Source of the DNA: Oligoflexia bacterium
GTDB taxonomy: Bacteria > Bdellovibrionota > Bdellovibrionia > JABDDW01
Direction: 5' to 3'
Length of the DNA stretch: 64,000 nt
Assembly (NCBI GenBank): GCA_023250675.1
Contig: JAHFAE010000002.1
Location: 7,491-71,490, forward strand
Program-made: the position numbers and the translations under genes
The notes under the pieces: model-generated
The model's database searches: none
Told to the model about the DNA's origin: nothing
The model's input: only the letters and a program-made list of their open reading frames with translations
Shown here: positions 1 to 64,000 of the stretch, in pieces
Layout of the letters: each line of letters starts with the position of its first letter
Numbering within the stretch: the first letter of the stretch is position 1

Positions 1-75
1 GATGAAGCCACACCTGGTCTTATATTCGGGCCCGGGGATCCTGATTTTGAACGCATCGTAAGTCGAATTTCTGAG

Positions 76-1734
76 GTGGGCCGACGTAATATTGAAGACC
101 TTGACATCGGGGCTGCTCCAAAAATTGATAAACTTGTTCGAGGATGGCCGAAAACTTTCAAAGGTAAATACGAAAAACACACAGTTGAAGAAATCACTCC
201 TTGTTTTACTGGTACGGCTCTTGTGCGCATTCGCGTCACAGTGGCCCATGATAGTTTCGAAAGACTCATCGAAGTCAATTGCGCTCCCGGGCAAGACACG
301 GTTTCGCAAAAAGGAGGCCTTGAGCCTCTCCCTAAGTTTATTTCAAATCCAGAAATCTTAGGCATAAGTTCTGAATTTCTTCTTGAACAAACAAAACAAG
401 AGCCGGGTATTGCCGAGTTCTGTCGGTTTTACGGTGAAAGATTTGCCCATGAAGTACAAAACGTCGGAACAAATAAAAGATTAAGAAAAAAACTAGAAGG
501 TGATTTCTTACCCCGTTTTCATATCGAACTTGTGGGTTTCAAAGGTCAGTTTTACCGCCAAGTAAAAGCAAAGATTTCTTATAGTTTAGGTTCAAAAAAA
601 GATTACAGTTCTGAATTGTTAATGATTCCGTCAAAAAACGAAATTACATCGGCAACCAAGATGGGAACATGCGCTGTCACAAAGCAAATCGCCCCTGAAG
701 ATTGTCTTGGACTCTGCGCTATCACTGGCCTAACTGTGATGAAACATTTATTAGAAAAATCAGCTTTAAGTGGTCGGGAAGCTCTGAGTGAAAAACTTGT
801 CACCTGTCATTTAAGCAAAAAGAGACTATTCCCCGATGAAGTTGAAAAGTCTGCTGTCAGCGGCAAATTTGTGGAAAAATCATTGTTAAAAAAATCAGAG
901 ATTAGTGGAAAGCTTGCAGAGCCAGAATATTTCGAAAAATGTTCGTTCACCCGGGAAGAGGCATTAAAAGACGAACTTATGGCAAGTCAAGTTTCAGGTA
1001 AGAAATTTAGAATGGATCATGTGATGAAGTCTGAAGTTTCAGGCAAAGTCGGGCATCCAAAAGAATTTATAGCCTGTGCCGAAACAAATTACCCTCTCAT
1101 TCCATCAGAAGCAGTGCAATGTGAAGTTACGGGTAAAAAAGTTTTGCCCTCAGAGTTAGTAGAATGCTCAGTAACCCAGAAAAAAGTGCTCAAGAGTATC
1201 TGTGTTACAAGTAGCATTTCAAAAAAATGGATTATTAAAAACAAAGCGATCAAGTCAACTACGGGCAAGTTTTGTAGCCCTCAAGAAGCCATGGTTTGCG
1301 ATTGGAGTCATCAAAGGATTCACCCCGAGGATGCAGCGGTCTGCCTCATCACGGGTCTCAGTTTTAATAGAGAATTGATAGATCAGGAGCGAGGCTATTT
1401 TCTTAATCTGTTGAAAGCACTAAGTGGCTCGGTAGTCAAAAAAGATGAGAAGAGATCCTGGGATTCTATAGTCAACCAAGAGAATATCATTTTTGGAACT
1501 TACAAGAAAACCGTTGAATCCGTAGAGAGATCCCCTAAAGGTACGTTAGTCAGTGTTTGCATAAAGCTTAGTTCACGATTTGGCTTGGGCGTAAAATACG
1601 CTGGTTTTATTTATTCATTAAAGGATAAAGTCGTAGTTGGTCAAATTCGTATCGGTAAACGTAAGGGCAGTACTTGGAAAATCGAAACCGAAAAGGAACC
1701 TAGCAACTCGCCACCCCAAAAAGCCGCTTCATGA
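76..1734 (+). CDS. Tandem-repeat protein of unknown function. The central region (~aa 205-420) is about 14 consecutive 15-residue repeats with consensus [C/S]-x-[V/I]-[S/T]-G-K-x-[V/F]-x-x-x-E-[L/F]-[V/I]-x, flanked by globular N- and C-terminal regions. The start is GTG at 76, but the frame stays open to the window's 5' edge, so the gene may begin upstream of the window.
   Basis: 552-aa ORF; repeats such as SAVSGKFVEKSLLKK / SEISGKLAEPEYFEK / SEVSGKVGHPKEFIA / CEVTGKKVLPSELVE are read directly from the translation. Frame 1 has no stop between nt 1 and 76. Confidence 0.6.
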   Translation: MGRRNIEDLDIGAAPKIDKLVRGWPKTFKGKYEKHTVEEITPCFTGTALVRIRVTVAHDSFERLIEVNCAPGQDTVSQKGGLEPLPKFISNPEILGISSEFLLEQTKQEPGIAEFCRFYGERFAHEVQNVGTNKRLRKKLEGDFLPRFHIELVGFKGQFYRQVKAKISYSLGSKKDYSSELLMIPSKNEITSATKMGTCAVTKQIAPEDCLGLCAITGLTVMKHLLEKSALSGREALSEKLVTCHLSKKRLFPDEVEKSAVSGKFVEKSLLKKSEISGKLAEPEYFEKCSFTREEALKDELMASQVSGKKFRMDHVMKSEVSGKVGHPKEFIACAETNYPLIPSEAVQCEVTGKKVLPSELVECSVTQKKVLKSICVTSSISKKWIIKNKAIKSTTGKFCSPQEAMVCDWSHQRIHPEDAAVCLITGLSFNRELIDQERGYFLNLLKALSGSVVKKDEKRSWDSIVNQENIIFGTYKKTVESVERSPKGTLVSVCIKLSSRFGLGVKYAGFIYSLKDKVVVGQIRIGKRKGSTWKIETEKEPSNSPPQKAAS

Positions 1735-1871
1735 TGTCTTTGGAATTTAATAAAACCGACAAACTCTTTTCCAATTATGTCAAAAGTTGAGTGGTTTCGA
1801 TTGGATGCACCGTATCAAGTTTCAGTTTTGGCTGCCTAGACCGATACTATTAATATCAAGGACACCAGTTT

Positions 1872-3107
1872 TTGGGCGGAGGTTTATATATGTTTGATAC
1901 AAGCACTTGGATGACGGTTGTTTCTCTCATCTTTTTCCCATCTTATTTCCAAGGCCCTCTTTTGAATTTTGCTTGGGGTGCTCACGATCCAGAAATGATT
2001 GCCATGGCTAAGAGAATTTTTATTCTCCTTCCGTGTTGTGCCCTGATCGCTGCATGTTGGGCTACGACAGTTGCTCTAATCAGCGTGATCGTAAGGCAAA
2101 ATCGAAGAGAATTCATAACTTATCTTTTTGTTACTTGGTGGGACATGGGAAAGTGCATTCTATCTTTTTGGGGTGGCTGTTTTAAATTTTGTATGTTCGC
2201 CATTCACTCTGTATTTCTCTTTTCTCGTCTGATCGTTGTGGGTTTACTCGTTTTTATTAGCGATATATTGTCAGCTCCTTTCAAAGTAGTTCAAGTGGCA
2301 GGTGCAAGTGCTTTTGGTGCGGGATTACCATGGATTGCAATTCTTTTAACTCTAGGTTGGACACTTCTTGAAGCCACAATATTTACTTTCGTTACAACGG
2401 GTCTAGTTACAGACACCCTTTCTAGTGTTTCAGGGATGACGATTAGTCCCCGTGCCATTCGCTTCCCACTGTTTGGTTTTATGCTCTTTATCGTCTTAGG
2501 AAGCTACTCGGTTTTGCTCACACTAGGTGATGCACTCAAAACACGAAATGTAACTACAATAGTTAAAATTGCCGTGGTTGAAGTCATCGCCATGATGGTC
2601 GAAGTAATTTTCTTGTATCGAGAGTTTGTTGATGCATTGGTGCCTTGGTTTGCCCAGCATTCTGGTGGCAATTTTTCACTGGGAATTACAGGGACTTTAG
2701 CCATTGCTTCTTTCACCTGGATGGGTATTAGAAGCATGTCCTGGTTCCTGTTCGCCCAAGCAGGTACCCCCGTTATCATGTCGGTCATTGGCGGCCGAGG
2801 ATTTGCAACTAAGGGCGCTGGGGGCGGAAAAGATATTTCATTTGATATGAAATTGAAATCCATCGAAAGAATGAAAACAGAAATGAAATGGATTATCGAG
2901 TACGGAGATAATTTTTTAGGGGCTTTCTTATTTCCGCCACTTCAAATTGTGGCGGCAACCATTAATTTCTTTGTTTTAGTCATTACTTCAGATCATCTGT
3001 TTGAAATTCCTTTCACCGACTTTAAATCAATATATACAACACGACCTTCTTTGAGAAGAGTCACAGGAACGTCTCGAGGAATCTTCAATGACAAGAAATC
3101 AGCTTAA
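1872..3107 (+). CDS. Polytopic integral membrane protein (about 9-10 predicted TM helices) of unknown function, with a Gly-rich cytoplasmic loop (GGRGFATKGAGGGKD).
   Basis: 411-aa ORF with many long hydrophobic segments. Co-directional with the flanking genes and overlapping the downstream gene by 20 nt. Confidence 0.6.
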   Translation: MGGGLYMFDTSTWMTVVSLIFFPSYFQGPLLNFAWGAHDPEMIAMAKRIFILLPCCALIAACWATTVALISVIVRQNRREFITYLFVTWWDMGKCILSFWGGCFKFCMFAIHSVFLFSRLIVVGLLVFISDILSAPFKVVQVAGASAFGAGLPWIAILLTLGWTLLEATIFTFVTTGLVTDTLSSVSGMTISPRAIRFPLFGFMLFIVLGSYSVLLTLGDALKTRNVTTIVKIAVVEVIAMMVEVIFLYREFVDALVPWFAQHSGGNFSLGITGTLAIASFTWMGIRSMSWFLFAQAGTPVIMSVIGGRGFATKGAGGGKDISFDMKLKSIERMKTEMKWIIEYGDNFLGAFLFPPLQIVAATINFFVLVITSDHLFEIPFTDFKSIYTTRPSLRRVTGTSRGIFNDKKSA

Positions 3108-3861
3108 GAAGATCGTTCTAATCGTCGGTTTTTCTTTATTCACTTTTGCCGGTGTCTCTACGGCAGAAGAGAAGGACCCTCCCAGACTCACGATGTTTAT
3201 TGGTGTAGACGTCAGCGGTTCATTTATGAAGAGCCGTTACTTCGACGACTCTCTGAATTTTCTAGCCCACTACATTTATGGGCATCTCAAAGGTATTGCG
3301 GGGTTAGATGTTCCCAAGATTTTGTTTGTGGGATCTTTAGGGGGAATGAAGGGCGGAGAGCCTCAAACCATGTACCCTATTCAAAATTTCGAGCATAAGT
3401 CAGTTGAGGGAATCCACAGCGAACTGAAAAGATTATTCCCCAAAACACATAATGACCGCTACACTGATTTTAACGCGTTTTTTAAACAGGCCCAGACTAT
3501 ATGCAAATCAAAAGGTCTCATACTGCGTCCGATTTCTATCGTGCTCATTAGTGACGGCGAACCCGATTACCCAGGACAAAAGGGCCACGATGTGAGCAAA
3601 ATAGAACTACAACCCTTTGAACTGATTTCTCGAAATGTGACCATAAGACTTCTGTATACAGACGCCAAAATTGGGGACCAGTGGTCAACCAAAATTAAGA
3701 GATCGAGGGTAAAGGTTTTAACCCAAGACGCCAAAGTTATGGTGTCGTGGAAGGACGCAGCCATTTTACAACCAGGTAAGAGTTTCCAAGACCAATCCCG
3801 TTTCTTTGATTGGCTTAAAGACAATGTGGATTCGGATGCTCATTCCCAAACTGTAGACTAG
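3088..3861 (+). CDS. Secreted/periplasmic von Willebrand factor type A (vWA) domain protein with a MIDAS motif.
   Basis: N-terminal signal peptide (LIVGFSLFTFAGVSTA). DxSxS MIDAS motif in FIGVDVSGSF. Conserved vWA strand ISIVLISDGEPDYPG. Confidence 0.6.
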   Translation: MTRNQLKKIVLIVGFSLFTFAGVSTAEEKDPPRLTMFIGVDVSGSFMKSRYFDDSLNFLAHYIYGHLKGIAGLDVPKILFVGSLGGMKGGEPQTMYPIQNFEHKSVEGIHSELKRLFPKTHNDRYTDFNAFFKQAQTICKSKGLILRPISIVLISDGEPDYPGQKGHDVSKIELQPFELISRNVTIRLLYTDAKIGDQWSTKIKRSRVKVLTQDAKVMVSWKDAAILQPGKSFQDQSRFFDWLKDNVDSDAHSQTVD

Positions 3862-3874
3862 TTGAGGCGAAGAA

Positions 3875-5227
3875 TTAGTTGAGGCTGGTCCCTTTTATTA
3901 CTTCAACACTATTGGCAATATCCCAAAGATAAGTCTGATATAGATCGCGAATAATACTTGGTCGGGTGGTAAAGAGCATAGTCTCAATGTGTTTATCCCA
4001 TGAATTTGGCGAGGCATTGTAGGTTCCTGCTCCTCCCTCACCGATGTAAATGGAGGGCTCCTGGCCGATTTTTAGAGCCTCCGAAGTCTCTCGTCGCAAA
4101 AGTAAAAAGGCTTTTGCATGCATGGGACCTTTGGGGCCAGAATACTCATAAAGATGGGCCGGATTGTTTGATGAGAGAGTGAGAAGGGGGCCATAGGACT
4201 GCCTTGCTTCACGATACAATTTATTGGCAATGACCCGTCTTGTGAGGGGTTCAAAAATAAAAAACAGCTGTTTGACTAAATTTTCTTTTGAATTAGAAAG
4301 AATCGTAATCTTAACTCCTCGTTTTGCAGCACCTCGCAATGCTTTCAAATGGGGTGGTTGAACTCTAAAAGAAAAAGATTGCCAATATATTTGATCTCCT
4401 GCTTTCGCACTATCGATGAGCTGGGCAATCTTATCATTTATTGGTGTTTGCCCATTTCTTAACCAAGGGGCCTGCAAGTAAAATTCGTCGTTAAAATCTT
4501 GGGGTACTTGAGAATAGTCATATATTTTTTTTGCAGTTCCAGTGCACTTTGTGATTTTTTTTAATGTGTCAAAGACCCAATAAAATTCTTGGGAAACTTT
4601 TTGAGCTATGGGCCCAGAAACGTAGATGTCCGTATCTCTCCACGATTGAACATGTTTTGATTTACCAAGCATCCAGTTATAACCGCCAGTAAAAACATGC
4701 CAACCATCAACAACCATTACTTTTGCATGACTTAATTTTTCTAAATTAATGGTCCATATGGCTTTTAATGATTTTTTGGCAAATTCGAAGAAATAAGGAG
4801 GTGTACCAAAAAAACGAATATCCACCCCGGCTTTTATCATGCGATGAATTTCGGCACGGGTGGTGGGAGGATTACCCCAATAATCAGTAAATACCTTTAC
4901 TTCAATACCTGCTCGGTGTTTTTCGATTAATATATCGGCAAGACTTTTACCTATTTCGTCGTGGGCGTACCATGCGTCAGGTTTAATGGTAAAAGTTGAA
5001 ATGAGAATGGAGTATTTGGCGTGTTTCAAAACTTCAAATTTATGCTTAAACGTTTCGTCAGCCGAAGTGTAAATGGCCGCATTTGAGGTAAGCTGAGTCC
5101 CCTCTATTCTCACGGCGGAGCCTGTAACATTCAAATTTTCTCGGCAATCGGACCCCGAAGAAAAGGCCGTTTCTCCATGGGACTGGAGAAAGAGCACACT
5201 TAACAAGACTTGAACTAAACTTTTCAT
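3875..5227 (-). CDS. Secreted phospholipase D family protein (HKD superfamily). The first HKD motif is intact; the second is divergent.
   Basis: Signal peptide MKSLVQVLLSVLFLQSHG. HAKVMVVDGWHVFTGGYN matches HxKxxxxDxxxxxxGGxN. Second copy reads MHAKAFLLL...GEGGAGTYN. Confidence 0.65.
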   Translation of the reverse strand: MKSLVQVLLSVLFLQSHGETAFSSGSDCRENLNVTGSAVRIEGTQLTSNAAIYTSADETFKHKFEVLKHAKYSILISTFTIKPDAWYAHDEIGKSLADILIEKHRAGIEVKVFTDYWGNPPTTRAEIHRMIKAGVDIRFFGTPPYFFEFAKKSLKAIWTINLEKLSHAKVMVVDGWHVFTGGYNWMLGKSKHVQSWRDTDIYVSGPIAQKVSQEFYWVFDTLKKITKCTGTAKKIYDYSQVPQDFNDEFYLQAPWLRNGQTPINDKIAQLIDSAKAGDQIYWQSFSFRVQPPHLKALRGAAKRGVKITILSNSKENLVKQLFFIFEPLTRRVIANKLYREARQSYGPLLTLSSNNPAHLYEYSGPKGPMHAKAFLLLRRETSEALKIGQEPSIYIGEGGAGTYNASPNSWDKHIETMLFTTRPSIIRDLYQTYLWDIANSVEVIKGTSLN

Positions 5228-5302
5228 GAATACCCTCTATTTTATGCTTCAAGCCATCTTCATATTGAAACCAAAGTCTATGCGTGTTCCAATATTTAAA
5301 GC

Positions 5303-6268
5303 ATGCATTCAATACAATTCAAAAAGAGCCTGGCGCTGGTATTAGTCGTTGTTGCTTTTACCTATGCAACGGCATTGCAAAATGATTTTGTCAATTTTGA
5401 TGATGAGCTTATACTCTTAGAGAATAAACCGGTCAAAGATTTTGATATTTATACCATTTTTACAAAGCCTTTGGCTGAAGACTTTGTCCCCCTTACACTT
5501 CTGACATTTGCCATTGAATATAAGTTCTTTGGACTAAAGCCCTTTATTTACCACCTGGATAACATTATTCTTCATCTACTCAATTGCATTTTGGTATTTT
5601 TTCTCATCATTGAGCTTTCAGGTGAAGATACGAGAATGAGTTTCATTTCAAGCTTGCTCTTTGGGATTCATCCCCTTCATGTAGAATCGGTTAACTGGGT
5701 GGCCGAGAGAAAAGATGTTTTATCCTGTTTTTTCTACCTTTTAAGCTTATTGGTCTATTTGAGGTATTCGAAAACTAAGAAAGTCAGTTTTTATTGGGGT
5801 GCTTTCATTTTTGGAGCAATGGCCATTCTAGCTAAATCTTTTGCCCTGACTCTACCCTTTGTTTTCTTACTTATTGACTATTACCAAGGCGTTAAAATTG
5901 AACTAAAAATAATAATAGAAAAAATTCCTCTTTTTATCGTGTCTTTTTTGAGTATTTTGATTGCTTGGCCTCTTTTGCATGTGATGAGTAACACAGAGAG
6001 CGCAATTTCTATTCAAAATATTATATACGTTGTACCCGCTTTTTGTTTTTACATCAGTCGGTCCGTATTGCCCGTTGGGCTCAGTGTTCTCTACGAAACC
6101 GGGGCCACTCGAATAGGTTTTCTAGCCTATGTCATAACGGGATTGGTAATTTGGGGAATAAATGAATTTGTAAAAACTCATCAGTCTCGAAAAAACCTTA
6201 TCATTTTTGGCTTGGGCTTTTTTCTCATATCTGGTCTCCCTGCATGTCAATTTATCAGAATAAAATGA
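5303..6268 (+). CDS. N-terminal (membrane, DUF1736/GT-C-like) fragment of a TMTC-like O-mannosyltransferase-family protein, terminated by an in-frame TGA. Probably a pseudogene fragment.
   Basis: FVNFDDE...HPLHVESVNWVAERKDVLSCFFYLLSL matches the DUF1736 region of TMTC-like proteins. Same reading frame as the 6335..7006 ORF. The conserved ADRYFYVPSVG motif is encoded between the TGA and the next Met. Confidence 0.55.
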   Translation: MHSIQFKKSLALVLVVVAFTYATALQNDFVNFDDELILLENKPVKDFDIYTIFTKPLAEDFVPLTLLTFAIEYKFFGLKPFIYHLDNIILHLLNCILVFFLIIELSGEDTRMSFISSLLFGIHPLHVESVNWVAERKDVLSCFFYLLSLLVYLRYSKTKKVSFYWGAFIFGAMAILAKSFALTLPFVFLLIDYYQGVKIELKIIIEKIPLFIVSFLSILIAWPLLHVMSNTESAISIQNIIYVVPAFCFYISRSVLPVGLSVLYETGATRIGFLAYVITGLVIWGINEFVKTHQSRKNLIIFGLGFFLISGLPACQFIRIK

Positions 6269-6334
6269 CTTTTCTCTTATGCCGACCGGTATTTTTATGT
6301 TCCCAGTGTAGGACTTCTCCTTTGTTATGGGGTC

Positions 6335-7006
6335 ATGCTTCGCGATTTTTCAAATAAATTATTTAAGCCTTTACTTGTCTTAGTATCTCTATTTTTCGTG
6401 GTACTCAGTGTTGAACGAGTTAGCATTTGGCGAAATACGGGAACGCTATGGGCCGATGTGGTTTCGAAATACCCCACAAGCTCTTATGCGCAGAGAAATT
6501 TGGGAACTTACCTGCATAAGACAGGCAACATGACAGAAGCAAGAGTTCACCTTGAAACGGCCTTAAGACTCAAACCCGATATTCCTGATGCTCATTACAA
6601 CTTAGGTGTAATTTGGATGGACCAAGGTGATTTTGACAAAGCTCTTGAGGAGTTTGATTTAGCCACTGGCTATAAACCAGAATTTGTAGAACCCTTAGCA
6701 ACTTCAGCTTTTATTTATTCTAAAAAAGGCGATCTTGAAAAATCTATTGAGCTCTATAAAAAGGCGCTTATTTGGGATCCTCAAGGGGGATATCTGCATT
6801 TAAATTTAGCCATCGTCTATAACATGAAGGGTGAAAAAGACTTAGCTCTAAATGAATGTTTGCAGGCTATTAAATTAGAATCAAAGTTAGTGAAGGCCCA
6901 TGAAATGCTTGGTCAAATCTACAAAGAATTCGGGAGACAAGCTGACGCTGATCAAGAGTTCATTGTCGCCGATAATTTAGTCAAAGAGGGTAGGGGGATC
7001 CGTTGA
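6335..7006 (+). CDS. C-terminal TPR-repeat fragment of the same TMTC-like gene (in frame with 5303..6268).
   Basis: TPR-like repeats (AHYNLGVIWMDQGDFDKALEEF..., GYLHLNLAIVYNMKGEKDLAL...). Frame continuity with the upstream ORF across a single TGA at 6266-6268. Confidence 0.55.
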   Translation: MLRDFSNKLFKPLLVLVSLFFVVLSVERVSIWRNTGTLWADVVSKYPTSSYAQRNLGTYLHKTGNMTEARVHLETALRLKPDIPDAHYNLGVIWMDQGDFDKALEEFDLATGYKPEFVEPLATSAFIYSKKGDLEKSIELYKKALIWDPQGGYLHLNLAIVYNMKGEKDLALNECLQAIKLESKLVKAHEMLGQIYKEFGRQADADQEFIVADNLVKEGRGIR

Positions 7007-8211
7007 AGCAATTATTGAAAGCTCCAGTTATTGTGGCAGCACTTGGTTATTTCGTCGACATCTATGATTTGCTTTTATTTAACATTGTTCGCGTGCCGAG
7101 CCTTCAATCCATCGGTCTTCACGGTCAAGAATTAAAGATGGGACTTTATCTTAATAACACTCAAATGACGGGGATGATGATAGGCGGAGTTATGTGGGGA
7201 ATCCTCGGAGACAAGAGGGGTAGGCTCTCTGTACTCTTCGGATCTATATTTATTTATTCTGCAGCAAATCTTGCAAATGCTTACGTGACCACATTTCAAC
7301 AGTATGCTTTTCTAAGGTTTGTGGCTGGTCTTGGTTTGGCGGGGGAACTAGGTGCAGGAATAACTCTTGTTTCAGAAATAATTCCAAAACATATGCGAGG
7401 TCTAGGTACCATGTTCGTGGCTACAGTTGGCGTGTCAGGCGCTGTAGTGGCAGCTTTGCTGGCTGAAGTTTTCACATGGCGCACTTGCTATATTATTGGT
7501 GGAGTGCTGGGGCTACTTCTCTTGTTATTACGGATAGGAGTGAGCGAGTCTGGGATGTTTGATAAATTAAAATCCAAAAAAATAAAAAGAGGAAATTTCT
7601 TTCAGCTCTTTATCAGGGCAGACCGACGTCTCCGCTATTTTTGTTGTATCCTCATCGGAATTCCCATTTGGTATATTATCGGGATTCTCGTGGCCTATGC
7701 CCCCGAGTTCAGTAATGCCATCGGTGTCGTTGGAAACATTACTTCTTCCCGGGCCATCATGTTTTGTTACTCAGGCCTTATATTGGGAGACTTTTCTAGC
7801 GGGTATTTGAGCCAGTTATTAGAAAGTCGCAGAAAATCTGTGGCATGGTACTTAGTTATTTCATCGATATTTGTCTTTTGTTATCTCTTCATGCCTATTA
7901 AGTCTGAAAAATTATTTTATGGAGTCTGTTTTGGTTTAGGAATCGCAGCAGGCTATTGGGCAGTTCTGGTGACCATTGCTGTAGAACAATTTGGAACAGA
8001 CTTGCGCGCGACGGCGGGGACTACAGTTCCTAATTTTGTGAGAGGATCTGTAGTACCCATGAGTTTGGCGTTTCTAGCCTTAAAACCTTTTCTTGGATTG
8101 ATTTGGGCTGCAGCCGCCGTAGGAATTGTGGTGCTTTCTATCGCATCCATATCGTTGTTTGGACTCCAAGAAACCTTCGGGCGTGATTTAGATTTTACAG
8201 AAAATACTTAA
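7003..8211 (+). CDS. Major facilitator superfamily (MFS) transporter.
   Basis: 402 aa with 12 predicted TM helices and MFS-like loop motifs (GDKRGR). Start overlaps the upstream stop (ATGA-type coupling). Confidence 0.6.
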   Translation: MKQLLKAPVIVAALGYFVDIYDLLLFNIVRVPSLQSIGLHGQELKMGLYLNNTQMTGMMIGGVMWGILGDKRGRLSVLFGSIFIYSAANLANAYVTTFQQYAFLRFVAGLGLAGELGAGITLVSEIIPKHMRGLGTMFVATVGVSGAVVAALLAEVFTWRTCYIIGGVLGLLLLLLRIGVSESGMFDKLKSKKIKRGNFFQLFIRADRRLRYFCCILIGIPIWYIIGILVAYAPEFSNAIGVVGNITSSRAIMFCYSGLILGDFSSGYLSQLLESRRKSVAWYLVISSIFVFCYLFMPIKSEKLFYGVCFGLGIAAGYWAVLVTIAVEQFGTDLRATAGTTVPNFVRGSVVPMSLAFLALKPFLGLIWAAAAVGIVVLSIASISLFGLQETFGRDLDFTENT

Positions 8212-8215
8212 GGGG

Positions 8216-8542
8216 CTAATTTCCAAAAGTCTTATCTAACTTCGTTTTCATCTTTGAAAACCCTTTGGCACGGGCAATGGCATTGACAATAGCATCACCC
8301 TGCACATCAGCTTCTAGGTTTTCCCAAAGTGTTTTATTACAAGAATTTTGAATATAATGGATTATTCGATCAGAATTCTTTGAATTGATGAGAGCCATCC
8401 CTGTACCATCTTGAACCAGAGCTTTGTACGCACAATTTTCAAAATCACCTCGGGTGTATTCCAATGCACTTGTCTTCGAAGGAAAACTCGAAACTACCAA
8501 GAATACTGCCATCACGATCAATACTGGTCTAAGGGGCTTCAT
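8216..8542 (-). CDS. Small secreted protein of unknown function (signal peptide, 3 Cys).
   Basis: 108-aa ORF with an N-terminal signal peptide MKPLRPVLIVMAVFLVVSSFPSKTSA. Confidence 0.4.
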   Translation of the reverse strand: MKPLRPVLIVMAVFLVVSSFPSKTSALEYTRGDFENCAYKALVQDGTGMALINSKNSDRIIHYIQNSCNKTLWENLEADVQGDAIVNAIARAKGFSKMKTKLDKTFGN

Positions 8543-8678
8543 AGAAATTATTCCTTTCGTCCATTTAGAATATTCTAGTCAAAGATCTATTCGACAACTT
8601 CGACGAAAACTTTAGCCCCAAACCCTACTAAATACCATACTGCGCAGCGCTAGAGGCACAACGTCATTTTTTACTTAA

Positions 8679-9563
8679 TCAAAAGACCATCATTTTCATG
8701 CAGAAAACCGAGCCGCCTGATTTTAGAAATTCGGAGGTGTCTAAAGCGTGAACATTAAAACCATTTTTCAAAAGTTTCTTTTCAAAGTCGGCATTGCCAC
8801 GCTGAAGCAAAACGTCATGATCATTGGCGCCATGACAATTCGCGGTAAAACTTTTGGAGCATTCTTCTAACCCGGTTTCAATTACATTTTCAAAAACGCT
8901 GCGAATCAGTTTCATCGCTTGGGGTGCCATTGCATCGGGTTGAACAACGGCAGTTTTCGAGTCGATGATAGAAAAGCAAGTATCTAAATGATAAAACTCG
9001 GGGCGAGTGAGCGGAACAAGAATGACATCCCAACCGGTGATTTCTGAAATCTCATTGTAAACTCCTGGATCAGTTCTTGGCCCACATCCTCCCCAAATAA
9101 GTGGGCGATCGGGGTGCTTGAATGCATCTCCGTTTCCCTCAAAACTAAATTTTTCAGAAACGTGATAAATTTCATAGCCCTGATTTTCGTACCAATTTTC
9201 AAAAATACGGACCTCTTCTTTTCTAAAATCAGATCTCATATTACTGATGATGACAGCCGCTCGATTTGTTTTTTGGTTCCAAAACGGAAAACTCTGATTG
9301 GCGCAAAATACAAAGTCTGGGTAGCCTTCAAGTCCCTGTAGAATTTTAACGTTAAACCCAAGTTCTAAATATTTATCGTAAACCGCTTTCCATTGAATTT
9401 GAGCCAATTCTTTATTTGGCTTATTCAGGTGTCCGTCTGCGGTTTTCATATAGGGATTAATCGCATATAAAATATCGTAGTACTCAGGATTTGCCATCAA
9501 GATTTTAGAGGGTAATCTCGTTTGATGTAGTGGCGGAATTTGATCCAGGGTTTCGATGATCAT
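8679..9563 (-). CDS. Amidinotransferase/DDAH/arginine-deiminase superfamily protein.
   Basis: 294 aa with a C-terminal catalytic-Cys context (GGSVFCMKMM), typical of the guanidino-group-modifying enzyme fold. Translationally coupled (ATGA overlap) with the downstream paralogue. Confidence 0.5.
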   Translation of the reverse strand: MIIETLDQIPPLHQTRLPSKILMANPEYYDILYAINPYMKTADGHLNKPNKELAQIQWKAVYDKYLELGFNVKILQGLEGYPDFVFCANQSFPFWNQKTNRAAVIISNMRSDFRKEEVRIFENWYENQGYEIYHVSEKFSFEGNGDAFKHPDRPLIWGGCGPRTDPGVYNEISEITGWDVILVPLTRPEFYHLDTCFSIIDSKTAVVQPDAMAPQAMKLIRSVFENVIETGLEECSKSFTANCHGANDHDVLLQRGNADFEKKLLKNGFNVHALDTSEFLKSGGSVFCMKMMVF

Positions 9564-10342
9564 AGATGACTTTCAAAAATAAGGCTTCGACACGTAAGGC
9601 CGCCTTCAGCTTTCGCAAATTCAAAATTTGGCACTTGGATCAATTTAAACCCTGCATTTTCTATCAGTTTAGTGGTTTTTGGATATTCTTGGCCATAGAT
9701 AAGTTTATCGTCTATGAGCAAGGCGTTTGCCGCAAAGTGTTCTTCTGGGTTTATATTTATGACTTCAAACTCTTTAAATTTTTCCATGTCAATCCACTTT
9801 GGATTTGCCAATACAAAACCGTTTCCTAAAAACGTAATTCCACTTTTTAAATGCAAGCAATCTTGAATATCAACAGCGATAACTTGATAATCACAGGGCA
9901 GCACAAGGTTTTGCAATTGAGTTATGCCAGAATCATTAGTTCTTGCCGAACGTCCCACGTAGAGACGACGCCCGATCATTAATACATCTCCTCCATCAAG
10001 AGTGCCCGGTGATGCAATGGTTCCTATAACTTTTCTCTTTGATAATAATATATTGGCAATACTTGGAACTTCGATGAGTCGTGAAGGAGTCCCAGGCCTA
10101 CAAATGACCGCAATTTCGTTTAGTACGATTGCCCCATCCTCTACAAAGACTCCGTCGGGCGCAAAGTTCAAGGCCTCGAGAAAACTAACCTGTATACCCA
10201 ATGTTGAAAGCGTATGACAGTAATACTCATGTTGTTTCACCAGGAGATGAAAATCAATTGGCCGTCTTTCTAAAAAACTAAGTTCACAATTGACAATAGA
10301 AGGAGAAGGCTTTCGGACAAGGGCTTCGATTCGACTGTTCAT
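9560..10342 (-). CDS. Dimethylarginine dimethylaminohydrolase (DDAH)-like amidinotransferase-superfamily protein.
   Basis: 260 aa with a DGGDVL motif and a C-terminal GGLTCRSL catalytic cysteine. Confidence 0.55.
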   Translation of the reverse strand: MNSRIEALVRKPSPSIVNCELSFLERRPIDFHLLVKQHEYYCHTLSTLGIQVSFLEALNFAPDGVFVEDGAIVLNEIAVICRPGTPSRLIEVPSIANILLSKRKVIGTIASPGTLDGGDVLMIGRRLYVGRSARTNDSGITQLQNLVLPCDYQVIAVDIQDCLHLKSGITFLGNGFVLANPKWIDMEKFKEFEVININPEEHFAANALLIDDKLIYGQEYPKTTKLIENAGFKLIQVPNFEFAKAEGGLTCRSLIFESHL

Positions 10343-10695
10343 TGAATCGATTTTGGAACCTCAAGTTCTATGAAGTAGTCAAAACCAACTCTAATATACC
10401 CGGAGATGTTTGAGTCTAGTGTAGGGCAAGTTTCTGTATGAATAAAAACCCAATCCGTTTCACTGATATCGCAATGACACCCAATATGAGAATTACTACT
10501 AATGAACTTTATTTGAACAAAGCACTTTTTTTCTTCGACTTTGGTTGCCTTAACTTTGCCTTGGAAATTCAAGAAACCCCGGTACTCGTCGCACTCTTGA
10601 AAATGAATTGGTCCGCCGCGGGCGCACTCTGCCGCCTTTAAAGACAGGGGAATCAACATGATGGCCATTAGAATTTGCATCGTTTTAAGTTTCAT
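10339..10695 (-). CDS. Small secreted Cys-containing protein of unknown function.
   Basis: 118 aa with signal peptide MKLKTMQILMAIMLIPLSLKAA and 6 Cys. Confidence 0.4.
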   Translation of the reverse strand: MKLKTMQILMAIMLIPLSLKAAECARGGPIHFQECDEYRGFLNFQGKVKATKVEEKKCFVQIKFISSNSHIGCHCDISETDWVFIHTETCPTLDSNISGYIRVGFDYFIELEVPKSIQ

Positions 10696-10873
10696 AAATT
10701 TATCCTCATCGCAAATGATGTATTTCTAAACACTTACCTTAGCAATTACTATTCCATTTTCTATGCCTGTAGGCTTTGCTGTGGAGTTATTCAGGGACAT
10801 CTAGCTATTTGATTTGTCTATAGTTTTTACACAAGTGACAATTGGAGGATCAGATGATAGGCCATAGCTGCGC

Positions 10874-11527
10874 ATGACAAACTATTTTGAGACAAGAATG
10901 GCTCCCCACGTGGCAAGGGATGCTGTTTGGAATCACATCACTCGTTTCTTAGAACCCTATTGGGAGTTAAATTCTAAAAGTCATGTTTTAGAACTTGGAA
11001 CGGGCTACGGTGCTTGGATTAAGTCTATCAAGGCAAATCAAAGAGAAGCTTTGGATTCTTATCCAGAACTTCACCAATTATTTCAAAAAAATGGAATAAA
11101 AGATGTGGCAGCACATGTGGGTGATTGCACGGATCTAGGCCGATGGAAAAGTGAAACATTAGATTTAGTTCTTGCCAGTAATTTGCTTGAACATCTTGAC
11201 CATGATGAGTTAAATTCTTGCATCAAAGAAATTTTTAGAATCTTAAAGCCCGGTGGACAACTTTGTCTGGTACAGCCCAACTTCGCTCTTTGTCCTAAAG
11301 AATATTTTGATGACTATACCCATAAAACTGTCTTTACCCATGTGAGTTTAAGTGATTTTGTGTCAGCCCATGGTTTTCAAGTCATTAAATTGTGGAAGAG
11401 GTTTTTGCCCCTTACTTTAAAGTCAGCCGGATCTCGGTTAACATTTTTAGTACCGTTTTATCTTCGAAGTCCCATTAAACCATTGGCGGGGCAAATGTGC
11501 CTCTTGGCTCAACGAAGAGACCATTAG
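10874..11527 (+). CDS. Class I SAM-dependent methyltransferase.
   Basis: Motif I LELGTGYGAW and the post-I LKPGG motif. Confidence 0.6.
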   Translation: MTNYFETRMAPHVARDAVWNHITRFLEPYWELNSKSHVLELGTGYGAWIKSIKANQREALDSYPELHQLFQKNGIKDVAAHVGDCTDLGRWKSETLDLVLASNLLEHLDHDELNSCIKEIFRILKPGGQLCLVQPNFALCPKEYFDDYTHKTVFTHVSLSDFVSAHGFQVIKLWKRFLPLTLKSAGSRLTFLVPFYLRSPIKPLAGQMCLLAQRRDH

Positions 11528-13221
11528 TGGCAGTACTCTCGGTCATTGCGGTCTATATTATTCTTTGTGTTTTGCAGTGGCATCGCCTTCCTATTCAAGA
11601 TGAGATTTTTTTTCATCGAGCTGCTTTCAAATGGGCCGTTGGTGGACCTCAGGCCGACGGGCTTTGGCACACACCTTTTTATTTAGAGGGCCTTAGAATT
11701 TGGCAAAAGCTTTTTGGCATCGCCGACCCAGGACGCCAAGGAAGTGTATTTATTCTTAGATCGTTTGGCGTATTTACCGGTTTATTGACCGCGTTCTTAT
11801 TTTTAAAAGGTGCAAAAAGAAAAGAAGGATTTCTGAGCTCTTACCCAGCAATAGTTTTAGCGCTCTTGTTATTAAATCCTTATTTTATTCAGTGCTCCTT
11901 ACTTTTAGATATCGACAATACTCTTATGATTCCGGCACTTGTTTTGTGGGTTTTGGCCGTATTGAAGTGGGACGATGCTAAAAATGGAAGCTGGAGTCAG
12001 ACCGTCGTCATAGCCTTTATTTCAGCTTTTGCGCTCATGGTAAAAGAGCTAACGCCGCTTATCTTAATACCAACTTGGATTTGTTATAGTTTTCTTCGGC
12101 CTTGGAGAAAACCTGCTGAGTCTTCATTCACACATATCATTCAATCTATTATTGGAATTATTTTGGGACTCTCTTTATTTGCATTAGTCTTGATTATTTG
12201 GACTCAAGCTCATCATATGAGTTGGCGTGAACCATTGGAATTAACATTGGGAAAGTCCAAAGGTAAGATCGGTCAGTATACCCCTTGGGACGTTCTTGGA
12301 ATTGTTCGGTGGATTTTTCTTAGTTACCTACCTCTTGTTTGGCTTCAAATTCCAACCCTGTTTTTTTTGACAAAGATGGCTCTAGAAAAAATTTCAGCTC
12401 ATAAATTTTTTTCTATCCCTCTTCCCTTCTTGTTCGCCTTGGCCGTTTATCTTTGCTATAGCTGGCTTATCCAAGGCTCGTTTTATTTTGCCAAGTACTC
12501 AGCAGTTGTTTGGCCTATGCTAGTCTTGGATTTTTCTATGGTGATCCCGTTGAATCTAAAAAAAGCCACTGAATGTTTAAATGAGTTAAAGAATTCAAAA
12601 AAATTCATTCTTGGTTTTCTTTTTGTTTGGCTTTTTGGTATCTGTTTTTTCAATTGTTTTGAACCCCTTTACATTATCGAAATGAGGCAAGATCCAAATC
12701 TTAATAAATTGGGGTGGCACTTTGTTTCAATAGCGTTGCCTATTTTTCTTATTTTAATGGGCGTCAAAATTATAAAGTATCAAGAAAAGGGGATCCAGAA
12801 TGCCGTTGTGGTTTTCGGGATCATTGTCACTTTTTTAGGACATTCTTTAAGCCAAGCCACCATGGATTCGCCGGGTTACCTGTTTGGCGAAGAGGGGCTC
12901 GCCCAAACCATTGAAGAGGTTAAGCAACTTAAAATCAAAATTTCAAGGGGCAAACCTGTATTGACAACGGCTGTTGATGTTCAATGGGCATTTCAAAACG
13001 ACGCTAAACTTTTGGTTTTTGAAAAAGAAGATTATTTAAAAATATTAGATCAATACGATATTTTAGTTTCAAGAACCTACGATAATTATTCAGTACGATA
13101 TAATCCACAGTGGCTAACGGACGTCAATTCTAGATTTAGATGTCACCAGGTTATAAATTTGCCTCGCGAGCGATTTGAATGGTGGTGGAAGCCATTAGCT
13201 AAATGTGAAGAAGGCCTTTAA
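11497..13221 (+). CDS. GT-C family polytopic membrane glycosyltransferase (ArnT/PMT-like). GTG start.
   Basis: 574 aa with many TM helices and an N-terminal region resembling 4-amino-arabinose / dolichyl-phosphate-mannose transferases. Gene neighbourhood includes a GT2 polyprenyl-phosphate sugar synthase. Confidence 0.5.
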   Translation: MPLGSTKRPLVAVLSVIAVYIILCVLQWHRLPIQDEIFFHRAAFKWAVGGPQADGLWHTPFYLEGLRIWQKLFGIADPGRQGSVFILRSFGVFTGLLTAFLFLKGAKRKEGFLSSYPAIVLALLLLNPYFIQCSLLLDIDNTLMIPALVLWVLAVLKWDDAKNGSWSQTVVIAFISAFALMVKELTPLILIPTWICYSFLRPWRKPAESSFTHIIQSIIGIILGLSLFALVLIIWTQAHHMSWREPLELTLGKSKGKIGQYTPWDVLGIVRWIFLSYLPLVWLQIPTLFFLTKMALEKISAHKFFSIPLPFLFALAVYLCYSWLIQGSFYFAKYSAVVWPMLVLDFSMVIPLNLKKATECLNELKNSKKFILGFLFVWLFGICFFNCFEPLYIIEMRQDPNLNKLGWHFVSIALPIFLILMGVKIIKYQEKGIQNAVVVFGIIVTFLGHSLSQATMDSPGYLFGEEGLAQTIEEVKQLKIKISRGKPVLTTAVDVQWAFQNDAKLLVFEKEDYLKILDQYDILVSRTYDNYSVRYNPQWLTDVNSRFRCHQVINLPRERFEWWWKPLAKCEEGL

Positions 13222-13373
13222 TCAGGTTAATTACTTGAGAATGTTTTTGCGTCGGTATTAGATTGAAGTTTTTAGACGAACTGCTATAAACAAACTCAAA
13301 ACAATTGAGCGTTGAGATTCATAATACAGTTAGTACGACTGCGAATGTGCAAAAGGATTTTAGAGGAATTTAA

Positions 13374-14144
13374 ATGTACCAGGGCAAAAAAGTTTCAGTT
13401 GTTATTTCTACCTATCAAGAAAAAAACTCTATTAAAAAATTCGTAAACGATTGTTTTTCAACCCAACTTGTGGACGAGGTCATTGTTGTTAACAATAACG
13501 CAGAAATAGGAACAAACGACGAAGTAAAGCAAACAAAAGCTACATTGATCCACGAATCCAAGCAGGGCTACGGTCATGGTTACCAAAGAGGGCTTCGAGA
13601 AGCTTCGGGGGATTTAATCATTATGACCGAAGCCGATGGAACATTCACTGCTCATGATTTTGAAAAACTTCTCGTATTCTCAAAAGACTTCCCCGTGATT
13701 TTTTGTACGCGCACGGCGACTCATGCCATTCACGATGGGGCAAATATGGGAATTTTCTTGAAATGGGGAAATTGGGCCGTGGCCAAAATGATTGAAGTTT
13801 TGTTTTGGACGACAGAATTAAGTGACGTGGGTTGTACCACAAGGCTTTTACGTCGCGATGCTCTCAATAAGATTCAACCATTATTTAGTGTGGGAGATTC
13901 TTATTTCGGATTAGAAATGATTCTCCTCACCGTTTTGGCTCGAATCCCATTTGTAGAACTTCCCATTCATTATTTGCCTCGCGTAGGAGTGAGTGCTGTG
14001 ACAGGTTATTTCCATAAGACTTTTATTCTGGGAATGACGATGATCTACTACACGCTAAAAACCAGAATAAATATTCCACTGAAGAAAAAGGTCACCTCAC
14101 TTGAGGTAGGCGACCTCATTAAAGCTACTGCGGCTATAAGATAG
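13374..14144 (+). CDS. Family 2 glycosyltransferase, polyprenol-phosphate sugar synthase (DPM1/ArnC-like).
   Basis: N-terminal VSVVISTYQE motif and DxD-like TEADG. 256 aa with C-terminal TM helices. Confidence 0.6.
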   Translation: MYQGKKVSVVISTYQEKNSIKKFVNDCFSTQLVDEVIVVNNNAEIGTNDEVKQTKATLIHESKQGYGHGYQRGLREASGDLIIMTEADGTFTAHDFEKLLVFSKDFPVIFCTRTATHAIHDGANMGIFLKWGNWAVAKMIEVLFWTTELSDVGCTTRLLRRDALNKIQPLFSVGDSYFGLEMILLTVLARIPFVELPIHYLPRVGVSAVTGYFHKTFILGMTMIYYTLKTRINIPLKKKVTSLEVGDLIKATAAIR

Positions 14145-14194
14145 TTGAAAAGTCGCTGCATACGTCGGTGCAAATCACCAAAACCTCTTTTCGA

Positions 14195-14707
14195 TTAATT
14201 AATGAGGGTTTTGATATCTTGAATTACTTCTTCAACATGGGTGGTCGGATCAACACTTTCATAGACTCGTGCAATTTTACCTTGGGCATCGATAAGTGCA
14301 CTCCGGCGCATTAGAATACCTGTGAGCGGAATTTCTGGTATACCATAAGCTTTCGAAATTGAACCATCGTCAACCAATAAATCAAAGGGCAGCTTGTGGT
14401 TCTGAATAAAAGCTCGGTGGCTTTTCTCATCTTGTTTTGAAATCCCAAAAACCACGGCACCAAGGTCTTTTAATTTTGAAAACTGATCCCGAAAGCTGCA
14501 AGCTTCTTTAGTACATCCTGGTGTTTCATCTTTGGGGTAAAAGAACAAAACTACGGGCTTTCCCCTAAAGTCTTTCAAATTAACCATTTTGCCACTTTGA
14601 TTTTTAGCAGAAAAATCTGGTGCGATTTGCCCCTTAGACAGCGCTACAAGAAAAAACGAAGAAAACATTGTGAGAGTTCCAACAAGAAATCGTTTCATTG
14701 CTGGCAA
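14195..14707 (-). CDS. bcp: Secreted thiol peroxidase of the Bcp/AhpC-TSA peroxiredoxin family.
   Basis: FYPKDETPGCTKEACSFRD peroxiredoxin active-site motif. N-terminal signal peptide. Confidence 0.7.
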   Translation of the reverse strand: MPAMKRFLVGTLTMFSSFFLVALSKGQIAPDFSAKNQSGKMVNLKDFRGKPVVLFFYPKDETPGCTKEACSFRDQFSKLKDLGAVVFGISKQDEKSHRAFIQNHKLPFDLLVDDGSISKAYGIPEIPLTGILMRRSALIDAQGKIARVYESVDPTTHVEEVIQDIKTLIN

Positions 14708-14874
14708 TTTACAACGTCAAATCCCTTTCAGTCAAAAGTAAACACCTCTCGACGCTACGCATTTGAACTGTAGACATGCGTATACACTAAGCGTAAATCC
14801 TAAAACAAATTTGGTTGCACCGGTGACTTAGTATAGGCATCGTATATTTAGTAAAACGATCCATCGGAGGCGCC

Positions 14875-15696
14875 ATGAGACCATTACTGCTTTTGACTTT
14901 GGGGATTTTTGGTTCGTTAACACTTTTTGCAAACGAACTCACTCAAACTTGTTCTGACAAAGAAGTTTATTCGGATAAGTATAATTACTGCAACGTCATT
15001 TATCCTGGTGTTCGAGATTTAGCCGGCCGCTATTGCATTAATAGTTTTGGTGTCGTTCATGGTGGATACATTGTTGACAACAGATGTTTTTACTCTACCG
15101 ACGGTGCTTACCAAGGAATGCGAGAGACTTACGGGTGTTCTTTTCCGAGCCCCGTCACTATCGGTGCTTGCGAGATTTTTTATCCTTCTCAGCGAGATCT
15201 CACGGGTCACTTTTGCGCCAACAGTTATGGGGTTGGTTACGAAGGTGTCATCACAGATAATTCCTGCTTCCAAGCGATGGATGTGGCAATCCGCCGCATG
15301 CAAACATCTAATTTCTGTCAAAACAATGGTGGAGGAGGGGGGGCGGGGCAATATTACTATTGTCATCTGATGACTCCCGGTGTTCGCGATAGAGCCGGTC
15401 GCTATTGTGATGGTGGATATGGTTATGAGTACGAGGGATACATTGCGGATAATTCCTGTTACCCGACCACCAATAGAGCTTACGCAGAGATGTCACACCA
15501 GACCATGTGCGAAAATCGCCCTCCGTATTTTATGGGAAGATGCGGAGTCTTTAATCCAGATGAAAGAGACAGGCAAGGACACTACTGTAACAATTCATAT
15601 GGAATCGACGTAAACGGCTATATCCTACACGATCTTTGTTATGAAACTCTTGGCCAACTGAGATTGGTTATGGAGCAAAGTCCCTCTTGTCATTAG
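14875..15696 (+). CDS. Secreted cysteine-rich protein of unknown function, made of four ~55-aa internal repeats.
   Basis: Signal peptide, then four repeats: YPGVRDLAGRYCINSFGVVHGGYIVDNRCF / YPSQRDLTGHFCANSYGVGYEGVITDNSCF / TPGVRDRAGRYCDGGYGYEYEGYIADNSCY / NPDERDRQGHYCNNSYGIDVNGYILHDLCY. Confidence 0.55.
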   Translation: MRPLLLLTLGIFGSLTLFANELTQTCSDKEVYSDKYNYCNVIYPGVRDLAGRYCINSFGVVHGGYIVDNRCFYSTDGAYQGMRETYGCSFPSPVTIGACEIFYPSQRDLTGHFCANSYGVGYEGVITDNSCFQAMDVAIRRMQTSNFCQNNGGGGGAGQYYYCHLMTPGVRDRAGRYCDGGYGYEYEGYIADNSCYPTTNRAYAEMSHQTMCENRPPYFMGRCGVFNPDERDRQGHYCNNSYGIDVNGYILHDLCYETLGQLRLVMEQSPSCH

Positions 15697-16349
15697 TTTC
15701 GAATTGCTTGAATTTGCTTTTCTAGAAGCTGGCGATCAAAGAAATGTTCGTGTTCAATTTGTTTGACCAACGAATCGGTGACTTCGAGAGTTTGGCTTGT
15801 TGCTTTTCCTGCAAATAGTCGCGCTCCAAAAATTCCAGGATCTGTAAATAGTTGAGTAATGAGAAGAGTGTTACCTTTATGTGGGGTGAAAATCGATCGT
15901 CCCCAAGATTTCTTCATTCTCTTGGCTCTAACTAACGACCATTCAAGATCAAATTGATTTCGAGCCTCATTAGTTGACCAGTCGTAACGAAGTGTAAATT
16001 CCTCATCGGGCAGAAATAAAACACTGAGAAGGTAGTCAACCTCAGTTTGCGAGCCGGGTCCTGATTTAGAAATTTTTGCCGATTTAAATTCATGGGAGTA
16101 CTGAGGTTTTAATTCGTAGTCTAGGGATACGGCGGCACATTCTTCTGGAGTGGCTTTTATAAGTTGAAAAATCGTAATTTGCGGCCAAGGGGCATCGGCA
16201 ATTTTTTCTGTGGCGTAGACTTGCTCGCCAGAAAGAACTTTCATTCGTTGCTCTGAACTTAATTGATCAAAAATCCGCGGATCAATGCTCTGAGCTTTGG
16301 TCACAGAAAAAGAAAAGAGAAACCAAAAGAAAAGAAAAAATTTTGTCAT
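15693..16349 (-). CDS. Secreted hypothetical protein.
   Basis: 218 aa with signal peptide MTKFFLFFWFLFSFSVTKAQS. Confidence 0.45.
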   Translation of the reverse strand: MTKFFLFFWFLFSFSVTKAQSIDPRIFDQLSSEQRMKVLSGEQVYATEKIADAPWPQITIFQLIKATPEECAAVSLDYELKPQYSHEFKSAKISKSGPGSQTEVDYLLSVLFLPDEEFTLRYDWSTNEARNQFDLEWSLVRAKRMKKSWGRSIFTPHKGNTLLITQLFTDPGIFGARLFAGKATSQTLEVTDSLVKQIEHEHFFDRQLLEKQIQAIRN

Positions 16350-16428
16350 ATAAAACCCCTTACTAAAAACTGGGCTCCTTATAACAGAAAGTTGGTGGCA
16401 CCTGCAATGAGATATACCAGTTAGTAGG

Positions 16429-16656
16429 CTACGCCCTGCGATGGTGGCGCCTCACACGACGGTCATGGCGAATCTCTCGTCGATCGTGCCGGCGCTTTCG
16501 CCGGTCTTTTCTCAATTCGTGACGATCTTTCTTTAGATTTTGCCGATCTTGCTCGATCTGCTGTTCGTCGTTGACGATTCCCCCTGCTTGCCCCAATGCC
16601 ACAGAACAACTTAAAATCAGAATCGAAAGTAAAGCTGTAGTCATGAACTTTGCCAT
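16429..16656 (-). CDS. Small secreted, extremely basic (Arg/His/Asp-rich tail) protein. Low-complexity, so the call is tentative.
   Basis: 75 aa: signal peptide, then RHELRKDRRKRRHDRREIRHDRRVRRHHRRA. An overlapping alternative-frame ORF (16463..16663) exists. Confidence 0.3.
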   Translation of the reverse strand: MAKFMTTALLSILILSCSVALGQAGGIVNDEQQIEQDRQNLKKDRHELRKDRRKRRHDRREIRHDRRVRRHHRRA

Positions 16657-16890
16657 TGCCCAATCTCCTTGTGAGACCCTATCGGAACGGATCGTGAGTG
16701 TATTAACATTGGTCGGCTGACTAAATCCTTCGATTTTTATATTCTCTTATTAATTCAATAGTTTATATGGTTTTTAACTTTGTCCCCGTTAAATTGTCTA
16801 ACCGATGGCCATAGCAAAATGAGCTAACTAGTTGAAATCACAGTTGGTATTCAAATTGCTATTTATAGGATTGTAGGAGGCGGGTGAAAA

Positions 16891-17493
16891 ATGAATTCAA
16901 AGAAAATAAATAAGAAGGTTGTAGTGCCAAGTGTTCTTTTGGCTGCGTTTGTTGCTGTACCTTTAGTCATAAATGGCTTGAGAAGCATGAGCGATGAACC
17001 AAAAGATTCTGTCCGCTCTCCCGCAAGTCGTTGGATCGAAGAAATTAGATCAGGATCCGTAAATTTAGAACGAAATCTGGCCGTTCAGGTGGCGGAACTT
17101 AAACAAAGGACCTTAGCAAGTATTGGACGACCTGCTGATCCCCTTGAAAAATTAAGATTCGGAGTCCTTGAAGGAAAATATTCTTTAACAATGGCCGGCG
17201 ATTTTATTAAAGAGATTTCATTTATAGATAATCCCAATACTGAAGGCCGCCCTGCCACCATCGCCGATCGCAAACAATTCATTAAAGATTTCGGTCAATT
17301 TTTTGAATTAGGAAGTCGTTTAGAAAGAATCAGCACCAATATCAAGGGCAGTAAGATCATTGAAAACTATCTTGTAAAGACAAGTTCGGGGCAGGACACG
17401 ATTTTAAGTTTTGTCCTAGACGATATGGATCGCCTCTTTGCAATCCATTCAGAAAAGTCCCAACATCAGCTCACTCGAAATCAAATCAACTAA
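16891..17493 (+). CDS. Secreted hypothetical protein.
   Basis: 200 aa with an N-terminal hydrophobic signal/anchor (VVVPSVLLAAFVAVPLVING). Confidence 0.45.
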   Translation: MNSKKINKKVVVPSVLLAAFVAVPLVINGLRSMSDEPKDSVRSPASRWIEEIRSGSVNLERNLAVQVAELKQRTLASIGRPADPLEKLRFGVLEGKYSLTMAGDFIKEISFIDNPNTEGRPATIADRKQFIKDFGQFFELGSRLERISTNIKGSKIIENYLVKTSSGQDTILSFVLDDMDRLFAIHSEKSQHQLTRNQIN

Positions 17494-17537
17494 ACGGCGT
17501 CCGAGGCCACTTCTTGAGGATCTCCCCTGGCACTGAT

Positions 17538-20510
17538 TTAAATAAGGGGGCTAATAGCCTCAGATACCGGTGCGAATCCCCGACGCAACGTATTTTCGGT
17601 TATGGTCTTTGGTTCCATAAATTGGAGAAGATAATCGGGCCCTCCGGCTTTGCTTCCAACGCCAGACATTTTAAATCCACCAAAGGGATGCCGTCCCACT
17701 ATGGCGCCCGTAATAGCTCTGTTAATATAAAGATTGCCCACTTCAAACTCATCTTTGGCCTTTTGAATATGGGTGGGGCTTCTAGTGTAAACTCCCCCTG
17801 TTAGGGCAAACTCCGTGTTATTGGCAATTTGAAGAGCTTCATCAAAATTCTTAGCAGAAATTACAGCTAAGACGGGTCCAAAAATTTCTTCATTGGCAAG
17901 GCGAGCTGTGGGTTTTATTTCTGTGAATATGGTTGGCGGAACAAAGAATCCTTCTTTGGGTGCAATTCCTTGAAAGGCCAATTGGCCTTCTGATTTTCCC
18001 ACTTCAATTATTGCTAATATTTTCTTCTGGGCCTCTCCATCAATAACGGGTCCAATGGCCGCCGACGCATTCTCAGGATTTTGAACGACCAGACTTCTAG
18101 CTGCTTCGATAAGTCGATGAACAAACTTTTCGTAATTTTCTTCTAAGACGATAACTCTTGAACAGGCAGAACATTTCTGACCTTGAAATCCAAAGGCAGA
18201 GTGAAGTGTGCCAAGGACCGCTTCATCTAGATCAGCGTCACTGTCAATGATGATGGCGTTCTTGCCTCCCATTTCGGCTACTACTTTTTTTACAGATCTT
18301 TGGCCCGGTTGGGTTTGGCCAGATTTATTGATAATGCTTAGTCCTACATCTTTTGAACCCGTGAACACGATAAAATCTATTTGCTTGTGATTGACGAGAT
18401 AATCGCCGACTTCTTCTCCTCGTCCCGGTAAAAAATTTACTACGCCTGGTAAGAGCCCCGCTTCTAATAATATAGACATGAATTCAGAAGCAATGACGGA
18501 GGATTGCTCTGCGGGTTTCATGATGACCGAGTTGCCGCAAATGGCACTGCCTACGACCATTCCGGCTAAAATCGCAAGGGGGAAATTCCACGGGGCTATA
18601 ACAACTCCCACACCTCGCGGTTGGTAAGAATAAAAACTTTCTTCACCGGGAATCAAACTTGTGGGGCTCGCCTTAGCAAATTTTTTGATCTGTTCAGAAT
18701 AATAGCGGCAAAAATCGATGGCCTCGGCTACTTCGCCATCGGCTTCACGCCATGTTTTTCCAACTTCTAGAATGGCCAAAGCCATAAGTTCAAATTTTCT
18801 TTGAATCATAATGGCGGCCGCTTTTTCAAAAACAGCACAGCGTTCATCGGCTGATTTTTGAGACCAAATTTTCTGAGACGTTTTGGCAGCTGCAAGGGCT
18901 AGCTCTGCTTCTGGTTGTTTGGCCAAAGCCATTTTCCCGATTACAAGTGTAGGTGATGATGGACAAACTGACAGATGTTCTTCAGAGGTCTTAATTTCTT
19001 TTTTGCCAATCACGAGGGGATGGTATTTCCCCAAATCTTTTTTTACTTGAACCAAAGCGTTTGTAAGAGCTTGACGATTTAAGAGCAAATTAAAATCAAC
19101 AGGTGGTTCGTTTACAAAAAAATGGTTGGCCGTCGTATGGCTAGGAGAATGTGTCAGTGAAGCCGGATCTCTAAGTAATTCGGATGTAGAAGTATTTGCT
19201 GAAAATTTGGCTCTTAAAAAGGACTCGTTAGAGGTGTTTTCTAGGAGTCTTCGAACCAAGTACGCCATTCCGGGAATGAGCTCACCAATGGGTGCATATT
19301 CCCGCACTCTCAATCCCATTTTAACAAGTGCTTTTTTAATTGGCTCGGCCATGCCGTATAGCATTTGTATTTCGAAACTTCGTTTGTCGATTCCAAGTTT
19401 TTCCGCCTGCACCAGAACATTGGCGATGGAGCGGATATTATGGGACCCGAACGCGGGCTTAATAAATTTGTGATTTTGAAGCATCAGCGTCGACAATATT
19501 TCATAGTTGGCATCGGTCTCACTTTTATTAGTAAAGACAGGAATGGGCCATCCCCTTTGCCCCGCCAAAACAGTTTCATAGTCCCAATAGGCCCCTTTCA
19601 CCAGCCGAATTGTTATTTTGCCTTGGCGCTTCTTAGCCCATTCGATGAGGCTTTCAAGATCTTTTTGAGAATCTTTGAGGTAGGCTTGAATGACAATTCC
19701 AACGTTGTGATGATCTTTAAATTCCTCTTCTTCCATTAAACTTTTAAATAGAGCCAAAGTGAGATCTTTATGAAAATAAGACTCCATATCAAGATTAATA
19801 AAGACATCTAGTTCCATGGCTCTTCGAACGATTAGACGAAGTTTTTCATTTACAGAGTTGATGGAATTCACAGGATCAATGGAATCAAATTGAGAATAAA
19901 GAGAGCTGGCCTTTACAGAAACATTGACCTTAGAAATTTCACCAGAAGAGTCTTCATCTATATGGGGAAGTTTGGGCCATTTTTGAGAACTCTTCCAGAG
20001 TTTATCAATGAGTTCCATGTATCGTTTTTGATAGGCCCAGGCTTCAGCTTCGCTCACAGCGGCCTCACCTAATAGATCAGCCGTGAAACAAAGTTTTTCG
20101 GCCCTCATTTTTTCTAGGTTTTTAATGGCATCTTCTGGTGTGCTACCGGTGATAAACATTTTTGCCATTTGAGTGACATTTTTTTTGATACTAGAAGCAA
20201 GCAGTCCTGGAGCCAGAGCTCCCAGCCCCAAACCCCAACCCAAAATAGAAGGCATTTCTTGGCCCTCTCCTGAGAAATACTCTTTAAGGTGTCTAGCGAC
20301 TTCGTCTGAGGAATCAAGATAGGGGAGTACATCGACGAACCGAAACATTTGAGTTTTAAATTTTTCGTTTTGCATGGACCAATCCATAATTCGTCCATAC
20401 CACCAATCTTTGTTAAATATAGAACTTGTCTCATTTTCCATGAGATCAAATATCTGCTGTCCTCGGGCGAAGATTTCAGCTTGAATGTTTTGGATATCGG
20501 AATTGGCCAT
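17538..20510 (-). CDS. putA: Bifunctional proline dehydrogenase / delta-1-pyrroline-5-carboxylate dehydrogenase (PutA, short form lacking the DNA-binding domain).
   Basis: 990 aa with an N-terminal PRODH barrel region and a C-terminal ALDH domain carrying the catalytic Cys context FGFQGQKCSACSRV and the EAGLLPGVVNFLPGRG motif. Confidence 0.8.
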   Translation of the reverse strand: MANSDIQNIQAEIFARGQQIFDLMENETSSIFNKDWWYGRIMDWSMQNEKFKTQMFRFVDVLPYLDSSDEVARHLKEYFSGEGQEMPSILGWGLGLGALAPGLLASSIKKNVTQMAKMFITGSTPEDAIKNLEKMRAEKLCFTADLLGEAAVSEAEAWAYQKRYMELIDKLWKSSQKWPKLPHIDEDSSGEISKVNVSVKASSLYSQFDSIDPVNSINSVNEKLRLIVRRAMELDVFINLDMESYFHKDLTLALFKSLMEEEEFKDHHNVGIVIQAYLKDSQKDLESLIEWAKKRQGKITIRLVKGAYWDYETVLAGQRGWPIPVFTNKSETDANYEILSTLMLQNHKFIKPAFGSHNIRSIANVLVQAEKLGIDKRSFEIQMLYGMAEPIKKALVKMGLRVREYAPIGELIPGMAYLVRRLLENTSNESFLRAKFSANTSTSELLRDPASLTHSPSHTTANHFFVNEPPVDFNLLLNRQALTNALVQVKKDLGKYHPLVIGKKEIKTSEEHLSVCPSSPTLVIGKMALAKQPEAELALAAAKTSQKIWSQKSADERCAVFEKAAAIMIQRKFELMALAILEVGKTWREADGEVAEAIDFCRYYSEQIKKFAKASPTSLIPGEESFYSYQPRGVGVVIAPWNFPLAILAGMVVGSAICGNSVIMKPAEQSSVIASEFMSILLEAGLLPGVVNFLPGRGEEVGDYLVNHKQIDFIVFTGSKDVGLSIINKSGQTQPGQRSVKKVVAEMGGKNAIIIDSDADLDEAVLGTLHSAFGFQGQKCSACSRVIVLEENYEKFVHRLIEAARSLVVQNPENASAAIGPVIDGEAQKKILAIIEVGKSEGQLAFQGIAPKEGFFVPPTIFTEIKPTARLANEEIFGPVLAVISAKNFDEALQIANNTEFALTGGVYTRSPTHIQKAKDEFEVGNLYINRAITGAIVGRHPFGGFKMSGVGSKAGGPDYLLQFMEPKTITENTLRRGFAPVSEAISPLI

Positions 20511-20544
20511 AAGTTCAATTATCTAGATCTGATACCAGTAGTTT

Positions 20545-21147
20545 TCAAGTGGCAAATCGCCAAAAGCCTTTGCTTAATCCCAGTAATTCAGCTTTTAGCT
20601 CATCACCGGGTTTAACAGGACCTACTCCCGACGGTGTGCCGGTAAGAATTATATCCCCTGGTTCTAACGGAAAAGTGCTCTCTAAATACTTAACGAGTTG
20701 GGAAACTTTGAAAATCATATCTTTTGTGAAACCGTGTTGAACTACTTTCTCATTAAGAAAAACCTTAATTTCAAGGTTAGAAAGGTCCACTCCTGATGCA
20801 GATACCCAATTTCCAATTCCGCAACTTTGCTTAAATCCCTTAGCGAGAGCCCAGGGACCTTTTGAGTCTTGGGCTTCTTTTTGTATGTCGCGGGCGGTGA
20901 GATCGTTGCCAATGGCAATTTCTGAAATTTCTAACTCCCGCCCAAGTTTTACCGCCAGCTCCCCTTCGTAGTGCACATTTTTTGAAAATGGGGGAAGGTG
21001 AACTGTGCCGCCGCTCAACACAATACTTGAGTGGGGTTTAAAAAACACCATAGGGGATTCGCTTGCTGCTGGCGGGGCTTGGTTGCCCAATTCCTTGGCG
21101 TGGTCGGCGTAATTGCGCCCAATTCCATAAATCATAACATGATCCAA
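20545..21147 (-). CDS. Fumarylacetoacetate hydrolase (FAH) family protein.
   Basis: 200 aa with IYGIGRNYADHAKE...YEGELAVKLGRE, characteristic of FAH-family hydratases/isomerases. Confidence 0.65.
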   Translation of the reverse strand: MDHVMIYGIGRNYADHAKELGNQAPPAASESPMVFFKPHSSIVLSGGTVHLPPFSKNVHYEGELAVKLGRELEISEIAIGNDLTARDIQKEAQDSKGPWALAKGFKQSCGIGNWVSASGVDLSNLEIKVFLNEKVVQHGFTKDMIFKVSQLVKYLESTFPLEPGDIILTGTPSGVGPVKPGDELKAELLGLSKGFWRFAT

Positions 21148-21596
21148 AAACCGTCTTCGTATTTAAAGACTAGTGCTTGGCCTTTACCAATATTGGTGAA
21201 GTTACCTGTGAGTTCGTCTATAGCTTGGGGAATTACATCGCCGTGACTGCATAAATAGTGAGTTCTTGGGTCTTCCTGATTTTCTTTTAAAAATTTTTCA
21301 ATACGTTTCGCAAAAATGCCTTCTGACTCTCCTGATTTTTGTTCGTCTAAAGACGGTTCAATTATAAGTATGGATCCTGCTCTTTGGCTCAGAGGCTCTA
21401 TGGTTTCAATGCACCGGCGCTTGGGGCTCGTCATAAAAACATCCCCAGGTGGTAGCTCACCATCTTCGTATTGTTTGAGTAATTCACTGGTTTGTTCTTT
21501 GCCTTTCGAAGATAAACCGTTGTCTTGGGATTTATCAGCCGTGTCTCGGTGAGCATGTCTTACAAAGACGATGTGTTTAACTAATTTCTTTGGCAT
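21132..21596 (-). CDS. sixA: Histidine phosphatase superfamily protein (SixA-like phosphohistidine phosphatase).
   Basis: RHG-type catalytic motif VFVRHAHRD. SPKRRCIET and SHGD motifs. 154 aa. Confidence 0.6.
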   Translation of the reverse strand: MPKKLVKHIVFVRHAHRDTADKSQDNGLSSKGKEQTSELLKQYEDGELPPGDVFMTSPKRRCIETIEPLSQRAGSILIIEPSLDEQKSGESEGIFAKRIEKFLKENQEDPRTHYLCSHGDVIPQAIDELTGNFTNIGKGQALVFKYEDGFWIML

Positions 21597-21758
21597 TTGG
21601 CCGACCTCGTACTTGGCAGCTGGCTGATATTATGCTATAAAATAACAAAAGCCACACTCAATTAGCGATGGCGGGTGCTTTTTTGGGGCTCTCGTAGCTA
21701 ATAAACCTAAGGGTGGTTTTTTTATTTATCGACGCCACCCTTTTTACAAGGAGTGTCT

Positions 21759-22787
21759 ATGAATATGCGAAAAGAACTACTCAAAGAAACCATCGAACAT
21801 TATGACATCAAAAAAATCGACGTAGTCCCCATAGTTGACGCCATGTCAAAAATGGCTTTTCAAGCGAGAAACTTAGGCCGAGCCGCTAAAATTTACGATC
21901 AAATGTTAGCCGAAAAAGACTGTGCAGTTATTTTATGTATGGCTGGAAGTCTTTTTAGCGCAGGTCTAAAAAAGATCGTCTACGATTTGGTTTCAAATAA
22001 TATGGTGGATGCCATTGTATCAACTGGTGCCATTATTGTTGACCAAGATTTTTTCGAAGGCCTGGGTTTTAAGCATTATGTCGGAACTCAGTTTGTCGAT
22101 GACAATATGCTTAGAGAAAATCATATTGACCGCATCTATGATACCTATATTGATGAAGATGAATTGCGTAACTGCGATATGACGATTTCTGAGATTTGCA
22201 AAAGTTTAGAGCCACGCCCCTATTCATCTCGTGAATTTATTAATGCTATGGGTGCCTATTTAGATAAAAATGGTAAGAACAAAGAATCAGTTGTCTTGGC
22301 TGCCTATAAAAACCAAGTGCCCATTTTTGTTCCTGCTTTTTCAGATTGTTCTGCTGGCTTTGGTTTGGTGCACCATCAATGGAATAATTCGAAGAGCCAG
22401 GTGAGTATTGATTCTGCCAAGGATTTTTTGGAACTCACCAAAGTAAAATTGATGGCTAAAGAAACGGGTCTTATGATGATTGGCGGTGGCGTGCCTAAGA
22501 ACTTTGCCCAAGATACAGTAGTGGCGGCAGAAATCTTAGGTAAGGACGTGCCCATGCATAAATATGCGGTGCAAATCACCGTTGCAGACGAGCGCGATGG
22601 AGCCTTATCCGGATCTACTTTGAAAGAGGCGAGTTCTTGGGGCAAAGTCGATACCGCCTATGAGCAAATGGTTTTTGGTGAAGCGACGACATTGTTGCCC
22701 CTGTTAGCGGGATATGCCTATCACAAAAAAAGCTGGCAGAAACGTTCCCCGTTTAAGTTCACTGATAAATTGGCCGCGCCAAAGTAA
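21759..22787 (+). CDS. Deoxyhypusine synthase-like protein (DHS/homospermidine-synthase family). The ORF track starts at GTG 21753; ATG 21759 is preferred because AAGGAG lies 5 nt upstream.
   Basis: Strong similarity pattern to the DHS family (VDAMSKMAFQARNLGRAAKIY..., AIVSTGAIIVDQDFFEGLG). RBS acaAGGAG at 21746-21753. Confidence 0.6.
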   Translation: MNMRKELLKETIEHYDIKKIDVVPIVDAMSKMAFQARNLGRAAKIYDQMLAEKDCAVILCMAGSLFSAGLKKIVYDLVSNNMVDAIVSTGAIIVDQDFFEGLGFKHYVGTQFVDDNMLRENHIDRIYDTYIDEDELRNCDMTISEICKSLEPRPYSSREFINAMGAYLDKNGKNKESVVLAAYKNQVPIFVPAFSDCSAGFGLVHHQWNNSKSQVSIDSAKDFLELTKVKLMAKETGLMMIGGGVPKNFAQDTVVAAEILGKDVPMHKYAVQITVADERDGALSGSTLKEASSWGKVDTAYEQMVFGEATTLLPLLAGYAYHKKSWQKRSPFKFTDKLAAPK

Positions 22788-22856
22788 TATTTTAGGGGCC
22801 CTGGAGAACGGTACTGAGAACTTTTACGTAAAGGTCTAGTCTGACCTTCCCGTTTT

Positions 22857-23735
22857 CTATTGCTGAACTATGTTGGCCTGTTTCAAACTTTCTTTTAGTT
22901 TAGTTTTTAAGTAGGGGTAAAATCGGGCCGTGTCGATGGCCAAATTTGAACGGGGATAACTGTATTCCTTTAAATGCAAACCAATGTTATTTCCTTCAGG
23001 CGACAAACGCGCGCCTTCGTTTACTGCAACGATTGTGTATTTTCCATCCGGACTTAAATAATAAATTGGTGCGCCCGAACTCCCTTTGTTCATGTCGCAG
23101 TCATGACCTATTTTTGAGGACGTAGCTTTTATTTCACAGTCTTTTTGAACGGTCAGCACTTCAGCCTCATCAATATCTCCATTGTAACCAGCAAGATCTA
23201 CTAAGTAACGTGCGGGTTTAGATAGTCCAACAAATTCGCTCAACCATTGGGAATATGTTTTCTCGATCTTTGCAGTTGAAGCAACTTCGAACCAACCTAA
23301 ACGAAGGCCTATTGGATTTTCTAGTTTTAAAATGGCCCAATCATTATAGCCTTCATAGGAGATAGCGGCCTTAGTCAATTGATAGTCAGCGAAAATCTCA
23401 GTAACAGGAGAATCAGCTAAGGATCGTCCTTTGTGATAAAATGCCTGAAAGTAAATCTTGGTATCATTCTTATTGGTTAAAAATTGGTCAACACAGTGTA
23501 AATTTGTAAGAGCAAGATCCGGCCCCACTAACGAACCTGAGCAAAATAAGACTTTGCCTCCAGTTTCAATTCTAATCCGGCCCACCATGCTGTAGGGAGG
23601 CGATGGGAATAGTACTGGGCGCCGGTCATCTTTTCCGAAAATATGACCGGCAAACAAAGGAAAATTTAAGAAAGCATCAATAATAACAAGGACCGCAATA
23701 CAAAGAACAAAAGTACGAGTAGACATAGAATTCAC
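22857..23735 (-). CDS. Secreted trypsin-like serine protease (S1 family, V8/glutamyl-endopeptidase-like).
   Basis: Signal peptide, His-region motif LALTNLHCV, and Ser-region NKGSSGAPIYY (equivalent to GDSGGP). Confidence 0.6.
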   Translation of the reverse strand: MNSMSTRTFVLCIAVLVIIDAFLNFPLFAGHIFGKDDRRPVLFPSPPYSMVGRIRIETGGKVLFCSGSLVGPDLALTNLHCVDQFLTNKNDTKIYFQAFYHKGRSLADSPVTEIFADYQLTKAAISYEGYNDWAILKLENPIGLRLGWFEVASTAKIEKTYSQWLSEFVGLSKPARYLVDLAGYNGDIDEAEVLTVQKDCEIKATSSKIGHDCDMNKGSSGAPIYYLSPDGKYTIVAVNEGARLSPEGNNIGLHLKEYSYPRSNLAIDTARFYPYLKTKLKESLKQANIVQQ

Positions 23736-23959
23736 ATACTATGCAATTCCATGCCAGCCAGGATTTAGAAGGTAAATCGTATACAAAATGGTCATTCAAA
23801 GTGATTTTCTTTTCAAGCAATTGGATTAATTCTTTGAATTTTGACTAGGTAGCTCGGTCTGCCAAAATTGGGTCTGAAATTGTAAAAAAAATGTAGTTGA
23901 CGCTTAGGGTTTGTTCCCACGGTTTGAGCGAAAGACTTGCCATTTTGAAAAACGGCCGA

Positions 23960-25366
23960 TTAAGTCGGAGTATTTTGAGGTCTTACAACTTTATTCAAAC
24001 CATTGAATGCGGCTATCTTGTAAGCTTCTGCCAAAGTAGGATAGTTGAATATATTTTTGACAAGGGTTCGCATATCACCCCCCAATGTCATTACCATTTG
24101 ACCCAGGTGGACTAATTCTGAAGCCGAATTCCCAATGATGTGAATTCCATAAATTTCAGTGGTCTTTGGACAAAAGCAAATTTTTAGCAATCCAACTGAG
24201 TCGGCGATGATTTGGCCTCGAGCTGTTTCGCGATACTCGGCACGACCAATTTGATATTCAATATTTTCAGCGATAAGTGTTTCTTCGGATTTTCCTAAAC
24301 TGCTGATTTCCGGAATCGTAAAGATTCCGTAGGGGAATTGAGCCGGAAATTCATCATGGGGAATATTAAAAGCATGACAAGCGGCCAAGCGGCCTTGCTC
24401 AAAACTTGAGGAGGCAAGACTTGGAAATCCAATAACATCTCCTACGGCGTATATATTAGGAGTCGCTGTGAGATAATTCTTGTCCACTGCGATTTGTCCG
24501 CGCGTATCGGCAGTCAACCCCGCTGCCGACAAATTCAAAGGACCGGTCATGGCGTTTCTACCCATAGCGTATAAAAGCGTAGAAGAAACAACTTTTTTTC
24601 CACTCATCAAAGTTGTTTCAATCTGCCCGTCTGGGAGTTTGGAGATTTTGACAAATTCATCTCCCAGATGCAGGCGACACCCTTGTTCTATGAGAGTTTT
24701 CTTTAGAACCTCAGTGATTTCTTGGTCTATAAATGGAAGAATATCATTTTTCTTGTCGACCAAATGTACATTCACACCAAGGGCCGCGAACATACTTGCG
24801 TACTCACAGCCGATAACTCCGCCGCCGATGACAGTAAGAGACTCTGGAGTTTTTTTAATATTTAAAATGCTATCGCTGTCGCAAACCGTTTCGTCGTCAA
24901 AGGGGATTTGACTGGGGCGCACGGGTCGAGAACCAGTGGCAATGACAAAGAACTTTCCTTCGACAACAGTTTCTCCGCCTTCTGATGTGAGAACGTTTAA
25001 TTGATTTTTTGAAGCAAAGGAGCCCGTGCCATGATAAACGCTAATTCCATTTGATCGAATTTGTGCCGAAATAATATCATTTTCATTTGAAACCACGTTT
25101 TCTTTTCGTGCAGTGAGCTCCTGCATCGTGACCTGTTGTCTCACTGCTCGGCGAGTAAGTTCGGTTGAACCCAATCTAAAAGTAAATACATTGTAAATGC
25201 TTTCACGGAGAGCTTTGCTGGGCAAAGTGCCTGTATGAATGCAGGCTCCTCCGAAAACCGGTTCTTTTTCAATGAGAGCCACTTTTTTTCCAAATTTTGC
25301 GGCCTGAATGGCTGCCCGTTGGCCCCCCGGGCCCGATCCAATGACAATCAGATCAAAGGTTTTCAT
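23960..25366 (-). CDS. sthA: Pyridine nucleotide-disulfide oxidoreductase, probably soluble pyridine nucleotide transhydrogenase (SthA/UdhA) or a dihydrolipoamide-dehydrogenase-like enzyme.
   Basis: FAD-binding GSGPGG and GGACIHTGTLPSK (SthA-like; no redox disulfide CxxxxC). 468 aa. Confidence 0.6.
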   Translation of the reverse strand: MKTFDLIVIGSGPGGQRAAIQAAKFGKKVALIEKEPVFGGACIHTGTLPSKALRESIYNVFTFRLGSTELTRRAVRQQVTMQELTARKENVVSNENDIISAQIRSNGISVYHGTGSFASKNQLNVLTSEGGETVVEGKFFVIATGSRPVRPSQIPFDDETVCDSDSILNIKKTPESLTVIGGGVIGCEYASMFAALGVNVHLVDKKNDILPFIDQEITEVLKKTLIEQGCRLHLGDEFVKISKLPDGQIETTLMSGKKVVSSTLLYAMGRNAMTGPLNLSAAGLTADTRGQIAVDKNYLTATPNIYAVGDVIGFPSLASSSFEQGRLAACHAFNIPHDEFPAQFPYGIFTIPEISSLGKSEETLIAENIEYQIGRAEYRETARGQIIADSVGLLKICFCPKTTEIYGIHIIGNSASELVHLGQMVMTLGGDMRTLVKNIFNYPTLAEAYKIAAFNGLNKVVRPQNTPT

Positions 25367-25459
25367 AGAGATTAAACTCTACTTAGAGTTAAGTGGCTTT
25401 TGCAAGTGTCTAAATGGTGGCTCATGTTGACAACTTGGGCTTGAGACATCAGACTTTGC

Positions 25460-26068
25460 TTGGAGGTTATTGCTATGAAGGGTTACTTTGTCGGTATCGG
25501 GATAGTTGTCGGAATCGTGCTTCTTTTTGTCCTGTTTTACATGGGGTCCTATAATGGCCTTGTTTCTCGCCAAGAAGCGGTGAACGAGAAATGGAGTCAG
25601 ATTCAAAACGATTACCAGAGAAGATCAGATCTGATTCCCAATCTTGTCAATACAGTTAAAGGTGTCGCGAAATTTGAACAAGACACGCTAACGGCTGTAA
25701 TTACGGCTCGTTCAAAGGTCGGGTCTATGCAACTTGACAAGAATTTGCTTAATGATCCATCTCAATTTAGAAAATTCGAAGAAGCGCAAGGTCAGTTGAG
25801 TTCCGCACTCTCTCGATTGATGGTGGTCGTAGAAAAATATCCAGAACTCAAAGCCACTGCGAATTTCAGTGAGTTGCAATCTCAACTTGAAGGCACAGAA
25901 AATAGAATCACCGTGGCCCGTCGCGATTTCAATTTAGCTGTGAAAGAATATAATACGGCGTTACGAACTGTTCCTACAAACTTTGTCGCCGGTATATCTG
26001 GATTTAAAGAAAGACCGTACTTTGAAGCAGTCACTGGTTCTGAAAAGGCGCCGGAGGTTAAGTTCTAA
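25460..26068 (+). CDS. lemA: LemA family protein.
   Basis: Single N-terminal TM followed by the conserved LemA sequence YNGLVSRQEAVNEKWSQIQNDYQRRSDLIPNLV. Confidence 0.75.
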   Translation: MEVIAMKGYFVGIGIVVGIVLLFVLFYMGSYNGLVSRQEAVNEKWSQIQNDYQRRSDLIPNLVNTVKGVAKFEQDTLTAVITARSKVGSMQLDKNLLNDPSQFRKFEEAQGQLSSALSRLMVVVEKYPELKATANFSELQSQLEGTENRITVARRDFNLAVKEYNTALRTVPTNFVAGISGFKERPYFEAVTGSEKAPEVKF

Positions 26069-26074
26069 CTAGTA

Positions 26075-26971
26075 ATGGCTAGAGCCGATGGGGTCATCGA
26101 AAGATTTATTACCACTGATGGCACACTTCGCCTATCGGCCGTGATTTGTACAAAAGTAATTGAAGAAACAAGAAATATCCATAACTCCTTTCCGGTAGCC
26201 ACGGCTGCCTTGGGCCGATCACTTATAGGAGCAGGACTTTTAGCAAGTTTTCTTAAAAATAAAGGTAGAATTGGTTTGTATTTTAAAGGTGATGGACCCT
26301 TGGGGCCCGTTTTTGCCGAAGGAGATTTTTCGGGACAGGTGAGGGGCTTTGCTTCTTTTCCTCAAATTCATTTGCCAAGTAAAAGTGGCAAACTAGATGT
26401 GGGTGGTGCAGTTGGAAAGGGCGTTTTAAGTGTGGCGACTTCAACGGTCGATAATAAAAAACCTTATATTGGTACAGTCCCATTGCAATCTGGGGAAATC
26501 GGAGACGATATCGCCCATTATTTATTTCAGTCCCAGCAAGTACCGTCAGTAGTTGCCTTGGGAGTTTTCATTGAAGCCGATAATTCTGTAGGGGCAGCTG
26601 GGGGTACGATTTTGCAAGCTATGCCGGGTGTGAAAGAAATCACTTTGAAAACTTTAGAAGAGCGGGTCAAACAGATGCACACAGTTACCGAACTCATCAA
26701 AGCTGGCGGAACAACCAGTGACCTCGCCTACGAGGTTTTAGAAGATTTTAACTTTCGAAAACTAGACGAACGCACAGCGCTTCAGTTTGCGTGTCATTGT
26801 TCTTCAAAAAGAGTGGAGCGGTCTCTTCTTCTTTTGGGCGAAGTTGAACTTCAGGCTTTGGTAGATCGAAATATTGATGCTGAGGTCAATTGCGATTTTT
26901 GCGGCCGTAAGTATCTTGTTGATCTGAACACCCTTAAGGGTCTTTTGAGTCTTTCAAAAAAAAGGGTCTAA
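26075..26971 (+). CDS. hslO: Redox-regulated chaperone Hsp33.
   Basis: C-terminal zinc centre CHCSSK...(x28)...CDFCGRKY (CxC...CxxC). 298 aa. Confidence 0.75.
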   Translation: MARADGVIERFITTDGTLRLSAVICTKVIEETRNIHNSFPVATAALGRSLIGAGLLASFLKNKGRIGLYFKGDGPLGPVFAEGDFSGQVRGFASFPQIHLPSKSGKLDVGGAVGKGVLSVATSTVDNKKPYIGTVPLQSGEIGDDIAHYLFQSQQVPSVVALGVFIEADNSVGAAGGTILQAMPGVKEITLKTLEERVKQMHTVTELIKAGGTTSDLAYEVLEDFNFRKLDERTALQFACHCSSKRVERSLLLLGEVELQALVDRNIDAEVNCDFCGRKYLVDLNTLKGLLSLSKKRV

Positions 26972-27135
26972 TATTAGGGCGTCTCCCCATTTCGTCAAAT
27001 TAACCAAGGCTGTCAAAATGACTTCACAGTTAACAGAATAAATTAATGGCTTTAGTCATGACGCCCCGCCACAGACAACAGTCTTGTTTTCGAAGTTAAC
27101 TATCAATATTCACTGGAGAATTCCGATAAAATATT

Positions 27136-29256
27136 ATGTCCACTTACACTCGAAAGTTAGTATATGCAGCGGCCCTCAGCTTGAGCGGAATCGCGGCCAC
27201 TTTCGGTTGGTACAATTATGACCTAGCTCGTTCTCAACGATCCGATAATTCTCAAAAAACTCTCTTAGGACAAATTGCTTCTGCAAAAAATGAAGTTCAA
27301 AAAAGACAAAAGGGAAGAGTCATTTGGAAGCGCGTTGAAGAACAAGAGCAACTCTTTGCAGGGGAAGCAGTTCGAACTTCTTCTGATAGTGAGGCAAAAA
27401 TAAAATTTAATTCGGGAGCCGAAGTTGATTTAGATCCCGATTCTGTCGTCACTATTGCAAATGAAGGCGACAAACCTAATTTGGACTTTGTGCAGGGGAA
27501 TATCTTTGTAAAAGGCGGCGCCGAAGCTGATTCTCTTGCACTTAAATCAGGTGAAACAAAGATTGATATTAAAAACGCTAATGTGTCATTAGGTTCTTCA
27601 GGAGGAAAAACAGCAGTTCAGGTTTTGAGTGGCACAGCTCTTGTTACAAATGGAGACAAGAAAATCACCTTGGATCAAACCCATTCTGGCGATATTGGAT
27701 CAAACGGGGTGAACATTTCACAAAAATTACTAAACGTTTTAAAACCATTAGCGAATGACCGAATCTACATTCGTTTTGATAAAAAAGAATCAAGTGTATT
27801 TGCGTGGGCGCCAATTTCTGCTGATTATGATGTTCGAATTGAAATGGGACAAAAAAGAGAATTGCTAAAACCAGTAGGGGATTTGGTGGCGGGCTCAAAA
27901 GGTTCTGTGAATATGGCGCTAAAACCAGGTACCCAATACTGGCGGTTTGTCGCTACAAATAAGAAAAACCCCCAGGAAATAAGTTATTCTTCGATAAATA
28001 AACTTGTAGTTATTGCAAACGTGCCACCCCACCTGCTTGCTCCGTCGGCTGATTCTCTCGTGACTCTATCGTCAGATACAAAGAACTTAGAGTTTCGCTG
28101 GGCCAATCCGGCACGTCTTATAAATCTTCATCTTGATGTTGCGAAGGACCCTGGTTTTCAAACTTCGATTTTTTCAGAAGAAATTGAAGACACCGGGCAA
28201 AAAGCTATTACGCCCGAAGACGATGGCGATTATTATTGGCGTATTATCGGTTTTCAGCCCGAGACCAATGTCAAAATTGAAAGTATGGCTCAAAAATTTA
28301 CGTTTAAAACCAAATATGAACTTGTTCCGCCTGAACTAAAACTTCCCGCTACAGAAACGACACTTTCGTTTGACAAAGTAGCCACCGGTGCGGTGTTTCT
28401 CGTTTGGAATCCTCAACCAGGTGCCACCGGTTACTCAGTTCATATAGAAGAAGAAAACAAAAAAGGTGGTTTTGCCATCGACAAAGAAGTGAGTGACACA
28501 ATCGCCAAGATTCCACAAGATGCCAAGCCCGGTCAATACAAGTGGTATGTAGTTTCAATGGATACTGAAGGTCGAAAATCTACTCCAAGTAAATCTAGAA
28601 TTTTTAAGATTCAAGATGTTCCCAAAATCGAATGGTCTGACAATAGAATGCAAGAGAATTATTTTTATATAACATCAAATCCAAGTTTTAAAGTTTCTTT
28701 CAAACCGCCAGCAAAAACTGGAGGAGTGGGTCCCCATCACTTCAAAGTTTTTTATCGCGTCGAGGGGACAGAAAAACCAGAAAGTATGCTGGTGCCAGGT
28801 CCCGTGGATCAAATCCTTAAAGTTTCTAGCAATGGTTTATACCATGTGTTTATCGAAGAGTTTGATTCTAAAGAAAATCTTATGAGTAAATCCGATGTGC
28901 GAGATGTGGTGGTAGAACCAAAGCCATTATTACCAGCACCCCAGTTCGCAGCGCGTATGCCAGCTGCAGTGCAGGCTTCAAAAAATGGCACGGCGCCCTT
29001 AGCTTGGAATCCTGTGGCCGGGGCAAGGGCTTATCTTGTTCAACTTAAAGATGAGAGTGGCAAGGTCAGAAAAGAAGAAAAATTTACGTCTGATTCTGTT
29101 GTAATGAAAAACTTATTACCGGGGCAATATAAATTAACAGTGAGTTCCGTAGATGAACATGGACGATCGGGACCATCAAGTGAAGAAAGGGCACTCAAAG
29201 TACCAGAGGTGAGCGATTTGAAGCCGCCTCAGTTTAAAAAATTTAAAATTCATTAA
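27136..29256 (+). CDS. Membrane-anchored envelope protein: N-terminal TM helix, a FecR-like domain, then multiple Fn3-like repeats.
   Basis: TM helix LVYAAALSLSGIAATFGWY. FecR-like region VIWKRVEEQEQLFAGEAVRTSSDSEAKIKFNSGAEVDLDPDSVVTI. Repeated W-x-P-x-x-GA-x-x-Y Fn3 signatures (LVWNPQPGATGYSVHI, LAWNPVAGARAYLVQL). Confidence 0.5.
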   Translation: MSTYTRKLVYAAALSLSGIAATFGWYNYDLARSQRSDNSQKTLLGQIASAKNEVQKRQKGRVIWKRVEEQEQLFAGEAVRTSSDSEAKIKFNSGAEVDLDPDSVVTIANEGDKPNLDFVQGNIFVKGGAEADSLALKSGETKIDIKNANVSLGSSGGKTAVQVLSGTALVTNGDKKITLDQTHSGDIGSNGVNISQKLLNVLKPLANDRIYIRFDKKESSVFAWAPISADYDVRIEMGQKRELLKPVGDLVAGSKGSVNMALKPGTQYWRFVATNKKNPQEISYSSINKLVVIANVPPHLLAPSADSLVTLSSDTKNLEFRWANPARLINLHLDVAKDPGFQTSIFSEEIEDTGQKAITPEDDGDYYWRIIGFQPETNVKIESMAQKFTFKTKYELVPPELKLPATETTLSFDKVATGAVFLVWNPQPGATGYSVHIEEENKKGGFAIDKEVSDTIAKIPQDAKPGQYKWYVVSMDTEGRKSTPSKSRIFKIQDVPKIEWSDNRMQENYFYITSNPSFKVSFKPPAKTGGVGPHHFKVFYRVEGTEKPESMLVPGPVDQILKVSSNGLYHVFIEEFDSKENLMSKSDVRDVVVEPKPLLPAPQFAARMPAAVQASKNGTAPLAWNPVAGARAYLVQLKDESGKVRKEEKFTSDSVVMKNLLPGQYKLTVSSVDEHGRSGPSSEERALKVPEVSDLKPPQFKKFKIH

Positions 29257-29261
29257 TTAAA

Positions 29262-30959
29262 ATGAAAATGTCATGGATGTCATTGATTACGATTTTAACG
29301 TTGTCTTGTCTGTTCAGCCCGCGCAGTTATGCCGAACTACCTCGGCGTGCTTTAGAATTGGAACTAGAAGCGGTCACGGGAGTTTCAGGTTACGAAATCC
29401 AAGTTATTCGAATCTTAGAAAATAATAAACGTAAACCGCCAGTACTTTTCAAAATTAAAACAACCACTTGGCGTGCGAAACTTGTTCCGGGTCGCTATGA
29501 ACTTCGCGTTCGATCATTGGATTCCAGAGAAGTTCCAGGGGAGTGGAGTGAATCTCAAGATTTTATCGTCAAACTTCCTCCCGCAACTTTGACTAAGCCC
29601 TCAACAGATGAAGTAGTAATGTCAGATCAAACTGAGAAAGAAAAAGTAAATTTTCAATGGCAGCCGGTAGAAGGTGCTGAAAAATATAAGTTAAGAATTC
29701 TAGATTCAAAGGGTTCTATGGTTCTTGAAACCATGGAAAAAGACTCCAGCGTAAGAGTTGAGCTCCCTGTCGGCAAAACATACAGTTGGATTCTTATCCC
29801 TGTTATGCCTGGGGATTTAGAAGGGGAGGCCAATGAACCGGCTAATCCGTTTCAACTTCATGGTGGAAAATTGAAACCTCCTAAAATTGGAGCTGTCGAT
29901 GATACAAACACCGAAGATTTTGAGTGGGCCGAACACTCCCTTGCCGATGAGTTTTCAATAAAAATTGAAAAAAGGGACTTAAAAGGAAATTGGATTGCAC
30001 ATTACGAAGCTAATAAAATTTCTGGGACCAAACATAAGACCGATAAAATTCTTCCGACAGGCAAGTACAGAGTCTTATTGTCTTGCGTGAGCAAAATGTG
30101 GCAAGAATCTGAATTTTCCATGAAGGAATTCAGTACTCGCGATTTAGGTACGAGAGCTCCTGCCGCCATTGAACAGATAAAAGCCGAGGCAAGTTACGAT
30201 TCAAAGAGTCGCATCTTTGCAGTAGCAAGTTATTATTTTTCGTCTATCGATTTTAGCAGTAAGAATGCAGATGTTGGTAATGAGACTAAATTTAACGCAA
30301 TCAGCGGCACGGGGAGATTGGGAGTGGGAACTTGGTTTGGCGATGATTCAAAATGGGGTGCATTGTTGACGGCTGATCTATCTGGAATTCAAATTGCGAA
30401 TTCTGGTTCAACGCAAACCTCCACCTATGCATCGGCTGCAATACTTGGGGTTTACAGAATGCGGCTTGAATCCATTGGTCAGCTTAGATTTTATATGGGA
30501 TTAGACTATAAAGAATTACCTGAGACGGTGAAGAAACCAGGAAGTCAAATCCAAATTGTCCAAAGAAAGATCACCACTGCGGGTCCAAGTTTAGGCGTTG
30601 GTTTCTATCATGGGTTTAGTCAGAACATCGGCATTCAATTTAACTTAGGACTACGTCATTCTACATTGGGATTAAGCACGCCTGAGTCCGCACGATCTGC
30701 ACTCGGCATCTCCCCAAATGGGGGCAATAATGGGGCAACAGATTCAAGTGGCCATGGTTCTAACATTGGCCGCGTTAGTTATCAAGGCGGCGTTCTAGGT
30801 TCTCTAAAGTTAAAGACCGGCCTCGTAGGATTTCTCGGTTACGTCTATCGAGTAGAAAACGCTGCGTATACGACAACCTCCGGTTCTCGCGGAATTGGCG
30901 ACAACTCCGTTTCTCTGACCGGCCATTATCTGAACCTCATGTTAGAGTACGGCTTCTAA
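29262..30959 (+). CDS. Secreted protein with N-terminal Fn3-like repeats and a C-terminal outer-membrane beta-barrel (ends ...LEYGF).
   Basis: Signal peptide. Fn3 signatures (FQWQPVEGAEKYKLRI). C-terminal alternating hydrophobic beta-strand pattern and a terminal aromatic residue typical of OMPs. Confidence 0.5.
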   Translation: MKMSWMSLITILTLSCLFSPRSYAELPRRALELELEAVTGVSGYEIQVIRILENNKRKPPVLFKIKTTTWRAKLVPGRYELRVRSLDSREVPGEWSESQDFIVKLPPATLTKPSTDEVVMSDQTEKEKVNFQWQPVEGAEKYKLRILDSKGSMVLETMEKDSSVRVELPVGKTYSWILIPVMPGDLEGEANEPANPFQLHGGKLKPPKIGAVDDTNTEDFEWAEHSLADEFSIKIEKRDLKGNWIAHYEANKISGTKHKTDKILPTGKYRVLLSCVSKMWQESEFSMKEFSTRDLGTRAPAAIEQIKAEASYDSKSRIFAVASYYFSSIDFSSKNADVGNETKFNAISGTGRLGVGTWFGDDSKWGALLTADLSGIQIANSGSTQTSTYASAAILGVYRMRLESIGQLRFYMGLDYKELPETVKKPGSQIQIVQRKITTAGPSLGVGFYHGFSQNIGIQFNLGLRHSTLGLSTPESARSALGISPNGGNNGATDSSGHGSNIGRVSYQGGVLGSLKLKTGLVGFLGYVYRVENAAYTTTSGSRGIGDNSVSLTGHYLNLMLEYGF

Positions 30960-31018
30960 GGTGCCAGGCACCTTTTCCGCAAATATAGAGGTGCCTGCTG
31001 GTTTTTCCGCAAATGTAG
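30957..31018. repeat. REP-like doublet (left copy): palindrome GGTGCC(A/T)GGCACC plus two direct TTTTCCGCAAAT(A/G)TAG units. Inverted relative to the copy at 32441-32505.
   Basis: The reverse complement matches the 32441-32505 copy at about 57/60 positions. Lies immediately after the stop of the upstream gene. Confidence 0.75.
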
Positions 31019-31077
31019 TTGATCTGAGGCTTAAAGTTTAACTTTTAGAAATGTGCTGTGTGGTTATTTTTGGCCCG

Positions 31078-31512
31078 CTACAAACCTTCACAATCCCGAA
31101 CAAAGTATGTTTCAATCTGACTCTTTGAACCATACTTGGGGTTGTACAAATAGAATTCAAGGCGAGGATAGTAGTTCTCGAGGTTTATTGCCAAAGCCTG
31201 TAGGTAGGTTCCGGTAGTAACAACATAATGGCGACCAGCCCAGGTAGCCAGTGGCAAAACAATTTCATGTTTAGAATTAATATTTTTTTCGGACAGTAGG
31301 CCCTTTTCAAATACTAGCCAGTTAACCAAGTGACCCCTAAAAATTATTTGTCTAGACGGGCTTGTTGTATCGTAATCAACGGCAAAAATCCCTTTGTCGC
31401 AGTTTACAGCATTTTTCCATGGTTCGGAAAAAGCAACCAAAGGTGCTAAGAAAATTGCAAAGGTTAATAATCCTAATATCAAACTTGGCCTCTTAATAAT
31501 TGAAATTGTCAT
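31078..31512 (-). CDS. Small secreted hypothetical protein located inside the REP-bounded segment.
   Basis: 144 aa with signal peptide LILGLLTFAIFLAPLVAFS and 2 Cys. Confidence 0.4.
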   Translation of the reverse strand: MTISIIKRPSLILGLLTFAIFLAPLVAFSEPWKNAVNCDKGIFAVDYDTTSPSRQIIFRGHLVNWLVFEKGLLSEKNINSKHEIVLPLATWAGRHYVVTTGTYLQALAINLENYYPRLEFYLYNPKYGSKSQIETYFVRDCEGL

Positions 31513-31669
31513 TTGTAACTCCCTGGAATAAATTCAAAACGTGGGCTTAAAACCGTCTCATTTTTTGGCCATTTACCCACCATTGTTGAATTAGTGCTAA
31601 TTGAGACTTCTGAGGCTTACTATTGAAATAATCGTGCCATCAGAATTTGGGAAGTGATTTCTCTCAAAA

Positions 31670-32410
31670 ATGTCCGAAATTGTCCGACGTGGATTCGGAC
31701 ACTTTATGCTCAATATACCATATATTTCATTTGGGAAGTTGGTACGCTTTGCATTGTCGATTCGCATGACGAGAAAATTGGCAGTTACTTCTGAGTATTT
31801 CCCTTTTCATATTACCGCACGCACGGTGAACAGAGACCTTTTTCCTATTCCACTACCAATCCTTTGGCAAGTTTATGAAAACTACCTTTACTATATACAC
31901 TTGGCATACGGGACAAAATTACTTTCATTTGTATTAATGCCAAATCACTTTCATCTACTAGCTCAATTTCCAAAAGGTAACATGAGCGAAACAATGGGTT
32001 TTTTCATGGGCGAAACAAGTAGGCGGGTTGGGGAAAAATCCGGGCGGATAAACCAATTGTATGGTGGCCGTTACCATCGCTCTCTCATATCTAATGAGAT
32101 TTATTTTAGGCACGCATATAAGTATGTCTACAGTAATCCAGTAAGAGCAAATTTAGTAAATAGAGTGGAGGACTATCCATTCTCAAGCTTGCACGGCTTG
32201 TTAGGCAGACGCACACTCGTAATTCCGATTGAAGAAGATACTTTGCTTTTTAATCAAGAATTCAGTTGGAAAACAGTGAACTGGCTGAATCGAAATCCCC
32301 AAAAAACCCATTTGGAAGAGGTTCGTTGTGCGCTTCGCAAAAAGTCATTTTCACTTCCCATAAACAAATTTACAAGAATTCCTAGTCAATTAGAACATCA
32401 AGATTTTTGA
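31670..32410 (+). CDS. REP-associated tyrosine transposase (RAYT / TnpA_REP, IS200-IS605 Y1 HuH family). The true start may be the internal Met at about 31766.
   Basis: HuH motif NHFHLL. RAYT motifs YGGRYHRSLI (compare wqrRFwdH) and YVYSNPVRANLVNRVEDYPFSS (compare YIHxNPVKxGLVxxxxDWPWSS). Flanked by inverted REP doublets. Confidence 0.75.
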   Translation: MSEIVRRGFGHFMLNIPYISFGKLVRFALSIRMTRKLAVTSEYFPFHITARTVNRDLFPIPLPILWQVYENYLYYIHLAYGTKLLSFVLMPNHFHLLAQFPKGNMSETMGFFMGETSRRVGEKSGRINQLYGGRYHRSLISNEIYFRHAYKYVYSNPVRANLVNRVEDYPFSSLHGLLGRRTLVIPIEEDTLLFNQEFSWKTVNWLNRNPQKTHLEEVRCALRKKSFSLPINKFTRIPSQLEHQDF

Positions 32411-32440
32411 ATTTAACTTAGAGAAATTTTCGCCAAATGC

Positions 32441-32505
32441 CCCTATATTTGCGGAAAAACCAGCAGGCACCTCTATATTTGCGGAAAAGGTGCCTGGCAC
32501 CTAGG
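32441..32505. repeat. REP-like doublet (right copy), inverted relative to 30957-31018.
   Basis: CCCTATATTTGCGGAAAAACCAGCAGGCACCTCTATATTTGCGGAAAAGGTGCCTGGCACCTAGG. Abuts the stop of the downstream minus-strand gene. Confidence 0.75.
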
Positions 32506-34357
32506 CGGCTTTGATCTTGTCGGCATGTTCGGCTTCATAAGCAGAGTAGGGTGTTGAAATCTCAATTGCCCTCCCTGTCTCATCGATATAACCGGTAACT
32601 TTAAATAATTTAAGAGGTTCTGATTTTCCTTTCACTGTGGCCGTGCCTGCTTGAACAAAAGTAAAAAATTCTTTTACTTTTTCATAAGTAACTTCGCTCA
32701 CAAGAAAATCTGTACCGTAAGCCTTAGTTGCGGCTTCAATTCTTGAGGCCATGTTAACTGTATCTCCGATGACAGTGTATTCCATACGATCATCGCTTCC
32801 GATAGTTCCTGCGATAAGGTCTCCGGAATGAACACCCATTCCAATTTTAATGGGACTTTGTTTTCGCTCGATTCGCGTCGCGTTTAGTTCGGCAAGTGCC
32901 TGCCTCATTTCTAAGCAAGCTTTAAGCGCGTTGGCAGCATCATTCCCAAAACTCTCTGGCGCGCCCCATACCGCCATGATGGCGTCTCCTATGAATTTGT
33001 CGACGACACCTTTGTTTTTTGTGATAATAGCAACCATAACTTTAAAATATTCATTGAGCATATCCACTACTTCTTGGGGAGTGGCTTTTTCGCTGGTAGC
33101 CGTAAATCCTCTGATATCACTAAAAAAAACAGTGGCCTCTCGAAAATCACCACCCAGTTTCATTTCACCAGTGATGAGTTTGTTCGCGATGCCGGTGCCG
33201 TGGAATTTATTAAAAAGAGTTTTAACTTTGTCGCGTTCTTTGAGACCTACCACCATTTTATCAAATGCTTGTGCTAATTGCCCCACTTCATCTTTGGTTT
33301 TGATAGACGCATTAGCTTCAAAATTACCTTTGGCTACTTCTTCTGTGGCCCGCAACAATACTTCGAGGGGTCTTGTGAGTGTCGTAGAAAATAAAATAAT
33401 GAAGAATAACGCGCCAAAGAGGACAATGCCTGTTATTAAAAAGGCGTTTCGACGAACGTTTAATGAAGGTTCAAGAAAAATGCTTCCAGGTATTTCTGAA
33501 ATCACAATGGGACCATACAGTGTTTTTGCGTAGGCACCAACTATTGTCTCTTTATCTTCATTTTCAAACCGACTTTGAAATTGATTTACTTTTTGAGACA
33601 AAGCTTTAACTACCATGGGGTCAGCAGATAAATTTTGGCCGTGTATGGCAAACTCTTGGTTGGAATGGGCCAATGTTCTTCCAAATTTATCAACTAAGAA
33701 GATTGTTCTCTCACTCATTCTTTCGGCCAAGGTGTCAAATATGGCTTGAAATCGGCTTAACCGTATATCCGCTAGAACCACATGGGTGATTCGACCGGTT
33801 TCATCATCTTTGACCAGGGGCAAACTAATAGACAAGAGTGGGGCTCCACCCTCAAGAGTTGAATTTCGAACCTCGACTTCTCCTATTTCAAAAGACAACC
33901 TTGTAGAAAACGGTTTATTAGCTCTGAGCGACGAAATGTACTCGCTGTCCACCTTGTATTGTTTTAAATATTCCTCATTGATAACTCGCTTTACCAACAC
34001 ATCTTTATTGTCAACACGGGTTATAACTTCGACGGCAACAAGATCGTGGTCACCACGAAACGCAAGATCTAGAGCGGCTTCTCTATTTTCTTCAGAAGGA
34101 AAATTTCTATAGAGAATTCCACCCACTACTTTTTCTTTATTAATAATATCTTGAAAATTGTCTTGAATTTCTTCGGCAATAATTTTGGCTTGACTACCGT
34201 TGACGTCGTTTTCTCTTGCGGTTGAAACGTCTTTAAACAAAAACGTCGATCGCAATGCAATTGGAATGGTCGCTGCGAGCATCAGTAGACTAGTGATAGT
34301 CACAAGTTTTACTGCGATAGGGATTTTCATATTTTTGATTTTATCAAGCATCTCCAA
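32501..34357 (-). CDS. Membrane-bound class III adenylate/guanylate cyclase with an extracytoplasmic sensor region and a HAMP linker.
   Basis: Cyclase core FSDIRGFTATSE...GDAIMAVWGAP...GVHSGDLIAGTIG. Two TM segments bracket a ~250-aa periplasmic domain. Confidence 0.7.
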   Translation of the reverse strand: MEMLDKIKNMKIPIAVKLVTITSLLMLAATIPIALRSTFLFKDVSTARENDVNGSQAKIIAEEIQDNFQDIINKEKVVGGILYRNFPSEENREAALDLAFRGDHDLVAVEVITRVDNKDVLVKRVINEEYLKQYKVDSEYISSLRANKPFSTRLSFEIGEVEVRNSTLEGGAPLLSISLPLVKDDETGRITHVVLADIRLSRFQAIFDTLAERMSERTIFLVDKFGRTLAHSNQEFAIHGQNLSADPMVVKALSQKVNQFQSRFENEDKETIVGAYAKTLYGPIVISEIPGSIFLEPSLNVRRNAFLITGIVLFGALFFIILFSTTLTRPLEVLLRATEEVAKGNFEANASIKTKDEVGQLAQAFDKMVVGLKERDKVKTLFNKFHGTGIANKLITGEMKLGGDFREATVFFSDIRGFTATSEKATPQEVVDMLNEYFKVMVAIITKNKGVVDKFIGDAIMAVWGAPESFGNDAANALKACLEMRQALAELNATRIERKQSPIKIGMGVHSGDLIAGTIGSDDRMEYTVIGDTVNMASRIEAATKAYGTDFLVSEVTYEKVKEFFTFVQAGTATVKGKSEPLKLFKVTGYIDETGRAIEISTPYSAYEAEHADKIKAA

Positions 34358-34473
34358 TACTTCTCGGTACTTAGAAGCAAAAACATGACGGAGCGTCCTA
34401 CTGGACCAAAAACTGGTACCGACGCGCCGCTACTTATAAATCGCAGTCGCAGTTGACCCAAGTTTATGCTTGA

Positions 34474-36180
34474 ATGAAGATGCAAGAGCAAAACAACTTG
34501 AGGGGGCAACCAATGGCCAGATCTTTGACTTACATTATTTTCGTTGGGTATTTATTCACTTCAGTCCAAGCCTTTGCGCAGAGTCAGAAGTGCTTTGATT
34601 TTAAACCTGTTAGCCAATTCAACGACGAGAAATGTTCAGCGGTTCGAGCTGAACTGCAGATGAAAGATTGCGCGACCGGTGCCAATCAAGGAGAGGTATC
34701 TAAAGTTTTTGCCAACTTTGAATGCAAACGTCCAGTCAAACGTCTTAAATATTGGTACAAAGATCAAATGCTCTACGGTGATTTAGAGAAGGATGGCAAT
34801 TCGTATAAGGTTGTAAAAACTTACACAAATCCAGCTACGCCATCTAATAAAACCACCAAAGCATCAACGGCGAAACCCCCATTAGTCGTAGGTACAACCA
34901 AAGCTGCTTCATTACCAATTCCTGTAAATTTAGGGGCGGGTCCCTTAGATACGAAATCAATCAAAGCAGATCTTGCTAGAGATAATTTAAAAGTTACACC
35001 CACCGCTACACCAGCTAAAGAAGAGAAAGTAGCCGTGGCATCAACGCCCGCTCCCGCACCAGAAGCGGCCAAGCCAAGTCCTACTCCGGTTGCTGTTTTG
35101 GCGCCCGAAGAAGTCAAATCCGCAGTGGATATTTCTAAAATAAAATTTTCTGGTCTTGTTGATTCATATTATTCTTACAATTTCAACGAACCAACGTCAA
35201 AACCGGGCCAAGCCGCATACGGGGCCTCACCTGCCAAAGATCAACAAAATAAATTGGTGGCACCTAATTTTTACCACGATTCGCCAACGCTCAATTTACT
35301 TGAGCTTTCTTGGGATCAAAAAGCTGAACCCGTTGGATTTCGAATTGATTTGGGATTTGGTCCTATTTCAGATTTTGTAGCAGGAACGGGAAGTGATGAA
35401 AGTACGAGAAGGGTAATGCAAGGTTACTTGAGCTACCAAACTCCCTTTGGCCTTCAAGTCGATGCGGGAAAATTTGCTACCCATATGGGTTTTGAGTCTA
35501 TCGAGGCAGCGAGAAATTGGAACTATTCTTATTCAAAACTTTTTATTTATGCGCTTCCTCTATGGCATAACGGCGTTCGTGCGACTATGCCCGTCGGAAA
35601 TAATTTGTCTATCAGTGGGTCTGTTGCCAACGGTTGGAATACTTTTTATGAAAACAACTACAATAAAACGTACGGCGGGCAGATTAAGATCAAACCGGGT
35701 ATGGGATTAGAAACAACACTTAATTATATTGGCGGAAATGAAACCGCCGGTGTTGGAAATTCAAGCGATAACCGAACGGTATACGAAGGTATTGCCAGTT
35801 ACTCCGGCTTAAAGTTCCTCAAAGTCGCAGTTGACTATGCGGTGGCCAAAGAAACTATGAACGGGTCACCGATTAACCAACTGACCTCGACGGTATTCTA
35901 TGCACGTTTAAAATTAGGAGAAAAATTTGCGATCAGTCCTCGGTATGAAATGTTTTCTGACGACGGAGTGATTTCAACGGGGACACTTTCTGGCTATACG
36001 CTAGGAAGTGGGCAAACAATCACTTCAGGAACACTGTCTCTAGATTACGAGCTAGGTACGGGTCTCATTGTAAGAGCTGAATACGGCAATGATTCAAGTT
36101 CGTTGCAGGCCTACACGAATAAAGATGGTGTAACTGGCTCACAATCTATCGCCACAATTGCGGGGTTATTAAGTTTTTAG
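34474..36180 (+). CDS. Secreted outer-membrane beta-barrel (porin-like) protein with a Pro/Thr/Ala-rich N-terminal linker.
   Basis: Signal peptide. PT-rich low-complexity stretch. C-terminal ~380 aa of amphipathic beta-strands ending in a terminal Phe (…AGLLSF). Confidence 0.5.
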   Translation: MKMQEQNNLRGQPMARSLTYIIFVGYLFTSVQAFAQSQKCFDFKPVSQFNDEKCSAVRAELQMKDCATGANQGEVSKVFANFECKRPVKRLKYWYKDQMLYGDLEKDGNSYKVVKTYTNPATPSNKTTKASTAKPPLVVGTTKAASLPIPVNLGAGPLDTKSIKADLARDNLKVTPTATPAKEEKVAVASTPAPAPEAAKPSPTPVAVLAPEEVKSAVDISKIKFSGLVDSYYSYNFNEPTSKPGQAAYGASPAKDQQNKLVAPNFYHDSPTLNLLELSWDQKAEPVGFRIDLGFGPISDFVAGTGSDESTRRVMQGYLSYQTPFGLQVDAGKFATHMGFESIEAARNWNYSYSKLFIYALPLWHNGVRATMPVGNNLSISGSVANGWNTFYENNYNKTYGGQIKIKPGMGLETTLNYIGGNETAGVGNSSDNRTVYEGIASYSGLKFLKVAVDYAVAKETMNGSPINQLTSTVFYARLKLGEKFAISPRYEMFSDDGVISTGTLSGYTLGSGQTITSGTLSLDYELGTGLIVRAEYGNDSSSLQAYTNKDGVTGSQSIATIAGLLSF

Positions 36181-37253
36181 CGATAACCTTTGAGAATTTT
36201 TTCCATAGCGCCTGTATCGGGGCGAAGATCACTCTCTTTGAGATGGCAAAGAGGGGTGTCGATCACGTTCAATGTTTCTGTCAAATCTTTGTTTTTAAGA
36301 TTGACGTAAAATAGCCCAGTCATGAGAGTTCCGTTTTTCTTGGATTCTTCTAATGTTTTGAGTGCATTTACTTTATCATTGGGGTCGTAGTCGTGGTTGA
36401 GCTTTTTTAGCGCGACCACACTTCCGTCGGGAAATTCAACTTCTTTCACGGTTCCTTCTGCGTAATCCACAATAATATCTTCATATGACGGAATATAACT
36501 TATTTCATGAATAGGTTGATCCTTGTCTTTTACGGCAAGATAACTTCGAGAAGAACCTTCGTGGTTATTAAATGTCACGCAAGGAGAAATGCAGTCAATG
36601 ATGGCTGTACCTCTATGACTGATTGCCCCTTTTATTAAGGGTACGAGTTGTTTAGCGTCACCCGAAAAAGATCTTGCCACATAAGAGCAACCTAAAATAA
36701 TTGCCACTTCGCAGATATCGACTTGTTCAAATGAATTTACTGCTCCGTATTTAAGTTTAGAATCTTTGTCAGCTGTTGCTGAGAACTGACCTTTTGTTAA
36801 ACCATACACACCATTATTTTCTACGATATAAACCATATCGAGATTTCTACGAATGAGATGGCAAAATTGCCCAAGGCCAATGCTTGCGGTGTCACCATCT
36901 CCGCTTACTGCGATCATATTAAGATTTCTATTAGCAGACTTTGCCCCGGTTGAAACCGAAGGCATTCGACCATGTACCGAATTAAATCCATGGGCCTGAC
37001 TCATAAAATAAGCTGGCGTTTTTGATGAGCATCCGATACCAGACATTTTGGCAACTTCGTGGGGGTTGATTCCCAACTCATAAAATGAAGTAATAATATG
37101 ATTTGTAACGCTATCATGGCCGCAACCAATGCAGAGCGTGCTTGGTGCGCCTTTGTAATCGGCTTTAGAAAGTCCAGCCCGGTTTACGGTAGCAGGTGGT
37201 GGTACTGGCGCGGCAGATGAAGCAGGGGCAGACGGGGATTCAGGGGGACTCAT
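36177..37253 (-). CDS. korB: 2-oxoglutarate/2-oxoacid:ferredoxin oxidoreductase beta subunit (TPP-binding), with an unusual Pro/Ala/Ser-rich N-terminal extension.
   Basis: LCIGCGHDSVTNHII...GIGCSSK motifs and the GDG TPP-binding loop (AVSGDGD). Start overlaps the korA stop. Confidence 0.75.
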   Translation of the reverse strand: MSPPESPSAPASSAAPVPPPATVNRAGLSKADYKGAPSTLCIGCGHDSVTNHIITSFYELGINPHEVAKMSGIGCSSKTPAYFMSQAHGFNSVHGRMPSVSTGAKSANRNLNMIAVSGDGDTASIGLGQFCHLIRRNLDMVYIVENNGVYGLTKGQFSATADKDSKLKYGAVNSFEQVDICEVAIILGCSYVARSFSGDAKQLVPLIKGAISHRGTAIIDCISPCVTFNNHEGSSRSYLAVKDKDQPIHEISYIPSYEDIIVDYAEGTVKEVEFPDGSVVALKKLNHDYDPNDKVNALKTLEESKKNGTLMTGLFYVNLKNKDLTETLNVIDTPLCHLKESDLRPDTGAMEKILKGYR

Positions 37254-39124
37254 GAACTTTCCCTTTCTTGGGTCAAGATACCTTCGGCAATAGAACTCGC
37301 ATCGATGGGCATTCCATCATAGTGAGTCACCGACCGAGATTTAGAAAAATTCTTTCCAATTCCAACACGGATCAACTGTTCCATTTGACCATCTCGGTTT
37401 TGTTCTACGACATACACCCGATCGTTTGATTCAAAAAACTTAATGACATCGCTAGAGCAGGGCAGGGCTCTGACCCGAAGATAATTTGTTTTGATCCCTT
37501 GGCTACGTAACAGGTCTCGTGCCTCGGCCATGGCGAGATCTGTACTGCCATAAGCCAATACTCCAATTTTTGCCCCCGACTCGGTTTCTAGAACAGGTTC
37601 GGGCATATACTTCGTCGCTGTTGCTATTTTGCGCTTTAATCGGTCTACGAGATTGACATAGTCTTCTGATTTTTCGGTGTATTTGGCGCCTTCATTATGA
37701 CCTGAACCTCGAACAAAGTAGGCAGCCAGTTTATGGTTTGTGCCAGGAAGAGTGCGGTAGGGGATGGCGTCGCCATCGATATCTCGATATCTTTCAAATT
37801 TTCCTACCTTTTCAAGGGCGGCGGCGTCTAATACTTTTCCACGATCAAAAGGCTTGGTTGGATTTTTAAATTCGTTTGAGGTCCAAAAATTCATTCCCAA
37901 ATCTAGATCGCTCAAAACGAAGACGGGTGTTTGAAGTCGGTCAGCCAGATCAAATGCCGATTGGGAAAACTCAAAACATTCTTCAGGATTTGCCGGGAAC
38001 AATACCGGATGATTGGTATCCCCATGACTCAATTTATATGAAAAATCCACGTCGCCCTGCATGGTGCGCGTGGGTAATCCCGTTGAGGGGCCAACTCTTT
38101 GAACATCAAAAATGACCGCGGGTACTTCGGTGAAATATCCAAAACCTGCAAATTCAGCCATGAGACTGATCCCCGGCCCGGCCGTCGCTGTCATGGCCCT
38201 TGCGCCTGCCCATCCCGCTCCCATGGTCATTCCGATAGCTGCTAATTCATCTTCGGCTTGAATCACGGCAAACTTCTTTTTGCCCGTGGCTTTGTCTATA
38301 CGAAACTCCTCAAAATAATCAATCAGGGTTTCGCAAAGTGAGCTTGAAGGAGTGATGGGATACCACGCAACAACTGAACATCCGCCGTAGAGGCAGCCAA
38401 GGGCTGCAGCGCTATTACCGTCTATGATGATCTTACCTTTATTCTTATCCATTTTTTCTAGCCGAAATGGATCAGTTTTTTTAATGCCTGTTTTTGCAAA
38501 ATCAATTCCAACTTGTACGGCCTTGAGATTGCTATCTACGACTTTTTGTTTGCTTGAAAAATTATCAGAAACAGCGCTTTTCAAAACTTCTATATCTAAA
38601 CCAAGCAATTCGGTTAAGACGCCCACGTAAATCATATTGGTTAAGAGTTTTCGCAACTTTACTTCTGTAAAATTTTCTTCAGCTAGTTTTTTGAAGGGAA
38701 CAGGATAATAAACTATGTCATCACGTTTTCCTGCCATTGTTGGAAAATCGCTATTGTAAACGAGCACCCCGCCCTTATTGACCGATCGAACATCATCAGT
38801 CCAAGTGGCCGGATTCAATGCCACTAGAATATCGATTTCTTTTTTTCGAGCCGTGTACCCAGATTTACTCACTCTTAATGTGTACCAGGTGGGTAACCCC
38901 GAAATATTTGATGGAAATAAATTCTTCGCGCCAACCGGAATTCCCATCCTAAAAATAGTTTTAAGCAAGATGTTGTTGGCTGATTGAGAACCACTTCCGT
39001 TGACAGTCGCCGCGCAAATGCTGCAATCATTAATGATTTGTTTCATATGTCCCTTTGTTTCTCGACGTAAATGCCCACTAAATTGAGACATTTTTGTATT
39101 AGACCTAAATAGGGAATTTGACAA
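37250..39124 (-). CDS. korA: 2-oxoglutarate/2-oxoacid:ferredoxin oxidoreductase alpha subunit (fused gamma-alpha type).
   Basis: 624 aa with pyruvate-flavodoxin/ferredoxin oxidoreductase-like domains. Adjacent beta subunit. Confidence 0.75.
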   Translation of the reverse strand: MSNSLFRSNTKMSQFSGHLRRETKGHMKQIINDCSICAATVNGSGSQSANNILLKTIFRMGIPVGAKNLFPSNISGLPTWYTLRVSKSGYTARKKEIDILVALNPATWTDDVRSVNKGGVLVYNSDFPTMAGKRDDIVYYPVPFKKLAEENFTEVKLRKLLTNMIYVGVLTELLGLDIEVLKSAVSDNFSSKQKVVDSNLKAVQVGIDFAKTGIKKTDPFRLEKMDKNKGKIIIDGNSAAALGCLYGGCSVVAWYPITPSSSLCETLIDYFEEFRIDKATGKKKFAVIQAEDELAAIGMTMGAGWAGARAMTATAGPGISLMAEFAGFGYFTEVPAVIFDVQRVGPSTGLPTRTMQGDVDFSYKLSHGDTNHPVLFPANPEECFEFSQSAFDLADRLQTPVFVLSDLDLGMNFWTSNEFKNPTKPFDRGKVLDAAALEKVGKFERYRDIDGDAIPYRTLPGTNHKLAAYFVRGSGHNEGAKYTEKSEDYVNLVDRLKRKIATATKYMPEPVLETESGAKIGVLAYGSTDLAMAEARDLLRSQGIKTNYLRVRALPCSSDVIKFFESNDRVYVVEQNRDGQMEQLIRVGIGKNFSKSRSVTHYDGMPIDASSIAEGILTQERESS

Positions 39125-39140
39125 CGACTAGCGGCTACCG

Positions 39141-39716
39141 CTATGCGTTAATCTGGTTGTTTTTGAGATTTTCTAAATGTGCGAGAACTTTTTGAATTTC
39201 ATTATGACCAGGAGTGTACTGCAGCGCTTTTCTAAATTCGTCAATCGCTTGGCTAATCTTACCTTGGGCCGAATAAATTCGACCAAGGTTCATGTGTGGA
39301 AAATGCTTCACTTCATATCGCTTAGCTTCTTTTGCTTTTTCTAACCAGGGAATGGCCTCATCGAGCTGATTTTTTTGAATGAGATAGCTACCAAGATCAT
39401 TGAGCGGATTTCCAAAATCGGGATCGAGCTCGATTGCCTTTTTGCAAAGTTCAATGGCTTTGTCAGTAAAACCTTTTAGACTTTGCACCCAAGCCAGGTA
39501 GGTATAGGCCTCAGAGTTTTCATAGAATGAATTTGATTTTTCAAAAGTGAGTAAAGCTGCGTCTAATTCCCCAATAGAAATCTGATGTTTTCCATCTTCA
39601 ACAAGTTGTTCTGCTCTGTATTTTGATAGATCGTGCACTGTAGACTTAGACATTCTTTTTTTACTCCAACTCTCCTCTTTGGAGTCTATAGCACTCTTAT
39701 GAGCTGATGTACACAC
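39141..39716 (-). CDS. TPR-repeat protein.
   Basis: Tandem TPR-like helices (AYTYLAWVQSLKGFTDKAIELCKKAIELDP, PLNDLGSYLIQKNQLDEAIPWLEKA...). Confidence 0.55.
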   Translation of the reverse strand: MCTSAHKSAIDSKEESWSKKRMSKSTVHDLSKYRAEQLVEDGKHQISIGELDAALLTFEKSNSFYENSEAYTYLAWVQSLKGFTDKAIELCKKAIELDPDFGNPLNDLGSYLIQKNQLDEAIPWLEKAKEAKRYEVKHFPHMNLGRIYSAQGKISQAIDEFRKALQYTPGHNEIQKVLAHLENLKNNQINA

Positions 39717-40227
39717 GTTGAAAATTCAAAATTGACGACGATACAACTTGTCCGCAGAGAAGTTCGATGAGTTCCAATTGATTCCACTCATCGAGCTTGT
39801 AAAATGTACTCATCAATGAAGGATTTGCTGTCAACCAGTTTGACACAGTGAAAAATTCGGGTAAGTTCATTGTCAAGGGGATCCAACCTTCTAACGAACC
39901 GCCCACAGCTTTTTTGAGATCACGGATCGTCGGCAAACAGCTTAAATTCTTATCAAAGATTCGATTTTCACTGGATTCTTCAGCGGATTTTCTGATGCTT
40001 AATTCGGGATCGTTTCCTCCGGCGGGACACGATAAATCAGTTAAGAGTTTTTCAAGAGTTTCGTTTTGGATTCCGTATTTTTGGCAAAATTCAAGAGCAT
40101 TGAATCCTGTTTTATGAAAAGGTTCCCACCACCATTTGACAGAAATGGAGTCTTCGATCTTAAATTTACCTACGAACTGCTGCCATTCGCCTTGATTCCA
40201 AGGAAACGGTGCAGAAAACAAATTCAT
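39697..40227 (-). CDS. Hypothetical protein (no recognisable domain), in operon context with the TPR protein and korAB.
   Basis: 176-aa ORF that overlaps both flanking genes by a few codons. Confidence 0.4.
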   Translation of the reverse strand: MNLFSAPFPWNQGEWQQFVGKFKIEDSISVKWWWEPFHKTGFNALEFCQKYGIQNETLEKLLTDLSCPAGGNDPELSIRKSAEESSENRIFDKNLSCLPTIRDLKKAVGGSLEGWIPLTMNLPEFFTVSNWLTANPSLMSTFYKLDEWNQLELIELLCGQVVSSSILNFQRVYISS

Positions 40228-41348
40228 TGGCTCACCTCTAAAAGAAATCTTGATTCAACAAGATCTACGATGTCTTCTTTTAATTCGGATCGCCTTAAGA
40301 GTTTTTCTTGAGAAGCTTTAAGAATTTTTTTATGGTAAGAAGTTAGCTTTATTTTTCTTTTGAGAAGTGTTGAATAAATAGTTCTTTTAAACCTGTAGTC
40401 AACCAATGGATTTGCAGTGACAAAATCAAGGGGTCTATTAATTCTCATTTGTATTAGGGGGCCAACCCAGACTGTAAAAGGAGAAGGGAATTGGTCAAAA
40501 GCTTCAAGCCAAAGAATTTTCTCTTCGAAGTTTTTGCCCCAGGCCTTGTCCAAAAAGCTCTTTGTGGTTTCAGAAAAGTCCCAACCATAAATAATTAAAC
40601 CAGCACTCCTTAAGTTTTTTAAAAAAGTTTCGTAAGTAAAGCTTGCCTCCCTCGTATGCAAAAATGCATCGATAAGACCACTAGTAAATGATTTTTCGGA
40701 ATGACTAAGAAAAGTTTTTCTCATGGGATGGTCCGAAGGCAAGCAAAGCGCGAAATTCTTGAGGTTTTTGTATTGATTTTTTGAAGCTGAAGTTACGTTC
40801 AATATATTAGCGATCCTTTGAAATTGTTTGATGCGACGACGATTCGATTGAGAATAGACCATGATTCGCGCAAACCCGTCTTTTTTTAAAACTTTTCTAA
40901 CTGCATCGAAACCACTTTGAGGTTCTGCCAAATGATGGATAACTCCGTAACAATGAACGTAGTCGATCGATTCTTTATTTTCGTCGGCCCATTTCAACAA
41001 GTCTTGATTGAAGAATTGGACGTTTTTGATTCTAGAAAGTCTACATTTGCGTTGGGCTAATGTTAATGACTGTGAGCTAAAATCGACGGCTCGAATATGA
41101 GCATTCTTGTGGGTAAGACCAAAAGCGTAGGGTTCAAGGGTTCCACATCCAAGGAGGGCCAAAGTTTTCTCAGAACTTGAAATAAAGCGCTGGTGAACTA
41201 AAGCAGCACCAGCCTCATAGCAGGCATGAGCTAAACTTGTGGTTACAATTCGCCCTGTCCAGGGAATTGACGGGTAAGGAAACTTTTCATATTGTTCTTG
41301 AACCACGTCCATCTTCGATAGTTTTGCTTTAAACACAGAAATGGTCAA
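40224..41348 (-). CDS. Class I SAM-dependent methyltransferase domain protein.
   Basis: Motif I LALLGCGTLEP. Acidic loop RAVDFS. Motif FDYVHCYGVIHHL. Confidence 0.55.
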   Translation of the reverse strand: MTISVFKAKLSKMDVVQEQYEKFPYPSIPWTGRIVTTSLAHACYEAGAALVHQRFISSSEKTLALLGCGTLEPYAFGLTHKNAHIRAVDFSSQSLTLAQRKCRLSRIKNVQFFNQDLLKWADENKESIDYVHCYGVIHHLAEPQSGFDAVRKVLKKDGFARIMVYSQSNRRRIKQFQRIANILNVTSASKNQYKNLKNFALCLPSDHPMRKTFLSHSEKSFTSGLIDAFLHTREASFTYETFLKNLRSAGLIIYGWDFSETTKSFLDKAWGKNFEEKILWLEAFDQFPSPFTVWVGPLIQMRINRPLDFVTANPLVDYRFKRTIYSTLLKRKIKLTSYHKKILKASQEKLLRRSELKEDIVDLVESRFLLEVSQ

Positions 41349-41407
41349 TTGTGAAGTTTGAGCAAAGGCCTTCCTAGCGCTCTTAAAATCGGTTAAAATG
41401 GGCGGGT

Positions 41408-43525
41408 ATGACGACCGCGAAATTTTCGCCTTTTATAAATAGAGAACTCAGTTGGTTAGCATTCAATGACCGAGTGCTCGAAGAAGCTCAGGACACAAAC
41501 TATCCAATCTTAGAACGGCTCAAGTTTTTGGCCATTGTGAGCTCAAATTTAGACGAGTTTTTCATGATTCGCGTGGCCGGTTTGGAGCGACAAGTCAAAC
41601 GGAGTCCCCATTCTCGTTCGGAGGATGGAATGAAAATAGAGGATACCTTATATCAAATTCGAGAATGGGTTTTAAGTCAAAAAGCTAGACAAGGAATCAT
41701 TCTCAATGACCTTCTCAAGCAGCTTCGCGATAAGGGATTAGATCTTCAAATCCATATTCCTCAGATCGACGAAGCTCATTTGAAAGTTGCCAAAAAAATT
41801 CTACCCGAAGTTAAAATTTACCATTTCAATTCTCCAGATGCATTTCATCAATTGGTAGGAAGTCAGATTTACGTTTTCGTAAGACTTAAAAATAGATTTG
41901 CAGTCTTAGGGTGGCCCGAAAAATTCGATCGCCTTGTGGCTAGTCCGTTGGCTGACAATATTAAATCAAAACACCATTTTATTTTAGCCGAAAAATTAAT
42001 AGCCGCAGCTGCCGGTCTTTATTTCGAAAATGAAACAGTCTTAGAGGCTTTTCCATTTAAAGTCATTAGAGACGCTGAGGTAGATATTGATCCAGAGACT
42101 GATCCCGAAGACCTCTTGTCTACAATTGAAGAGGCTATTTTAAATCGTGCCAAACAAACTGTTGTTCGCCTTGAAGTTGATGCACCAACAATTTCTGATG
42201 GAGCACTGTTACTGGCAAGTTCTTTAAAACTTCGCGCACGATCAGTCTACCGGTATGACGTTCCATTAGATCTTAAAATCTTGTGGAGACTTCACGGGCT
42301 TGAAGAGTTTTCTAATTTACGATTTTCTGTTTCAGGTAAAAAATCTGGCGCCCTTTCGCTTCGAGTTCCGGACCTGGTAAAGGCAGTGAAGGGGCAAGAT
42401 ATTTTACTCCATCACCCTTATGATTCATTTGATACGGTGGTAAAATTGTTACAAGCAGCAGCGCAGGACCCCTCTGTCTTCGCGATCAGACAAACGCTTT
42501 ATAGAACGGGCAAAAACTCTCCCATTGTTGCTGCTCTTATAGAAGCTGCGAAAAGGGGAAAACAGGTTACCGTATTTATTGAACTCAGGGCGAGGTTCGA
42601 CGAAGTTCATAATATCGAACTTGCTAAAGAGTTTAAAAGATATGGTGTAAAGGTTTTAGAGGGATTTTCAGATAAAAAAATTCACTGTAAATTGACCCAA
42701 ATTTTAAGAAGAGAAAAGCAGGAAGTCATTTCATTTGTACACATTGGTACGGGCAATTACAATCCCAGTACTGCGAAACTTTACACTGATCTGGGTCTTC
42801 TCACCACAAGCAAATCATTTGGGCGAGATGCAGAAAAAATCTTTAGGTCTCTGCAAAACAAAACCATTCCTAGAACATTTGAAACATTCGTTGCGGCACC
42901 GGTACAGTTACATAAAAAAATATTAGATTGGATTCGATTTGAAACTAAGCGGTCCTTGGCGGGTGATAAAAAGTCTCATATTATTGCAAAAATCAATGCG
43001 CTTGTTGATGTTCAGCTGGTCGAAGCACTCTATAAAGCATCTAAGGCCGGCGTAAAAATAGATCTTATCGTACGGGGAGCTTGTATGCTTCGACCCGGTG
43101 TTCCGGGTTTAAGCGAGAATATTAGGGTTACAAGTATTGTTGAAAAGTACCTAGAGCACAGTCGCATCTACTTTTTTCAAAATGGTGAGCACCCGCAAGT
43201 TTATCTCTCAAGTGCCGACTGGATGCCTCGAAATTTTCATAAACGAATTGAAGTGGCATTTCCTATTCATGATAGCGATCTCAAAAAGTATATCAGAGAT
43301 GTAGTACTCGAAAACCTTATAAAGGATAATCAAAAAGCTCGACAGCTCATGCCCGATGGCCAGTGGATCAAAATTATTCCCAGGCAGGGGGAGTCAAGTC
43401 ACCGTGCCCAGTTAGTTTTTGATAAATTGGCCGAGAACAACTACGAGGGTACTCCGCTGTATTCTAGATTCGTATTTCAAAAAGACGAAGCGTTTAACTT
43501 ACCCGAAGGAGTCAAGCCTTCTTGA
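41408..43525 (+). CDS. ppk: Polyphosphate kinase 1.
   Basis: 705 aa with N-terminal FINRELSWLAFNDRVLEEA...ERLKFLAIVSSNLDEFFMIRVAGL, characteristic of PPK1, and tandem PLD-like C-terminal domains. Confidence 0.85.
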   Translation: MTTAKFSPFINRELSWLAFNDRVLEEAQDTNYPILERLKFLAIVSSNLDEFFMIRVAGLERQVKRSPHSRSEDGMKIEDTLYQIREWVLSQKARQGIILNDLLKQLRDKGLDLQIHIPQIDEAHLKVAKKILPEVKIYHFNSPDAFHQLVGSQIYVFVRLKNRFAVLGWPEKFDRLVASPLADNIKSKHHFILAEKLIAAAAGLYFENETVLEAFPFKVIRDAEVDIDPETDPEDLLSTIEEAILNRAKQTVVRLEVDAPTISDGALLLASSLKLRARSVYRYDVPLDLKILWRLHGLEEFSNLRFSVSGKKSGALSLRVPDLVKAVKGQDILLHHPYDSFDTVVKLLQAAAQDPSVFAIRQTLYRTGKNSPIVAALIEAAKRGKQVTVFIELRARFDEVHNIELAKEFKRYGVKVLEGFSDKKIHCKLTQILRREKQEVISFVHIGTGNYNPSTAKLYTDLGLLTTSKSFGRDAEKIFRSLQNKTIPRTFETFVAAPVQLHKKILDWIRFETKRSLAGDKKSHIIAKINALVDVQLVEALYKASKAGVKIDLIVRGACMLRPGVPGLSENIRVTSIVEKYLEHSRIYFFQNGEHPQVYLSSADWMPRNFHKRIEVAFPIHDSDLKKYIRDVVLENLIKDNQKARQLMPDGQWIKIIPRQGESSHRAQLVFDKLAENNYEGTPLYSRFVFQKDEAFNLPEGVKPS

Positions 43526-43608
43526 ATTTCATGTCGACGAATCTGTTAAGCAATGTTTTATGAAACTAGTCTATTGCAAATCCCATGGGCCAATCGTATA
43601 AATGATCA

Positions 43609-45327
43609 ATGATAAATATTCTTGGATTGACTTTATCGTTAATTGTTTCCTGCAACACCTTTGCAGACATGGATGTGTCTTTTACGATCAAAACCTCAAA
43701 AATTGATACACTTACCAATGAAATCACTTTCGTAGCACCGCCAAATCACCATTTTAATGGGCAATCCCCCTCCTTGGCTGAAGGACAGGCAGGTGGAAAT
43801 TGGGTCAGGGCACATACGCTAAATACTTCAGGTAATGAAGTGAAAGCATTCTGGGAAGAAAAAATTGAACCTTGCCATCTGCGGGCGCATTTATATATGT
43901 GTGACGATGCAAACACTTATTGTTTACCGATTAAACAAAATTTTAGTTGTCGTGGTAAAGAGTTCTATATCTCTGGCTGGCTTGATGATGAAAAGGATAA
44001 AGTCAAACCAACTGAAGAATCGATTGGATCTCAAGACGGTTTTATATTAAATGATGCTAGAATTGTTTTTGAAAAAGCAAGAGTTGAAAACAAACTGGTC
44101 CTCATTGATTTTTTTGGCATTTGGTGTCCTCCCTGTAACATGTTGGATGAAACAGTCTTTTCTTCAGAAGATTTTTCAAAATTGAAAGGGAGTTTTATAC
44201 TCTTGAAAATTGACGTAGATAAACCATTGGCCTGGGACCTGAAATCCAAATACAAGATTAGAGGTTACCCGACAGTTTTGTTTACCACCCCAAAGGGAGA
44301 TGAGATAGACCGAATTCTTGGAGCCCGCACCCTTCCCGATTTTATCAAAGTAATGAAAAAGGCACTATCTAATAAGACCAATTCATTTGTCGAAGCAAAA
44401 CGTATTGCCGATGAGAAAAACGATAAAAATGCCGCATTGCAGGTGGGCAATATTTATTTAAACCGCAGAGAGTATCATGATGCTCACTTCTATTATTTAA
44501 AGTCTATTTTAAATGGTAGTGCTGGGTCGGCGCGCAAAAACTTAGAAAATAATATCATGAGTGCGACTCTTGGAATTTATGCAAATGCCGCTGATTCGAA
44601 TTCTCGTCAGAGACATGTTGCTCTATTAAAAATGGCAATAGAAAAATTTCCCCACTATATTGAGGCACTGGATCGAGCGGACGAATTGGTTAACCAAACT
44701 AAAGAACTAGAAAATAAATCTGCAGAACGTGAAGTCTTAAATCTTCAGATTAATACGGCCAAGTGGTTTCTTAAGAATCCCAAAGCTTTACAAGGATCAG
44801 AATGGACTTTTGGGGATTTGTACCAGGTCATTGGGGATTCCTACGGCTCACTCACTGAAATAGAAAAGTCGAGGGAATCATATAAAGAAGCTTCAAAATA
44901 CTACTTAAAGCAAATTCAAGATGCACATCTTAATGAAAATTCTGAAAGAGGATTTAATTTGGAGAGAATTTATTGCCTTTGGAAATCTGGCCGGGTTGAA
45001 GAAGCCCGGCAAGCCTATGAAAAATTAGAAAAAATATACCCAGAAGAATTCACATTTTATTATCAGCATGGCCGGCTTTTAGACGAAATCAAACTCCCCA
45101 AAGAAGCTCAGGGTAAAGCGGAAAAAGCATACAAATTTTCTTATGGGGACAACCATCTGCGTTCAGCGGCATTACTTGCAAAAATTCTCAAAGACCTCGG
45201 GGAAAGTGCAGGTGCCCAAAAGATCTTAGATGAAACCATGAAAAACACCGATTTACCGGAAGACAAATCTGTTCGGACCCACCGATATTTTGAAAAGCTT
45301 CAAAAACTAAAAGCAGAACTGAAATAA
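43609..45327 (+). CDS. Lipoprotein/secreted thioredoxin-fold protein (WCPPC active site) fused to C-terminal TPR repeats.
   Basis: Lipobox-like LSLIVSC. Thioredoxin motif DFFGIWCPPCNML. TPR-like helical repeats in the C-terminal half. Confidence 0.55.
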   Translation: MINILGLTLSLIVSCNTFADMDVSFTIKTSKIDTLTNEITFVAPPNHHFNGQSPSLAEGQAGGNWVRAHTLNTSGNEVKAFWEEKIEPCHLRAHLYMCDDANTYCLPIKQNFSCRGKEFYISGWLDDEKDKVKPTEESIGSQDGFILNDARIVFEKARVENKLVLIDFFGIWCPPCNMLDETVFSSEDFSKLKGSFILLKIDVDKPLAWDLKSKYKIRGYPTVLFTTPKGDEIDRILGARTLPDFIKVMKKALSNKTNSFVEAKRIADEKNDKNAALQVGNIYLNRREYHDAHFYYLKSILNGSAGSARKNLENNIMSATLGIYANAADSNSRQRHVALLKMAIEKFPHYIEALDRADELVNQTKELENKSAEREVLNLQINTAKWFLKNPKALQGSEWTFGDLYQVIGDSYGSLTEIEKSRESYKEASKYYLKQIQDAHLNENSERGFNLERIYCLWKSGRVEEARQAYEKLEKIYPEEFTFYYQHGRLLDEIKLPKEAQGKAEKAYKFSYGDNHLRSAALLAKILKDLGESAGAQKILDETMKNTDLPEDKSVRTHRYFEKLQKLKAELK

Positions 45328-45401
45328 TATTTCTCATCTTTTTCGATTCTAAATTGGCTTCTTAAACTAGCCAATTTGCCCTTCGAACTTTTTGCCGGAA
45401 A

Positions 45402-45470
45402 GGCCTTATATTTGCGGAAAAACCACCAGGCACCTCTATATTTGCGGAAAAGGTGCCTGGCACCTAGGCC
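45402..45470. repeat. Solo REP-like doublet, same family and orientation as the 32441-32505 copy, filling the spacer between convergent genes.
   Basis: GCCTTATATTTGCGGAAAAACCACCAGGCACCTCTATATTTGCGGAAAAGGTGCCTGGCACCTAGGCCC. Near-identical to the right REP of the RAYT locus. Confidence 0.75.
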
Positions 45471-47024
45471 CTAATTGAATTCTTGGCGCAGTTTGTATTT
45501 ATTTACCAAACCATGGTCGTCCAAGGGGAGTTCGGAAAGGAAAATAATTTTTTTGGGTCTTTCATGAATTGGTAAACTTTGGTCGATTAATTCTTGAAGG
45601 GAGGCGATTGTAAGTTTGGACCCAGGGGATTTAACTATGAAAGCAGTGAGTTCAAGTTTACCCATTTTATTCTTGATATGGGCCACAGCGGCACGGTGTA
45701 CGCCCTGGCATTTCGAAAGATGCGCTTCAAGTTCACTTGGTAAGACAAATTCTTTAGTACTAAGATTCAGGTTATCCCGACGATCTAAATAAGTAACGAC
45801 TTGTTCTTTGTTTACTTCAACCATATCACCAGTAAAAAACCATGTTCCACGCATATTGGTTTTTGTTGCATCTTTATTTTTAAAATAGCTTGTCGCAACG
45901 CTTGGGCCTGAGACCAAAAGTTGGCCGCGACGTACTTTATTGGTCGGTAAATCGTCGCCGTTTTGATCTGTAACTCTTGTCTTCAATCCCTTAAGAAATT
46001 GGCCCACTGATTCGGGCGATTCTGGATTGTCAAAACTCTGCATGGCGACGGCAAAGCAAGTTTCGACTGAACCATAAAATCTCAATAATCGCAGATTAAA
46101 ATAATCTTGCGATAAAACTTCGGCCTTTGAGCCTAGGGGACCGTGTTCCACCGTAATACTTCGAATGGTTGGTATCTTGAGATTTTCGCGCCTTAAGATA
46201 TCAAGCCACTCTTCGACCATAAGCGACTTCATGAGCACGCGTGTCACTCGGGCTTCTATTAGATCCCGTTGCAATTCTGAAGGAGTTATCTCGTCTGAAA
46301 TGTACACTCCCGCCCCCGTCAAAAGGGGCAACATCAAACCGTGCATAAAATAAAAGGGTTTTGTCAATGAAGACCCGTAAGAAAACATAATATCATTGGC
46401 ACTGAGACGATAACTTGCTGTCAGAGCCATTGCGGCATGATTAAGCATGGCATGGGTGTAGGGTACGCACTTTGGTCTGCCCGAGACTCCTTGGGTATCA
46501 AAATAGGCCACCACGTCTGAATCACCAGCAGACATACTGGGGGGTAATCGGTAAGTATTTTCATACTCGCTCCAACGACGTTTTTCGCATTGGATAATAG
46601 GGATATTGATTCTTTTAGATTTTAGCTCTCTCTTTAAATTTACGACACAATCGTCGCTGGCGATGATCGCGTGCACTGAAAAGTCTGATATTACTTTTGA
46701 GAGTTTTTCAGAGGTCCAGGAGGGATCACCAAAAATAGCGGTATTTTTAGTATTGGCCAAAGCAAAAAAGCTAAATGCCATGTGGGGACAATTAGTCATG
46801 TAAACTAATACATTTTTACCGTGCATAATTTCTTTTTGGAGAAAGTAAGAGTAGCGGCTGATATAATCGTAGGCCTCACGATAACTTGTGGATCTTCCAA
46901 GATATCGAAACGCTGGCTTGGTAGAATTTTTACTTGCCGTAACAGCCAACTTTTGACCGATGAGCATTTTTAAAGAATAATACAGTGTTGAGAAATTGTC
47001 TCCCCTTGGCGCCACAGGGTTCAT
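45471..47024 (-). CDS. AMP-dependent synthetase/ligase (acyl-CoA synthetase-like adenylate-forming enzyme).
   Basis: 517 aa with adenylation-domain motifs (YGSVET, TGD, and a conserved Lys near the C-terminus). Confidence 0.55.
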   Translation of the reverse strand: MNPVAPRGDNFSTLYYSLKMLIGQKLAVTASKNSTKPAFRYLGRSTSYREAYDYISRYSYFLQKEIMHGKNVLVYMTNCPHMAFSFFALANTKNTAIFGDPSWTSEKLSKVISDFSVHAIIASDDCVVNLKRELKSKRINIPIIQCEKRRWSEYENTYRLPPSMSAGDSDVVAYFDTQGVSGRPKCVPYTHAMLNHAAMALTASYRLSANDIMFSYGSSLTKPFYFMHGLMLPLLTGAGVYISDEITPSELQRDLIEARVTRVLMKSLMVEEWLDILRRENLKIPTIRSITVEHGPLGSKAEVLSQDYFNLRLLRFYGSVETCFAVAMQSFDNPESPESVGQFLKGLKTRVTDQNGDDLPTNKVRRGQLLVSGPSVATSYFKNKDATKTNMRGTWFFTGDMVEVNKEQVVTYLDRRDNLNLSTKEFVLPSELEAHLSKCQGVHRAAVAHIKNKMGKLELTAFIVKSPGSKLTIASLQELIDQSLPIHERPKKIIFLSELPLDDHGLVNKYKLRQEFN

Positions 47025-47113
47025 TTTTATTTGAGCCTTAGTTGCAACTCCCGATGTCAGAACATACCCTAATCTTTCGTCTGGTTACGGGATGTTATTG
47101 ACGCCCCAGGGTT

Positions 47114-48361
47114 ATGAAAATAAACTCGATGTTAATGAAAAAATATTCTTATCCTAAAGCTTCTATAAAGATATTGTTGGCAGAAAACATTCATTCTGTG
47201 GCCCATGATCGATTGAAAGCAGAGGGATTTTCTGTAGAAGGGGTTAAGCAAGCCCTTGGAGAATCAGAACTCATCTCTAAGACTCAAGATGTTCACGTGC
47301 TTGGAATACGATCGAAAACTCAAATTTCACCGAAGGCGGTTCGTGAGTCGAAGAAGCTTTTGAGTATTGGCTGTTTTTGTATTGGCACAAACCAGGTAGA
47401 TCTAGAAGCAGCTCGGCTTCAAGGAATACCAGTTTTCAATGCGCCTTTTAGCAATACGCGAAGTGTGGCCGAAATGGTAATGGCAGAGATAGTCATGCTG
47501 TCGCGGCAAATAGGTGATCGAAACACTCAATTGCATAATGGTAAATGGGATAAATCAGCAGCGGGCTGCTATGAGATTCGGGGTAAGTGTTTAGGAATAA
47601 TCGGGTATGGTCATATAGGTTCCCAAGTCAGTATACTCGCCGAGAGTTTCGGGATGAAAGTTAACTATTTTGATATTGTTACAAAAATGCCCTTGGGAAA
47701 TGGACGTCAGATTGGATCGCTTGAAGAGCTCTTGGCCCAATCAGATTTTGTAACTCTTCATGTCCCTGAAACTCCACAAACAAAAAATATGGTTGGACCT
47801 CAGCAACTAAAATCTATGAAGGCAGGGAGCTTTTTAATTAATGCAAGTCGAGGTACAGTTGTAGATCTTAGAGCTTTGAAACAATCACTCGTATCAGGGT
47901 ATACGGCTGGAGCGGCTCTTGATGTTTTTCCGGAGGAACCAGAAAGTAATGATGACATTTTTAAGTGTGAACTTCAAAATGTGCCCAATGTCATCTTGAC
48001 CCCCCATATTGGTGGAAGTACCGAAGAGGCCCAAGAAAATATTGGCATTGAAGTTTCAATGAGCCTTATTAAGTTTATCAATAATGGCAGCACAACGGGT
48101 TCAGTGAATTTTCCCCAAGTTGATTTGCCCGTTCACCAATCAAGCCATAGGATTTTGAATATTCATAAAAACGTCCCCGGAGTTTTAAAAGACATTAACA
48201 GAATTATTTCTGATCTTGGTGCCAATATTCAAGGTCAGTATCTTTCGACAGATCCTGAAATTGGATACCTCATTGTGGACCTAGATAAGCAAGTTTCTGA
48301 TAAAGTTAAGGAACAAATTTCTATTTTGCCAACAAGTATTAGAACAAGAATTTTGTACTAA
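47114..48361 (+). CDS. serA: D-3-phosphoglycerate dehydrogenase (long form with C-terminal ACT domain).
   Basis: 2-hydroxyacid dehydrogenase NAD-binding GIIGYGHIGSQV. About 410-aa architecture with a C-terminal regulatory domain, as in E. coli SerA. Confidence 0.75.
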   Translation: MKINSMLMKKYSYPKASIKILLAENIHSVAHDRLKAEGFSVEGVKQALGESELISKTQDVHVLGIRSKTQISPKAVRESKKLLSIGCFCIGTNQVDLEAARLQGIPVFNAPFSNTRSVAEMVMAEIVMLSRQIGDRNTQLHNGKWDKSAAGCYEIRGKCLGIIGYGHIGSQVSILAESFGMKVNYFDIVTKMPLGNGRQIGSLEELLAQSDFVTLHVPETPQTKNMVGPQQLKSMKAGSFLINASRGTVVDLRALKQSLVSGYTAGAALDVFPEEPESNDDIFKCELQNVPNVILTPHIGGSTEEAQENIGIEVSMSLIKFINNGSTTGSVNFPQVDLPVHQSSHRILNIHKNVPGVLKDINRIISDLGANIQGQYLSTDPEIGYLIVDLDKQVSDKVKEQISILPTSIRTRILY

Positions 48362-48409
48362 CTCGCAGTAAGGCCCATCTCAACTTTATCTTGCAAGTGT
48401 TTCATAAAT

Positions 48410-48546
48410 TTTATGAGTATGAATTAGAAAATTTAATCCCCTTCGCCAAAAGGTCGCGCATCCATGCGCTCAAGCTCGGCAAGATCCCTCCGGGGCCGTA
48501 GCCCTTAAGCTGCAGGGATTGAAATTTTCTAATTCATACTCATAAA
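48410..48546. repeat. Long imperfect inverted repeat (~32-bp AT-rich arms) enclosing a ~70-bp GC-rich core with nested palindromes. Candidate structured RNA, MITE-like element or complex bidirectional terminator.
   Basis: Left arm TTTATGAGTATGAATTAGAAAATTTAATCCCC. Right arm GCAGGGATTGAAATTTTCTAATTCATACTCATAAA. Core contains GCGCATCCATGCGC and CCGGGGCCGTAGCCC. Confidence 0.5.
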
Positions 48547-48612
48547 GACTAGTACAGCCTTTGTAAAAACAAAGTCTCGATAGGTACTTTATTTTGCGAG
48601 AAAAAGTAAAGT

Positions 48613-50079
48613 CTAAAACACTTTGCCGGGATTCATAATTTCGTTGGGATCTAGGTCTTGTTTGATTTTTTTCATTATGCCAATTTCAAGAGGCGATCGC
48701 GTGTAATGTAAGAAGTCCTTCTTTGTTAAACCGATTCCATGCTCTGCTGAAATACTCCCACCATATTTTTTAACTAATTCAAACATTGAGACATCTGATT
48801 TTTTAGCATGGGCAAAGAATTCGTCTTTAGACATTTTTTCAGGTTTCGTAAAATTCACATGAAGGTTGCCATCGCCAATATGGCCAAAAATAACAGCTTC
48901 AAACCCAGGGTATTTAGAAGAAATAATTTCTTGAAGATCCGTACAAAACGGAGTGATTTTTGAAAGTGGTAAGGAAATATCATTTTTATGTGCTACCGTC
49001 AGTGCAGAGAGACTCTCGGCAATATTTTCTCTTAACCCCCAAAAATCCTGGTCTTGCTGTGAACTTTGGCTTAAAACTCCGTCTACGATTATTTTTTCGT
49101 CAAAGGCTTTTTGCACAAACTGTTCTAAATACCCCTCGGTTTTATCACTTATTTTTTCAACCTCGATGAGTGTGTAAAAGGGGTGGAGTTTAGAAAATGG
49201 CGATTTTAATTTTGTATGTTCCTGAACTCGCAAAAGTCCAAAACTCGTAAACATTTCGTATGCTGTGAGAGGTAATGCCATTTTTTGAGTGAGCTCAAAG
49301 AGAGAAGTAATGTCTTCTAGTTTATTCAACGCAAACAAACAAACCATAAGTTCTTTTGGAGGCGTTGTAAGATTCATGATAACTTCAGTAATAATTCCCA
49401 ACGTCCCTTCGCTACCGATAAACAAATGTTTGAGGTCATACCCCGTATTGTTTTTTACGCAGGCGTTGGTCAGTTCAAGAATACTACCGTCTGCCAAAAC
49501 AACTTTAAGGCCCGAAACCCATTGCCGAATGAGGCCATAGCGAATGACCTTTATACCCCCGGCATTTGTCGCCACATTGCCGCCAATATGACTACTTCCA
49601 CTTGACGCAAAATCCACCGGAAAATACAGCCCTGCATCTACCGCCGCTCGTTGAAGTTCTTTTGTCACAACACCGGCTTGGCAATGAATAGTTTTTTCAA
49701 CGGGATTAACGCCAAATATTCCATTCATTTTAGATGTTGAAATGACGACCTCTTGACGAGCCGCGACGGCACCGCCACTTAGGCCCGTTCGGCCCCCTGA
49801 AGGCACTACTGAAATCTTTTTTTGATTACAAAATTGAAGAATCTTAGAAACCTCTTGAGTGGTTTTAGGAAAAACCGCTGCAAGTGGCGAAGGGGTGTAG
49901 GCCTTTGTGTAATCTTTAGCCCAAGCTTTGGCCTCTTCACCGGTTACCACTTGCGTGGTACCAACTATGGATCGAAATACATCTAAAACTTCACTCATGG
50001 AGCTAGTTTCTACCAAATATATGACGGGTGTCAAAAGGATAGACAGGGAGAAACACCCAAAGGAGCCATCGTATGGCAT
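48613..50079 (-). CDS. FAD-linked oxidase (GlcD / D-lactate dehydrogenase-like, FAD_binding_4 + FAD-oxidase_C).
   Basis: 488 aa with a GGRTGLSGGAV FAD-binding motif. C-terminal HGIGL-like motif AEHGIGLTKK. Confidence 0.65.
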   Translation of the reverse strand: MPYDGSFGCFSLSILLTPVIYLVETSSMSEVLDVFRSIVGTTQVVTGEEAKAWAKDYTKAYTPSPLAAVFPKTTQEVSKILQFCNQKKISVVPSGGRTGLSGGAVAARQEVVISTSKMNGIFGVNPVEKTIHCQAGVVTKELQRAAVDAGLYFPVDFASSGSSHIGGNVATNAGGIKVIRYGLIRQWVSGLKVVLADGSILELTNACVKNNTGYDLKHLFIGSEGTLGIITEVIMNLTTPPKELMVCLFALNKLEDITSLFELTQKMALPLTAYEMFTSFGLLRVQEHTKLKSPFSKLHPFYTLIEVEKISDKTEGYLEQFVQKAFDEKIIVDGVLSQSSQQDQDFWGLRENIAESLSALTVAHKNDISLPLSKITPFCTDLQEIISSKYPGFEAVIFGHIGDGNLHVNFTKPEKMSKDEFFAHAKKSDVSMFELVKKYGGSISAEHGIGLTKKDFLHYTRSPLEIGIMKKIKQDLDPNEIMNPGKVF

Positions 50080-50124
50080 GGGTCATGCTTTATTTAATGG
50101 CAAGGGATTGATAGGGGAATTTCG

Positions 50125-50568
50125 ATGAAACCAAAGAAGTCACAACAAGTTAGAAGAAAACGACGGCCATTCAAAGTCGTCGGCAAATTAGCTAGTATCG
50201 TTTTTCTGACGGCCTTTCTTACTTTAGCAAGTGCCGCATTCGTAAAGGAACCTGCTAAGATAAATAGAGCAAAATCAGTTCTCCCTGTCAGAACCGTTCA
50301 AATTCAAACTCGAGTCCCAGAAAAAATCGTATTAGTAAAGAAACAGGTCCATAGGCCCATTGCCCATGTCATTGCCATTGCAAAGCCTGTAAAACAAAAT
50401 TCACCGAAAGTAGCTAGACGTCGAATTGCGACCATCGATTTTAGCGAAATGGAATTGGCCATGGCCGGTAACTTACATAAGCCCATTACCCAAGAAGAAA
50501 TCAACAATGCCGCAAGGGTTACCAGGCATCGTAATATCAATTTTGATGACAATTTCCCTGACGAATGA
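50125..50568 (+). CDS. Membrane-anchored basic hypothetical protein.
   Basis: 147 aa: N-terminal Lys/Arg-rich region followed by a single TM segment (LASIVFLTAFLTLASAAFV). Confidence 0.35.
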   Translation: MKPKKSQQVRRKRRPFKVVGKLASIVFLTAFLTLASAAFVKEPAKINRAKSVLPVRTVQIQTRVPEKIVLVKKQVHRPIAHVIAIAKPVKQNSPKVARRRIATIDFSEMELAMAGNLHKPITQEEINNAARVTRHRNINFDDNFPDE

Positions 50569-51517
50569 GATCTAATTGCTTCTGCAAGTCTTGAAGTTCT
50601 GAAAGCCAATATTTATATGTGTTAAATTCAGGAAAAGCCCTAGGAAACGCCGGATCATCCCATCTTTTTGCTATCCATGCTGAATAATGGATAAATCGAA
50701 GTGCTCTTAGAGGTTCGATGAGGCGAAGCGATGCCATTTCAAACTCTCGCATCTCGCAGTATCCCTTCAAAAATATCTCCCTGTCGCGCTTCCCTTGTTC
50801 GTCACTTCCCCCTGCGATAAGCCAAATATCTTGAACTGGTGGGCCAATGACCATGTCATCAAAATCTAAGAAAAATGGACCATCACCATTGTAAAGCAGA
50901 TTGCCCATATGACAATCGCCATGGATTCTCTGGACATGGATATTTTCAAACCATGGAGCAATGAGATCTACCAGTTCAATAACTTTTGCTTTGTATTGAC
51001 TCGCCAATTCCATGGGCAAAAATCCCTTTTCATCTAAAAACTTAAGAGGTGCTAAGCCATAAGTTTGAGGTGTCAGTGCCATTCGATGTTGCGCGCTCTT
51101 TGAAGCGCCAACCGTATGAAGCCGACCTAAAAACCGTCCCAATTGCAAATATTGTTGTTGATCTAATTCTTGAGGAACCCTGCCCCTCACTTTCGGGAAT
51201 ACGGCAAAAAGAATTCCACTTGCAGTTTTACCAATGGTGGAGCTATTGCCCATAACCATTGGCTGTGCCACAGGTATCTCTGCTTTAGCAAGATCACCTA
51301 AAAACCCATGTTCTTCCAAAATAGCTTCTTTGGTCCAACGATTGGGCCGATAGAATTTTCCGACGAAACGATTTTCGTCTTCCATCTCCACTTCGTAAAC
51401 TCTATTTTCAAGGCTGTTAAGTGCAAAACATCGACCAGTTGAACGAAACCCGATAGCTTCGACGGCCTCCAAAATATGTTGGGGCGTTAGCTCAAAGAAA
51501 TTATTTTGACTCACCAC
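50537..51517 (-). CDS. srkA: Stress response serine/threonine kinase SrkA (YihE/RdoA family).
   Basis: N-terminal LTPQHILEAVEAIGFRSTGRCFALNSLENRVYEV and aminoglycoside-phosphotransferase-like catalytic motifs (HGDCHMGNLL, DFDD). Confidence 0.75.
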   Translation of the reverse strand: MVSQNNFFELTPQHILEAVEAIGFRSTGRCFALNSLENRVYEVEMEDENRFVGKFYRPNRWTKEAILEEHGFLGDLAKAEIPVAQPMVMGNSSTIGKTASGILFAVFPKVRGRVPQELDQQQYLQLGRFLGRLHTVGASKSAQHRMALTPQTYGLAPLKFLDEKGFLPMELASQYKAKVIELVDLIAPWFENIHVQRIHGDCHMGNLLYNGDGPFFLDFDDMVIGPPVQDIWLIAGGSDEQGKRDREIFLKGYCEMREFEMASLRLIEPLRALRFIHYSAWIAKRWDDPAFPRAFPEFNTYKYWLSELQDLQKQLDLIRQGNCHQN

Positions 51518-51572
51518 AACCGAAAAATACTATTTTATTGTTACATTGGCAAAGTTTCTTTAACCTAATCGG

Positions 51573-52805
51573 GTGATCAAATCTGTGTATCTCACTAGAA
51601 AAATGGTTGCCATTTTGCTCACGGGTTTCTCGTCGGGTCTCCCCCTGGCTTTAAGCTGGGGCACTCTTCAAGCTTGGATGAAAGCAGAGAACGTAGACAT
51701 AACCGTGGTTGGTTTGGTCTCTCTCGTGGGATGGCCCTATACGGTAAAGTTCTTGTGGTCACCGCTGATGGATCGTTATTCCCCACCTTTCTTAGGGCGA
51801 CGGCGAGGTTGGATACTTTTAACTCAAGGAGCCCTGGCATTGTCATTGGTGGCCCTGGGTTTTTCTAAACCCTCGGAGTTTCCATTTATGACGGCACTTG
51901 TAGCCGTTTTTGTGGCATTTTTTAGCGCCAGTCAAGACATCGTCGTCGATGCATACCGAACTGTTTTGGTAGAAAAATCAGAGGTTGGACAGGCGTCGTC
52001 TATGTACATTATTGGTTACCGGGTAGGGTATTTGATTTCAACTGGTGGCGCTTTGGTCATGGCAAGTTATATTCCCTGGAAGTGGGTTTATGTCAGCATG
52101 GCTTTACTCATCGGGTTTTGCATGATTGGTACTCTTTTTATGCCTGTGCCGGTGACAAATGCAAAACCTCCTCAATCAATAAAAGACGCTGTTTGGCTCC
52201 CCTTTGTTGATTTTTTTAAAAGAACTGGGTCATTAGAAATCATCGCATTTATTACGCTTTATAAACTTGATACCAACATTGCTCAGGCACTTCTCACACC
52301 GTTTCTCATGGATATGCAGTTTTCACTAACTGATATCGGTGTGGTAAAAAATAGTCTGGGTTTATTTGCGACTATTGCGGGGACACTCATTGCTGGTCGT
52401 TATATGACCCGATTAGGGATCAAAAAATCTCTTTGGATTTTTGGTGCGGTCCAAGGATTTTCAGGTCTTGCCTTTATGGCTCTTGCCCATTTGGGCCATA
52501 ATTATCCCATGCTCGTAGTCGCGACGATTTTGGAATTTTTATGTGGGGGGATGGGTACCGTGGCCTATTCAGGTTTTATCTTAAGCATTTGCAATAAAAG
52601 ATTTTCGGCGACCCAATATGCGTTATTGACGAGTCTTATGGCTCTAACGCGAACCATTGGAATTAGCCCGGCAGGTTACTTGCAAAAATTTGTGGGCTGG
52701 GAAATGTACTTTTTTATCTCAGTGATAGTGATGGTGCCCGGACTCATATTTTTGTTTCGTTATGATCGTTGGGAAGCGCCCAATGAAGATGCTGTCGCTT
52801 ATTAA
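51573..52805 (+). CDS. ampG: AmpG family muropeptide MFS transporter.
   Basis: N-terminal GFSSGLPLALSWGTLQAWM...LVGWPYTVKFLWSPLMDRY closely matches AmpG family conservation. Confidence 0.7.
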   Translation: MIKSVYLTRKMVAILLTGFSSGLPLALSWGTLQAWMKAENVDITVVGLVSLVGWPYTVKFLWSPLMDRYSPPFLGRRRGWILLTQGALALSLVALGFSKPSEFPFMTALVAVFVAFFSASQDIVVDAYRTVLVEKSEVGQASSMYIIGYRVGYLISTGGALVMASYIPWKWVYVSMALLIGFCMIGTLFMPVPVTNAKPPQSIKDAVWLPFVDFFKRTGSLEIIAFITLYKLDTNIAQALLTPFLMDMQFSLTDIGVVKNSLGLFATIAGTLIAGRYMTRLGIKKSLWIFGAVQGFSGLAFMALAHLGHNYPMLVVATILEFLCGGMGTVAYSGFILSICNKRFSATQYALLTSLMALTRTIGISPAGYLQKFVGWEMYFFISVIVMVPGLIFLFRYDRWEAPNEDAVAY

Positions 52806-52812
52806 AAGTTTT

Positions 52813-54426
52813 TTATTTCTTACAGGTAATATTGTGCTCTTTAACCATCAAAACCGCATCGGGATTTTGGGGGTCCAGGTCCATAGACCGACATAAAGAG
52901 ATAATGGCTTTTTGGGTTTGACCTGAACGAAACTGTGCCCCCGCAATGACAGAATAAAATGATGAAAAATAGGCCCATGCCTCTTTGTTAGCTAAAATCA
53001 TTTCATCAGGGGGAAGCCTCGGCGCCACAGTCTCTAGAATTTCTTTATCTTTTTTGAGTCTACCAAGAGCTATGGCATAGTTAGCAAAAGTCACAGCATT
53101 TTCAGGAAAAATATCAGATGCTTTTTTCGCCAGTTTTGCCGCCAGCTCTAAATCGCCATCTTGAGTAGCAAAATTGCTCATTGCGTTTAATGCGCCGACA
53201 CCTGTTGGGTTAATTTTAAGCATGTGGGCGAAAAAAGCGCGGTCGTCCTTCCAGTGGAGGCTCGTGGAAATTGACGTGATGGCCAACCCCCCAATAATTA
53301 AGCCTCCCCCCCAATTTTGGCCCCTATTTTTTGGGTTTAAATCTGCAAAACTTGAAACAATTTGTGCGATAAAAAGGGAGACGCCAAACATGGGAAGGTA
53401 CATATAGTGGTCGGCCACTGTTGAAGTGTGTTGAAATGCAAAAGGTATAAGGCCTAGAACGGGTAAGAGCAAAGCGGCTGAGCTAAAGAATCCCCCATTT
53501 AAAATACGAGAATCTTTATTTTTTCTTGTGAGCAGAAAAATGACGAGAACAAAAACAATCAAACCAGTTAGAAAATAAGTCTGATTTTCTAAGACCCACT
53601 GGGGTTTTCTCCCGTAGTCGGGCCCCAAGTTAAATGGCAAAACCAATTTGACCAAATAAAAACCTAAAGCATCTATTGCTACGAGGGGCCGCTGCCACAG
53701 CGGAGTATCTGGGGCTTGAGCATATCCTTGCGCCATTTTGGTAACGTAGATAAGAGGTAAAGAGACGACAAACCAGGGTATAAGTCTTTTAAATTGTTTT
53801 TTTATTTGTTCACGACAAAGAAAAAAGCTACCAACCAAGATCCCTGCGGGTACTGAAATGATGGACGGTTTTGATAACATTCCAAAGAAAAACAAGCCCG
53901 TGGCCAATAAATTAGATTTTAGACTCGAGTTGCGCAAGAAAATGTAAACAGCAATCAAAGAAAACGTCGCACCGAGAAGATCTCGCATTCCAGATGCCCA
54001 GGCGACAGTTTCTACCTGAAGGGGGTGAACAGCAAAAATAAGAGCACCCGCCAATGCGGGCCTCATTTTTTCAACTTTTTGGACACCATGACGATCAAGA
54101 ATAATTTGCAAAATTTGAAATACTAAAAAACTATTGATGCAGTGAAAAACAATATTAAATAAATGACAAGCCCAACTTAACGGCATGATTTGACCGAGAG
54201 CAAGAATTTTCCAAACAGTAAAGGTTACGGGAATATAGAGTCCGTAATAACTATGAAGCCAAAAGGCACTTAAGCCTTCTGTTTCCATCCACACATTTCT
54301 GAAAATATTGACGTCATCGTCCCATGACAAAAATGTAAAACCGAGTGAAGCTCCGTATATGGCAAAACAAACTATGAGAATGAGAAAAAATATATTATTA
54401 CTTTTTTTGAACATATAAATTATCAA
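52813..54426 (-). CDS. TMTC-like GT-C membrane protein (DUF1736) with C-terminal TPR repeats. Intact paralogue of the disrupted gene at 5303-7006.
   Basis: FLSWDDDVNIFRN...HPLQVETVAWASGMRDLLGATFSL...ADHYMYLPMFGV plus a C-terminal TPR region. Confidence 0.6.
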   Translation of the reverse strand: MIIYMFKKSNNIFFLILIVCFAIYGASLGFTFLSWDDDVNIFRNVWMETEGLSAFWLHSYYGLYIPVTFTVWKILALGQIMPLSWACHLFNIVFHCINSFLVFQILQIILDRHGVQKVEKMRPALAGALIFAVHPLQVETVAWASGMRDLLGATFSLIAVYIFLRNSSLKSNLLATGLFFFGMLSKPSIISVPAGILVGSFFLCREQIKKQFKRLIPWFVVSLPLIYVTKMAQGYAQAPDTPLWQRPLVAIDALGFYLVKLVLPFNLGPDYGRKPQWVLENQTYFLTGLIVFVLVIFLLTRKNKDSRILNGGFFSSAALLLPVLGLIPFAFQHTSTVADHYMYLPMFGVSLFIAQIVSSFADLNPKNRGQNWGGGLIIGGLAITSISTSLHWKDDRAFFAHMLKINPTGVGALNAMSNFATQDGDLELAAKLAKKASDIFPENAVTFANYAIALGRLKKDKEILETVAPRLPPDEMILANKEAWAYFSSFYSVIAGAQFRSGQTQKAIISLCRSMDLDPQNPDAVLMVKEHNITCKK

Positions 54427-54479
54427 AACTCAAACAATGTCATATTGCTATCTTTTAATCTCATTGTTACTATTTTTTC

Positions 54480-56156
54480 ATGAAGAAAAAGGGAATTTTA
54501 GAAGCTACTTTCATCGTGCTCATTACTTCTTACTTTCTATGGTTTGCTTACATTCTTATATTTAGCAATTACTGGGATTGGGATCAGCAATTGAGCCTCC
54601 TAGAAATAGAAAGGCGTTCGTGGATAAATGATTTTCACTGGCCCCTTTGGTCCTATCAACTTTGTGGGGGGGTGAGCAGAGCTGGCGACCCCCAATCCTA
54701 CGGGTTATCTCCCTTATTTTTAATACCCCTAATTTTCGGGTCCTTTATAGGTTCAAAAATCTTGGTTTTTTTCTCAAGCATTTTGGGTTTTTGGTATTTA
54801 AGAAAATTACTTCTTTTACTGGGCTATTGGTGGCTCCCCAATAATGATTCGAGTTCTAAAAACTACGTTGCTACCACACTAAGTCTATTGACGGTTTTTC
54901 AAAATTATTTTTTATGGAATTTTTTTGCAGGCCACCTTGTTTATCTTAATGTTTATCTGAGTTTTGGAGTAATTTATTATTTGGTTTACGCCTATGATTC
55001 TAAACTCACGAGACGAGACTACGTCAAAGCTACTTTACTTTCGATTTGTGTATTCGCAGGGGGAATTCAACTATTAGCCCTTTTTATCTTGGTTCCCCTC
55101 TTCCTTTTTCTCATTTTATTGGTTTTACCTTATTTACTAATGAAAAAAGTAAAACTTCGACATGAGTTATTAAAATCTTGGAGTTTTTTAGGTTTGGGTC
55201 TTTTAGTGGCAAGTATTAAATTCTACTTTATTGTTTCGTACCAAAACAAGTTTCCAAGAGTCTTGGCGGCCCATGATCCAGAATTTTATGACCCCACCCT
55301 TTTGCTTAAATTTTTATTTGTCCCCACTCAAGGATTCAGATTTTGGGATGGTTCAGAATCGCCAGGGCCCTGGTCCATATGGGAGTATAGTTTTTTCAGC
55401 CCACTGAATTATCTTTTTATTTTTTTCTTATTTATTAGAATGCGTTTTTCTAAAACGTATATTCAATTAAAATATTCTCAGAAAAGACTTTTAATACTTT
55501 GGGTGGTGTTTGGCGTACTTTGCGTTTTTCTATTTTTGGGAGAATTTAGCTGGTGGTCGCCGTTTGGTCTTCTTAATAGGGCTTTATTTTCTAACTCTAT
55601 TCGTGCCCCTGTCAGATATATTTTTCCATTTTTGCTGGGGATCCCGTTCGTACTTTATTTTCTGATATTAAACCTTCAAGTTCGTAAAACAGAATATTTA
55701 AAATACTTTTCAATAGCCTTACTCATCGTAGGCCTTTGTGGTTTTAATTCTGTTTCAGACCTTGTTGACAAAATCGGAACAGAAAAAATTTGGAACCTCC
55801 AAAATAGTCCTCTGAAAATGCGACAAATGACTGGAGGCGATCCCGTTCATATGTACAGTCAAATTCTTATGGGACGCGCCATGGTCAATTGTTACCAGCC
55901 CCTCTCCTACCCTTTCTTATTTCCTGAAGTGGGAAGAAACGACTTAGTAGACCTTATCTTCGACTCCCAACGAAAAGAAAACCCTCGTTGCCAACAAGAG
56001 AGTTATTTTACAGAAAACGACATCGTTATTTCGCCAGATTGTTCTAGCCAAGTTTGCGTAAACCTCAATGCCATTAATATTTATAAGAAATCAGAGTTTG
56101 AATTTAATACTCAAAAAAATAGGTACTGTCGCAAGCTCGTTAATCTAGGAAAATGA
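54480..56156 (+). CDS. Large polytopic membrane protein of unknown function (possible GT-C/YfhO-like envelope glycosyltransferase; speculative).
   Basis: 558 aa with more than 12 hydrophobic helices and a hydrophilic C-terminal ~130-aa domain containing 6 Cys. Confidence 0.45.
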   Translation: MKKKGILEATFIVLITSYFLWFAYILIFSNYWDWDQQLSLLEIERRSWINDFHWPLWSYQLCGGVSRAGDPQSYGLSPLFLIPLIFGSFIGSKILVFFSSILGFWYLRKLLLLLGYWWLPNNDSSSKNYVATTLSLLTVFQNYFLWNFFAGHLVYLNVYLSFGVIYYLVYAYDSKLTRRDYVKATLLSICVFAGGIQLLALFILVPLFLFLILLVLPYLLMKKVKLRHELLKSWSFLGLGLLVASIKFYFIVSYQNKFPRVLAAHDPEFYDPTLLLKFLFVPTQGFRFWDGSESPGPWSIWEYSFFSPLNYLFIFFLFIRMRFSKTYIQLKYSQKRLLILWVVFGVLCVFLFLGEFSWWSPFGLLNRALFSNSIRAPVRYIFPFLLGIPFVLYFLILNLQVRKTEYLKYFSIALLIVGLCGFNSVSDLVDKIGTEKIWNLQNSPLKMRQMTGGDPVHMYSQILMGRAMVNCYQPLSYPFLFPEVGRNDLVDLIFDSQRKENPRCQQESYFTENDIVISPDCSSQVCVNLNAINIYKKSEFEFNTQKNRYCRKLVNLGK

Positions 56157-56385
56157 CCAAAACTCCTTCGTTATGGCGACCTTTTGGGATTCGCTCGTAT
56201 TCCCACGGGTACCCGGCTCGTTTGAGGTATTCGATGACAATTTGCCGAACTTTTCCGGTTCCTTTTCCCGTCATAATGCGCGCCCGTTTTAATTTTAAGA
56301 GGTTTACTTTCATAATGAAAGCATCTACCGTGGCTTCTACGTCTTCAGCTATGAAACCATGCAAATCTAATAAGTCGTTTGCCAT
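56140..56385 (-). CDS. Smr-domain protein (stand-alone small MutS-related domain).
   Basis: LDLHG...MTGKGTGKVRQIV pattern, typical of Smr nuclease domains. 81 aa. Confidence 0.55.
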   Translation of the reverse strand: MANDLLDLHGFIAEDVEATVDAFIMKVNLLKLKRARIMTGKGTGKVRQIVIEYLKRAGYPWEYERIPKGRHNEGVLVIFLD

Positions 56386-56393
56386 CTATCACC

Positions 56394-57731
56394 TCAAACG
56401 GTCGGTTCTTGGCCTACGTCTAAGTAGACTTCTTTAGTATCGTCGTTATAACCAAAATATTCTGCAAAGCGACCCCAAGCAATGAGTGTCTCAACGATTT
56501 GATGGGGATTCTCGTTTGGTAACCATTCGCCAACTCTGGTTTCAAGGGTATCTATGGGAACACGTAAACTTTCTTCGGTTCTTAGTAAATTTGAGCTAAG
56601 TTGAACGATCTTCAATGCACCAAAAAGTTCATGGAGTACTCGTTTGCGAGAATTAATATCGCCTTCCGCAAAACGCTTTCCCAATTCTGTGAGAATGACA
56701 TTATGTCTGGGAGTGTCTACTAGATCTAAAAGTTCAGCAGCTTTAACCATATAGAGTGTCGTTCCAAAATCTTTTCCGATTTTCAAAGCTAACTCGAAAA
56801 TGTCCGCCCTTCCCCCTTGGTCAAAAATGACTTCGACAATACCGATAACATCACTAATCTGAACATTGGGCAAAGTTTCAATAGGTGGTTCACGCACAAT
56901 TTTGGGCTGAATCGTCGTCGCACCCGATGTAACTGCAGTCGCCGACGCCGTCGGGGCATCGGGCATATAAGTTTCTGTAATAAGATCATGAATTTTTGTG
57001 ACCATTCGTCGAAAGTTAGGGTCTTTATCATCTCGGGGGTAAGGCAAATCGTTTACGATTTCTGAGCGAATATGCCCTGGGTTTGTACCCATCACCAAAA
57101 TCTTTTTTGCCATATAAACCGCTTCTTGAATATTATGAGTTACCAAAACCAAAGTTTGAACAGATGTGTTTTTGGAGTGCCAAATGTTGACGATCTCCCA
57201 CCGCAACGTGTCTGCTGTTAAAACATCTAAAGCGCTAAAGGGCTCGTCTAAAAATAGAATGGGTCGTTCCATGACAAGGGCTCTTGCAATTCCTACCCGT
57301 TGTTTCATTCCTCCAGACAATTCTCGGGGGTAGGCTTCTTCAAACCCTTCAAGACCAACCAAATCAATGGCTTTTTTTACTCGAGCCCGCATTTCATGGG
57401 GTGAAATCCCCACGGGCCTAAGTGCTAATTCGATATTTGTATAAACAGTTTCCCAAGGAAATAGCGCGAAGGATTGAAAAACCAAAGCCACATCATAGTT
57501 TGTACCCAATAAAGGTTGACCATTAGCCAATACTTCTCCTGAACTTTGTTCAAGAAGCCCGCACATTATTCTTAAGCAAGTGGATTTGCCGGAGCCTGAC
57601 GGTCCAAGCAATGCGATAACGTCTTCACTGGCCACAGAGAAATTCACACCGTTGAGAACCTTGATCTCATTGCCCGATTCTAAAACATAATTTTTAGAAA
57701 CGTTTTTTAATTCAATTCTTGGAGTACTCAT
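56394..57731 (-). CDS. ABC transporter ATP-binding protein (NitT/TauT-type) with a ~180-aa C-terminal extension domain.
   Basis: Walker A LLGPSGSGKST. Signature LSGGMKQRVGIARAL. Walker B ILFLDEPFSALD. Confidence 0.7.
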   Translation of the reverse strand: MSTPRIELKNVSKNYVLESGNEIKVLNGVNFSVASEDVIALLGPSGSGKSTCLRIMCGLLEQSSGEVLANGQPLLGTNYDVALVFQSFALFPWETVYTNIELALRPVGISPHEMRARVKKAIDLVGLEGFEEAYPRELSGGMKQRVGIARALVMERPILFLDEPFSALDVLTADTLRWEIVNIWHSKNTSVQTLVLVTHNIQEAVYMAKKILVMGTNPGHIRSEIVNDLPYPRDDKDPNFRRMVTKIHDLITETYMPDAPTASATAVTSGATTIQPKIVREPPIETLPNVQISDVIGIVEVIFDQGGRADIFELALKIGKDFGTTLYMVKAAELLDLVDTPRHNVILTELGKRFAEGDINSRKRVLHELFGALKIVQLSSNLLRTEESLRVPIDTLETRVGEWLPNENPHQIVETLIAWGRFAEYFGYNDDTKEVYLDVGQEPTV

Positions 57732-59473
57732 AACGCATCCATTCGATACCTTGATTGGGCTAATTTATATAATTTGTCCCAAAGAGTTTGGTTTAATACC
57801 AAAACAACTATGATCATAAGGGTTAGGCTTGCCGCAAGCAAATTGAAATCAGGTTTTCCTGCAGCCGTACTGATGGCTGCTCCTAAACCTTTTGCCGCCA
57901 AAGTCTTGCCTTGATAAGAAATATATTCGGCCACAATACTAGCGTTCCAAGCGCCTCCAGCGGCGGTGACCCAACCGGTAACAAGAGAGGGAAAAACACT
58001 TGGTAAATACAAGGTTGTCCATCTATCCCAATGAGAGTTTTTCATAAGGTTTAAAGAATCCCCTAATTCCTGTGAAATTTTCAATGCACCAGCCAGAACA
58101 TTAAAAAGCACATACCACTGAACACCGAGCATCATCAAAAACATAGAACTCCAATCAAGGCTCATGCCCAAAGAAATAAATATAGCAAGAGCGAGGGGGT
58201 AGAGCATGGGTGCCGGAAACGACGCAAAAATCTGAATTATCGGCTGAGCTACGGCGATTCGTTTTGCCGATAATCCTATCCAAATTCCAACAGGAACGGC
58301 CCAAAGAGAACTTAGCGCTAACGCCCCAACGACTCGTAAAAATGTAAATCCAGTTGCGGAGAGAAGGTAAATCCAGGTTTCACCGTCAACATTGAGAAGA
58401 ATATTGACGAGTCTCATGAAACCCGCCCCCACAATACCTATGGCGACTACCCATAAAATCGGCTCTACATACTTGACCGACGAGTTCCAAATTTTTCTTG
58501 TCTCTCTGGTTGTCAAACCAATCATGCGTGGAAGAGGAATAGACTTTTCTGGAAGTTCAGTTCTAGTTCTTTTTCTTACAAGATATCGTCGATAAAATAC
58601 CTTTACTAAACGAATGAATCGGGACTCTCGGATAGCCAAGGTCATCAATGGCTCTTCAGGAGCAATGCCTGGCACATCTTCTAATCTGAATCGACGAACC
58701 CATGATAAAATCGGATGCCAGATAAATGTATCGAGCACAAAAATGATACAGACCATGGCAATAATGCCATTGAGCATGGCGCCTGTATCGCTTTTACTGA
58801 TGGCAACGGCCATGTAGGCGCCAACTCCGGGGATGCGATATTCTCTTTCGCCCAATGTAAAGGCTTCGCTGACACTTAAGAAAAACCATCCCCCCGCCAT
58901 AGACATAAGACTATTCCAAACCAAGTTGACCGAAGAAAAGGGCATTTCAAGGCGCCAAAATTTTTGCCACCATGTGAGGCCCATAATTTTTGAAGCTTCA
59001 GAGTAATCGCTGGGGAGAGATTTGAGGGACGAGTAAAATGAAAAAGTCATATTCCAAACTTGACCGGTGAAGATCATAATGATGGCTGCGAGTTCTAAGC
59101 CCAAATTTGTTTTCGGAAAAAGTGCAATAAGACCTAACACCAAACCAGGTAAAAATCCCAAAACCGGAATACTCTGTAAAATATCAATAAGAGGAATAAT
59201 AATTCGCTCGGCTTTTTTTGATTTTGCAGCAGAGTAACCAACAACAAGTGTGAAAGCCAAAGATAGAATATAGGCGACAAGCCCTCTCATTGCAGAAAAG
59301 AGTGCATATCGGGGTAGGGCACCTATAGATAAATCGATTTCAGTTACGGGGTGATAGTCGGCCTGCCATTGAGCTCCAATAGCGATAATGCCGTAGATGC
59401 AAGCACCCAACAAAAGAAAAATAAGAATATCGGCCGCAGAGAAATATCTTGGCGAAACAAAAACTTGACGCAT
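57728..59473 (-). CDS. ABC transporter permease with two duplicated NitT/TauT-type transmembrane domains fused in one polypeptide.
   Basis: 581 aa with two repeated 6-TM halves. Start/stop overlap with the ATPase gene. Confidence 0.65.
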   Translation of the reverse strand: MRQVFVSPRYFSAADILIFLLLGACIYGIIAIGAQWQADYHPVTEIDLSIGALPRYALFSAMRGLVAYILSLAFTLVVGYSAAKSKKAERIIIPLIDILQSIPVLGFLPGLVLGLIALFPKTNLGLELAAIIMIFTGQVWNMTFSFYSSLKSLPSDYSEASKIMGLTWWQKFWRLEMPFSSVNLVWNSLMSMAGGWFFLSVSEAFTLGEREYRIPGVGAYMAVAISKSDTGAMLNGIIAMVCIIFVLDTFIWHPILSWVRRFRLEDVPGIAPEEPLMTLAIRESRFIRLVKVFYRRYLVRKRTRTELPEKSIPLPRMIGLTTRETRKIWNSSVKYVEPILWVVAIGIVGAGFMRLVNILLNVDGETWIYLLSATGFTFLRVVGALALSSLWAVPVGIWIGLSAKRIAVAQPIIQIFASFPAPMLYPLALAIFISLGMSLDWSSMFLMMLGVQWYVLFNVLAGALKISQELGDSLNLMKNSHWDRWTTLYLPSVFPSLVTGWVTAAGGAWNASIVAEYISYQGKTLAAKGLGAAISTAAGKPDFNLLAASLTLMIIVVLVLNQTLWDKLYKLAQSRYRMDAL

Positions 59474-59523
59474 GCTTGTTTATACCGCTTTTAAAGATAT
59501 AACTCAAACTCAAGTAAGTTATT

Positions 59524-60873
59524 TCATAACATAGGTCGATTAAGACTCGGCCCGCAGTAGACTGTTGTGAGGGCGGGTGGGCCGGCACCAGCGGCGATCG
59601 GAATTGGAATTGCTAGGGTGCACGCAGAATCGGCGGGTGCTCCGCTTATTCTTACAGCAAGGCAAGTCCAAACGGCCTGTGTGAGCAAAGGCGGAGAACC
59701 CGTTGGAAGGAGGTTTTGCTCATACCGATCGCACCAAATCTGACCTGTAAGTCCCGCTGATGCTGGGTCAGCATTAGGTGTAATTGGAATCTGAATATTG
59801 TTTATGATTTTGACCGGTTGCTGAAAGGTCATGGCGTTACCAGCTAGATCGTTAAAGATTAAATTCTGCATTTGACTTGATACTGTTCCCGCTGCTCCTA
59901 AGTCAGTTGGCCTTTCGCATTGACTGGGCAATAAAGCTGCAGGGTCACAAGCGGGCACACTAATTGTAGAAACTTTGTCGGGCCAATCTCTGACCGCCGT
60001 TGCCACAGCGGTAGTCTGATCTGGTGGGTTGGCCAATGCCTTTGAAATTGGCTGAATATATTTTTCTAATTTAAAGAAAGACCTAAATAGTCCATTCATG
60101 AATCGATCAAAGCGGGCATAGACTTGAGGGTTTCCGTTTTCTCTGATGATCGTACCATTTTCAGAGAGACAATAATTCGTAGCTCGCCCCAACGGATCGG
60201 CGATACATCGAACGTTTCCGGCAGCTGGGACCGCAATACCTGCTGGAATTGGCCAGCATGCCCACGGAGCTGCATTTAGCGGATTGGCATTGTCACCAGC
60301 ACCATTATTAATACCAGTTAATTTTGCAAGGAAAAATCCGGCAGGGCAAAAACTTGCAGCTACAACGGCTGTTGGAGCCACGTTGGTGGGGGGCCAACAG
60401 CCGGGAATACCAGTTGGGCCATAAGCAAACACGTTGACTCCATTCACTTGGTTGCCACAATTAGTGAAGACACAGGTATTAGGTGCAGGAGCACTAAGAC
60501 ATGCCAAATAGGTGTCATAAGCAGCTTTATTGGCAGAATCTAAGGCGTTCATTGTTAATTGGCTTAAGTCTTCTGAAATGTAACTTGCTAAATAGGCTTG
60601 GCGAATAATTTGTTTTCTTTGTATGCGATAGTACATCCAAGACTGCATAGCAATAAAACTAATAGCAAAGACTACAGAGATGACCATGATTACAAGCATA
60701 GTGCTCTGGCCAAAACTGTTTGAAAAAAAACATGATTGTCTACCTAGCTTCACTTCTAAAATTTTTTCAGCAGGCCACAATTTGCTTTTCATATAATAAT
60801 AAAAAACCCTCAAATTAAAAATTCGCCAGGGGTAAAGCTGGCGGTGTAAATTTAAAATAGTAAACATTGCCAT
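59524..60873 (-). CDS. Type IV pilus assembly PilX-like / minor-pilin-associated protein (Gly/Ala/Pro/Cys-rich). An alternative start at Met28 (60792) avoids overlap with the upstream gene.
   Basis: N-terminal hydrophobic helix GQSTMLVIMVISVVFAISFIAM resembles PilX N-termini. Adjacent to a prepilin-type gene. Confidence 0.45.
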   Translation of the reverse strand: MAMFTILNLHRQLYPWRIFNLRVFYYYMKSKLWPAEKILEVKLGRQSCFFSNSFGQSTMLVIMVISVVFAISFIAMQSWMYYRIQRKQIIRQAYLASYISEDLSQLTMNALDSANKAAYDTYLACLSAPAPNTCVFTNCGNQVNGVNVFAYGPTGIPGCWPPTNVAPTAVVAASFCPAGFFLAKLTGINNGAGDNANPLNAAPWACWPIPAGIAVPAAGNVRCIADPLGRATNYCLSENGTIIRENGNPQVYARFDRFMNGLFRSFFKLEKYIQPISKALANPPDQTTAVATAVRDWPDKVSTISVPACDPAALLPSQCERPTDLGAAGTVSSQMQNLIFNDLAGNAMTFQQPVKIINNIQIPITPNADPASAGLTGQIWCDRYEQNLLPTGSPPLLTQAVWTCLAVRISGAPADSACTLAIPIPIAAGAGPPALTTVYCGPSLNRPML

Positions 60874-61732
60874 GAAGCCGCTCTACTACTGCTTCTCCAG
60901 AAATAAGCGATGCCCTTAAGGCATTATTTCTAAAGCCAATATCAATCGTCGTTACGACATCTTTGCCAAAAGGAAGCATTTCTGCATTACCACCGACTAA
61001 ATTTAAATTTGCCGGTGTATAGTCCCATTTGCTCTGGTCTGAATCTAAAAAATAACGACTAGTCAAAACGATTCGGGCACTGCGAGCTGCAGGATTCGTA
61101 AGGCCAGGACCAACAGGCGTCACTTCGACTCGCATACTTACCAATTGGTCAAAAAATATTCCGTCGGGTGAAGGGTGAAGATTTACGCCGGTAGGATCGG
61201 TGGCAATGTATAAAACTCCAGAGCTTGCAGGTCCTTTTAAATTACTATTTGGTTTTTGAAAAAAAATCCCCATGGCTCGAAACAAACTTGAGGTCGTGCC
61301 TACCTCTTCATTGAACACGGCTACTATTTCAGGATTGCCATCTTGAGCAGTGGCACTTGAGTCATAGCCATAACAAGCGCCCGCAGCTGCGGCGGGGCAT
61401 GTATCGGCGCCGCAAGCAAAGGGGGCTGCGGCAGTACATGGCACCCATGGCGCGATGATTCCACCAATCTGACCTTGGGTTGCTCCTGCAGCTGGGGCGA
61501 CAGGGCCACCGGTAACTGCAAGATTCACTGCTTGAATCATATGGGTTCGTAAAAGGTATGAGGCTTCTTGCATATTTGATTCAACGGTATTCATGTCTTG
61601 CAAAAGGGCAAATTGCTGCATTCCGTAAACGGCAATAGACGCCAATGCCATGGCAGCTACAAGGCCTATAGCGCATGTAATGACCAGTTCGATTAAAAAC
61701 TGCCCTCTTTGACTATTCAATTGAAACCCCAC
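60815..61732 (-). CDS. Type IV pilus minor pilin (PilW/PilV-like) with a prepilin-type N-terminal cleavage/methylation motif.
   Basis: QRGQFLIELVITCAIGLVAAMALAS: cleavage after G, Glu at +5, hydrophobic helix. Cys-rich globular part. Confidence 0.6.
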   Translation of the reverse strand: MGFQLNSQRGQFLIELVITCAIGLVAAMALASIAVYGMQQFALLQDMNTVESNMQEASYLLRTHMIQAVNLAVTGGPVAPAAGATQGQIGGIIAPWVPCTAAAPFACGADTCPAAAAGACYGYDSSATAQDGNPEIVAVFNEEVGTTSSLFRAMGIFFQKPNSNLKGPASSGVLYIATDPTGVNLHPSPDGIFFDQLVSMRVEVTPVGPGLTNPAARSARIVLTSRYFLDSDQSKWDYTPANLNLVGGNAEMLPFGKDVVTTIDIGFRNNALRASLISGEAVVERLHGNVYYFKFTPPALPLANF

Positions 61733-61779
61733 ATCAGAAAAGACTAGCCCAAATACTTATCGGAACCTAGACTAAATAC

Positions 61780-62991
61780 TTGAGTTCCAGGTCTAGCCCT
61801 AGTGGTAAAGACGCCCCATTTTTGAAAGGTTTTGCAGCCATGAGTAAATCTAATGGTTTTGATACAAATTCAATTCACGCCGGTGAGCCCAAACCCAGAA
61901 TAAAAGGGGCTATAACATTGCCGATATTTCAATCGGCGACTTATGACCACGATGAAGACTTAAAATACGACGATATCAAATATATGAGGCTGAGCAATAC
62001 GCCCAACCACGAAGCCCTTAATAAGAAATTGGCCATTCTTGAAAATGGAGAAGAGGGGTTTGTTGGTGCAAGTGGAATGGCATCCATTTCTGCTACTCTT
62101 ATTTCGTGCCTTGAAAAAGGGGATCACGTTCTTTTACAAAACGGAATTTATGGTGGCACTTATGGTTTAGTAACCCAACACTTTCCTGCCATGGGAATAG
62201 ATTTTGACTTTATTGATGCCACAAATAAAAATCAATGGTCCTCAAAACTCAAACCCAAGACAAAAGCCATTTACGTTGAAACCATATCTAATCCGCTTTT
62301 AGAAATTCCTGATCTTAGGGCCGTGGTTGAATTTGCAAAGGCAAATCGTCTCATGTCAATTATTGATAATACATTTGCCAGTCCCGTCAATTTTAGACCC
62401 ATTGAAGTCGGGTTTGACTTGGTTGTTCATAGTGCGACTAAATATCTCAATGGCCATAGTGATATTGTGGCTGGTGTCGTTGTGGGGCGAAAATCTCAAA
62501 TTCAAAAAATTGCAAAAAAGCAAAAGTATTTTGGGGGAAGTCTAGATGCCCATGCCTGTTTTTTATTGCAGCGGGGACTAAAGACATTAGGAGTTCGAAT
62601 GCGCTATCAAAATGAAAGTGCCCTCAAGATAGCTCAACACCTAGAAAAACATTCTGAGATTTCAAAAGTTCATTACCCGGGGTTAAAGTCTCATGCTCAA
62701 CATTCACGTGCTCAGGAATTGTTTTCAGGATTTGGCGGAATGATTAGTTTTCGAGTTAAAGACCCTTCTCAAAAAGCTCAAAGCCTCTTAAAGAAATTAG
62801 AACTCATAGCCCATGCGCCAAGTCTTGGTGGGGTAGAATCCCTCATCACAAGACCTGCCCATTCAAGTCACGGCAATCTATCAAAAGAAGACAAAGAAAA
62901 AACAGGAATTACAGATGATCTTTTTAGACTCTCGGTGGGTCTTGAAACAACGTCTGATCTTGTTGCTGAATTGGACTCTGCTCTTTCTTAG
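61780..62991 (+). CDS. Cys/Met-metabolism PLP-dependent enzyme (cystathionine gamma-synthase/beta-lyase or methionine gamma-lyase family). Probable start at the internal Met (MSKSNGFDTNSIHAGE).
   Basis: PLP-lysine context VVHSATKYLNGHSD. N-terminal TxSIHAGE motif. Confidence 0.65.
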   Translation: MSSRSSPSGKDAPFLKGFAAMSKSNGFDTNSIHAGEPKPRIKGAITLPIFQSATYDHDEDLKYDDIKYMRLSNTPNHEALNKKLAILENGEEGFVGASGMASISATLISCLEKGDHVLLQNGIYGGTYGLVTQHFPAMGIDFDFIDATNKNQWSSKLKPKTKAIYVETISNPLLEIPDLRAVVEFAKANRLMSIIDNTFASPVNFRPIEVGFDLVVHSATKYLNGHSDIVAGVVVGRKSQIQKIAKKQKYFGGSLDAHACFLLQRGLKTLGVRMRYQNESALKIAQHLEKHSEISKVHYPGLKSHAQHSRAQELFSGFGGMISFRVKDPSQKAQSLLKKLELIAHAPSLGGVESLITRPAHSSHGNLSKEDKEKTGITDDLFRLSVGLETTSDLVAELDSALS

Positions 62992-63769
62992 AAAGATGAA
63001 GGGCGCGGCCTTTACGCAAAATACTCATATCTAAATAGTGGGAGGGGAGCCCCGAGAAGGCCTGGTCTTCATCTACGAACCAATTAAATTTGACCAAATG
63101 AAAGAGAGCGGCCAAGCCATCCTTCCAATTTATCTTTTTGCCATGCAGCTTTGTTCTGGGGAAATACGAAATAGGAAGTTCAAAAATTCTTACCCGAATC
63201 TTAGCAAGGTAAGCTGTGAGTTCGACCTCAATACCAAATCTTTTAGACTTTAAATTCATATTCTTTAAAAGATCGGCTCTAAATATTTTGTAACAGGTTT
63301 CCATATCGGTCAGATAAATACCTGATAAGAGATTACTCAACAATGTCAGAAATCGATTCACAAAATAATGATAGGTGCGGTGAACTTGCCAAACGGTACT
63401 TTTAAATCGACTTCCATAGACCACATCAGCTTTGTCATCAATTAGGGGTTGAATAAGTGCGGGAATATCCCACGGGTCGTATTCAAAATCGGCGTCTTGA
63501 ATCATGATGAAATCCCCTGTGGCTATTTTTACCCCTTGAACAATGGCCGCACCTTTACCTTGATTTGGGTTTTGAGCTACCAATTTAAAACCATAGGAGA
63601 AACTTAGCCTTTTAAGAACTTGGAGACTTTTATCATTGGACCCATCGTCAATAAAAATCCATTCCCTTTCAATAGGGCAGGGAGCCGACATGAGAAATCT
63701 AATGATTTCTTCTAAATGGGCATCTTCATTATAAACTGGTACCAGTACGGAAAGCTTTGGCATGGGCAT
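62924..63769 (-). CDS. Family 2 glycosyltransferase.
   Basis: LSVLVPVYNE...IFIDDGSNDKS and a DxD-like QDADFE motif. Confidence 0.6.
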   Translation of the reverse strand: MPMPKLSVLVPVYNEDAHLEEIIRFLMSAPCPIEREWIFIDDGSNDKSLQVLKRLSFSYGFKLVAQNPNQGKGAAIVQGVKIATGDFIMIQDADFEYDPWDIPALIQPLIDDKADVVYGSRFKSTVWQVHRTYHYFVNRFLTLLSNLLSGIYLTDMETCYKIFRADLLKNMNLKSKRFGIEVELTAYLAKIRVRIFELPISYFPRTKLHGKKINWKDGLAALFHLVKFNWFVDEDQAFSGLPSHYLDMSILRKGRALHLSKKEQSPIQQQDQTLFQDPPRV

Positions 63770-63820
63770 AGTTCTATATAATTGTATTTGAATTTACAAA
63801 GAATTTGTTTAGATCAACCG

Positions 63821-64000
63821 CCGTTATTCTTAATAGATTGGTGGATATTCTTATTTCTGTCTTTAACAGAAGATACGTTTCTTTCAGCTTGGTCTCTCTT
63901 AGCTTTTAATTTTACAGCTTGGGTTTCAAGTCTTTTAAGTTGAGAATGAAGTACTTTGGTCTCCCCATTGACTTTGTTATATTCTATTTTTAGAGCGTTG
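63821..64000 (-). CDS. C-terminal fragment of a minus-strand coiled-coil-like protein that continues beyond the window's 3' edge.
   Basis: Reverse-strand frame is open from the window end to a TGA at about 63821, translating ...ETKVLHSQLKRLETQAVKLKAKRDQAERNVSSVKDRNKNIHQSIKNNGG*. Confidence 0.3.

Follow-up and report, generated by a model that had tools for sequence, protein, structure and literature searches.

Within the window (the whole 64,000-nucleotide stretch of DNA analysed, from an Oligoflexia bacterium), positions 1–3861 probably consist of two independent units, the tail of an SNF2 helicase gene and an operon of two genes that encode a membrane protein and a vWA protein. The first-pass annotation had instead grouped the three ORFs of this region into one dedicated envelope module. 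ORF1, ORF2 and ORF3 are present and co-directional, as first described; their sequence features are real, the module itself is not. The features to which we refer below are as follows.

1–1734, plus strand: ORF1, the 3′ part (577 codons and stop) of a gene assigned to the SNF2-family helicases from BLASTP and homologue domains.
1–669, plus strand: helicase tail aa 1–223, modelled as alpha+beta globular, a helix on long curved beta-hairpins, twice.
670–1389, plus strand: helicase tail aa 224–463, about 16 units of 15 residues (autocorrelation, logo, AF2).
1390–1731, plus strand: helicase tail aa 464–577, short helices and then a five-stranded antiparallel beta-sheet domain (AF2 model).
1735–1889, no strand: spacer from the helicase stop to the probable ORF2 start, with a GGAGG Shine-Dalgarno sequence at 1878–1882.
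1890–3107, plus strand: ORF2, polytopic inner-membrane protein, gene 1 of the operon (homologues, alignment, hydrophobicity).
3088–3861, plus strand: ORF3, secreted vWA-fold protein, gene 2 of the operon, overlapping ORF2 by 20 nt.
3208–3222, plus strand: MIDAS D41-V-S43-G-S45 (DxSxS), with D41, S43, G44 and S45 invariant in 39 sequences.
3463–3465, plus strand: MIDAS threonine T126 in TDFNAFF, invariant (alignment A1).
3550–3558, plus strand: MIDAS S155-D156-G157 at the end of the strand ISIVLISDG, invariant (A1), just after a modelled strand at 149–154.
3875–5227, minus strand: PLD gene, convergent on the other three, with two PLDc_2 stretches and a signal-like segment at the N-terminus.

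ORF1 runs past the 5′ edge of the window, as had been noticed, and alignment to full-length homologues begins at its very first residues. Its aa 1–559 match aa 650–1225 of the 1,230-aa homologue L126 (BLASTP, 40% identity, E 3e-143), and about 650 codons are therefore expected upstream of base 1, including the ATPase core, whose placement there is predicted from the homologues. In L126 the SNF2-rel_dom and Helicase_C domains occupy residues 75–312 and 378–482, respectively; both lobes are present in full-length homologues, about 650 residues of which precede the point where the window starts, and in 62 homologues (around 40% identity) Helicase_C precedes the region matched by ORF1. Full-length homologue ORFs cluster at 1,224–1,258 aa, and the family comprises 390 matching cluster representatives (around 390 clusters at 50% identity), the longest of them 2,098 aa. 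As judged by these sequence comparisons, ORF1 is not an envelope component; it is the C-terminal 577 residues, or 47%, of a predicted cytoplasmic ATPase of the SNF2 family, about 1,230 aa long. Judging from other SNF2 proteins, the enzyme would be a dsDNA translocase. Near-invariant motifs (VAHDSYER, EFCRFY) are found in aa 1–223 of the tail, and the aa 464–577 region is also conserved among homologues, the last 17 residues or so being disordered according to the AF2 secondary structure and pLDDT.

The middle of the tail is built on the motif [C/S]-x-[V/I/L]-[S/T]-G-[K/R]-x-[V/A]-L-x-x-E-L-x-x. BLOSUM62 autocorrelation against 2,000 shuffles gave a 15-aa periodicity over aa 224–478 (z=11 at lag 15, z=8.5 at lag 30 and z=9 at lag 45), while no tandem repeat occurs in the array at the DNA level. 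About 14 consecutive repeats had been counted previously; the period of 15 residues holds, and the count becomes 13 units in strict register (aa 224–418) plus about 3 further units. Seven of these 13 begin with Cys, as reported, yet Cys and Ser units do not strictly alternate as was also claimed, the actual order being C C S C S S C S S C C C S, a unit-specific pattern kept family-wide, with several units invariantly Ser. In the family logo, position 1 is exclusively C (54%) or S (46%), position 4 is S/T in 98% and position 5 is G in 71%. The repeat periodicity is conserved across the helicase family, and the unit number ranges among relatives from 16 up to about 73 (the latter in P0305).

AF2 models the array with high confidence (pLDDT around 95) in the pattern EEE-HHH-EEE-6 loop, where each unit would consist of a [C/S]xx[S/T]G[K/R] hexapeptide loop followed by a strand, a 3-residue turn and a second strand. 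These loop-plus-hairpin units correspond neither to a zinc-ribbon array nor to a pentapeptide-repeat beta-helix. Zinc-ribbon modules use paired CxxC knuckles to provide four metal ligands; here there is a single C or S per 15-aa unit and no CxxC pair, and Ser fills the position in 46%. Pentapeptide-repeat beta-helices have a period of 5 (A(D/N)LXX) and about 20 residues per coil, as against a period of 15 and a loop, strand, turn, strand unit. A marginal profile match was obtained with the pentapeptide-repeat protein MfpA (E 0.025), a structural match being absent. No solved structure significantly matched the array, and the PADLOC, Pfam and NCBIfam models gave no match to the approximately 700-aa tail that contains it. 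The repeat region is close to charge-neutral (36 K+R vs 32 D+E), which makes DNA binding by simple electrostatics less likely. We propose that the array, apparently rod-like, may serve as a length-variable scaffold or spacer within the helicase.

For ORF2, the ATG at 1890 (405 aa), preceded by GGAGG at 1878–1882 and chosen by the gene callers, is a more probable start than TTG 1872. The earlier figures of 411 aa and of a 137-nt gap after ORF1 are correct for the TTG; from the likelier ATG the gap is therefore 155 nt. This gap holds no convincing promoter or terminator consensus, and no Rfam match was obtained. The Gly-rich loop described in ORF2 exists, and lies in its one poorly conserved, K/R-rich loop; of the roughly 10 transmembrane segments proposed, we find about 8–9 hydrophobic segments. 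A total of 1,027 homologues at about 45–57% identity were collected, with no Pfam family and no detectable homology to any channel. Alignment A2 displays the motifs EVxFLYREFVDSLVPWFAQ, WFLFAxxGTP and PPLQ. Residues E167, E237 and E244 are invariant within hydrophobic, predicted membrane-embedded segments, and loops 180–196 and 253–268 are acidic and K/R-poor. The K/R-rich C-terminal tail is at odds with a simple 9-TM model.

ORF3 overlaps ORF2 at 3088–3107, exactly as first recorded. It was correctly described as carrying a signal peptide (about aa 1–26) and an intact MIDAS; D41, S43, S45, T126 and D156 do not vary in the 39 sequences aligned. The structural model has the Rossmann-like alpha/beta vWA fold, and its structural neighbours include adhesins such as Mfa5, TRAP, integrin I-domains and pilus tip proteins. 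Motif and fold predict that the MIDAS binds a divalent metal. Pfam and NCBIfam vWA models gave no match to ORF3 at E<=1, its relatives reached only sub-threshold matches to VWA_2 (3/39, best E 0.01), VWA and VWA_3, and a PDB sequence-profile search found nothing. In hhalign the ORF3 DVSGS fell on the DGSGS of the CD11b I-domain, in a non-significant alignment made with an approximate CD11b sequence. ORF3 is a bare vWA domain of about 230 residues, lacking a stalk or extra domains. At least 90% of its relatives have a lipobox Cys (column C23 of A1), which is missing from the window copy (..FTFAGVSTAEE..), from P0065 and from P0079 (a Bacteriovoracia MAG); this loss is consistent with a protein held in place by a membrane partner and not by a lipid anchor.

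The three-gene module was rejected because synteny breaks between the helicase tail and ORF2/ORF3, an outcome named beforehand as refuting and found in both directions: the tail occurs in 0/80 ORF2/ORF3 loci, and ORF2 and ORF3 occur in 0/80 helicase loci. In favour of a single module are the close spacing and common direction of the genes in the window, as well as the lack of a named family for any of the three proteins, already noted and borne out with Pfam, NCBIfam and PADLOC. Apart from ORF1 belonging to a cytoplasmic helicase, the two units also differ in neighbourhood, of mobile or defence type for the helicase vs housekeeping genes for ORF2/ORF3. The closest relative of the pair (57–61% identity) lies between fab/glyA and nrdR/nusB, with neither helicase nor PLD. 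We therefore consider one dedicated module highly improbable; the juxtaposition of helicase and PLD with the pair is specific to this lineage.

In contrast to its lack of association with the repeat protein, ORF3 was rightly presented as the partner of the polytopic membrane protein. It is found directly downstream of ORF2 on the same strand in 79/80 genomes, the one miss being a contig end; the gap has a median of 3 nt, and the genes overlap in 26/61 pairs. Relatives of the pair, around 50% identical across phyla and not recognised by Pfam, NCBIfam or PADLOC, occur in at least 433 species genomes, and no third gene is conserved in the 80 loci. ORF2-ORF3 is a self-contained, translationally coupled operon, vertically widespread in diderms including the FCB phyla related to Bacteroidota (such as Calditrichota and Zixibacteria), Bdellovibrionota and others.

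Gene order suggests that the two proteins interact physically. We propose that ORF3 docks on the periplasmic face of ORF2 through its MIDAS site, where an acidic ORF2 residue would complete the coordination of the bound divalent cation; the invariant D181 and D254, in the K/R-poor loops, are candidates. This would make ORF3 a possible auxiliary or regulatory subunit of a transporter- or channel-like membrane protein. It is unlikely that ORF3 is instead an adhesin binding a ligand or substratum, ORF2 being its export, anchoring or maturation factor and not the MIDAS target. Such a role has a precedent in the Myxococcus gliding adhesin CglB, a vWA outer-membrane lipoprotein (PMC9946355), and would suit the lipoprotein nature and intact MIDAS of most ORF3 homologues and the adhesins among the structural neighbours; however, the stalkless domain, the loss of lipidation in three copies, a cross-phylum identity without the variability of surface adhesins and the lack of linked gliding, pilus or secretion genes all speak against it. 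Slightly less likely again is uptake or sensing of divalent cations (Mg/Mn/Ca), in which the MIDAS would bind the metal for its own sake and the ORF2 glutamates would line the path. Although the invariant MIDAS residues and the membrane-embedded E167, E237 and E244 are compatible with this, no metal-responsive regulators or riboswitches are linked to the operon, and vWA MIDAS sites are not known to deliver metal: in integrin I-domains, midasin and alpha2-delta, the MIDAS metal binds a protein ligand.

The helicase loci give a different picture. DUF2779/RNase_H_2/PDDEXK_1 proteins are neighbours in 15/80 of them, DUF2779 being the sole recurrent neighbour, and most loci have no fixed partner. 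RhuM, ArdC, HepT, GmrSD, integrases, recombinases and PIN/MazE are also found nearby, and no relatives were found in viral contigs. A defence role is suggested by this context, and foreign or mobile DNA is the probable target of the family, at times with the help of a DUF2779 nuclease encoded next to it. The gene convergent on ORF3 was confirmed as a PLD with a signal-like N-terminus, in line with the secreted PLD first proposed. That it forms with the helicase tail a DISARM- or Mokosh-like system (SNF2 DrmD plus PLD DrmC) bracketing the membrane pair is very doubtful. The helicase core of homologues does match DrmD, BrxHI and ZorD models, and the PLD weakly matches NF038319 (E 1.5e-10), PADLOC DrmC (2e-6) and MkoB (8e-4). 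Nevertheless, the PADLOC helicase matches cover only the generic SNF2 core, the PLD reaches 41 bits vs a DrmC cut-off of 133 and scores higher as cardiolipin-synthase-like, its N-terminus is signal-like, it occurs in 0/80 helicase loci, and neither DrmA, DrmB nor a methylase is visible downstream.

Starting from the two-unit reading, a more ambitious proposal can be made, which we regard as tentative and rather doubtful as a whole. The modelled array could be a previously undescribed repeat fold, a rigid rod whose length would evolve by gain and loss of units (about 16 to about 73). This rod might be a spacer or ruler that separates the SNF2 DNA translocase from a terminal recognition domain, in a new class of single-gene systems directed at foreign or mobile DNA and sometimes helped by a DUF2779 nuclease. 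Independently of these systems, ORF2-ORF3 could be a new channel or transporter fold equipped with a dedicated vWA/MIDAS auxiliary subunit.

Taken together, these results correct a plausible but wrong operon call and leave two well-defined unknowns. The ORF2-ORF3 pair is a conserved envelope component of many diderm phyla without an assigned function, for which the MIDAS site of ORF3 provides a simple genetic handle. The SNF2 array, confidently modelled, unmatched among solved structures and varying about 4-fold in length, is of interest for repeat-protein structure, and the helicase neighbourhoods indicate a possible relevance to defence or mobile-element biology. Neither answers a long-standing question, and we judge their value as moderate.

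Among known systems, the ATPase core of ORF1 homologues resembles that of the SNF2 defence helicases DrmD of DISARM, BrxHI/HII, ZorD, HmaA and DpdE (E 1e-53 to 1e-20), and the family shares with them neighbourhoods rich in mobile-element and defence genes. The matches end at about residue 530 of the homologues, the repeat tail being extra. These systems are defined by partners: DrmA/B/C and a methylase for DISARM, BrxA-C/PglX/PglZ for BREX, ZorA-C for Zorya and DpdA-K for Dpd. Such partner genes are absent beside the ORF1 family.

Auxiliary subunits of membrane proteins with a vWA/MIDAS domain are known in the CaV alpha2-delta and in CLCA1, which acts on TMEM16A. ORF2-ORF3 has no sequence relationship to either; it is bacterial, its interaction is predicted and ORF2 has no detectable homology to any channel. 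In bacteria, BatA/BatB, NorD with NorQ, ViaA with RavA and Borrelia BB0172/BB0173 have a neighbouring AAA+ MoxR ATPase as their defining feature, to which bat operons add DUF58. Unlike these, ORF2-ORF3 has no conserved ATPase in the 80 loci (the 25 commonest Pfam families of 148 flanking proteins do not include AAA/MoxR), and its transmembrane protein is a separate, unrelated 8-9-TM polypeptide. By description, the ORF3 family resembles CglB as a vWA/MIDAS lipoprotein of predatory or related diderms; CglB acts together with the multi-gene Glt machinery, whereas the partner of ORF3 is ORF2 only.

Three co-directional ORFs lie within the first 3.9 kb of the window:

1-1734, + strand, frame 1: ORF1, open to base 1, 577 codons, stop codon at 1732-1734
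1872/1890-3107, + strand: ORF2, polytopic membrane protein gene
3088-3861, + strand: ORF3, secreted vWA/MIDAS protein gene, overlapping ORF2 by 20 nt

The first-pass annotation had grouped them as a single uncharacterised envelope module, in which the first gene would encode an envelope component with 15-residue repeats. The 20-nt overlap that it described between the second and third genes was found as stated (ORF3 starts at 3088, ORF2 ends at 3107). The most likely ORF2 start is the ATG at 1890, preceded by GGAGG at 1878-1882; this choice agrees with the 405-aa protein recorded by public gene callers. Scanning of the ORF1-ORF2 gap for promoters and terminators revealed nothing exceeding shuffled expectation, and an Rfam search gave no match.

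ORF1 did not match Pfam, NCBIfam or PADLOC at E ≤ 1. However, its 62 homologues (~40% identity) extend further and have a Helicase_C domain on the N-terminal side of the region aligned with ORF1 and, in one related locus (L002), a SNF2-rel_dom/ResIII/DEAD fragment precedes the helicase-tail gene. A metagenome scan recovered 341 helicase relatives, of which 80 loci were kept; full helicase ORFs in these 80 form a tight cluster of 1,224-1,258 aa. The representative from locus L126 (1,230 aa) carries SNF2-rel_dom at 75-312 and Helicase_C at 378-482, with no recognisable domain in its last ~700 residues; PADLOC models BrxHI, DrmD, HmaA, DpdE and ZorD match only its ATPase core. ORF1 aa 1-559 aligned with aa 650-1225 of this protein (40% identity, E 3e-143), which implies that the window holds the 3' 47% of the gene, ~650 codons being located upstream. 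Contigs matched in exact-protein look-ups for this upstream sequence were all shorter, ending inside or before the helicase. Instead of an envelope component, homologue alignment thus identifies the tail of a SNF2-family helicase and, as judged from sequence, ORF1 is predicted to be a cytoplasmic nucleic-acid enzyme. PDB sequence and profile searches with the tail gave nothing significant, Foldseek against PDB no match at E ≤ 1e-3, and a viral contig scan no copy of the tail.

The 15-residue periodicity is real: across ORF1 aa 224-478, BLOSUM62 autocorrelation peaked at lags 15, 30 and 45 (z = 11, 8.5 and 9, respectively, against 2,000 shuffles). No tandem repeat was detected at the DNA level, pointing to an old, diverged protein repeat. 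The reported alternation of Cys- and Ser-initiated units is not strict, the order being C C S C S S C S S C C C S. An AlphaFold2 model of the helicase tail (62-sequence alignment, mean pLDDT 90.6, ~95-96 in the repeat region) places the array at aa 224-463 and a five-stranded sheet at aa ~500-560. Each modelled unit consists of a 6-residue loop, [C/S]-x-x-[S/T]-G-[K/R], followed by a 3-residue strand, a 3-residue turn and another 3-residue strand. In a logo of 13 units x 62 sequences, position 1 is Cys (54%) or Ser (46%) and nothing else, position 4 Ser/Thr (98%), position 5 Gly (71%) and position 6 Lys/Arg (61%); the Cys-or-Ser choice at each given unit is conserved family-wide. The charge of the array is near neutral (36 K+R, 32 D+E). 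A classical zinc-ribbon array was ruled out because each unit offers a single ligand and Ser is frequent, and a pentapeptide helix because of the repeat period and secondary structure. Near-invariant Cys/His clusters at both array ends (C224/C235/C239/H249 and C425/C433/H441/C448) might, from their conservation, be metal-binding.

The 240-residue array was searched with phmmer against 1.84 billion cluster representatives (E ≤ 1e-3), matching 390 proteins. The longer ones span 1,208-2,098 aa, with the array starting near residue 880-900 in many, and the shorter ones, down to 228 aa, are fragment-like. One homologue of 2,098 aa (P0305) combines a SNF2 N-terminus with ~73 units, the upper limit of a ~4-fold variation in unit number between relatives; another (P0024) has additional units, and the window copy is short of one. 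These differences show the array to be a length-variable module. Occasional 16-residue units shift the register in arrays of the family. A literature search returned nothing on the repeat, which is apparently undescribed, and no experimental work on the helicase family.

Two further observations concern the tail. A near-invariant motif, V-A-H-D-S-[Y/F]-E-R (window 241-261, ORF1 aa 81-87), lies at and just past the hairpin turn between the long strands E56-81 and E84-94 of the first alpha+beta unit, and does not resemble any known nuclease or ATPase motif. In a 4.2-Mb genome (L003:10001-11650), a stand-alone 549-aa tail copy without the ATPase part, probably a truncated remnant, adjoins recombinase, resolvase and DDE-transposase genes.

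We then compared gene neighbourhoods. Scanning one genome per GTDB species with an ORF2 profile revealed relatives in 433 genomes, and the best 80 loci were examined. In 79 of these 80, the ORF2 homologue is followed immediately by an ORF3 homologue, the exception being at a contig end. In contrast, the helicase tail, PLD (a phospholipase-D-family gene converging on ORF3) and other window neighbours occur in none of the best 80 ORF2 loci from the 433 genomes. Reciprocally, ORF2, ORF3 and PLD are absent from all 80 helicase loci kept from the 341 relatives. Synteny therefore breaks between ORF1 and the pair formed by ORF2 and ORF3 in both directions (0/80 and 0/80), an outcome which the first-pass annotation had itself named as contradicting its proposal: the three-gene module is not real. 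A third gene conserved with the pair was also rejected, the best other cluster being generic response-regulator receivers at scattered positions.

PLD (3875-5227, - strand) encodes a two-HKD protein whose N-terminus is signal-like, and the stop codons of PLD and ORF3 are 13 nt apart; resemblance to cardiolipin synthase or DrmC gave sub-threshold scores only. A link to the helicase or to the pair was rejected, with PLD in none of 160 related loci (80 helicase and 80 ORF2). Other genes in the window include, on the + strand, a 321-aa polytopic membrane protein without Pfam match (5303-6268) and, downstream, a TPR protein (6335-7006), which together might be a split glycosyltransferase-like protein, and an MFS transporter (7003-8211) overlapping the TPR gene. 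Tandem amidinotransferase-superfamily genes with a 4-nt overlap (8679-10342, - strand) match DDAH_eukar and ADI in one case and ADI only in the other. A 574-aa ORF of no Pfam family (11497-13221, + strand) lies near a canonical trifunctional PutA (PutA_N, Pro_dh, Aldedh; 17538-20510, - strand). ARAGORN found no tRNA or tmRNA genes in the whole 64-kb window.

Homologues of ORF2 and ORF3 (~850-1,030 each, ~45-60% identity) occur in Oligoflexia/Bdellovibrionota, Calditrichota, Zixibacteria, Latescibacterota, Balneolales, Ignavibacteria and other Bacteroidota, Elusimicrobiota, FCPU426 and Eisenbacteria. Their spacing (median 3 nt, overlap in 26/61 pairs) is typical of translationally coupled subunits. 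The MIDAS of ORF3 is intact, as first described, with D41-x-S43-x-S45, T126 and D156 invariant. Nevertheless, at the sequence level the family falls outside all curated vWA models: ORF3 has no match in Pfam, NCBIfam or PADLOC at E ≤ 1 and nothing significant in PDB sequence or profile searches, and member-wise Pfam scans of its relatives gave sub-threshold noise only (VWA_2 in 3/39, few VWA/VWA_3). With hhalign, the ORF3 profile placed DxSGS on the DGSGS of a CD11b I-domain sequence, not significantly. Within the vWA superfamily, ORF3 represents a new and divergent family; confidence in this vWA assignment, as in the operon of two genes, is very high. Most homologues carry a lipobox Cys; in window ORF3, P0065 and P0079 (Bacteriovoracia MAG) it is missing and the signal peptide is plain.

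ORF2 is indeed polytopic, but with about 8-9 hydrophobic segments instead of the ~10 transmembrane segments initially counted. It carries invariant glutamates inside hydrophobic segments (E167, E237, E244), a strongly conserved motif, EVxFLYREFVDSLVPWFAQ, and two acidic K/R-poor loops, probably periplasmic, with invariant D181 and D254. Pfam, NCBIfam and PADLOC (E ≤ 1) and PDB profiles returned no relatives beyond its own family, member-wise Pfam scans sub-threshold noise only (DUF2304 in 5/43), and a viral contig scan no copy. ORF2 constitutes an orphan membrane family. The literature search gave nothing on the pair and no experimental work on its family.

The flanks of the pair are housekeeping genes (TyrRS, topoisomerase I, SmpB, response regulators), with no recurrent partner in the 80 loci; the closest relative (57-61% identity) lies between fabH-fabD-fabG-acpP-fabF/rpiB/glyA and nrdR/nusB. 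In five loci (L007, L013, L024, L041, L048), at least four from Calditrichota MAGs, a small PilZ-domain gene lies divergently ~0.6-1.1 kb upstream of the ORF2 homologue on the opposite strand, possibly a lineage-specific hint that c-di-GMP controls the pair.

In characterised vWA proteins, an acidic side chain of the protein ligand completes the MIDAS metal, as established for integrin I-domains, midasin-UBL and CaV alpha2-delta. In the simplest model, ORF3 would similarly dock on the periplasmic face of ORF2 via its MIDAS site; ORF2 would resemble a transporter or channel, with ORF3 as its structural or regulatory subunit. That some ORF3 lineages have lost the lipid anchor is compatible with retention via ORF2. 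We regard this specific mechanism as tentative, somewhat below even chances.

Helicase flanks are of a different character from those of the pair, being rich in DUF2779/RNase-H-like/PD-(D/E)XK nucleases, on the same strand and directly adjacent in 15/80 loci, with scattered RhuM, ArdC, HepT, GmrSD, UvrD-type helicases, methylases, integrases, recombinases, PIN/MazE and Fic. In L087 (11709-13217) and 14 other loci, the adjoining same-strand DUF2779 protein (~500 aa) has a Cas4/PD-(D/E)XK-like N-terminus and an RNase-H-like domain, and is a candidate nuclease partner; no such gene lies downstream of ORF1 in the window. SNF2 proteins are dsDNA translocases, and the tail probably serves to recognise a target or partner, with the array setting the distance. 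Only the neighbourhoods suggest that the helicase acts in defence or in the biology of mobile elements, which we consider less likely than not.

Compared with known systems, the pair differs from MoxR-type systems in that no ATPase is linked to it, and is thus not of this type. The helicase, with its apparently undescribed repeat, is a variant of defence-island-type SNF2 proteins.

Follow-up and report, generated by a model that had tools for sequence, protein, structure and literature searches.

A TMTC-like membrane glycosyltransferase gene interrupted by a single in-frame TGA codon in a bacterial contig

The 64-kb stretch of DNA analysed here (hereafter, the window) contains two open reading frames (ORFs) that share the same frame, 5303-6268 (321 aa) and 6335-7006 (223 aa; Table 1). 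Translated as a whole, 5303-7006 comprises 567 codons with a single internal stop, the TGA of codon 322 (6266-6268 on the plus strand, context AAA TGA C). The sequence around the stop reads ...ATC AGA ATA AAA TGA CTT TTC TCT TAT GCC GAC CGG TAT TTT TAT.... This TGA is the sole stop in the frame from 5300 to 7006, confirming the description in the initial annotation of an interruption by one in-frame TGA. The exact 321-aa and 223-aa products are present in the public protein collection, both on one 78,795-bp contig; the split was therefore already in the deposited record.

A six-frame scan of the 64-kb window revealed two sites at which a single stop separates open segments that each span 100 codons or more. 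The other same-frame pair besides the TGA locus was 25460-26068 and 26075-26971, with a TAA between them. This candidate for a second split gene (25460-26971, plus strand) was rejected, as the two segments encode LemA and Hsp33 and are two complete, unrelated genes; they lie in one frame with the TAA plus two codons between them. At the TGA locus itself, an out-of-frame ATG at 6265-6267 overlaps the premature stop (ATGA). Such an ATGA overlap is a classic coupling arrangement; this ATG was dismissed as probably meaningless, given that it opens an ORF of only 30 codons that ends, as read by eye, at a TAA.

Table 1. Features of the interrupted locus, its downstream neighbour and the distant family member in the window.
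Feature	Position	Strand	Content
Upstream ORF, 321 codons	5303..6265	+	TM1-TM9 of GT-C glycosyltransferase domain
Upstream ORF motifs	D33-D34 (DD motif, 5399-5404), R136-K137-D138, K178
In-frame TGA followed by C, codon 322	6266..6268	+	Loop of residues 316-327 after TM9 (model)
22 in-frame codons, LFSYADRYFYVPSVGLLLCYGV, with no codon serving as start	6269..6334	+	ADRYxYxPS motif and start of TM10
DRYFY	6284-6298	+	Residues 328-332
Downstream ORF, 223 codons	6335..7006	+	End of TM10, TM11 (351-375 of joined protein), about five TPR repeats
MFS transporter gene	7003..8211	+	MFS_1, 1e-22; TTG start
Intact distant GT-C/TPR member, 537 aa	52813..54426	-	24% identity, motif ADHYMYLP

When the two products were joined with X at the stop, the closest homologue among the matches listed was the 572-aa protein P0002 (E 2.5e-175, 49% identity, 99% coverage). 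The search with the joined product matched 6,972 of the 8,000 scored candidates at E <= 0.001. The best 120 homologues covered 89-99% of the query, and none of them was split except the window's own fragment (P0001); likewise, the sole fragment-sized match among those listed was the window's own 321-aa product. The read-through product also aligned over the stop to 22 further homologues, and the 24-sequence alignment was gap-free at this point (FIRIK-x-LFSYADRYFYVPSVG versus IIRFK-T-LYSYADRYFYIPSIG in P0002). This gap-free alignment over the stop to P0002 and 22 others argues that the interruption is not due to chance, and 5303-7006 is, judged from the sequence, one gene. The comparison with orthologues that had been proposed as a check gave the same picture: P0002 and all other listed matches except P0001 are continuous at the site, which speaks against a natural split.

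The alignment column occupied by the TGA is variable (P, E, N, T, H or S; Thr in P0002), suggesting a variable loop position at which any sense codon would be tolerated. Given that the Thr codon (ACN) of P0002 is two changes away from TGA, P0002 does not give the ancestral codon at the site. A scan of a one-genome-per-species set and of JGI metagenome contigs yielded nothing above 29% identity, or above 37% over a partial match. For the polyphosphate kinase Ppk1 encoded in the window, the best non-self matches had 68-69% identity, and the closest source-named matches, at 58-65% identity, were labelled MAG: Oligoflexia bacterium. These identities and labels indicate that the window probably derives from a metagenome-assembled genome (MAG) of an uncultured Oligoflexia-like (Bdellovibrionota) lineage.

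The initial annotation had proposed a GT-C membrane glycosyltransferase carrying TPRs, as in TMTC proteins, and this architecture was borne out by the Pfam TPR matches and an AlphaFold2 model. TPR families matched within residues 323-567 (TPR_2, 3.8e-23; TPR_11, 1.4e-22; TPR_1, 1.5e-21). The Pfam family PMT_2 (PF13231) scored below its gathering threshold of 26.1 bits with the fragment (18.7 bits), the joined TM domain (17.9 bits) and P0002 (24.7 bits), and NCBIfam provided no model for the membrane domain. This confident model, computed for the joined protein from the 24-sequence alignment (mean pLDDT 90.1, pTM 0.87), has a multi-pass TM domain with a GT-C fold, in which TM1 corresponds to helix 4-26 and TM9 to helix 294-315, and a C-terminal TPR array after the last TM helix, with TPR helices from approximately residue 379. 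An acidic DD motif is located in the first extracytoplasmic loop, after TM1, where D33-D34 are invariant in the 24 sequences; R136-K137-D138 and K178 are also invariant or near-invariant in the alignment. The predicted helix pattern fits the 11-TM topology described for TMTCs (PMC7801869) and would place the TPRs on the same side as the catalytic loops, which in a bacterium is the periplasm.

The peptide encoded between the stop and the next Met had been described as a conserved motif of the DUF1736/TMTC family and as aligning with the minus-strand ORF at 52813-54426. The alignment of LFSYADRYFYVPSVGLLL with ADHYMYLPMFGV of that ORF was reproduced, and the conservation within the family also held: LFSYADRYFYVPSVGLLL holds the most conserved motif of the family, with A327, D328, R329, Y330, Y332, P334 and G337 at least 90% conserved, the D, R and Y residues of DRYFY (residues 328-332) 91-100% conserved, and A327-D328-R329-Y330-x-Y332-x-P334 near-invariant in the alignment. 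The DUF1736 part of the claim did not hold. Even at E <= 10, Pfam detected no DUF1736 (PF08409) in P0002, in the product of 52813-54426 or in the joined TM domain, and the family was absent from the precomputed Pfam entries listed for the homologues. Moreover, DUF1736 is the TM7-TM8 loop in TMTCs (PMC7801869), whereas the motif found here is located in the loop after TM9.

Seven motifs have been described in TMTC1-4; M1 is the DD in loop EL1, and M7, with the pattern ERxxY, belongs to EL5, the loop that connects TM9 to TM10 (PMC7801869). [quoted passage not shown] In the joined protein, the (E/D)RxxY motif of the TM9-TM10 loop is represented by DRYFY, after helix 294-315, and its pattern and position suggest that it is the M7 equivalent. 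For annotation, the conserved loop motif is thus to be assigned to the TM9-TM10 loop (donor-phosphate binding) and not to DUF1736. D328-R329 lie six codons past the stop; DRYFY is encoded 3' of the TGA and is hence untranslated in the sequence as written. Since no in-frame ATG, GTG or TTG was found between the stop and the ATG at 6335, no two-ORF model translates the motif.

Among known systems, the eukaryotic TMTC1-4 O-mannosyltransferases (GT-C/PMT clan) and the fungal PMT family (Pmt1/2/4, GT39) are among the closest. Compared by published motifs (PMC7801869), the bacterial protein resembles TMTC1-4 in its architecture, with extracytoplasmic TPRs after some 11 TM helices, and in its sequence features: a DD in the first loop, RKD as an RxD-like motif, a conserved Lys in loop 3 and (D/E)RxxY between TM9 and TM10. 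In contrast to TMTC1-4, however, DUF1736 was not detected in the bacterial protein and PMT_2 remained sub-threshold, the bacterial alignment showed no evident counterpart of SHKSYRP, of DW or of the metal-binding Glu in the TMTC motif KE(T/Q)xxT, only about five TPRs are present, and the putative donor is a bacterial polyprenyl phosphate sugar. ArnT, the lipid A aminoarabinose transferase (GT83), differs in its 13 TM helices, another soluble periplasmic domain, a lipid acceptor and the lack of TPRs. Full-length prokaryotic TMTC homologues exist and are uncharacterised, and human TMTC3 matches a deltaproteobacterial homologue with an E-value of 3e-47 (PMC7801869). JGI names several of the homologues found here 'protein O-mannosyl-transferase'. 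TMTC-like genes are common in environmental bacteria, and the interrupted locus gives no new handle on their acceptors, sugars or function.

To estimate the age of the lesion, sequence conservation on both sides of the stop was compared. Ahead of the stop, 51% of the residues are identical to P0002; past it, the value is 54% for the EL5-TM11 segment and 39% for the TPRs, which are also the less conserved region in most other homologues. Downstream of the stop, the relative rates against 21 outgroups were similar, with a mean identity of 27.7% for the window and 27.3% for P0002, and 452 unique changes in the window compared with 472 in the intact P0002. All near-invariant residues downstream of the stop are intact. 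Thus, the relative-rate comparison with 21 outgroups gave no sign of relaxed constraint downstream of the stop, and this lack of extra divergence implies that the stop is very recent, an artefact or tolerated. Read with the standard code, 92.5% of the window falls within ORFs of 100 aa or longer, and no other gene in it is interrupted; the source genome is therefore not decaying.

We favour the view that codon 322 of a full-length TMTC-like gene has undergone a genuine nonsense substitution, very recent on an evolutionary scale; to this we assign a probability of roughly 0.5, and we infer that the base call is real. The main competing explanation is that the TGA is an artefact of assembly, base calling or consensus building, or a minor variant fixed in the MAG consensus, so that the actual gene is intact and encodes a 567-residue enzyme. 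This is possible, though we consider it rather doubtful. The absent decay fits such an error equally well, as the conserved downstream residues are intact with no extra divergence past the stop, and the rest of the window is free of interrupted genes. The contig also belongs to an uncultured lineage, with the nearest orthologue only 49% identical, and is probably from a MAG; consensus artefacts and strain mixtures occur in MAG contigs, and the variable loop position would tolerate any sense codon. However, substitution errors are rare in consensus assemblies, the stop lies outside any low-complexity run that could explain a miscall, and an indel would shift the frame, which is unshifted. In addition, the same two fragments appear in the public annotation, so the base stands in the deposited record.

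Deliberate read-through, yielding a truncated TM1-9 protein together with a regulated full-length enzyme, is improbable, and it is more improbable still that UGA-C has been kept as a leaky stop by which the truncated TM1-9 product is balanced against a small amount of full-length periplasmic protein glycosyltransferase; if true, a bacterial envelope-glycosylation gene would here be regulated by stop-codon read-through. The stop context (UGA followed by C) is consistent with these ideas, given that UGAC is reportedly the weakest termination signal in E. coli, and in the window TGAC ends only two of the 46 long ORFs (at least 200 aa), the interrupted ORF being one of them. The downstream frame is also fully preserved, and basal UGA read-through in E. 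coli reaches 2-4% (PMC10570021). In contrast, no stable RNA structure was found past the stop (z-score 0.25 versus shuffled sequences for the 91 nt around and after it), Rfam had no match in 5000-7300, and there is no tRNA gene in the window. The stop is also not conserved, with P0002 and all other listed homologues except P0001 having a sense codon, and the aligned column is never Cys, contrary to what selenocysteine would lead one to expect. A selenocysteine or structured read-through element was accordingly rejected on the z-score of 0.25, the missing Rfam match, the lack of a tRNA gene in the window, the absence of Cys and the non-conserved UGA. A natural split, in which the GT-C core and a TPR protein anchored in the membrane act together as products of two genes, would be compatible with the length of both ORFs and their separate annotation in the public record. 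In the model, the 223-aa product would start near the cytoplasmic end of TM10 and keep TM11 and the periplasmic TPRs, a plausible topology, and a G-rich stretch (GGGG) is located 4-7 nt upstream of the ATG at 6335. This stretch is not informative as a test of that start, because only about 14 of the 48 putative starts in the window (taking the first possible start) have a Shine-Dalgarno-like motif. The split would nevertheless leave 22 codons with the most conserved motif and no in-frame start untranslated, none of the best 120 homologues is split apart from the window's own P0001, and no promoter-like or terminator-like site is found between the ORFs; together, these observations make a natural functional split very unlikely. 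Finally, TGA encoding an amino acid (genetic code 4 or 25) would find support in codon 322 alone and is barely conceivable. The check on other uses of TGA that had been suggested showed it to be a normal stop, ending 15 of the 46 long ORFs. The TGA of codon 322 is the one instance in the window of this codon linking open segments that are each 100 codons or longer, and the 92.5% coverage by ORFs of at least 100 aa was obtained with the standard code. Code reassignment was rejected on this stop-codon usage.

Under the favoured reading of a recent nonsense substitution, the full-length enzyme would consist of an 11-helix GT-C domain followed by a periplasmic TPR array for substrate binding, and we infer that its sugar donor is a polyprenyl-phosphate-sugar. 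Translation as written would stop at the periplasmic end of TM9. The resulting 321-residue fragment would keep the catalytic DD loop, but TM10-11, the TPR domain and the DRxxY loop, whose Arg binds the donor phosphate in related enzymes, would be lost. By analogy with other GT-C enzymes, it should be inactive, implying a young pseudogene or, within the population sampled, a segregating loss-of-function allele. If the 223-aa ORF were translated, its product would span the membrane by TM11, with a short end in the cytoplasm and the TPRs in the periplasm, and no enzyme attached. In wild-type E. coli, read-through of a UGA reporter is approximately 2% at 37 C and 4% at 25 C, with Trp-tRNA competing with RF2 (PMC10570021). 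If the UGA at codon 322 is as leaky, full-length enzyme would still be produced by a small share of the ribosomes. A real stop could thus plausibly allow a few percent of complete enzyme carrying Trp at the tolerant loop position, by passive leakage and not as a programmed event.

The TTG start of the MFS transporter gene and the stop of the TPR ORF share a 4-nt overlap, and the transporter gene is a probable operon partner; given the overlap, the premature stop could lower its expression by polarity. Compared with ordinary bacterial nonsense pseudogenes and segregating loss-of-function alleles, the locus is alike in having one premature stop in an otherwise intact, conserved frame, and it shows no secondary lesions and nothing distinguishing. 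The finding is an ordinary one, either a very recent gene break or an assembly error. In annotation, both ORFs would be better merged into a single interrupted gene. A real stop would mean that the loss of one family member, out of at least two, is under way or has only just been completed in this lineage.

The second family member is the one at 52813-54426, which had been regarded as an intact paralogue that might make the interrupted copy redundant. It is intact and belongs to the family, its product aligning with the interrupted protein over 534 columns (24% identity, E 2e-24) and keeping the DD, HPLQVETVAW and the loop motif with His for Arg (ADHYMYLP). Redundancy, on the other hand, is not supported by the 24% identity, the His for Arg and the TPRs, which are degenerate and fall under the Pfam thresholds. 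This product may represent a functionally diverged subfamily. The His in place of the near-invariant Arg (ADHYMYLP) is common to it and one other homologue, P0014. No further GT-C family member was found in the 64-kb window.

Several minor observations were made in the window. An MFS transporter gene adjoins both GT-C/TPR genes (7003-8211 and 51573-52805, both on the plus strand), which may be a coincidence. The latter encodes an AmpG-family muropeptide transporter (427 bits) and ends 7 nt from the 3' end of the family member at 52813-54426, on the opposite strand. Close to that family member, a 558-aa ORF (54480-56156, plus strand) belongs to no Pfam or NCBIfam family and has a weak match to 7TMR-DISM_7TM (17.7 bits). 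Among the four-base stops of the 46 long ORFs, TGAC (two, one of them premature) and TAGC (one) are rare. On the minus strand, 8679-9563 and 9560-10342 are tandem, overlapping genes of the dimethylargininase/arginine dihydrolase (amidinotransferase) superfamily, both scoring far under the equivalog cut-offs.

Follow-up and report, generated by a model that had tools for sequence, protein, structure and literature searches.

A FecR-domain protein, an outer-membrane barrel protein and a sensor adenylate cyclase form a conserved gene module in Bdellovibrionota that may relay envelope signals to cAMP

FecR domains are usually taken as markers of regulation by ECF sigma factors, and the locus described here raises the question of what such a domain does in an envelope protein that is encoded next to an outer-membrane barrel protein. 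The locus lies in a stretch of 64,000 nucleotides from an Oligoflexia bacterium of the Bdellovibrionota (contig JAHFAE010000002.1), which we refer to as the window and to which all coordinates apply. An original prediction, made from the letters of the DNA, had described two adjacent genes, here called A and B, as an envelope pair that carries Fn3 repeats at both membranes. We confirm that observation, infer that the two proteins form a physical complex across the periplasm, and propose that A and B together with a dCache-HAMP adenylate cyclase make up a trans-envelope relay, resembling cell-surface signalling, with cAMP and not an ECF sigma factor as its output, a reading to which we give about an even chance of being correct. 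The function of the pair had been put down as unknown and the pair is indeed uncharacterised, but its linkage to the cyclase narrows the role to that of an accessory module of a cAMP-producing sensor.

Gene A (706 aa; 27136-29256, forward strand) and gene B (565 aa; 29262-30959, forward strand) have exactly the ORF limits first given for them and are separated by 5 nt. In A, Pfam detects a FecR domain (PF04773; aa 78-168, 36.4 bits against a cutoff of 24) and an fn3 domain (PF00041; aa 619-682, 32.6 bits against a cutoff of 25), while in the AlphaFold2 monomer model (pLDDT 80.8) an N-terminal helix (aa 3-34) precedes a beta domain (aa 43-195), to which five beta-sandwich domains are joined before the chain ends in a disordered tail. 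The anchor, the FecR-like domain and the four or more Fn3 repeats originally read in A thus reappear as a predicted anchor, a Pfam FecR domain and five Fn3/Ig domains in the model. The seven-stranded beta-sandwich of Fn3 was found by PF00041 or by fold in domains of both A and B, but the signature W-x-P-x-x-GA-x-x-Y attributed to the repeats occurs just twice in A and once in B, the others being recognisable by fold only. There are about ten close homologs of A, the fullest name among them being ‘FecR domain-containing protein [Oligoflexia bacterium]’.

The N-terminal helix of A (27142-27237; hydrophobic core at aa 8-26) is predicted, from the model and from conservation among orthologs, to be an N-in inner-membrane anchor that leaves about seven residues in the cytoplasm. 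Its pattern R/K-x-[IL]-x-A-[AG]-x-[LIV]-S...WY is kept in 22 orthologs (Kyte-Doolittle values of 1.2-2.6), in which S15 and W25 show conservation of 90% or more, and G18 is invariant among 10 close homologs. In this window the hydrophobicity of the segment is no more than moderate (Kyte-Doolittle 1.62 over 17 aa), which leaves a small probability that it is a cleaved signal peptide. It is followed by the FecR-type periplasmic beta domain (aa 43-195; 27262-27720), defined by Pfam and AlphaFold2, whose nearest match in a fold search is PupR; for this region the fold search was more informative than a sequence search against solved structures, which gave marginal matches only (MpIBP retention module, E 0.022; MtxA, E 0.037). 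Four Fn3/Ig-like domains then follow by fold match (aa ~200-295, 299-392, 400-495 and 497-597; 27733-28926), the third of which is absent from orthologs of 595-643 aa; the gaps that these leave in the alignment bring conservation down to 0.13-0.26 over aa 401-500. The last Fn3 domain (aa 610-690) and the tail (aa 691-706, VPEVSDLKPPQFKKFKIH), together at 28963-29253, were delimited by the Pfam fn3 match and by conservation. No other stretch of A is as well conserved as the tail (0.71; V689, P690, S693, P698 and K701), which is nevertheless modelled as disordered.

In the AlphaFold2 monomer model of B (pLDDT 83.1) a signal peptide is followed by three Fn3 domains, and a short helix then leads to 10 long strands, the same architecture as had been read from its sequence, with a C-terminal barrel ending in YGF. 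FecR and Fn3 matches had been expected in Pfam for the pair; A provides both above their cutoffs, but B matches no Pfam family above its cutoff. The signal peptide (aa 1-24; 29262-29333) was read from the sequence, with cleavage after SYA, and B orthologs have classical AxA cleavage sites ahead of a conserved E/D-x-x-RR motif. In the model the Fn3 domains occupy aa 29-103, 110-203 and 219-293 (29346-30140), the first being the most conserved of the three, and they are followed by a conserved helix (aa 300-309, RxPAAxEQ) and a 10-stranded barrel (aa 318-565) ending in EYGF (together 30159-30956). The barrel strands have pLDDT values mostly above 80, the terminal EYGF is kept in orthologs, and the closest folds are those of OpcA and OmpT. 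With its signal peptide, even number of antiparallel strands and C-terminal aromatic beta-signal, B is predicted to be an outer-membrane barrel protein, and since the strand number is even its three Fn3 domains are expected on the periplasmic side. The predicted outward loops are short, except for one variable loop (aa 473-499), which would fit an anchor better than a ligand receptor.

Is the pair a functional unit, and with what does it travel? Of the 31 Bdellovibrionota loci that could be assessed, 30 have A directly upstream of B, in line with the expectation that the two would be conserved together, and a gene for a sensor adenylate cyclase adjoins the pair in 28 of 30 assessable loci. This cyclase is co-directional with A and B in 22 loci, with gaps of less than 15 nt or 4-bp overlaps, as in the complete genomes NZ_CP176530 (L027) and CP025734 (L031). 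Some loci count against a relay: in the window’s clade the cyclase is inverted relative to A-B and is not co-transcribed, locus L006 keeps A-B but lacks a cyclase within 6-8 kb, and locus L015 has B alone. Locus L038, where a cyclase has beside it a short B and a truncated piece of A, is treated as a degraded or misassembled copy and was left out of the counts. When the ORFs of 35 loci were clustered, A, B and the cyclase were the only families common to most of them; the genes flanking the trio vary by lineage, LemA and Hsp33 being found beside close relatives only, and the association is therefore not mere general synteny. The module is vertically conserved across the phylum and is not patchy. 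Word-index searches had returned 11-12 relatives, as if the family were tiny, but an exhaustive profile search found hundreds of clusters; a search of metagenomes gave two loci only. Two ORFs at 41408-45327 (705 and 572 aa), considered as a paralogous pair, encode a polyphosphate kinase and a thioredoxin/TPR protein unlike A or B, and membership of A or B in NCBIfam LIC11435 was rejected, as one Fn3-like stretch alone matched (40.8 bits against a cutoff of 380).

The cyclase, which the original prediction overlooked and which is the strongest functional clue at the locus, is a 618-aa protein encoded on the reverse strand (32501-34357), 1.5 kb downstream of B, and its true start is probably M3 or M10. 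Pfam identifies Guanylate_cyc (PF00211; 107.8 bits), HAMP (47.9) and dCache_1 (48.3; cutoff 45) in it, and hydrophobic segments lie at aa 10-41 and at aa 303-335. It has the catalytic residue set of class III adenylate cyclases, D414, K454, D458, D532, N535 and R539 all being present and at least 90% conserved among 23 sequences. By our reading of the motifs they provide both metal-binding Asp, the Lys and Asp that specify the substrate, and the Asn and Arg of the transition state, a set that by established class III rules predicts ATP specificity. What separates B from the cyclase here is a REP/RAYT-like insertion (30960-32501), recognised by its flanking palindromes and a transposase-like gene. 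The GGTGCCWGGCACC palindromes that flank it lie at 30960 and 32489, the window having 3 copies of the palindrome against 0.01 expected, and the insertion carries a 144-aa ORF (31078-31512, reverse strand) and a REP-associated tyrosine transposase-like gene (31670-32410, forward strand; Y1_Tnp) that scores 74.1 bits with NF047646, just below the cutoff of 80. No Rfam family matched between 25.0 and 36.5 kb of the window.

A division of labour within A is suggested by paralogous loci, in all five of which a longer Fn3-barrel gene follows a gene for a small protein of 168-194 aa (~190 aa). The small partner consists of a membrane anchor, one Fn3 domain and a tail of the form AP-x-[VI]-K-x-I-x-[VI]-E; it aligns to residues ~595-706 of A only and is homologous end to end with A’s last Fn3 and tail. 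The FecR domain and the cyclase are absent from all five loci. That both are missing where only the Fn3-tail partner remains suggests that the tail docks on the barrel protein and that FecR couples to the cyclase, a pattern drawn from only five paralogous loci. We therefore propose the last Fn3 and tail of A as a docking module for B.

In the relay that we propose, the signal peptide of B would direct its export, the 10-stranded barrel would insert in the outer membrane with the Fn3 domains on the periplasmic side, and A would be held at the inner membrane with its FecR-type domain beside the membrane and its five-Fn3 stalk reaching outward. The last Fn3 and C-terminal tail of A would dock onto B, since this module is all that the small partners of the paralogous barrel proteins have in the periplasm. 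The membrane-proximal FecR domain, possibly with the anchor helix, may contact the cyclase, either at its periplasmic dCache domain or at its transmembrane helices, given that FecR and cyclase are present together and absent together. A change at or in the outer membrane, for which a ligand bound to the barrel, contact with a surface or with prey and altered membrane spacing are candidate triggers, could then travel along the Fn3 bridge and reach the FecR domain, which would shift the HAMP-cyclase output and so raise or lower cAMP. Fully extended end to end, A and B would measure ~30 nm or more and may exceed the periplasm.

A reading in which A-B is a purely structural tether or spacer between the two membranes, in a role like that of Lpp, OmpA or Tol-Pal, with the cyclase as a regulatory or historical neighbour, strikes us as unlikely. 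Paralogous anchor-Fn3-tail and Fn3-barrel pairs exist without any signalling protein, the barrel loops of B are mostly short, L006 retains A-B without an adjacent cyclase and the window’s clade lacks co-transcription. Against this, the cyclase keeps its place in 28 of 30 loci, several with 4-bp overlaps, across lineages whose other flanks differ, and FecR is a signalling-associated fold that is found only in the cyclase-linked version. It is more doubtful still that the Fn3 stalks from opposite membranes, joined through the tail of A, act as a mechanical strut or ruler, such that a change in the spacing of the two membranes, or strain on the outer membrane when the cell touches a surface or prey, pulls on the FecR domain and switches the cyclase; if so, a mechanosensory path to cAMP would exist in predatory Bdellovibrionota.

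We think it improbable that B works as an adhesin of the autotransporter kind, passing its three Fn3 domains to the cell surface through its own barrel, with A as a periplasmic helper or a second surface-directed protein. Its order of N-terminal passenger-like domains, short conserved helix (aa 300-309) and C-terminal barrel is type Va-like, and Fn3/Ig arrays are common among adhesins. However, type Va autotransporters have a 12-stranded C-terminal barrel with the linker helix inside the pore and the model of B has 10 strands, and A is anchored by its N-terminal helix and has a tail conserved with inner-membrane-anchored mini-partners.

That A is a classical FecR-type anti-sigma factor, with its ECF sigma factor encoded at a distance and B as outer-membrane transducer, is very improbable, even though A has the periplasmic FecR domain (PF04773) of that class and PupR is its closest fold match. 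Such proteins have an N-terminal cytoplasmic domain of ~80-90 aa; A has ~7 residues ahead of its anchor, and no further FecR-family Pfam match at either end, five Fn3/Ig domains standing where the C-terminal STN-like subdomain that binds the transducer would be. B is a 10-stranded barrel and not a 22-stranded TonB-dependent transducer with plug and signalling domain. The original remark that no ECF sigma factor is adjacent also holds more widely, as none was found at 17.5-47 kb in a scan of the ORFs of at least 150 aa, which covered all but one opposite-strand ORF inside the cyclase gene, and no sigma family is among the conserved neighbours of A-B across 35 loci. With so few cytoplasmic residues and no ECF sigma factor nearby, A does not count as an anti-sigma factor. 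The small ORFs found at 20.5-21.6 kb, considered as sigma/anti-sigma genes, encode an FAA hydrolase and a histidine phosphatase. Least credible is a Pycsar-like anti-phage cyclase with A and B as membrane effectors, as the matches to PADLOC PycC models (best E 4.8e-33) span the generic class III catalytic domain only, A and B match no PADLOC defence model, no cyclic-nucleotide-binding effector is adjacent, the extracytoplasmic dCache sensor and HAMP are typical of environmental sensors, and the module is vertically conserved.

A phylum-wide and uncharacterised module thus brings together a FecR domain, a sensor adenylate cyclase and an outer-membrane barrel, linked by long Fn3 stalks. If the relay exists, it would be a route from an outer-membrane signal to an inner-membrane second-messenger enzyme and would explain the scattered FecR-cyclase gene clusters of other phyla. 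For the sensing of surfaces or prey by predatory bacteria the module is a concrete candidate, and the split between docking (last Fn3 and tail) and coupling (FecR) is directly testable with constructs. A Bdellovibrio AlphaFold-Multimer paper names adenylate cyclase only as a two-hybrid tool.

Among known systems, OpcA and OmpT share the 10-stranded barrel fold predicted for B, but at only 9-11% identity and with no Pfam family matched, and B differs in its short predicted outer loops and N-terminal periplasmic Fn3 array. The Rcs system (RcsF-IgaA) likewise has an outer-membrane component that extends through the periplasm to a signalling partner at the inner membrane; this is a functional analogy only, as the proteins and folds are unrelated and the Rcs output is a phosphorelay, not cAMP. 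In FecA-FecR-FecI and PupB-PupR, the periplasmic domain of FecR contacts the periplasmic N-terminus of FecA (PMC5498481), and the C-terminal part of A is similarly proposed to reach a barrel partner encoded alongside. However, A has neither the cytoplasmic anti-sigma domain nor an ECF sigma factor and has five Fn3 domains and a tail in place of the STN-like subdomain, B has three Fn3 domains and is no TonB-dependent transducer, and the conserved third gene is an adenylate cyclase. In S. meliloti, the inner-membrane class III CHASE2 cyclases CyaD1, CyaD2 and CyaK need the outer-membrane barrel protein NsrA for activation (PMC7529298, PMC13001267), and in this pathway the cAMP-dependent regulator Clr has the FecR-domain gene smc02177 among its targets, plant-signal perception being unimpaired in smc02177 mutants (PMC5498481). 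As in the CHASE2 clusters, a FecR-domain protein and an outer-membrane barrel are linked to a cyclase here; A and B are likened to SMc02177 and NsrA by description and gene linkage, not by sequence. The sensor is dCache_1 in the window, with no CHASE2 match, and NsrA is ~1200 aa with its barrel in the C-terminal half (PMC7529298), Fn3 stalks not being mentioned in the NsrA literature covered. Campylobacterota have a cluster of a CHASE2 adenylate cyclase, a phosphodiesterase, a FecR-domain protein of the outer membrane and a TPR protein (PMC9239204). The present module has no conserved phosphodiesterase or TPR gene (35 loci clustered), and it has separate FecR and barrel proteins bridged by Fn3 stalks where the Campylobacterota FecR domain is reported to lie within the outer-membrane protein, but in both a conserved cluster joins a sensor adenylate cyclase to a FecR-domain envelope protein.

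Genes A and B lie on the forward strand at 27136..29256 and 29262..30959, as open reading frames of 706 and 565 amino acids that occupy exactly the positions given to them in the original prediction, and 5 nt separate the stop codon of A (TAA) from the start codon of B (ATG). The window has a G+C content of about 41%, and both proteins have their closest relatives in metagenome-assembled genomes of Oligoflexia/Bdellovibrionota. The W-x-P-x-x-GA-x-x-Y signature by which Fn3-like repeats had been recognised has just two exact matches in A and one in B, the other repeats being identifiable by their fold. A deoxyhypusine synthase-family gene (PF01916, E 7.5e-99; 21753-22787), 4 kb upstream, is unrelated to the pair.

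Pfam searches of A returned a FecR domain at residues 78-168 (PF04773, 36.4 bits against a cutoff of 24) and an fn3 domain at residues 619-682 (PF00041, 32.6 bits against a cutoff of 25). An AlphaFold2 model built with 10 homologs as input (mean pLDDT 80.8) gives an N-terminal helix (residues 3-34), a beta-rich domain (43-195) and five beta-sandwich domains (approximately 200-295, 299-392, 400-495, 497-597 and 610-690), with low confidence for the final 14 residues. Despite being modelled as disordered, the C-terminal tail (residues 691-706) is the best-conserved stretch of the protein. The third Fn3 domain is dispensable, as it is absent from orthologs of 595-643 amino acids, and in distant orthologs the FecR domain can be recognised through Pfam or homology. 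With only about seven residues ahead of its hydrophobic segment, A has no space for a cytoplasmic anti-sigma domain like that in true FecR proteins, and Pfam found no further FecR-family domains, N-terminal or C-terminal. The anchor is moderately hydrophobic (Kyte-Doolittle 1.62 over 17 residues) and its pattern, with WY at the end, is kept across 22 orthologs and differs from that of a typical cleaved signal peptide; from sequence, we read it as a predicted signal-anchor that may nevertheless be cleaved.

Protein B matched no Pfam or NCBIfam family above its cutoff. Its structure model (12 input sequences, pLDDT 83.1) shows a signal peptide followed by three beta-sandwich domains (residues 29-103, 110-203 and 219-293). 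After a short conserved helix (300-309) come ten long strands, which begin at residue 318 and run to the C-terminus; the protein ends in EYGF as part of a conserved C-terminal motif. In outer-membrane proteins generally, an even number of strands places both ends of the barrel on the periplasmic side, and the Fn3 domains of B are therefore expected to be periplasmic. A Gly/Ser/Asn-rich insertion of some 20 residues (residues 473-499; 30678-30758) lies in the loop predicted to be the fourth on the outer side; it is modelled with low confidence and is missing or much shorter in every aligned homolog.

B orthologs were found at 32 distinct loci by context look-ups and by scanning GTDB with one genome for each species, and all 32 loci are from Bdellovibrionota; they were retrieved through the C-terminal motif of B and the sampling therefore covers B-bearing loci. 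Complete genomes among them include those of Pseudobdellovibrio sp. HCB154 (NZ_CP176530) and 'Bdellovibrio sp. qaytius' (CP025734). Conservation of the pair as a unit is borne out, with A immediately upstream of B in 30 of 31 assessable loci and L015 the only exception. When all open reading frames were clustered, just three families were common to most loci, namely A, B and a dCache_1-HAMP-class III adenylate cyclase, which adjoins A-B in 28 of the 30 loci where this could be assessed. It follows B directly and in the same direction in 22 loci (four of them cut by contig ends), with gaps of less than 15 nt or 4-bp overlaps, and is convergent in six, including the window and its closest relatives, where its position varies from overlap with the end of B (L008) to 2.3 kb downstream. 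In Pseudobdellovibrio sp. HCB154, which can be cultured, the trio lies in a single operon. No cyclase was found in the available flanks of the other two loci, L006 and L015. Flanking genes such as those for LemA, Hsp33, lipoamide dehydrogenase and pyruvate:ferredoxin oxidoreductase are kept in close relatives only, and more distant loci retain the trio alone.

Several loci have irregularities of their own. In L004/L019 (10100-11690; GCA_016715815.1) the B ortholog is broken into two open reading frames of 232 and 302 amino acids, while a Logan contig with an identical A protein (L005, 2923-4512) has it intact at 529 amino acids; the split is probably an assembly frameshift error and not a pseudogene. 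The contigs of L020, L028 and L030, labelled 'Streptomyces griseus', 'Proteobacteria bacterium' and 'Pseudomonadota bacterium' MAGs, carry the full Bdellovibrionota-type operon and are probably mis-binned or mislabelled. At L038 (2488-8244), a 284-amino-acid open reading frame that begins within an Fn3 domain corresponds to the last 40% of an A ortholog; it is followed by a short, 459-amino-acid B relative and, 1.6 kb downstream, a convergent cyclase. This copy is either degraded or an artefact of assembly.

The cyclase of the window (32501..34357, reverse strand) has hydrophobic segments at residues 10-41 and 303-335 on either side of a periplasmic region that scores slightly over the dCache_1 cutoff, followed by HAMP and then the class III catalytic domain. 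In the motifs FSD, KFIGDA and IGDTVNMASR lie two metal-binding Asp residues, a Lys/Asp pair, an Asn and an Arg, each at least 90% conserved among 23 sequences. In class III cyclases a Lys/Asp pair specifies ATP, which is thus the predicted substrate. Reading the periplasmic domain by eye, we saw no amino-acid-binding motif of the R-x-W-Y type. The open reading frame is listed with a TTG start (34330-34357) and homolog alignments start at residues 2-10, so translation probably begins instead at the ATG of codon 3 or 10. A divergent BBP2 (OmpL-like) porin gene (34474-36180) adjoins the cyclase here, in L004/L019 and in L008; it is not found in more distant loci and is probably clade-level synteny only.

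The 1.5-kb spacer between B and the cyclase (30960-32501) has a copy of the palindrome GGTGCCWGGCACC at each end, with a third copy at 45452-45464 (three observed in the window against 0.01 expected). Within it are a 144-amino-acid open reading frame with no family match (31078..31512, reverse strand) and, at 31670..32410, a gene resembling those for REP-associated tyrosine transposases, whose NF047646 score of 74.1 bits falls short of the cutoff of 80. The spacer looks like a REP/RAYT element inserted later. Its first palindrome, followed by TTTT, may double as the terminator of B.

At E <=1e-30, an exhaustive profile search returned 775 cluster representatives for the B family; of the 150 matches listed, most span the near-full profile, at 520-560 amino acids, and the 20 clusters checked bore no functional name beyond 'hypothetical protein'. 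A longer subfamily of 640-714 amino acids has extra Fn3 domains, and our comparison of paralogs rests on five of its loci (L035, L036, L037, L039 and L040). In each case the barrel-protein gene is directly preceded by a gene for a protein of 168-194 amino acids, which begins with a strongly hydrophobic anchor for the inner membrane and continues through a linker and a single Fn3 domain to the tail AP-x-[VI]-K-x-I-x-[VI]-E[ED]. Over their whole length these mini-partners match the C-terminal 107 residues of A, including the tail (E 2e-8 and 3e-7), and no other part of A, and neither a FecR region nor a cyclase was found at any of the five loci. Such mini-pairs look like a minimal form of envelope bridge, and the simplest reading is that the last Fn3 domain and tail of A are the module that engages the Fn3-barrel protein, while the FecR domain goes with the cyclase.

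We propose, with about even confidence, that A, B and the cyclase form a signalling module, counting the architectures, topology signals, operon structure and co-occurrence pattern as shown or predicted. A would be held at the inner membrane and B in the outer one, the two meeting via the C-terminal module of A. In the order of its parts (anchor, FecR domain, C-terminus binding an outer-membrane partner) A parallels FecR/PupR, but it lacks their cytoplasmic output domain, so that a signal must exit sideways to another inner-membrane protein, for which the cyclase is the sole conserved candidate. The membrane-proximal FecR domain of A, perhaps with the conserved anchor helix, may contact the dCache domain or transmembrane helices of the cyclase, and a change at the outer membrane would in this way alter cAMP synthesis.

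That A-B is instead a structural tether is suggested by the cyclase-free mini-pairs, the short barrel loops of B and L006, but we regard it as unlikely given that the linkage to the cyclase is tight and phylum-wide and that only the cyclase-linked version has the FecR domain. Autotransporter-like display of the Fn3 domains of B at the cell surface would suit the domain order of B, yet its barrel is 10-stranded and we consider this quite improbable. There is a very slim chance of a classical anti-sigma system, four of whose five defining features failed to hold, and a slimmer one still of a Pycsar-like defence system, for which generic similarity of the catalytic domain is the sole argument.

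The closest mechanistic relatives of the signalling module proposed here are FecA/FecR-type cell-surface signalling and the NsrA/CHASE2 cyclase pathway of S. meliloti. In the latter, the CHASE2 adenylate cyclases of the inner membrane depend on NsrA, a barrel protein of the outer membrane (PMC7529298, PMC13001267), and smc02177, which encodes a FecR-domain protein, is a target of the cAMP-dependent regulator Clr in the same pathway and was not required for signal perception (PMC5498481). In Campylobacterota, genes for a CHASE2 cyclase, a phosphodiesterase, a TPR protein and an outer-membrane protein with a FecR domain are clustered (PMC9239204). Named homologs of A are called only 'FecR domain-containing protein'. 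Because its cyclase sensor is dCache whereas that of both these systems is CHASE2, its FecR domain and barrel are on separate proteins and both A and B bear long Fn3 stalks, and since our literature search found no published description of the A/B family, the A-B-cyclase module belongs, as a variant, with known signalling from the outer to the inner membrane to a class III cyclase.

Follow-up and report, generated by a model that had tools for sequence, protein, structure and literature searches.

We consider it likely that the 1.54-kb segment at 30959-32502 is a cassette, inserted between convergent host genes, which carries a TnpAREP/RAYT-class enzyme together with its cognate repeats and belongs to a Bdellovibrionota clade related to the TIRYTs (TIR-associated tyrosine transposases; Di Nocera et al. 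2013, PMC3733652). The window, by which we mean the whole 64-kb stretch of Oligoflexia bacterium DNA that was analysed, contains the features collected in Table 1. Insertion is favoured by a syntenic relative (locus L047), in which the flanking genes are retained with neither the repeat nor the RAYT gene between them; the upstream gene there has the identical ending ...EYGF-TAA.

Table 1. Features of the candidate cassette and of the related solo repeat, in window coordinates.
Feature	Coordinates	Strand	Remarks
Left terminal inverted repeat	30959..31018	+	Unit A 30959-30988, unit B 30989-31018
Orphan 144-aa ORF	31078..31512	-	Signal-peptide-like N-terminus; inside the cassette; absent from the preliminary description
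Hairpin TGTCCGA-N7-TCGGACA with motif TTCGGACAC	31681..31701	+	Some 64 nt before the likely start codon
RAYT-like/TIRYT-like HUH-Y1 nuclease-transposase gene (predicted)	31766..32410	+	214 aa from the probable start; ORF open from 31670
Degenerate extra partial unit, inner side of right repeat	32423..32442	-	Common to the solo copy (45385-45405)
Right terminal inverted repeat	32443..32502	-	The two 30-nt units of the left arm, reverse-complemented
Solo repeat copy	45385..45469	-	Doublet at 45406-45465 with a third, degenerate unit

The cassette is bounded by an inverted repeat whose 60-nt arms are complementary at 59 of 60 positions (98%) across a spacer of 1424 nt. Each arm is made of two direct tandem 30-nt units, AGGTGCCAGGCACCTTTTCCGCAAATATAG and AGGTGCCTGCTGGTTTTTCCGCAAATRTAG, which are 77% alike and share the general form AGGTGCC-N7-TTTTCCGCAAATRTAG; unit A holds the perfect 6+6 palindrome GGTGCC-A-GGCACC, and unit B is not palindromic. 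When the same flank search was applied to 49 ORFs of the window, the transposase gene alone was flanked by an inverted repeat (E<1e-3). The preliminary description, made from the sequence, had reported two near-identical inverted 60-bp REP doublets in a gap between convergent genes. The inversion and the setting, between the upstream gene (TAA 30957-30959) and an adenylate cyclase gene (TAG 32501-32503), are borne out, but the canonical REP identity is not, as the GT[AG]G foot is missing. The left copy had furthermore been placed 1 nt past the upstream stop and the right copy as merely abutting the cyclase stop; base 1 of the left arm is instead the final base of the TAA, and the outer 2 nt of the right arm fall within the TAG. 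The hairpin that the doublet had been expected to form is possible as a 9-10-bp stem between units A and B (CAGGCACCT/AGGTGCCTG), but folding is modest (z -0.5 to -2.8). Because the units fold weakly (z -0.9 to -2.8) and no common hairpin was found among the flanking repeats of homologues, it is uncertain that the enzyme recognises a single-strand hairpin.

Copies of the repeat also occur away from the gene. Within the window the 16-mer TTTTCCGCAAATRTAG is found six times against 0.15 expected and GGTGCCWGGCACC three times against 0.01, counts reached by no shuffle. A third doublet, overlooked in the preliminary description, lies about 13 kb from the cassette and matches the left arm at 57 of 59 positions, while similarity between this solo copy and the right arm (32423-32506) extends across 85 nt. 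It is placed between the convergent genes 43609-45327(+) and 45471-47024(-). At all three doublet sites the units follow each other head-to-tail with a 30-nt period, the GGTGCC end follows the stop of the in-reading gene at a distance of 0-7 nt (5-7 nt for the solo copy), and TA(A/G) precedes the copy. This stop-codon proximity, together with the preceding TA(A/G) at each copy, suggests insertion beside a TAR-like target. Evidence for dispersal consists of this one non-flanking doublet in 64 kb and of nearby copies in two relatives, L033 having extra copies close to the gene and L034 a partial one. A search of 185,579 representative genomes, a set that does not include the source genome, returned 24 chance-level singletons only, and the repeat was not found in the JGI metagenome collection, whose contigs likewise do not include the source genome.

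The ORF at 31670-32410 had been described as carrying NHFH and the C-terminal signature YVYSNPVRANLV...DYPFSS, and both are present. Its translation probably begins at 31766 (M33 of the ORF), because homologues are 212-214 aa long and begin at the equivalent residue. In the 214-aa numbering, the HUH motif is H61-F62-H63 and the catalytic tyrosine is Y120, within the motif YVYSNP that ends in N124-P125; H61, H63, Y120 and N124 align with H59/H61, Y115 and N119 of E. coli TnpAREP (residue roles from PMC3479197). Across 120 homologues H61, H63, Y120, N124 and P125 show no or almost no variation, and the same holds for HUH and Y---NP in a set of 32. The protein matches Pfam Y1_Tnp at 29.9 bits and no further Pfam domain at E<=0.01. 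Its C-terminal ~70 aa are family-specific and include a conserved W173-L-N, with short helices predicted at 141-145, 168-175 and 180-190. The NCBIfam model NF047646 (REP_Tyr_transpos) scores 74.1 bits, just under its curated cutoff of 80, compared with 87.3, 65.4 and 47.3 bits for the homologues P0003, P0038 and P0119, 75-79 bits for TIRYT-like controls and 179 bits for E. coli RayT. By contrast, the IS200 model NF033573, whose cutoff is 55, gives 16.2 bits. The best phmmer match is PDB 4ER8 (E. coli TnpAREP; E 5.9e-8, against 0.3-0.4 for IS200 TnpAs), and 4ER8 is again best when the predicted fold (pLDDT 96.4) is searched with Foldseek (E 2.6e-8, all others 3e-5 or worse; TM 0.73 on the target). 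The initial preference for a RAYT-like protein over an IS200 TnpA is thus upheld, and by sequence and structure model the gene product is a class 2 (Y---NP) RAYT-like HUH/Y1 enzyme.

The enzyme has 310 close homologues, those with names being Bdellovibrio, Pseudobdellovibrio or Oligoflexia, and the family comprises 447 clusters (50% identity, E<=1e-30). As judged from the sequences, the clade is confined to Bdellovibrionota. Inverted repeats of 25-66 nt flank the gene at seven of eight homologous Bdellovibrionota loci (L027, L028, L029, L033, L034, L038 and L042), the eighth, L041, having no clear inverted repeat. The repeats of the homologues have in common the core AAGGTRCC-N6-7-T4-6-CGG, in which GGT-CC-G is invariant.

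The present cassette is longer than its relatives on the left, with 748 nt between repeat and start codon versus 55-112 nt in homologues. A segment of about 650 bp, which is missing from homologous cassettes, hosts the orphan ORF; this ORF has no homologue and no family match, and its standing as a real gene is uncertain. The hairpin between the orphan ORF and the probable start codon contains a motif, TTCGGACAC, that recurs at a similar spot upstream of the homologues in L027, L033 and L034; a role as promoter, operator or second binding site is conceivable.

Two established types of element need to be weighed against a TIRYT-related cassette. An IS200/IS605 insertion sequence, meaning an autonomous TnpA element with a possibly decayed tnpB, would agree with the Pfam Y1_Tnp match and with the TnpA structures that form the second tier of fold matches. 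Its known representatives (IS608, ISDra2) share with the present protein the HUH/Y1 catalytic core and fold, and plausibly the logic of inserting next to a short specific sequence. This identity is nevertheless very improbable and can be regarded as effectively refuted by the low NF033573 score, by a tyrosine motif that reads Y---NP rather than Y---Q (PMC6006769), and by inverted-repeat ends in place of same-strand subterminal hairpins. Whereas IS200/IS605 elements are multicopy and often adjoin tnpB, the gene has no second copy in the window, and the check for a tnpB remnant found no TnpB-like ORF among its neighbours (the cyclase, a 565-aa protein and the orphan ORF). A canonical REPtron, by which we mean RAYT Groups 2/3 (subclasses 2.2, 2.4, 2.5, 2.7 and 2.8) with flanking REPs drawn from a high-copy extragenic family of tens to hundreds that forms REPINs/BIMEs, has more in its favour. 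The E. coli REPtron and its enzyme RayT/TnpAREP (YafM, PDB 4ER8; Quentin subclass 2.2, Bertels Group 2) share with this locus the enzyme class, the fold, HUH and Y---NP, the single-copy gene between inverted repeat copies, the presence of the repeat at extragenic sites, often between convergent genes, and presumably a nick-and-join chemistry on single strands. The perfect palindrome of unit A and the potential stem within the doublet also point this way, and the architecture on which the 'REPtron' label of the preliminary description rested (RAYT-like gene, inverted copies) stands, while the family label itself proves imprecise. E. coli REPs differ in having a GT[AG]G guide tetranucleotide, a bulged imperfect palindrome and an arrangement in inverted pairs. 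Here no imperfect palindrome with a conserved 5' GT[AG]G foot is present (of the six units a single one has GTAG, at 31015-31018), no inverted REPIN/BIME pairing was found at the three sites, where the units are direct, and hairpin z-scores are modest. Furthermore, E. coli IWQPRFWEH aligns to LYGGRYHRS, so that W94-Q95 (E. coli numbering), which are conserved in GT[AG]G-REP subclasses and lie in a region linked to GT[AG]G recognition (PMC6006769), are replaced by Y-G (clade consensus [YFW]G). RayT has 165 aa rather than 214, a different C-terminal region and 26% identity to a protein that is nearer to TIRYT-like proteins, and non-flanking copies of the repeat amount to one in 64 kb. We regard a canonical REPtron as decidedly unlikely.

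Without the defining features of REPs, with Y-G in place of W94-Q95 and with a family profile that, over four control proteins, favours TIRYT over RayT, the locus is best filed as closer to a TIRtron than to a canonical REPtron. TIRYTs are taken to correspond to subclass 2.1 of TnpAY1 (Quentin et al. 2018, PMC6006769) and to the Group 1 RAYTs of Bertels (PMC5581495). The clade HMM scores 91.1, 90.4 and 76.6 bits with the P. aeruginosa, Legionella and R. rubrum controls against 52.9 bits with E. coli RayT, in alignments confined to positions 1-142 and with 29-32% identity over the core. These three control genes are flanked by TIRs of the GGGGWSAS type (as in PMC3733652 and PMC6006769), the motif of the majority of described TIRYTs. 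Like TIRtrons, the locus combines a RAYT-like HUH/Y1 gene (~210-240 aa) with long terminal inverted repeats unlike GTAG REPs, the left one lying tens of nt upstream and the right one coinciding with the stop codon or closely following it. In TIRtrons, too, the repeats can be doubled in tandem or can make up dispersed families of modest size, and the protein motifs NH[FYV]H, x-GR[YF][KH], Y---NPVRA and DYP[WFY]S[ST] are held in common. The repeat core AAGGTGCCAG resembles AAAGGGG(A/T)CAG of the GGGGWSAS TIRs, and GGTGCCAG (GGTRCCWG across the clade) matches GGGGWSAS at 6 of 8 positions, of which it is possibly a diverged variant; the full core here is nonetheless GGTRCC-N6-7-T-run-CGG. Set against the motifs listed for subclass 2.1 (NHVH/NH[YF]H; W[EQ] or FQ; YIELNP/Y[IV]HLNP; SS; median ~238 aa; PMC6006769 Table 1), the protein has NHFH and FSS, Y---NP in the form YVYSNP, YG rather than W[EQ]/FQ ([YFW]G in the clade), and 214 aa. 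The C-terminal 70 aa are the clade's own, and the HTH-like domain of TIRYTs (Bac_DnaA_C, HTH_23, HTH_28) gave no Pfam match at E<=0.01. Subclass 2.1 is reported to be prevalent in the former delta-proteobacteria; the text and accessible supplements of PMC3733652 and PMC6006769 contain no Bdellovibrionota example.

For recognition, cleavage chemistry and mobilisation we draw on the analogy with E. coli TnpAREP (PMC3479197) and IS200/IS605 TnpA. The enzyme would recognise repeat units in single-stranded form, as arises at a replication fork, and the stem between units A and B could present them. The HUH-bound metal and Y120 would then nick the DNA beside the units, form a 5'-phosphotyrosine link and rejoin the strand to another 3'-OH. 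Acting in trans, the enzyme might in this way copy or move repeat units to further extragenic positions, of which the solo doublet at 45.4 kb would be an example, and it may originally have moved the whole cassette.

How far such activity persists, and what the repeats do, can be read in several ways. The repeats would on one reading be host transcription terminators or 3'-end elements whose tie to the transposase gene is incidental. All three copies do follow a stop codon within 0-7 nt and have the same sense as the gene reading into them, with GC-rich stems followed by T runs, but a scan for consensus terminators gives no call at them, 97-98% identity over 60 nt far exceeds what a terminator needs, and the association with a RAYT-like gene recurs, conserved core included, in seven of eight other genomes. 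This explanation is extremely improbable, and a secondary terminator role of the repeats is possible. Another proposal, which we hold to be unlikely, is a domesticated, immobile gene that serves host single-strand DNA processing, the repeats being fossil ends or autoregulatory sites and the solo copy a relic. It draws on the single gene copy in the window, on the confident fold, and on the strong conservation and intact catalytic residues over hundreds of clusters, which indicate selection on the protein. Moreover, Group 1 RAYTs were found by Bertels et al. (PMC5581495) to be largely housekeeping-like and to have few copies of their flanking 16-mers, so that present-day mobility may be nil. 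Conversely, the 98% identity of the arms and 97% identity of the solo copy argue for recent copying or homogenisation, the neighbourhood of the cassette differs in every genome examined, the L047 site is empty, and L033 and L034 hold additional repeat copies. At the other extreme, the clade would consist of TIRtrons that are still active and mobilise themselves; tandem arrays of a conserved ~26-nt site (AAGGTRCC-N-T-run-CGG) would form the inverted ends, and both the cassette and solo arrays would insert precisely 3' of TA(A/G). We see this as an unlikely reading. If true, insertions would land directly behind stop codons and would sometimes donate the stop, as for the cyclase gene here and for both neighbours in L042. 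Such an element, with its stop-codon-proximal targeting, would stand mechanistically midway from IS200/IS605 insertion sequences to domesticated REP/RAYT systems and would be conserved across Bdellovibrionota.

Among Y1 HUH enzymes, the RAYT-like proteins associated with TIRs (TIRYT, subclass 2.1, Group 1) make up the second-largest branch, and their status as mobile or domesticated is debated. In the literature searched, two works use the name TIRYT, and neither of them describes a TIRYT experiment. Nothing known is overturned by our analysis; the locus is an ordinary, little-studied relative of REP/RAYT systems, nearest to the 'TIRtron' type. It is a clean, compact example, with near-perfect 60-nt two-unit ends, a solo copy elsewhere in the window and an empty syntenic site in a relative, and its repeat core is conserved over a clade that spans the phylum and numbers about 450 protein clusters. 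The hypothesis that this core is the recognition site can be put to a direct test with oligonucleotides and a single small protein for which the structure model is confident. To genome annotators, the repeats represent a Bdellovibrionota family that adjoins stop codons and is able to break assemblies.

Two inverted arms of 60 nt enclose the RAYT-like gene. They are 98% complementary and lie 1424 nt apart in the repeat search, and each is made up of two direct 30-nt units, AGGTGCCAGGCACCTTTTCCGCAAATATAG and AGGTGCCTGCTGGTTTTTCCGCAAATRTAG. These are the inverted, near-identical doublets which the preliminary description had placed around ORF 31670-32410, and that description holds. A flank-against-flank control over 49 ORFs of the window found an inverted repeat solely around this gene. 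Within the 64 kb, the 16-mer core of the repeat occurs six times (0.15 expected) and the 13-nt palindrome three times (0.01 expected), counts that no shuffle reached. A third, solo doublet (57/59 identity with the left arm) lies between two convergent genes; its similarity to the right arm runs for 85 nt, over 45385-45469, because both copies carry an extra degenerate partial unit on their inner side. Exact-protein look-ups led only to short ENA contigs of the window locus, 99.93-100% identical and without polymorphism, and the look-up of the gene beside the solo copy gave no match. The window repeats fold only modestly: their best predicted structure is a 9-10-bp stem between the tandem units A and B with a 15-nt loop, at z-scores of -0.9 to -2.8.

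Positions and strands of the cassette, the solo copy and other elements discussed in the text
Feature	Position	Strand	Description
Cassette	30959-32502		left arm to right arm
Left arm	30959-31018		60-nt doublet
ORF144 segment	31019-31680		about 650 bp
Direct repeat TCTGAGGCTTA	31022 and 31609		exact, 11 nt
ORF144	31078-31512	minus	orphan, 144 aa, signal-peptide-like N-terminus
RAYT-like ORF	31670-32410		246 open codons
Upstream hairpin	31681-31702		TGTCCGA-N7-TCGGACA
RAYT-like gene	31766-32410		from likely start
Right arm	32443-32502		60-nt doublet
Gene beside solo copy	43609-45327	plus	convergent
Solo copy	45406-45465	minus	third doublet
Gene beside solo copy	45471-47024	minus	convergent
Gene beside second hairpin	47114-48361	plus	convergent
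Second hairpin	48410-48546		137 nt
Gene beside second hairpin	48613-50079	minus	convergent

The likely start of the gene was set downstream of the first open codon because its homologues are 212-214 aa long and begin MPRK..., in alignment with M33. The protein scores 29.9 bits with Pfam Y1_Tnp and 74.1 bits with NCBIfam REP_Tyr_transpos, slightly below the cutoff of 80, as against 16.2 bits with NCBIfam IS200 (cutoff 55). With phmmer against the PDB, E. coli TnpAREP (4ER8) is matched at E 5.9e-8 and IS200-type TnpAs at E 0.3-0.4. In the 4ER8 alignment HFH falls opposite H59-M-H61, and YVYSNP opposite Y115...N119, positions that supply the metal ligands and catalytic tyrosine of the E. coli enzyme (Messing et al., PMC3479197). 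AlphaFold, run with 120 homologues, gave a model of very high confidence (pLDDT 96.4, pTM 0.92), for which Foldseek ranks 4ER8 first (E 2.6e-8, TM 0.73 on target), followed by the ISDra2, IS608 and IS200 transposases. Pfam and NCBIfam reveal no TnpB-like neighbour, and no second copy of the gene was found within the window. On the IS200 score and the missing TnpB-like neighbour we rejected an IS200/IS605 element; the original preference for a RAYT over an IS200 TnpA is borne out. Several family members are annotated by JGI as 'REP element-mobilizing transposase RayT', and the protein class is therefore already recognised in databases. Bdellovibrio is unmentioned in the text or available supplements of the papers defining RAYTs, TIRYTs and their subclasses.

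A word-indexed search returned 310 relatives, the named ones belonging to Bdellovibrio, Pseudobdellovibrio, Pseudobdellovibrionaceae or Oligoflexia. An exhaustive profile search at E<=1e-30 gave 447 clusters of 50% identity, the majority matched over their full length including the clade-specific C-terminal region; at E<=1e-3 the wider superfamily numbers 35,611. Across the family there is little or no variation at H61, H63, Y120, N124 and P125, numbered on the 214-aa protein. Eight homologous loci with protein identities of 39-57%, all differing in gene neighbourhood, were compared. In seven of these (L027, L028 from B. svalbardensis, L029, L033, L034, L038 and L042) the gene is flanked by an inverted repeat of 25-66 nt (92-100%); the eighth, L041, has motif-like remnants only. 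The left repeat lies 55-112 nt upstream of the start codon, and the right one at the stop codon or at most about 30 nt past it. The aligned units share the core AAAGGTGCC-n-GGT-n-C-TTTTT-n-CGGAA, with GGT-CC-G invariant. Tandem doubling of the repeat is also present in L028 and L029. L033 has a further intergenic copy close to the gene, at 8856-8883, and L034 a partial one. The L027 gene, a paralogue or relative with 57% identity on a 1082-bp contig (ENA ERZ27276474), has the repeat variant TCAAGGTGCCAGGCGGTTTTTTCGG and comes from a metagenome sample in which the window locus is also represented; the right repeat is exactly where its contig stops, which fits an assembly broken at repeated sequence. 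The complete genome CP060220.1 and B. svalbardensis GCA_029531655.1 have repeats of their own (TTGGGTTCCAGGTCCTAAACCTGGTCAC and GGTGCCTGCCATCTT, respectively). Gene and repeat thus form a conserved, co-evolving pair, and such pairing lies at the heart of REP/RAYT-type systems.

Both arms end at the stop codons of their neighbours, as first reported. The left arm, however, does not begin 1 nt after the upstream 565-aa gene but includes the last base of its TAA stop; the right arm shares 2 nt with the TAG stop that closes the dCache-HAMP-adenylate/guanylate cyclase gene. In each of the three copies the GGTGCC end lies 0-7 nt past the stop of the gene reading into the repeat and is preceded by TA(A/G), which again stands directly 5' of GGTGCC at the unit-unit junction (ATAG followed by AGGTGCC). 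In L042, too, the stop codons of the neighbouring genes coincide with or adjoin the flanking repeats, both of which begin TAGGTGCC. This recurrence, in three copies and two supporting loci, would fit a tetranucleotide used for cleavage or as a target, and is only a hint of one; a universal CTAG/TAR flank was rejected, being present in the window, L042 and L033 and absent from L027, L028, L029 and L038. A role for the repeats as terminators was likewise set aside, as a consensus terminator scan makes no call on them.

The corresponding site is free of the cassette in L047, an Oligoflexia MAG from a distant syntenic relative. Here the orthologue of the 565-aa gene (47% amino-acid identity) has an identical EYGF-TAA ending, and the order Pyr_redox - LemA - HSP33 - FecR-like - 556 aa ... 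cyclase is kept. Neither repeat nor RAYT-like gene is present at the L047 site, and a 232-aa methyltransferase gene (9672-10380) occupies the position of the cassette (window 30960-32500). Because L047 retains synteny without either component, the 1.54-kb unit behaves like inserted DNA. In a second relative (P0268 contig) a same-strand 622-aa gene follows instead. The intergenic site of the cassette varies among relatives.

The cassette combines an intact HUH/Y1 active site, itself under conservation, with a conserved cognate repeat inverted at both ends, and at least one unlinked copy of the repeat exists. By analogy with the biochemistry of E. coli TnpAREP and IS200/IS605 (PMC3479197), the enzyme would bind the repeat units on single-stranded DNA and cleave beside them using Y120, with the metal held by H61, H63 and N124. 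Rejoining to another 3'-OH could then duplicate or relocate repeat units, and perhaps the cassette too.

Among 185,579 representative genomes (the source genome not among them), the pattern GGTGCC-N7-TTTTCCGCAAAT occurs as 24 singletons in unrelated taxa, where about 17 would be expected by chance on our own estimate, which takes account of its 18 specified bases and of how large the collection is. The one Bdellovibrionales match of the 24, L001, is apparent coding sequence without repeat structure. Scans of JGI metagenomes gave no match to the unit junction and none to the L029 repeat, despite the JGI origin of L029; the JGI collection scanned therefore does not contain these samples.

The window cassette is set apart by the ORF144 segment between left repeat and gene, where homologous cassettes have 55-112 nt. 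A search of 5.8 billion proteins gave no homologue of ORF144, which also matches no Pfam or NCBIfam family, and its codon-usage score (0.043 versus 0.061 for a known antisense ORF) does not distinguish it from a stop-free shadow ORF. The 11-nt repeat bracketing the segment is not claimed as a target duplication, its chance probability being estimated at ~0.06. A [T/C]CGGACAC motif lies ~60-85 nt before the real start of the gene in four of nine loci (window, L027, L033 and L034), in the window inside a hairpin with the conserved motif TTCGGACAC; it could be a promoter, an operator or a second enzyme-binding site.

Elsewhere in the window, a 32-nt inverted repeat (97%) surrounds a GC-rich 74-nt core and folds into a strong hairpin (-61.9 kcal/mol, z = -8.3). 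It matches no Rfam family, has no sequence relationship to the repeat of the RAYT-like gene, and may represent either a MITE-like or a structured 3' element. Over the whole 64-kb window (41.3% G+C), Rfam gave nothing above gathering score, tRNA genes were absent and the base-composition profile showed no distinct island.

Quentin et al. split the Y1 family into subclasses, of which 2.2, 2.4, 2.5, 2.7 and 2.8 go with canonical REPs (hairpin, 5' GT[AG]G) and conserve E. coli W94-Q95 (PMC6006769). Subclass 2.1, equivalent to Bertels Group 1 and prevalent in epsilon-, beta- and delta-proteobacteria, has the signature NHVH/NH[YF]H, W[EQ]/FQ, Y[IV]xLNP, SS in ~238 aa (PMC6006769). It lacks REPs and corresponds to Di Nocera's TIRYTs (PMC6006769; PMC3733652), which have long terminal inverted repeats (TIRs), often GGGGWSAS, and sometimes modest repeat families as singles, dimers or clusters (PMC3733652). 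Unlike a canonical REPtron, the window cassette has repeats without GT[AG]G and doublets that are direct rather than inverted, and its protein has Y-G in place of the W94-Q95 pair of E. coli RayT; we rejected that filing. As TIRYT-like controls, tblastn supplied three plasmid 'transposase' genes from Legionella, P. aeruginosa and R. rubrum (L043-L045), of 230-287 aa with exact 2.1 motifs. Their flanks carry AAAGGGG(A/T)CAG-type TIRs of 19-38 nt with a GGGGWSAS-like core, the left one tandemly duplicated in P. aeruginosa. An HMM of the Bdellovibrionota clade scores 77-91 bits on these controls and 53 bits on E. coli RayT. This match is confined to the catalytic core (positions 1-142). The C-terminal 70 aa of the window protein are clade-specific, with no HTH-type Pfam domain detected. 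Compared with GGGGWSAS, the repeat core of the clade, GGTGCCAG, has two mismatches in eight positions.

Given the absence of GT[AG]G, the direct doublets, the modest folding, the Y-G pair and the clade HMM scores, we infer that the cassette is TIRtron-like and represents a divergent clade, specific to Bdellovibrionota, to which subclass 2.1 is the nearest. The original label of REPtron thus captured the architecture but was imprecise as to the family. The cassette offers a clean test case for the uncharacterised TIRYT branch, and this is the main source of its modest interest.
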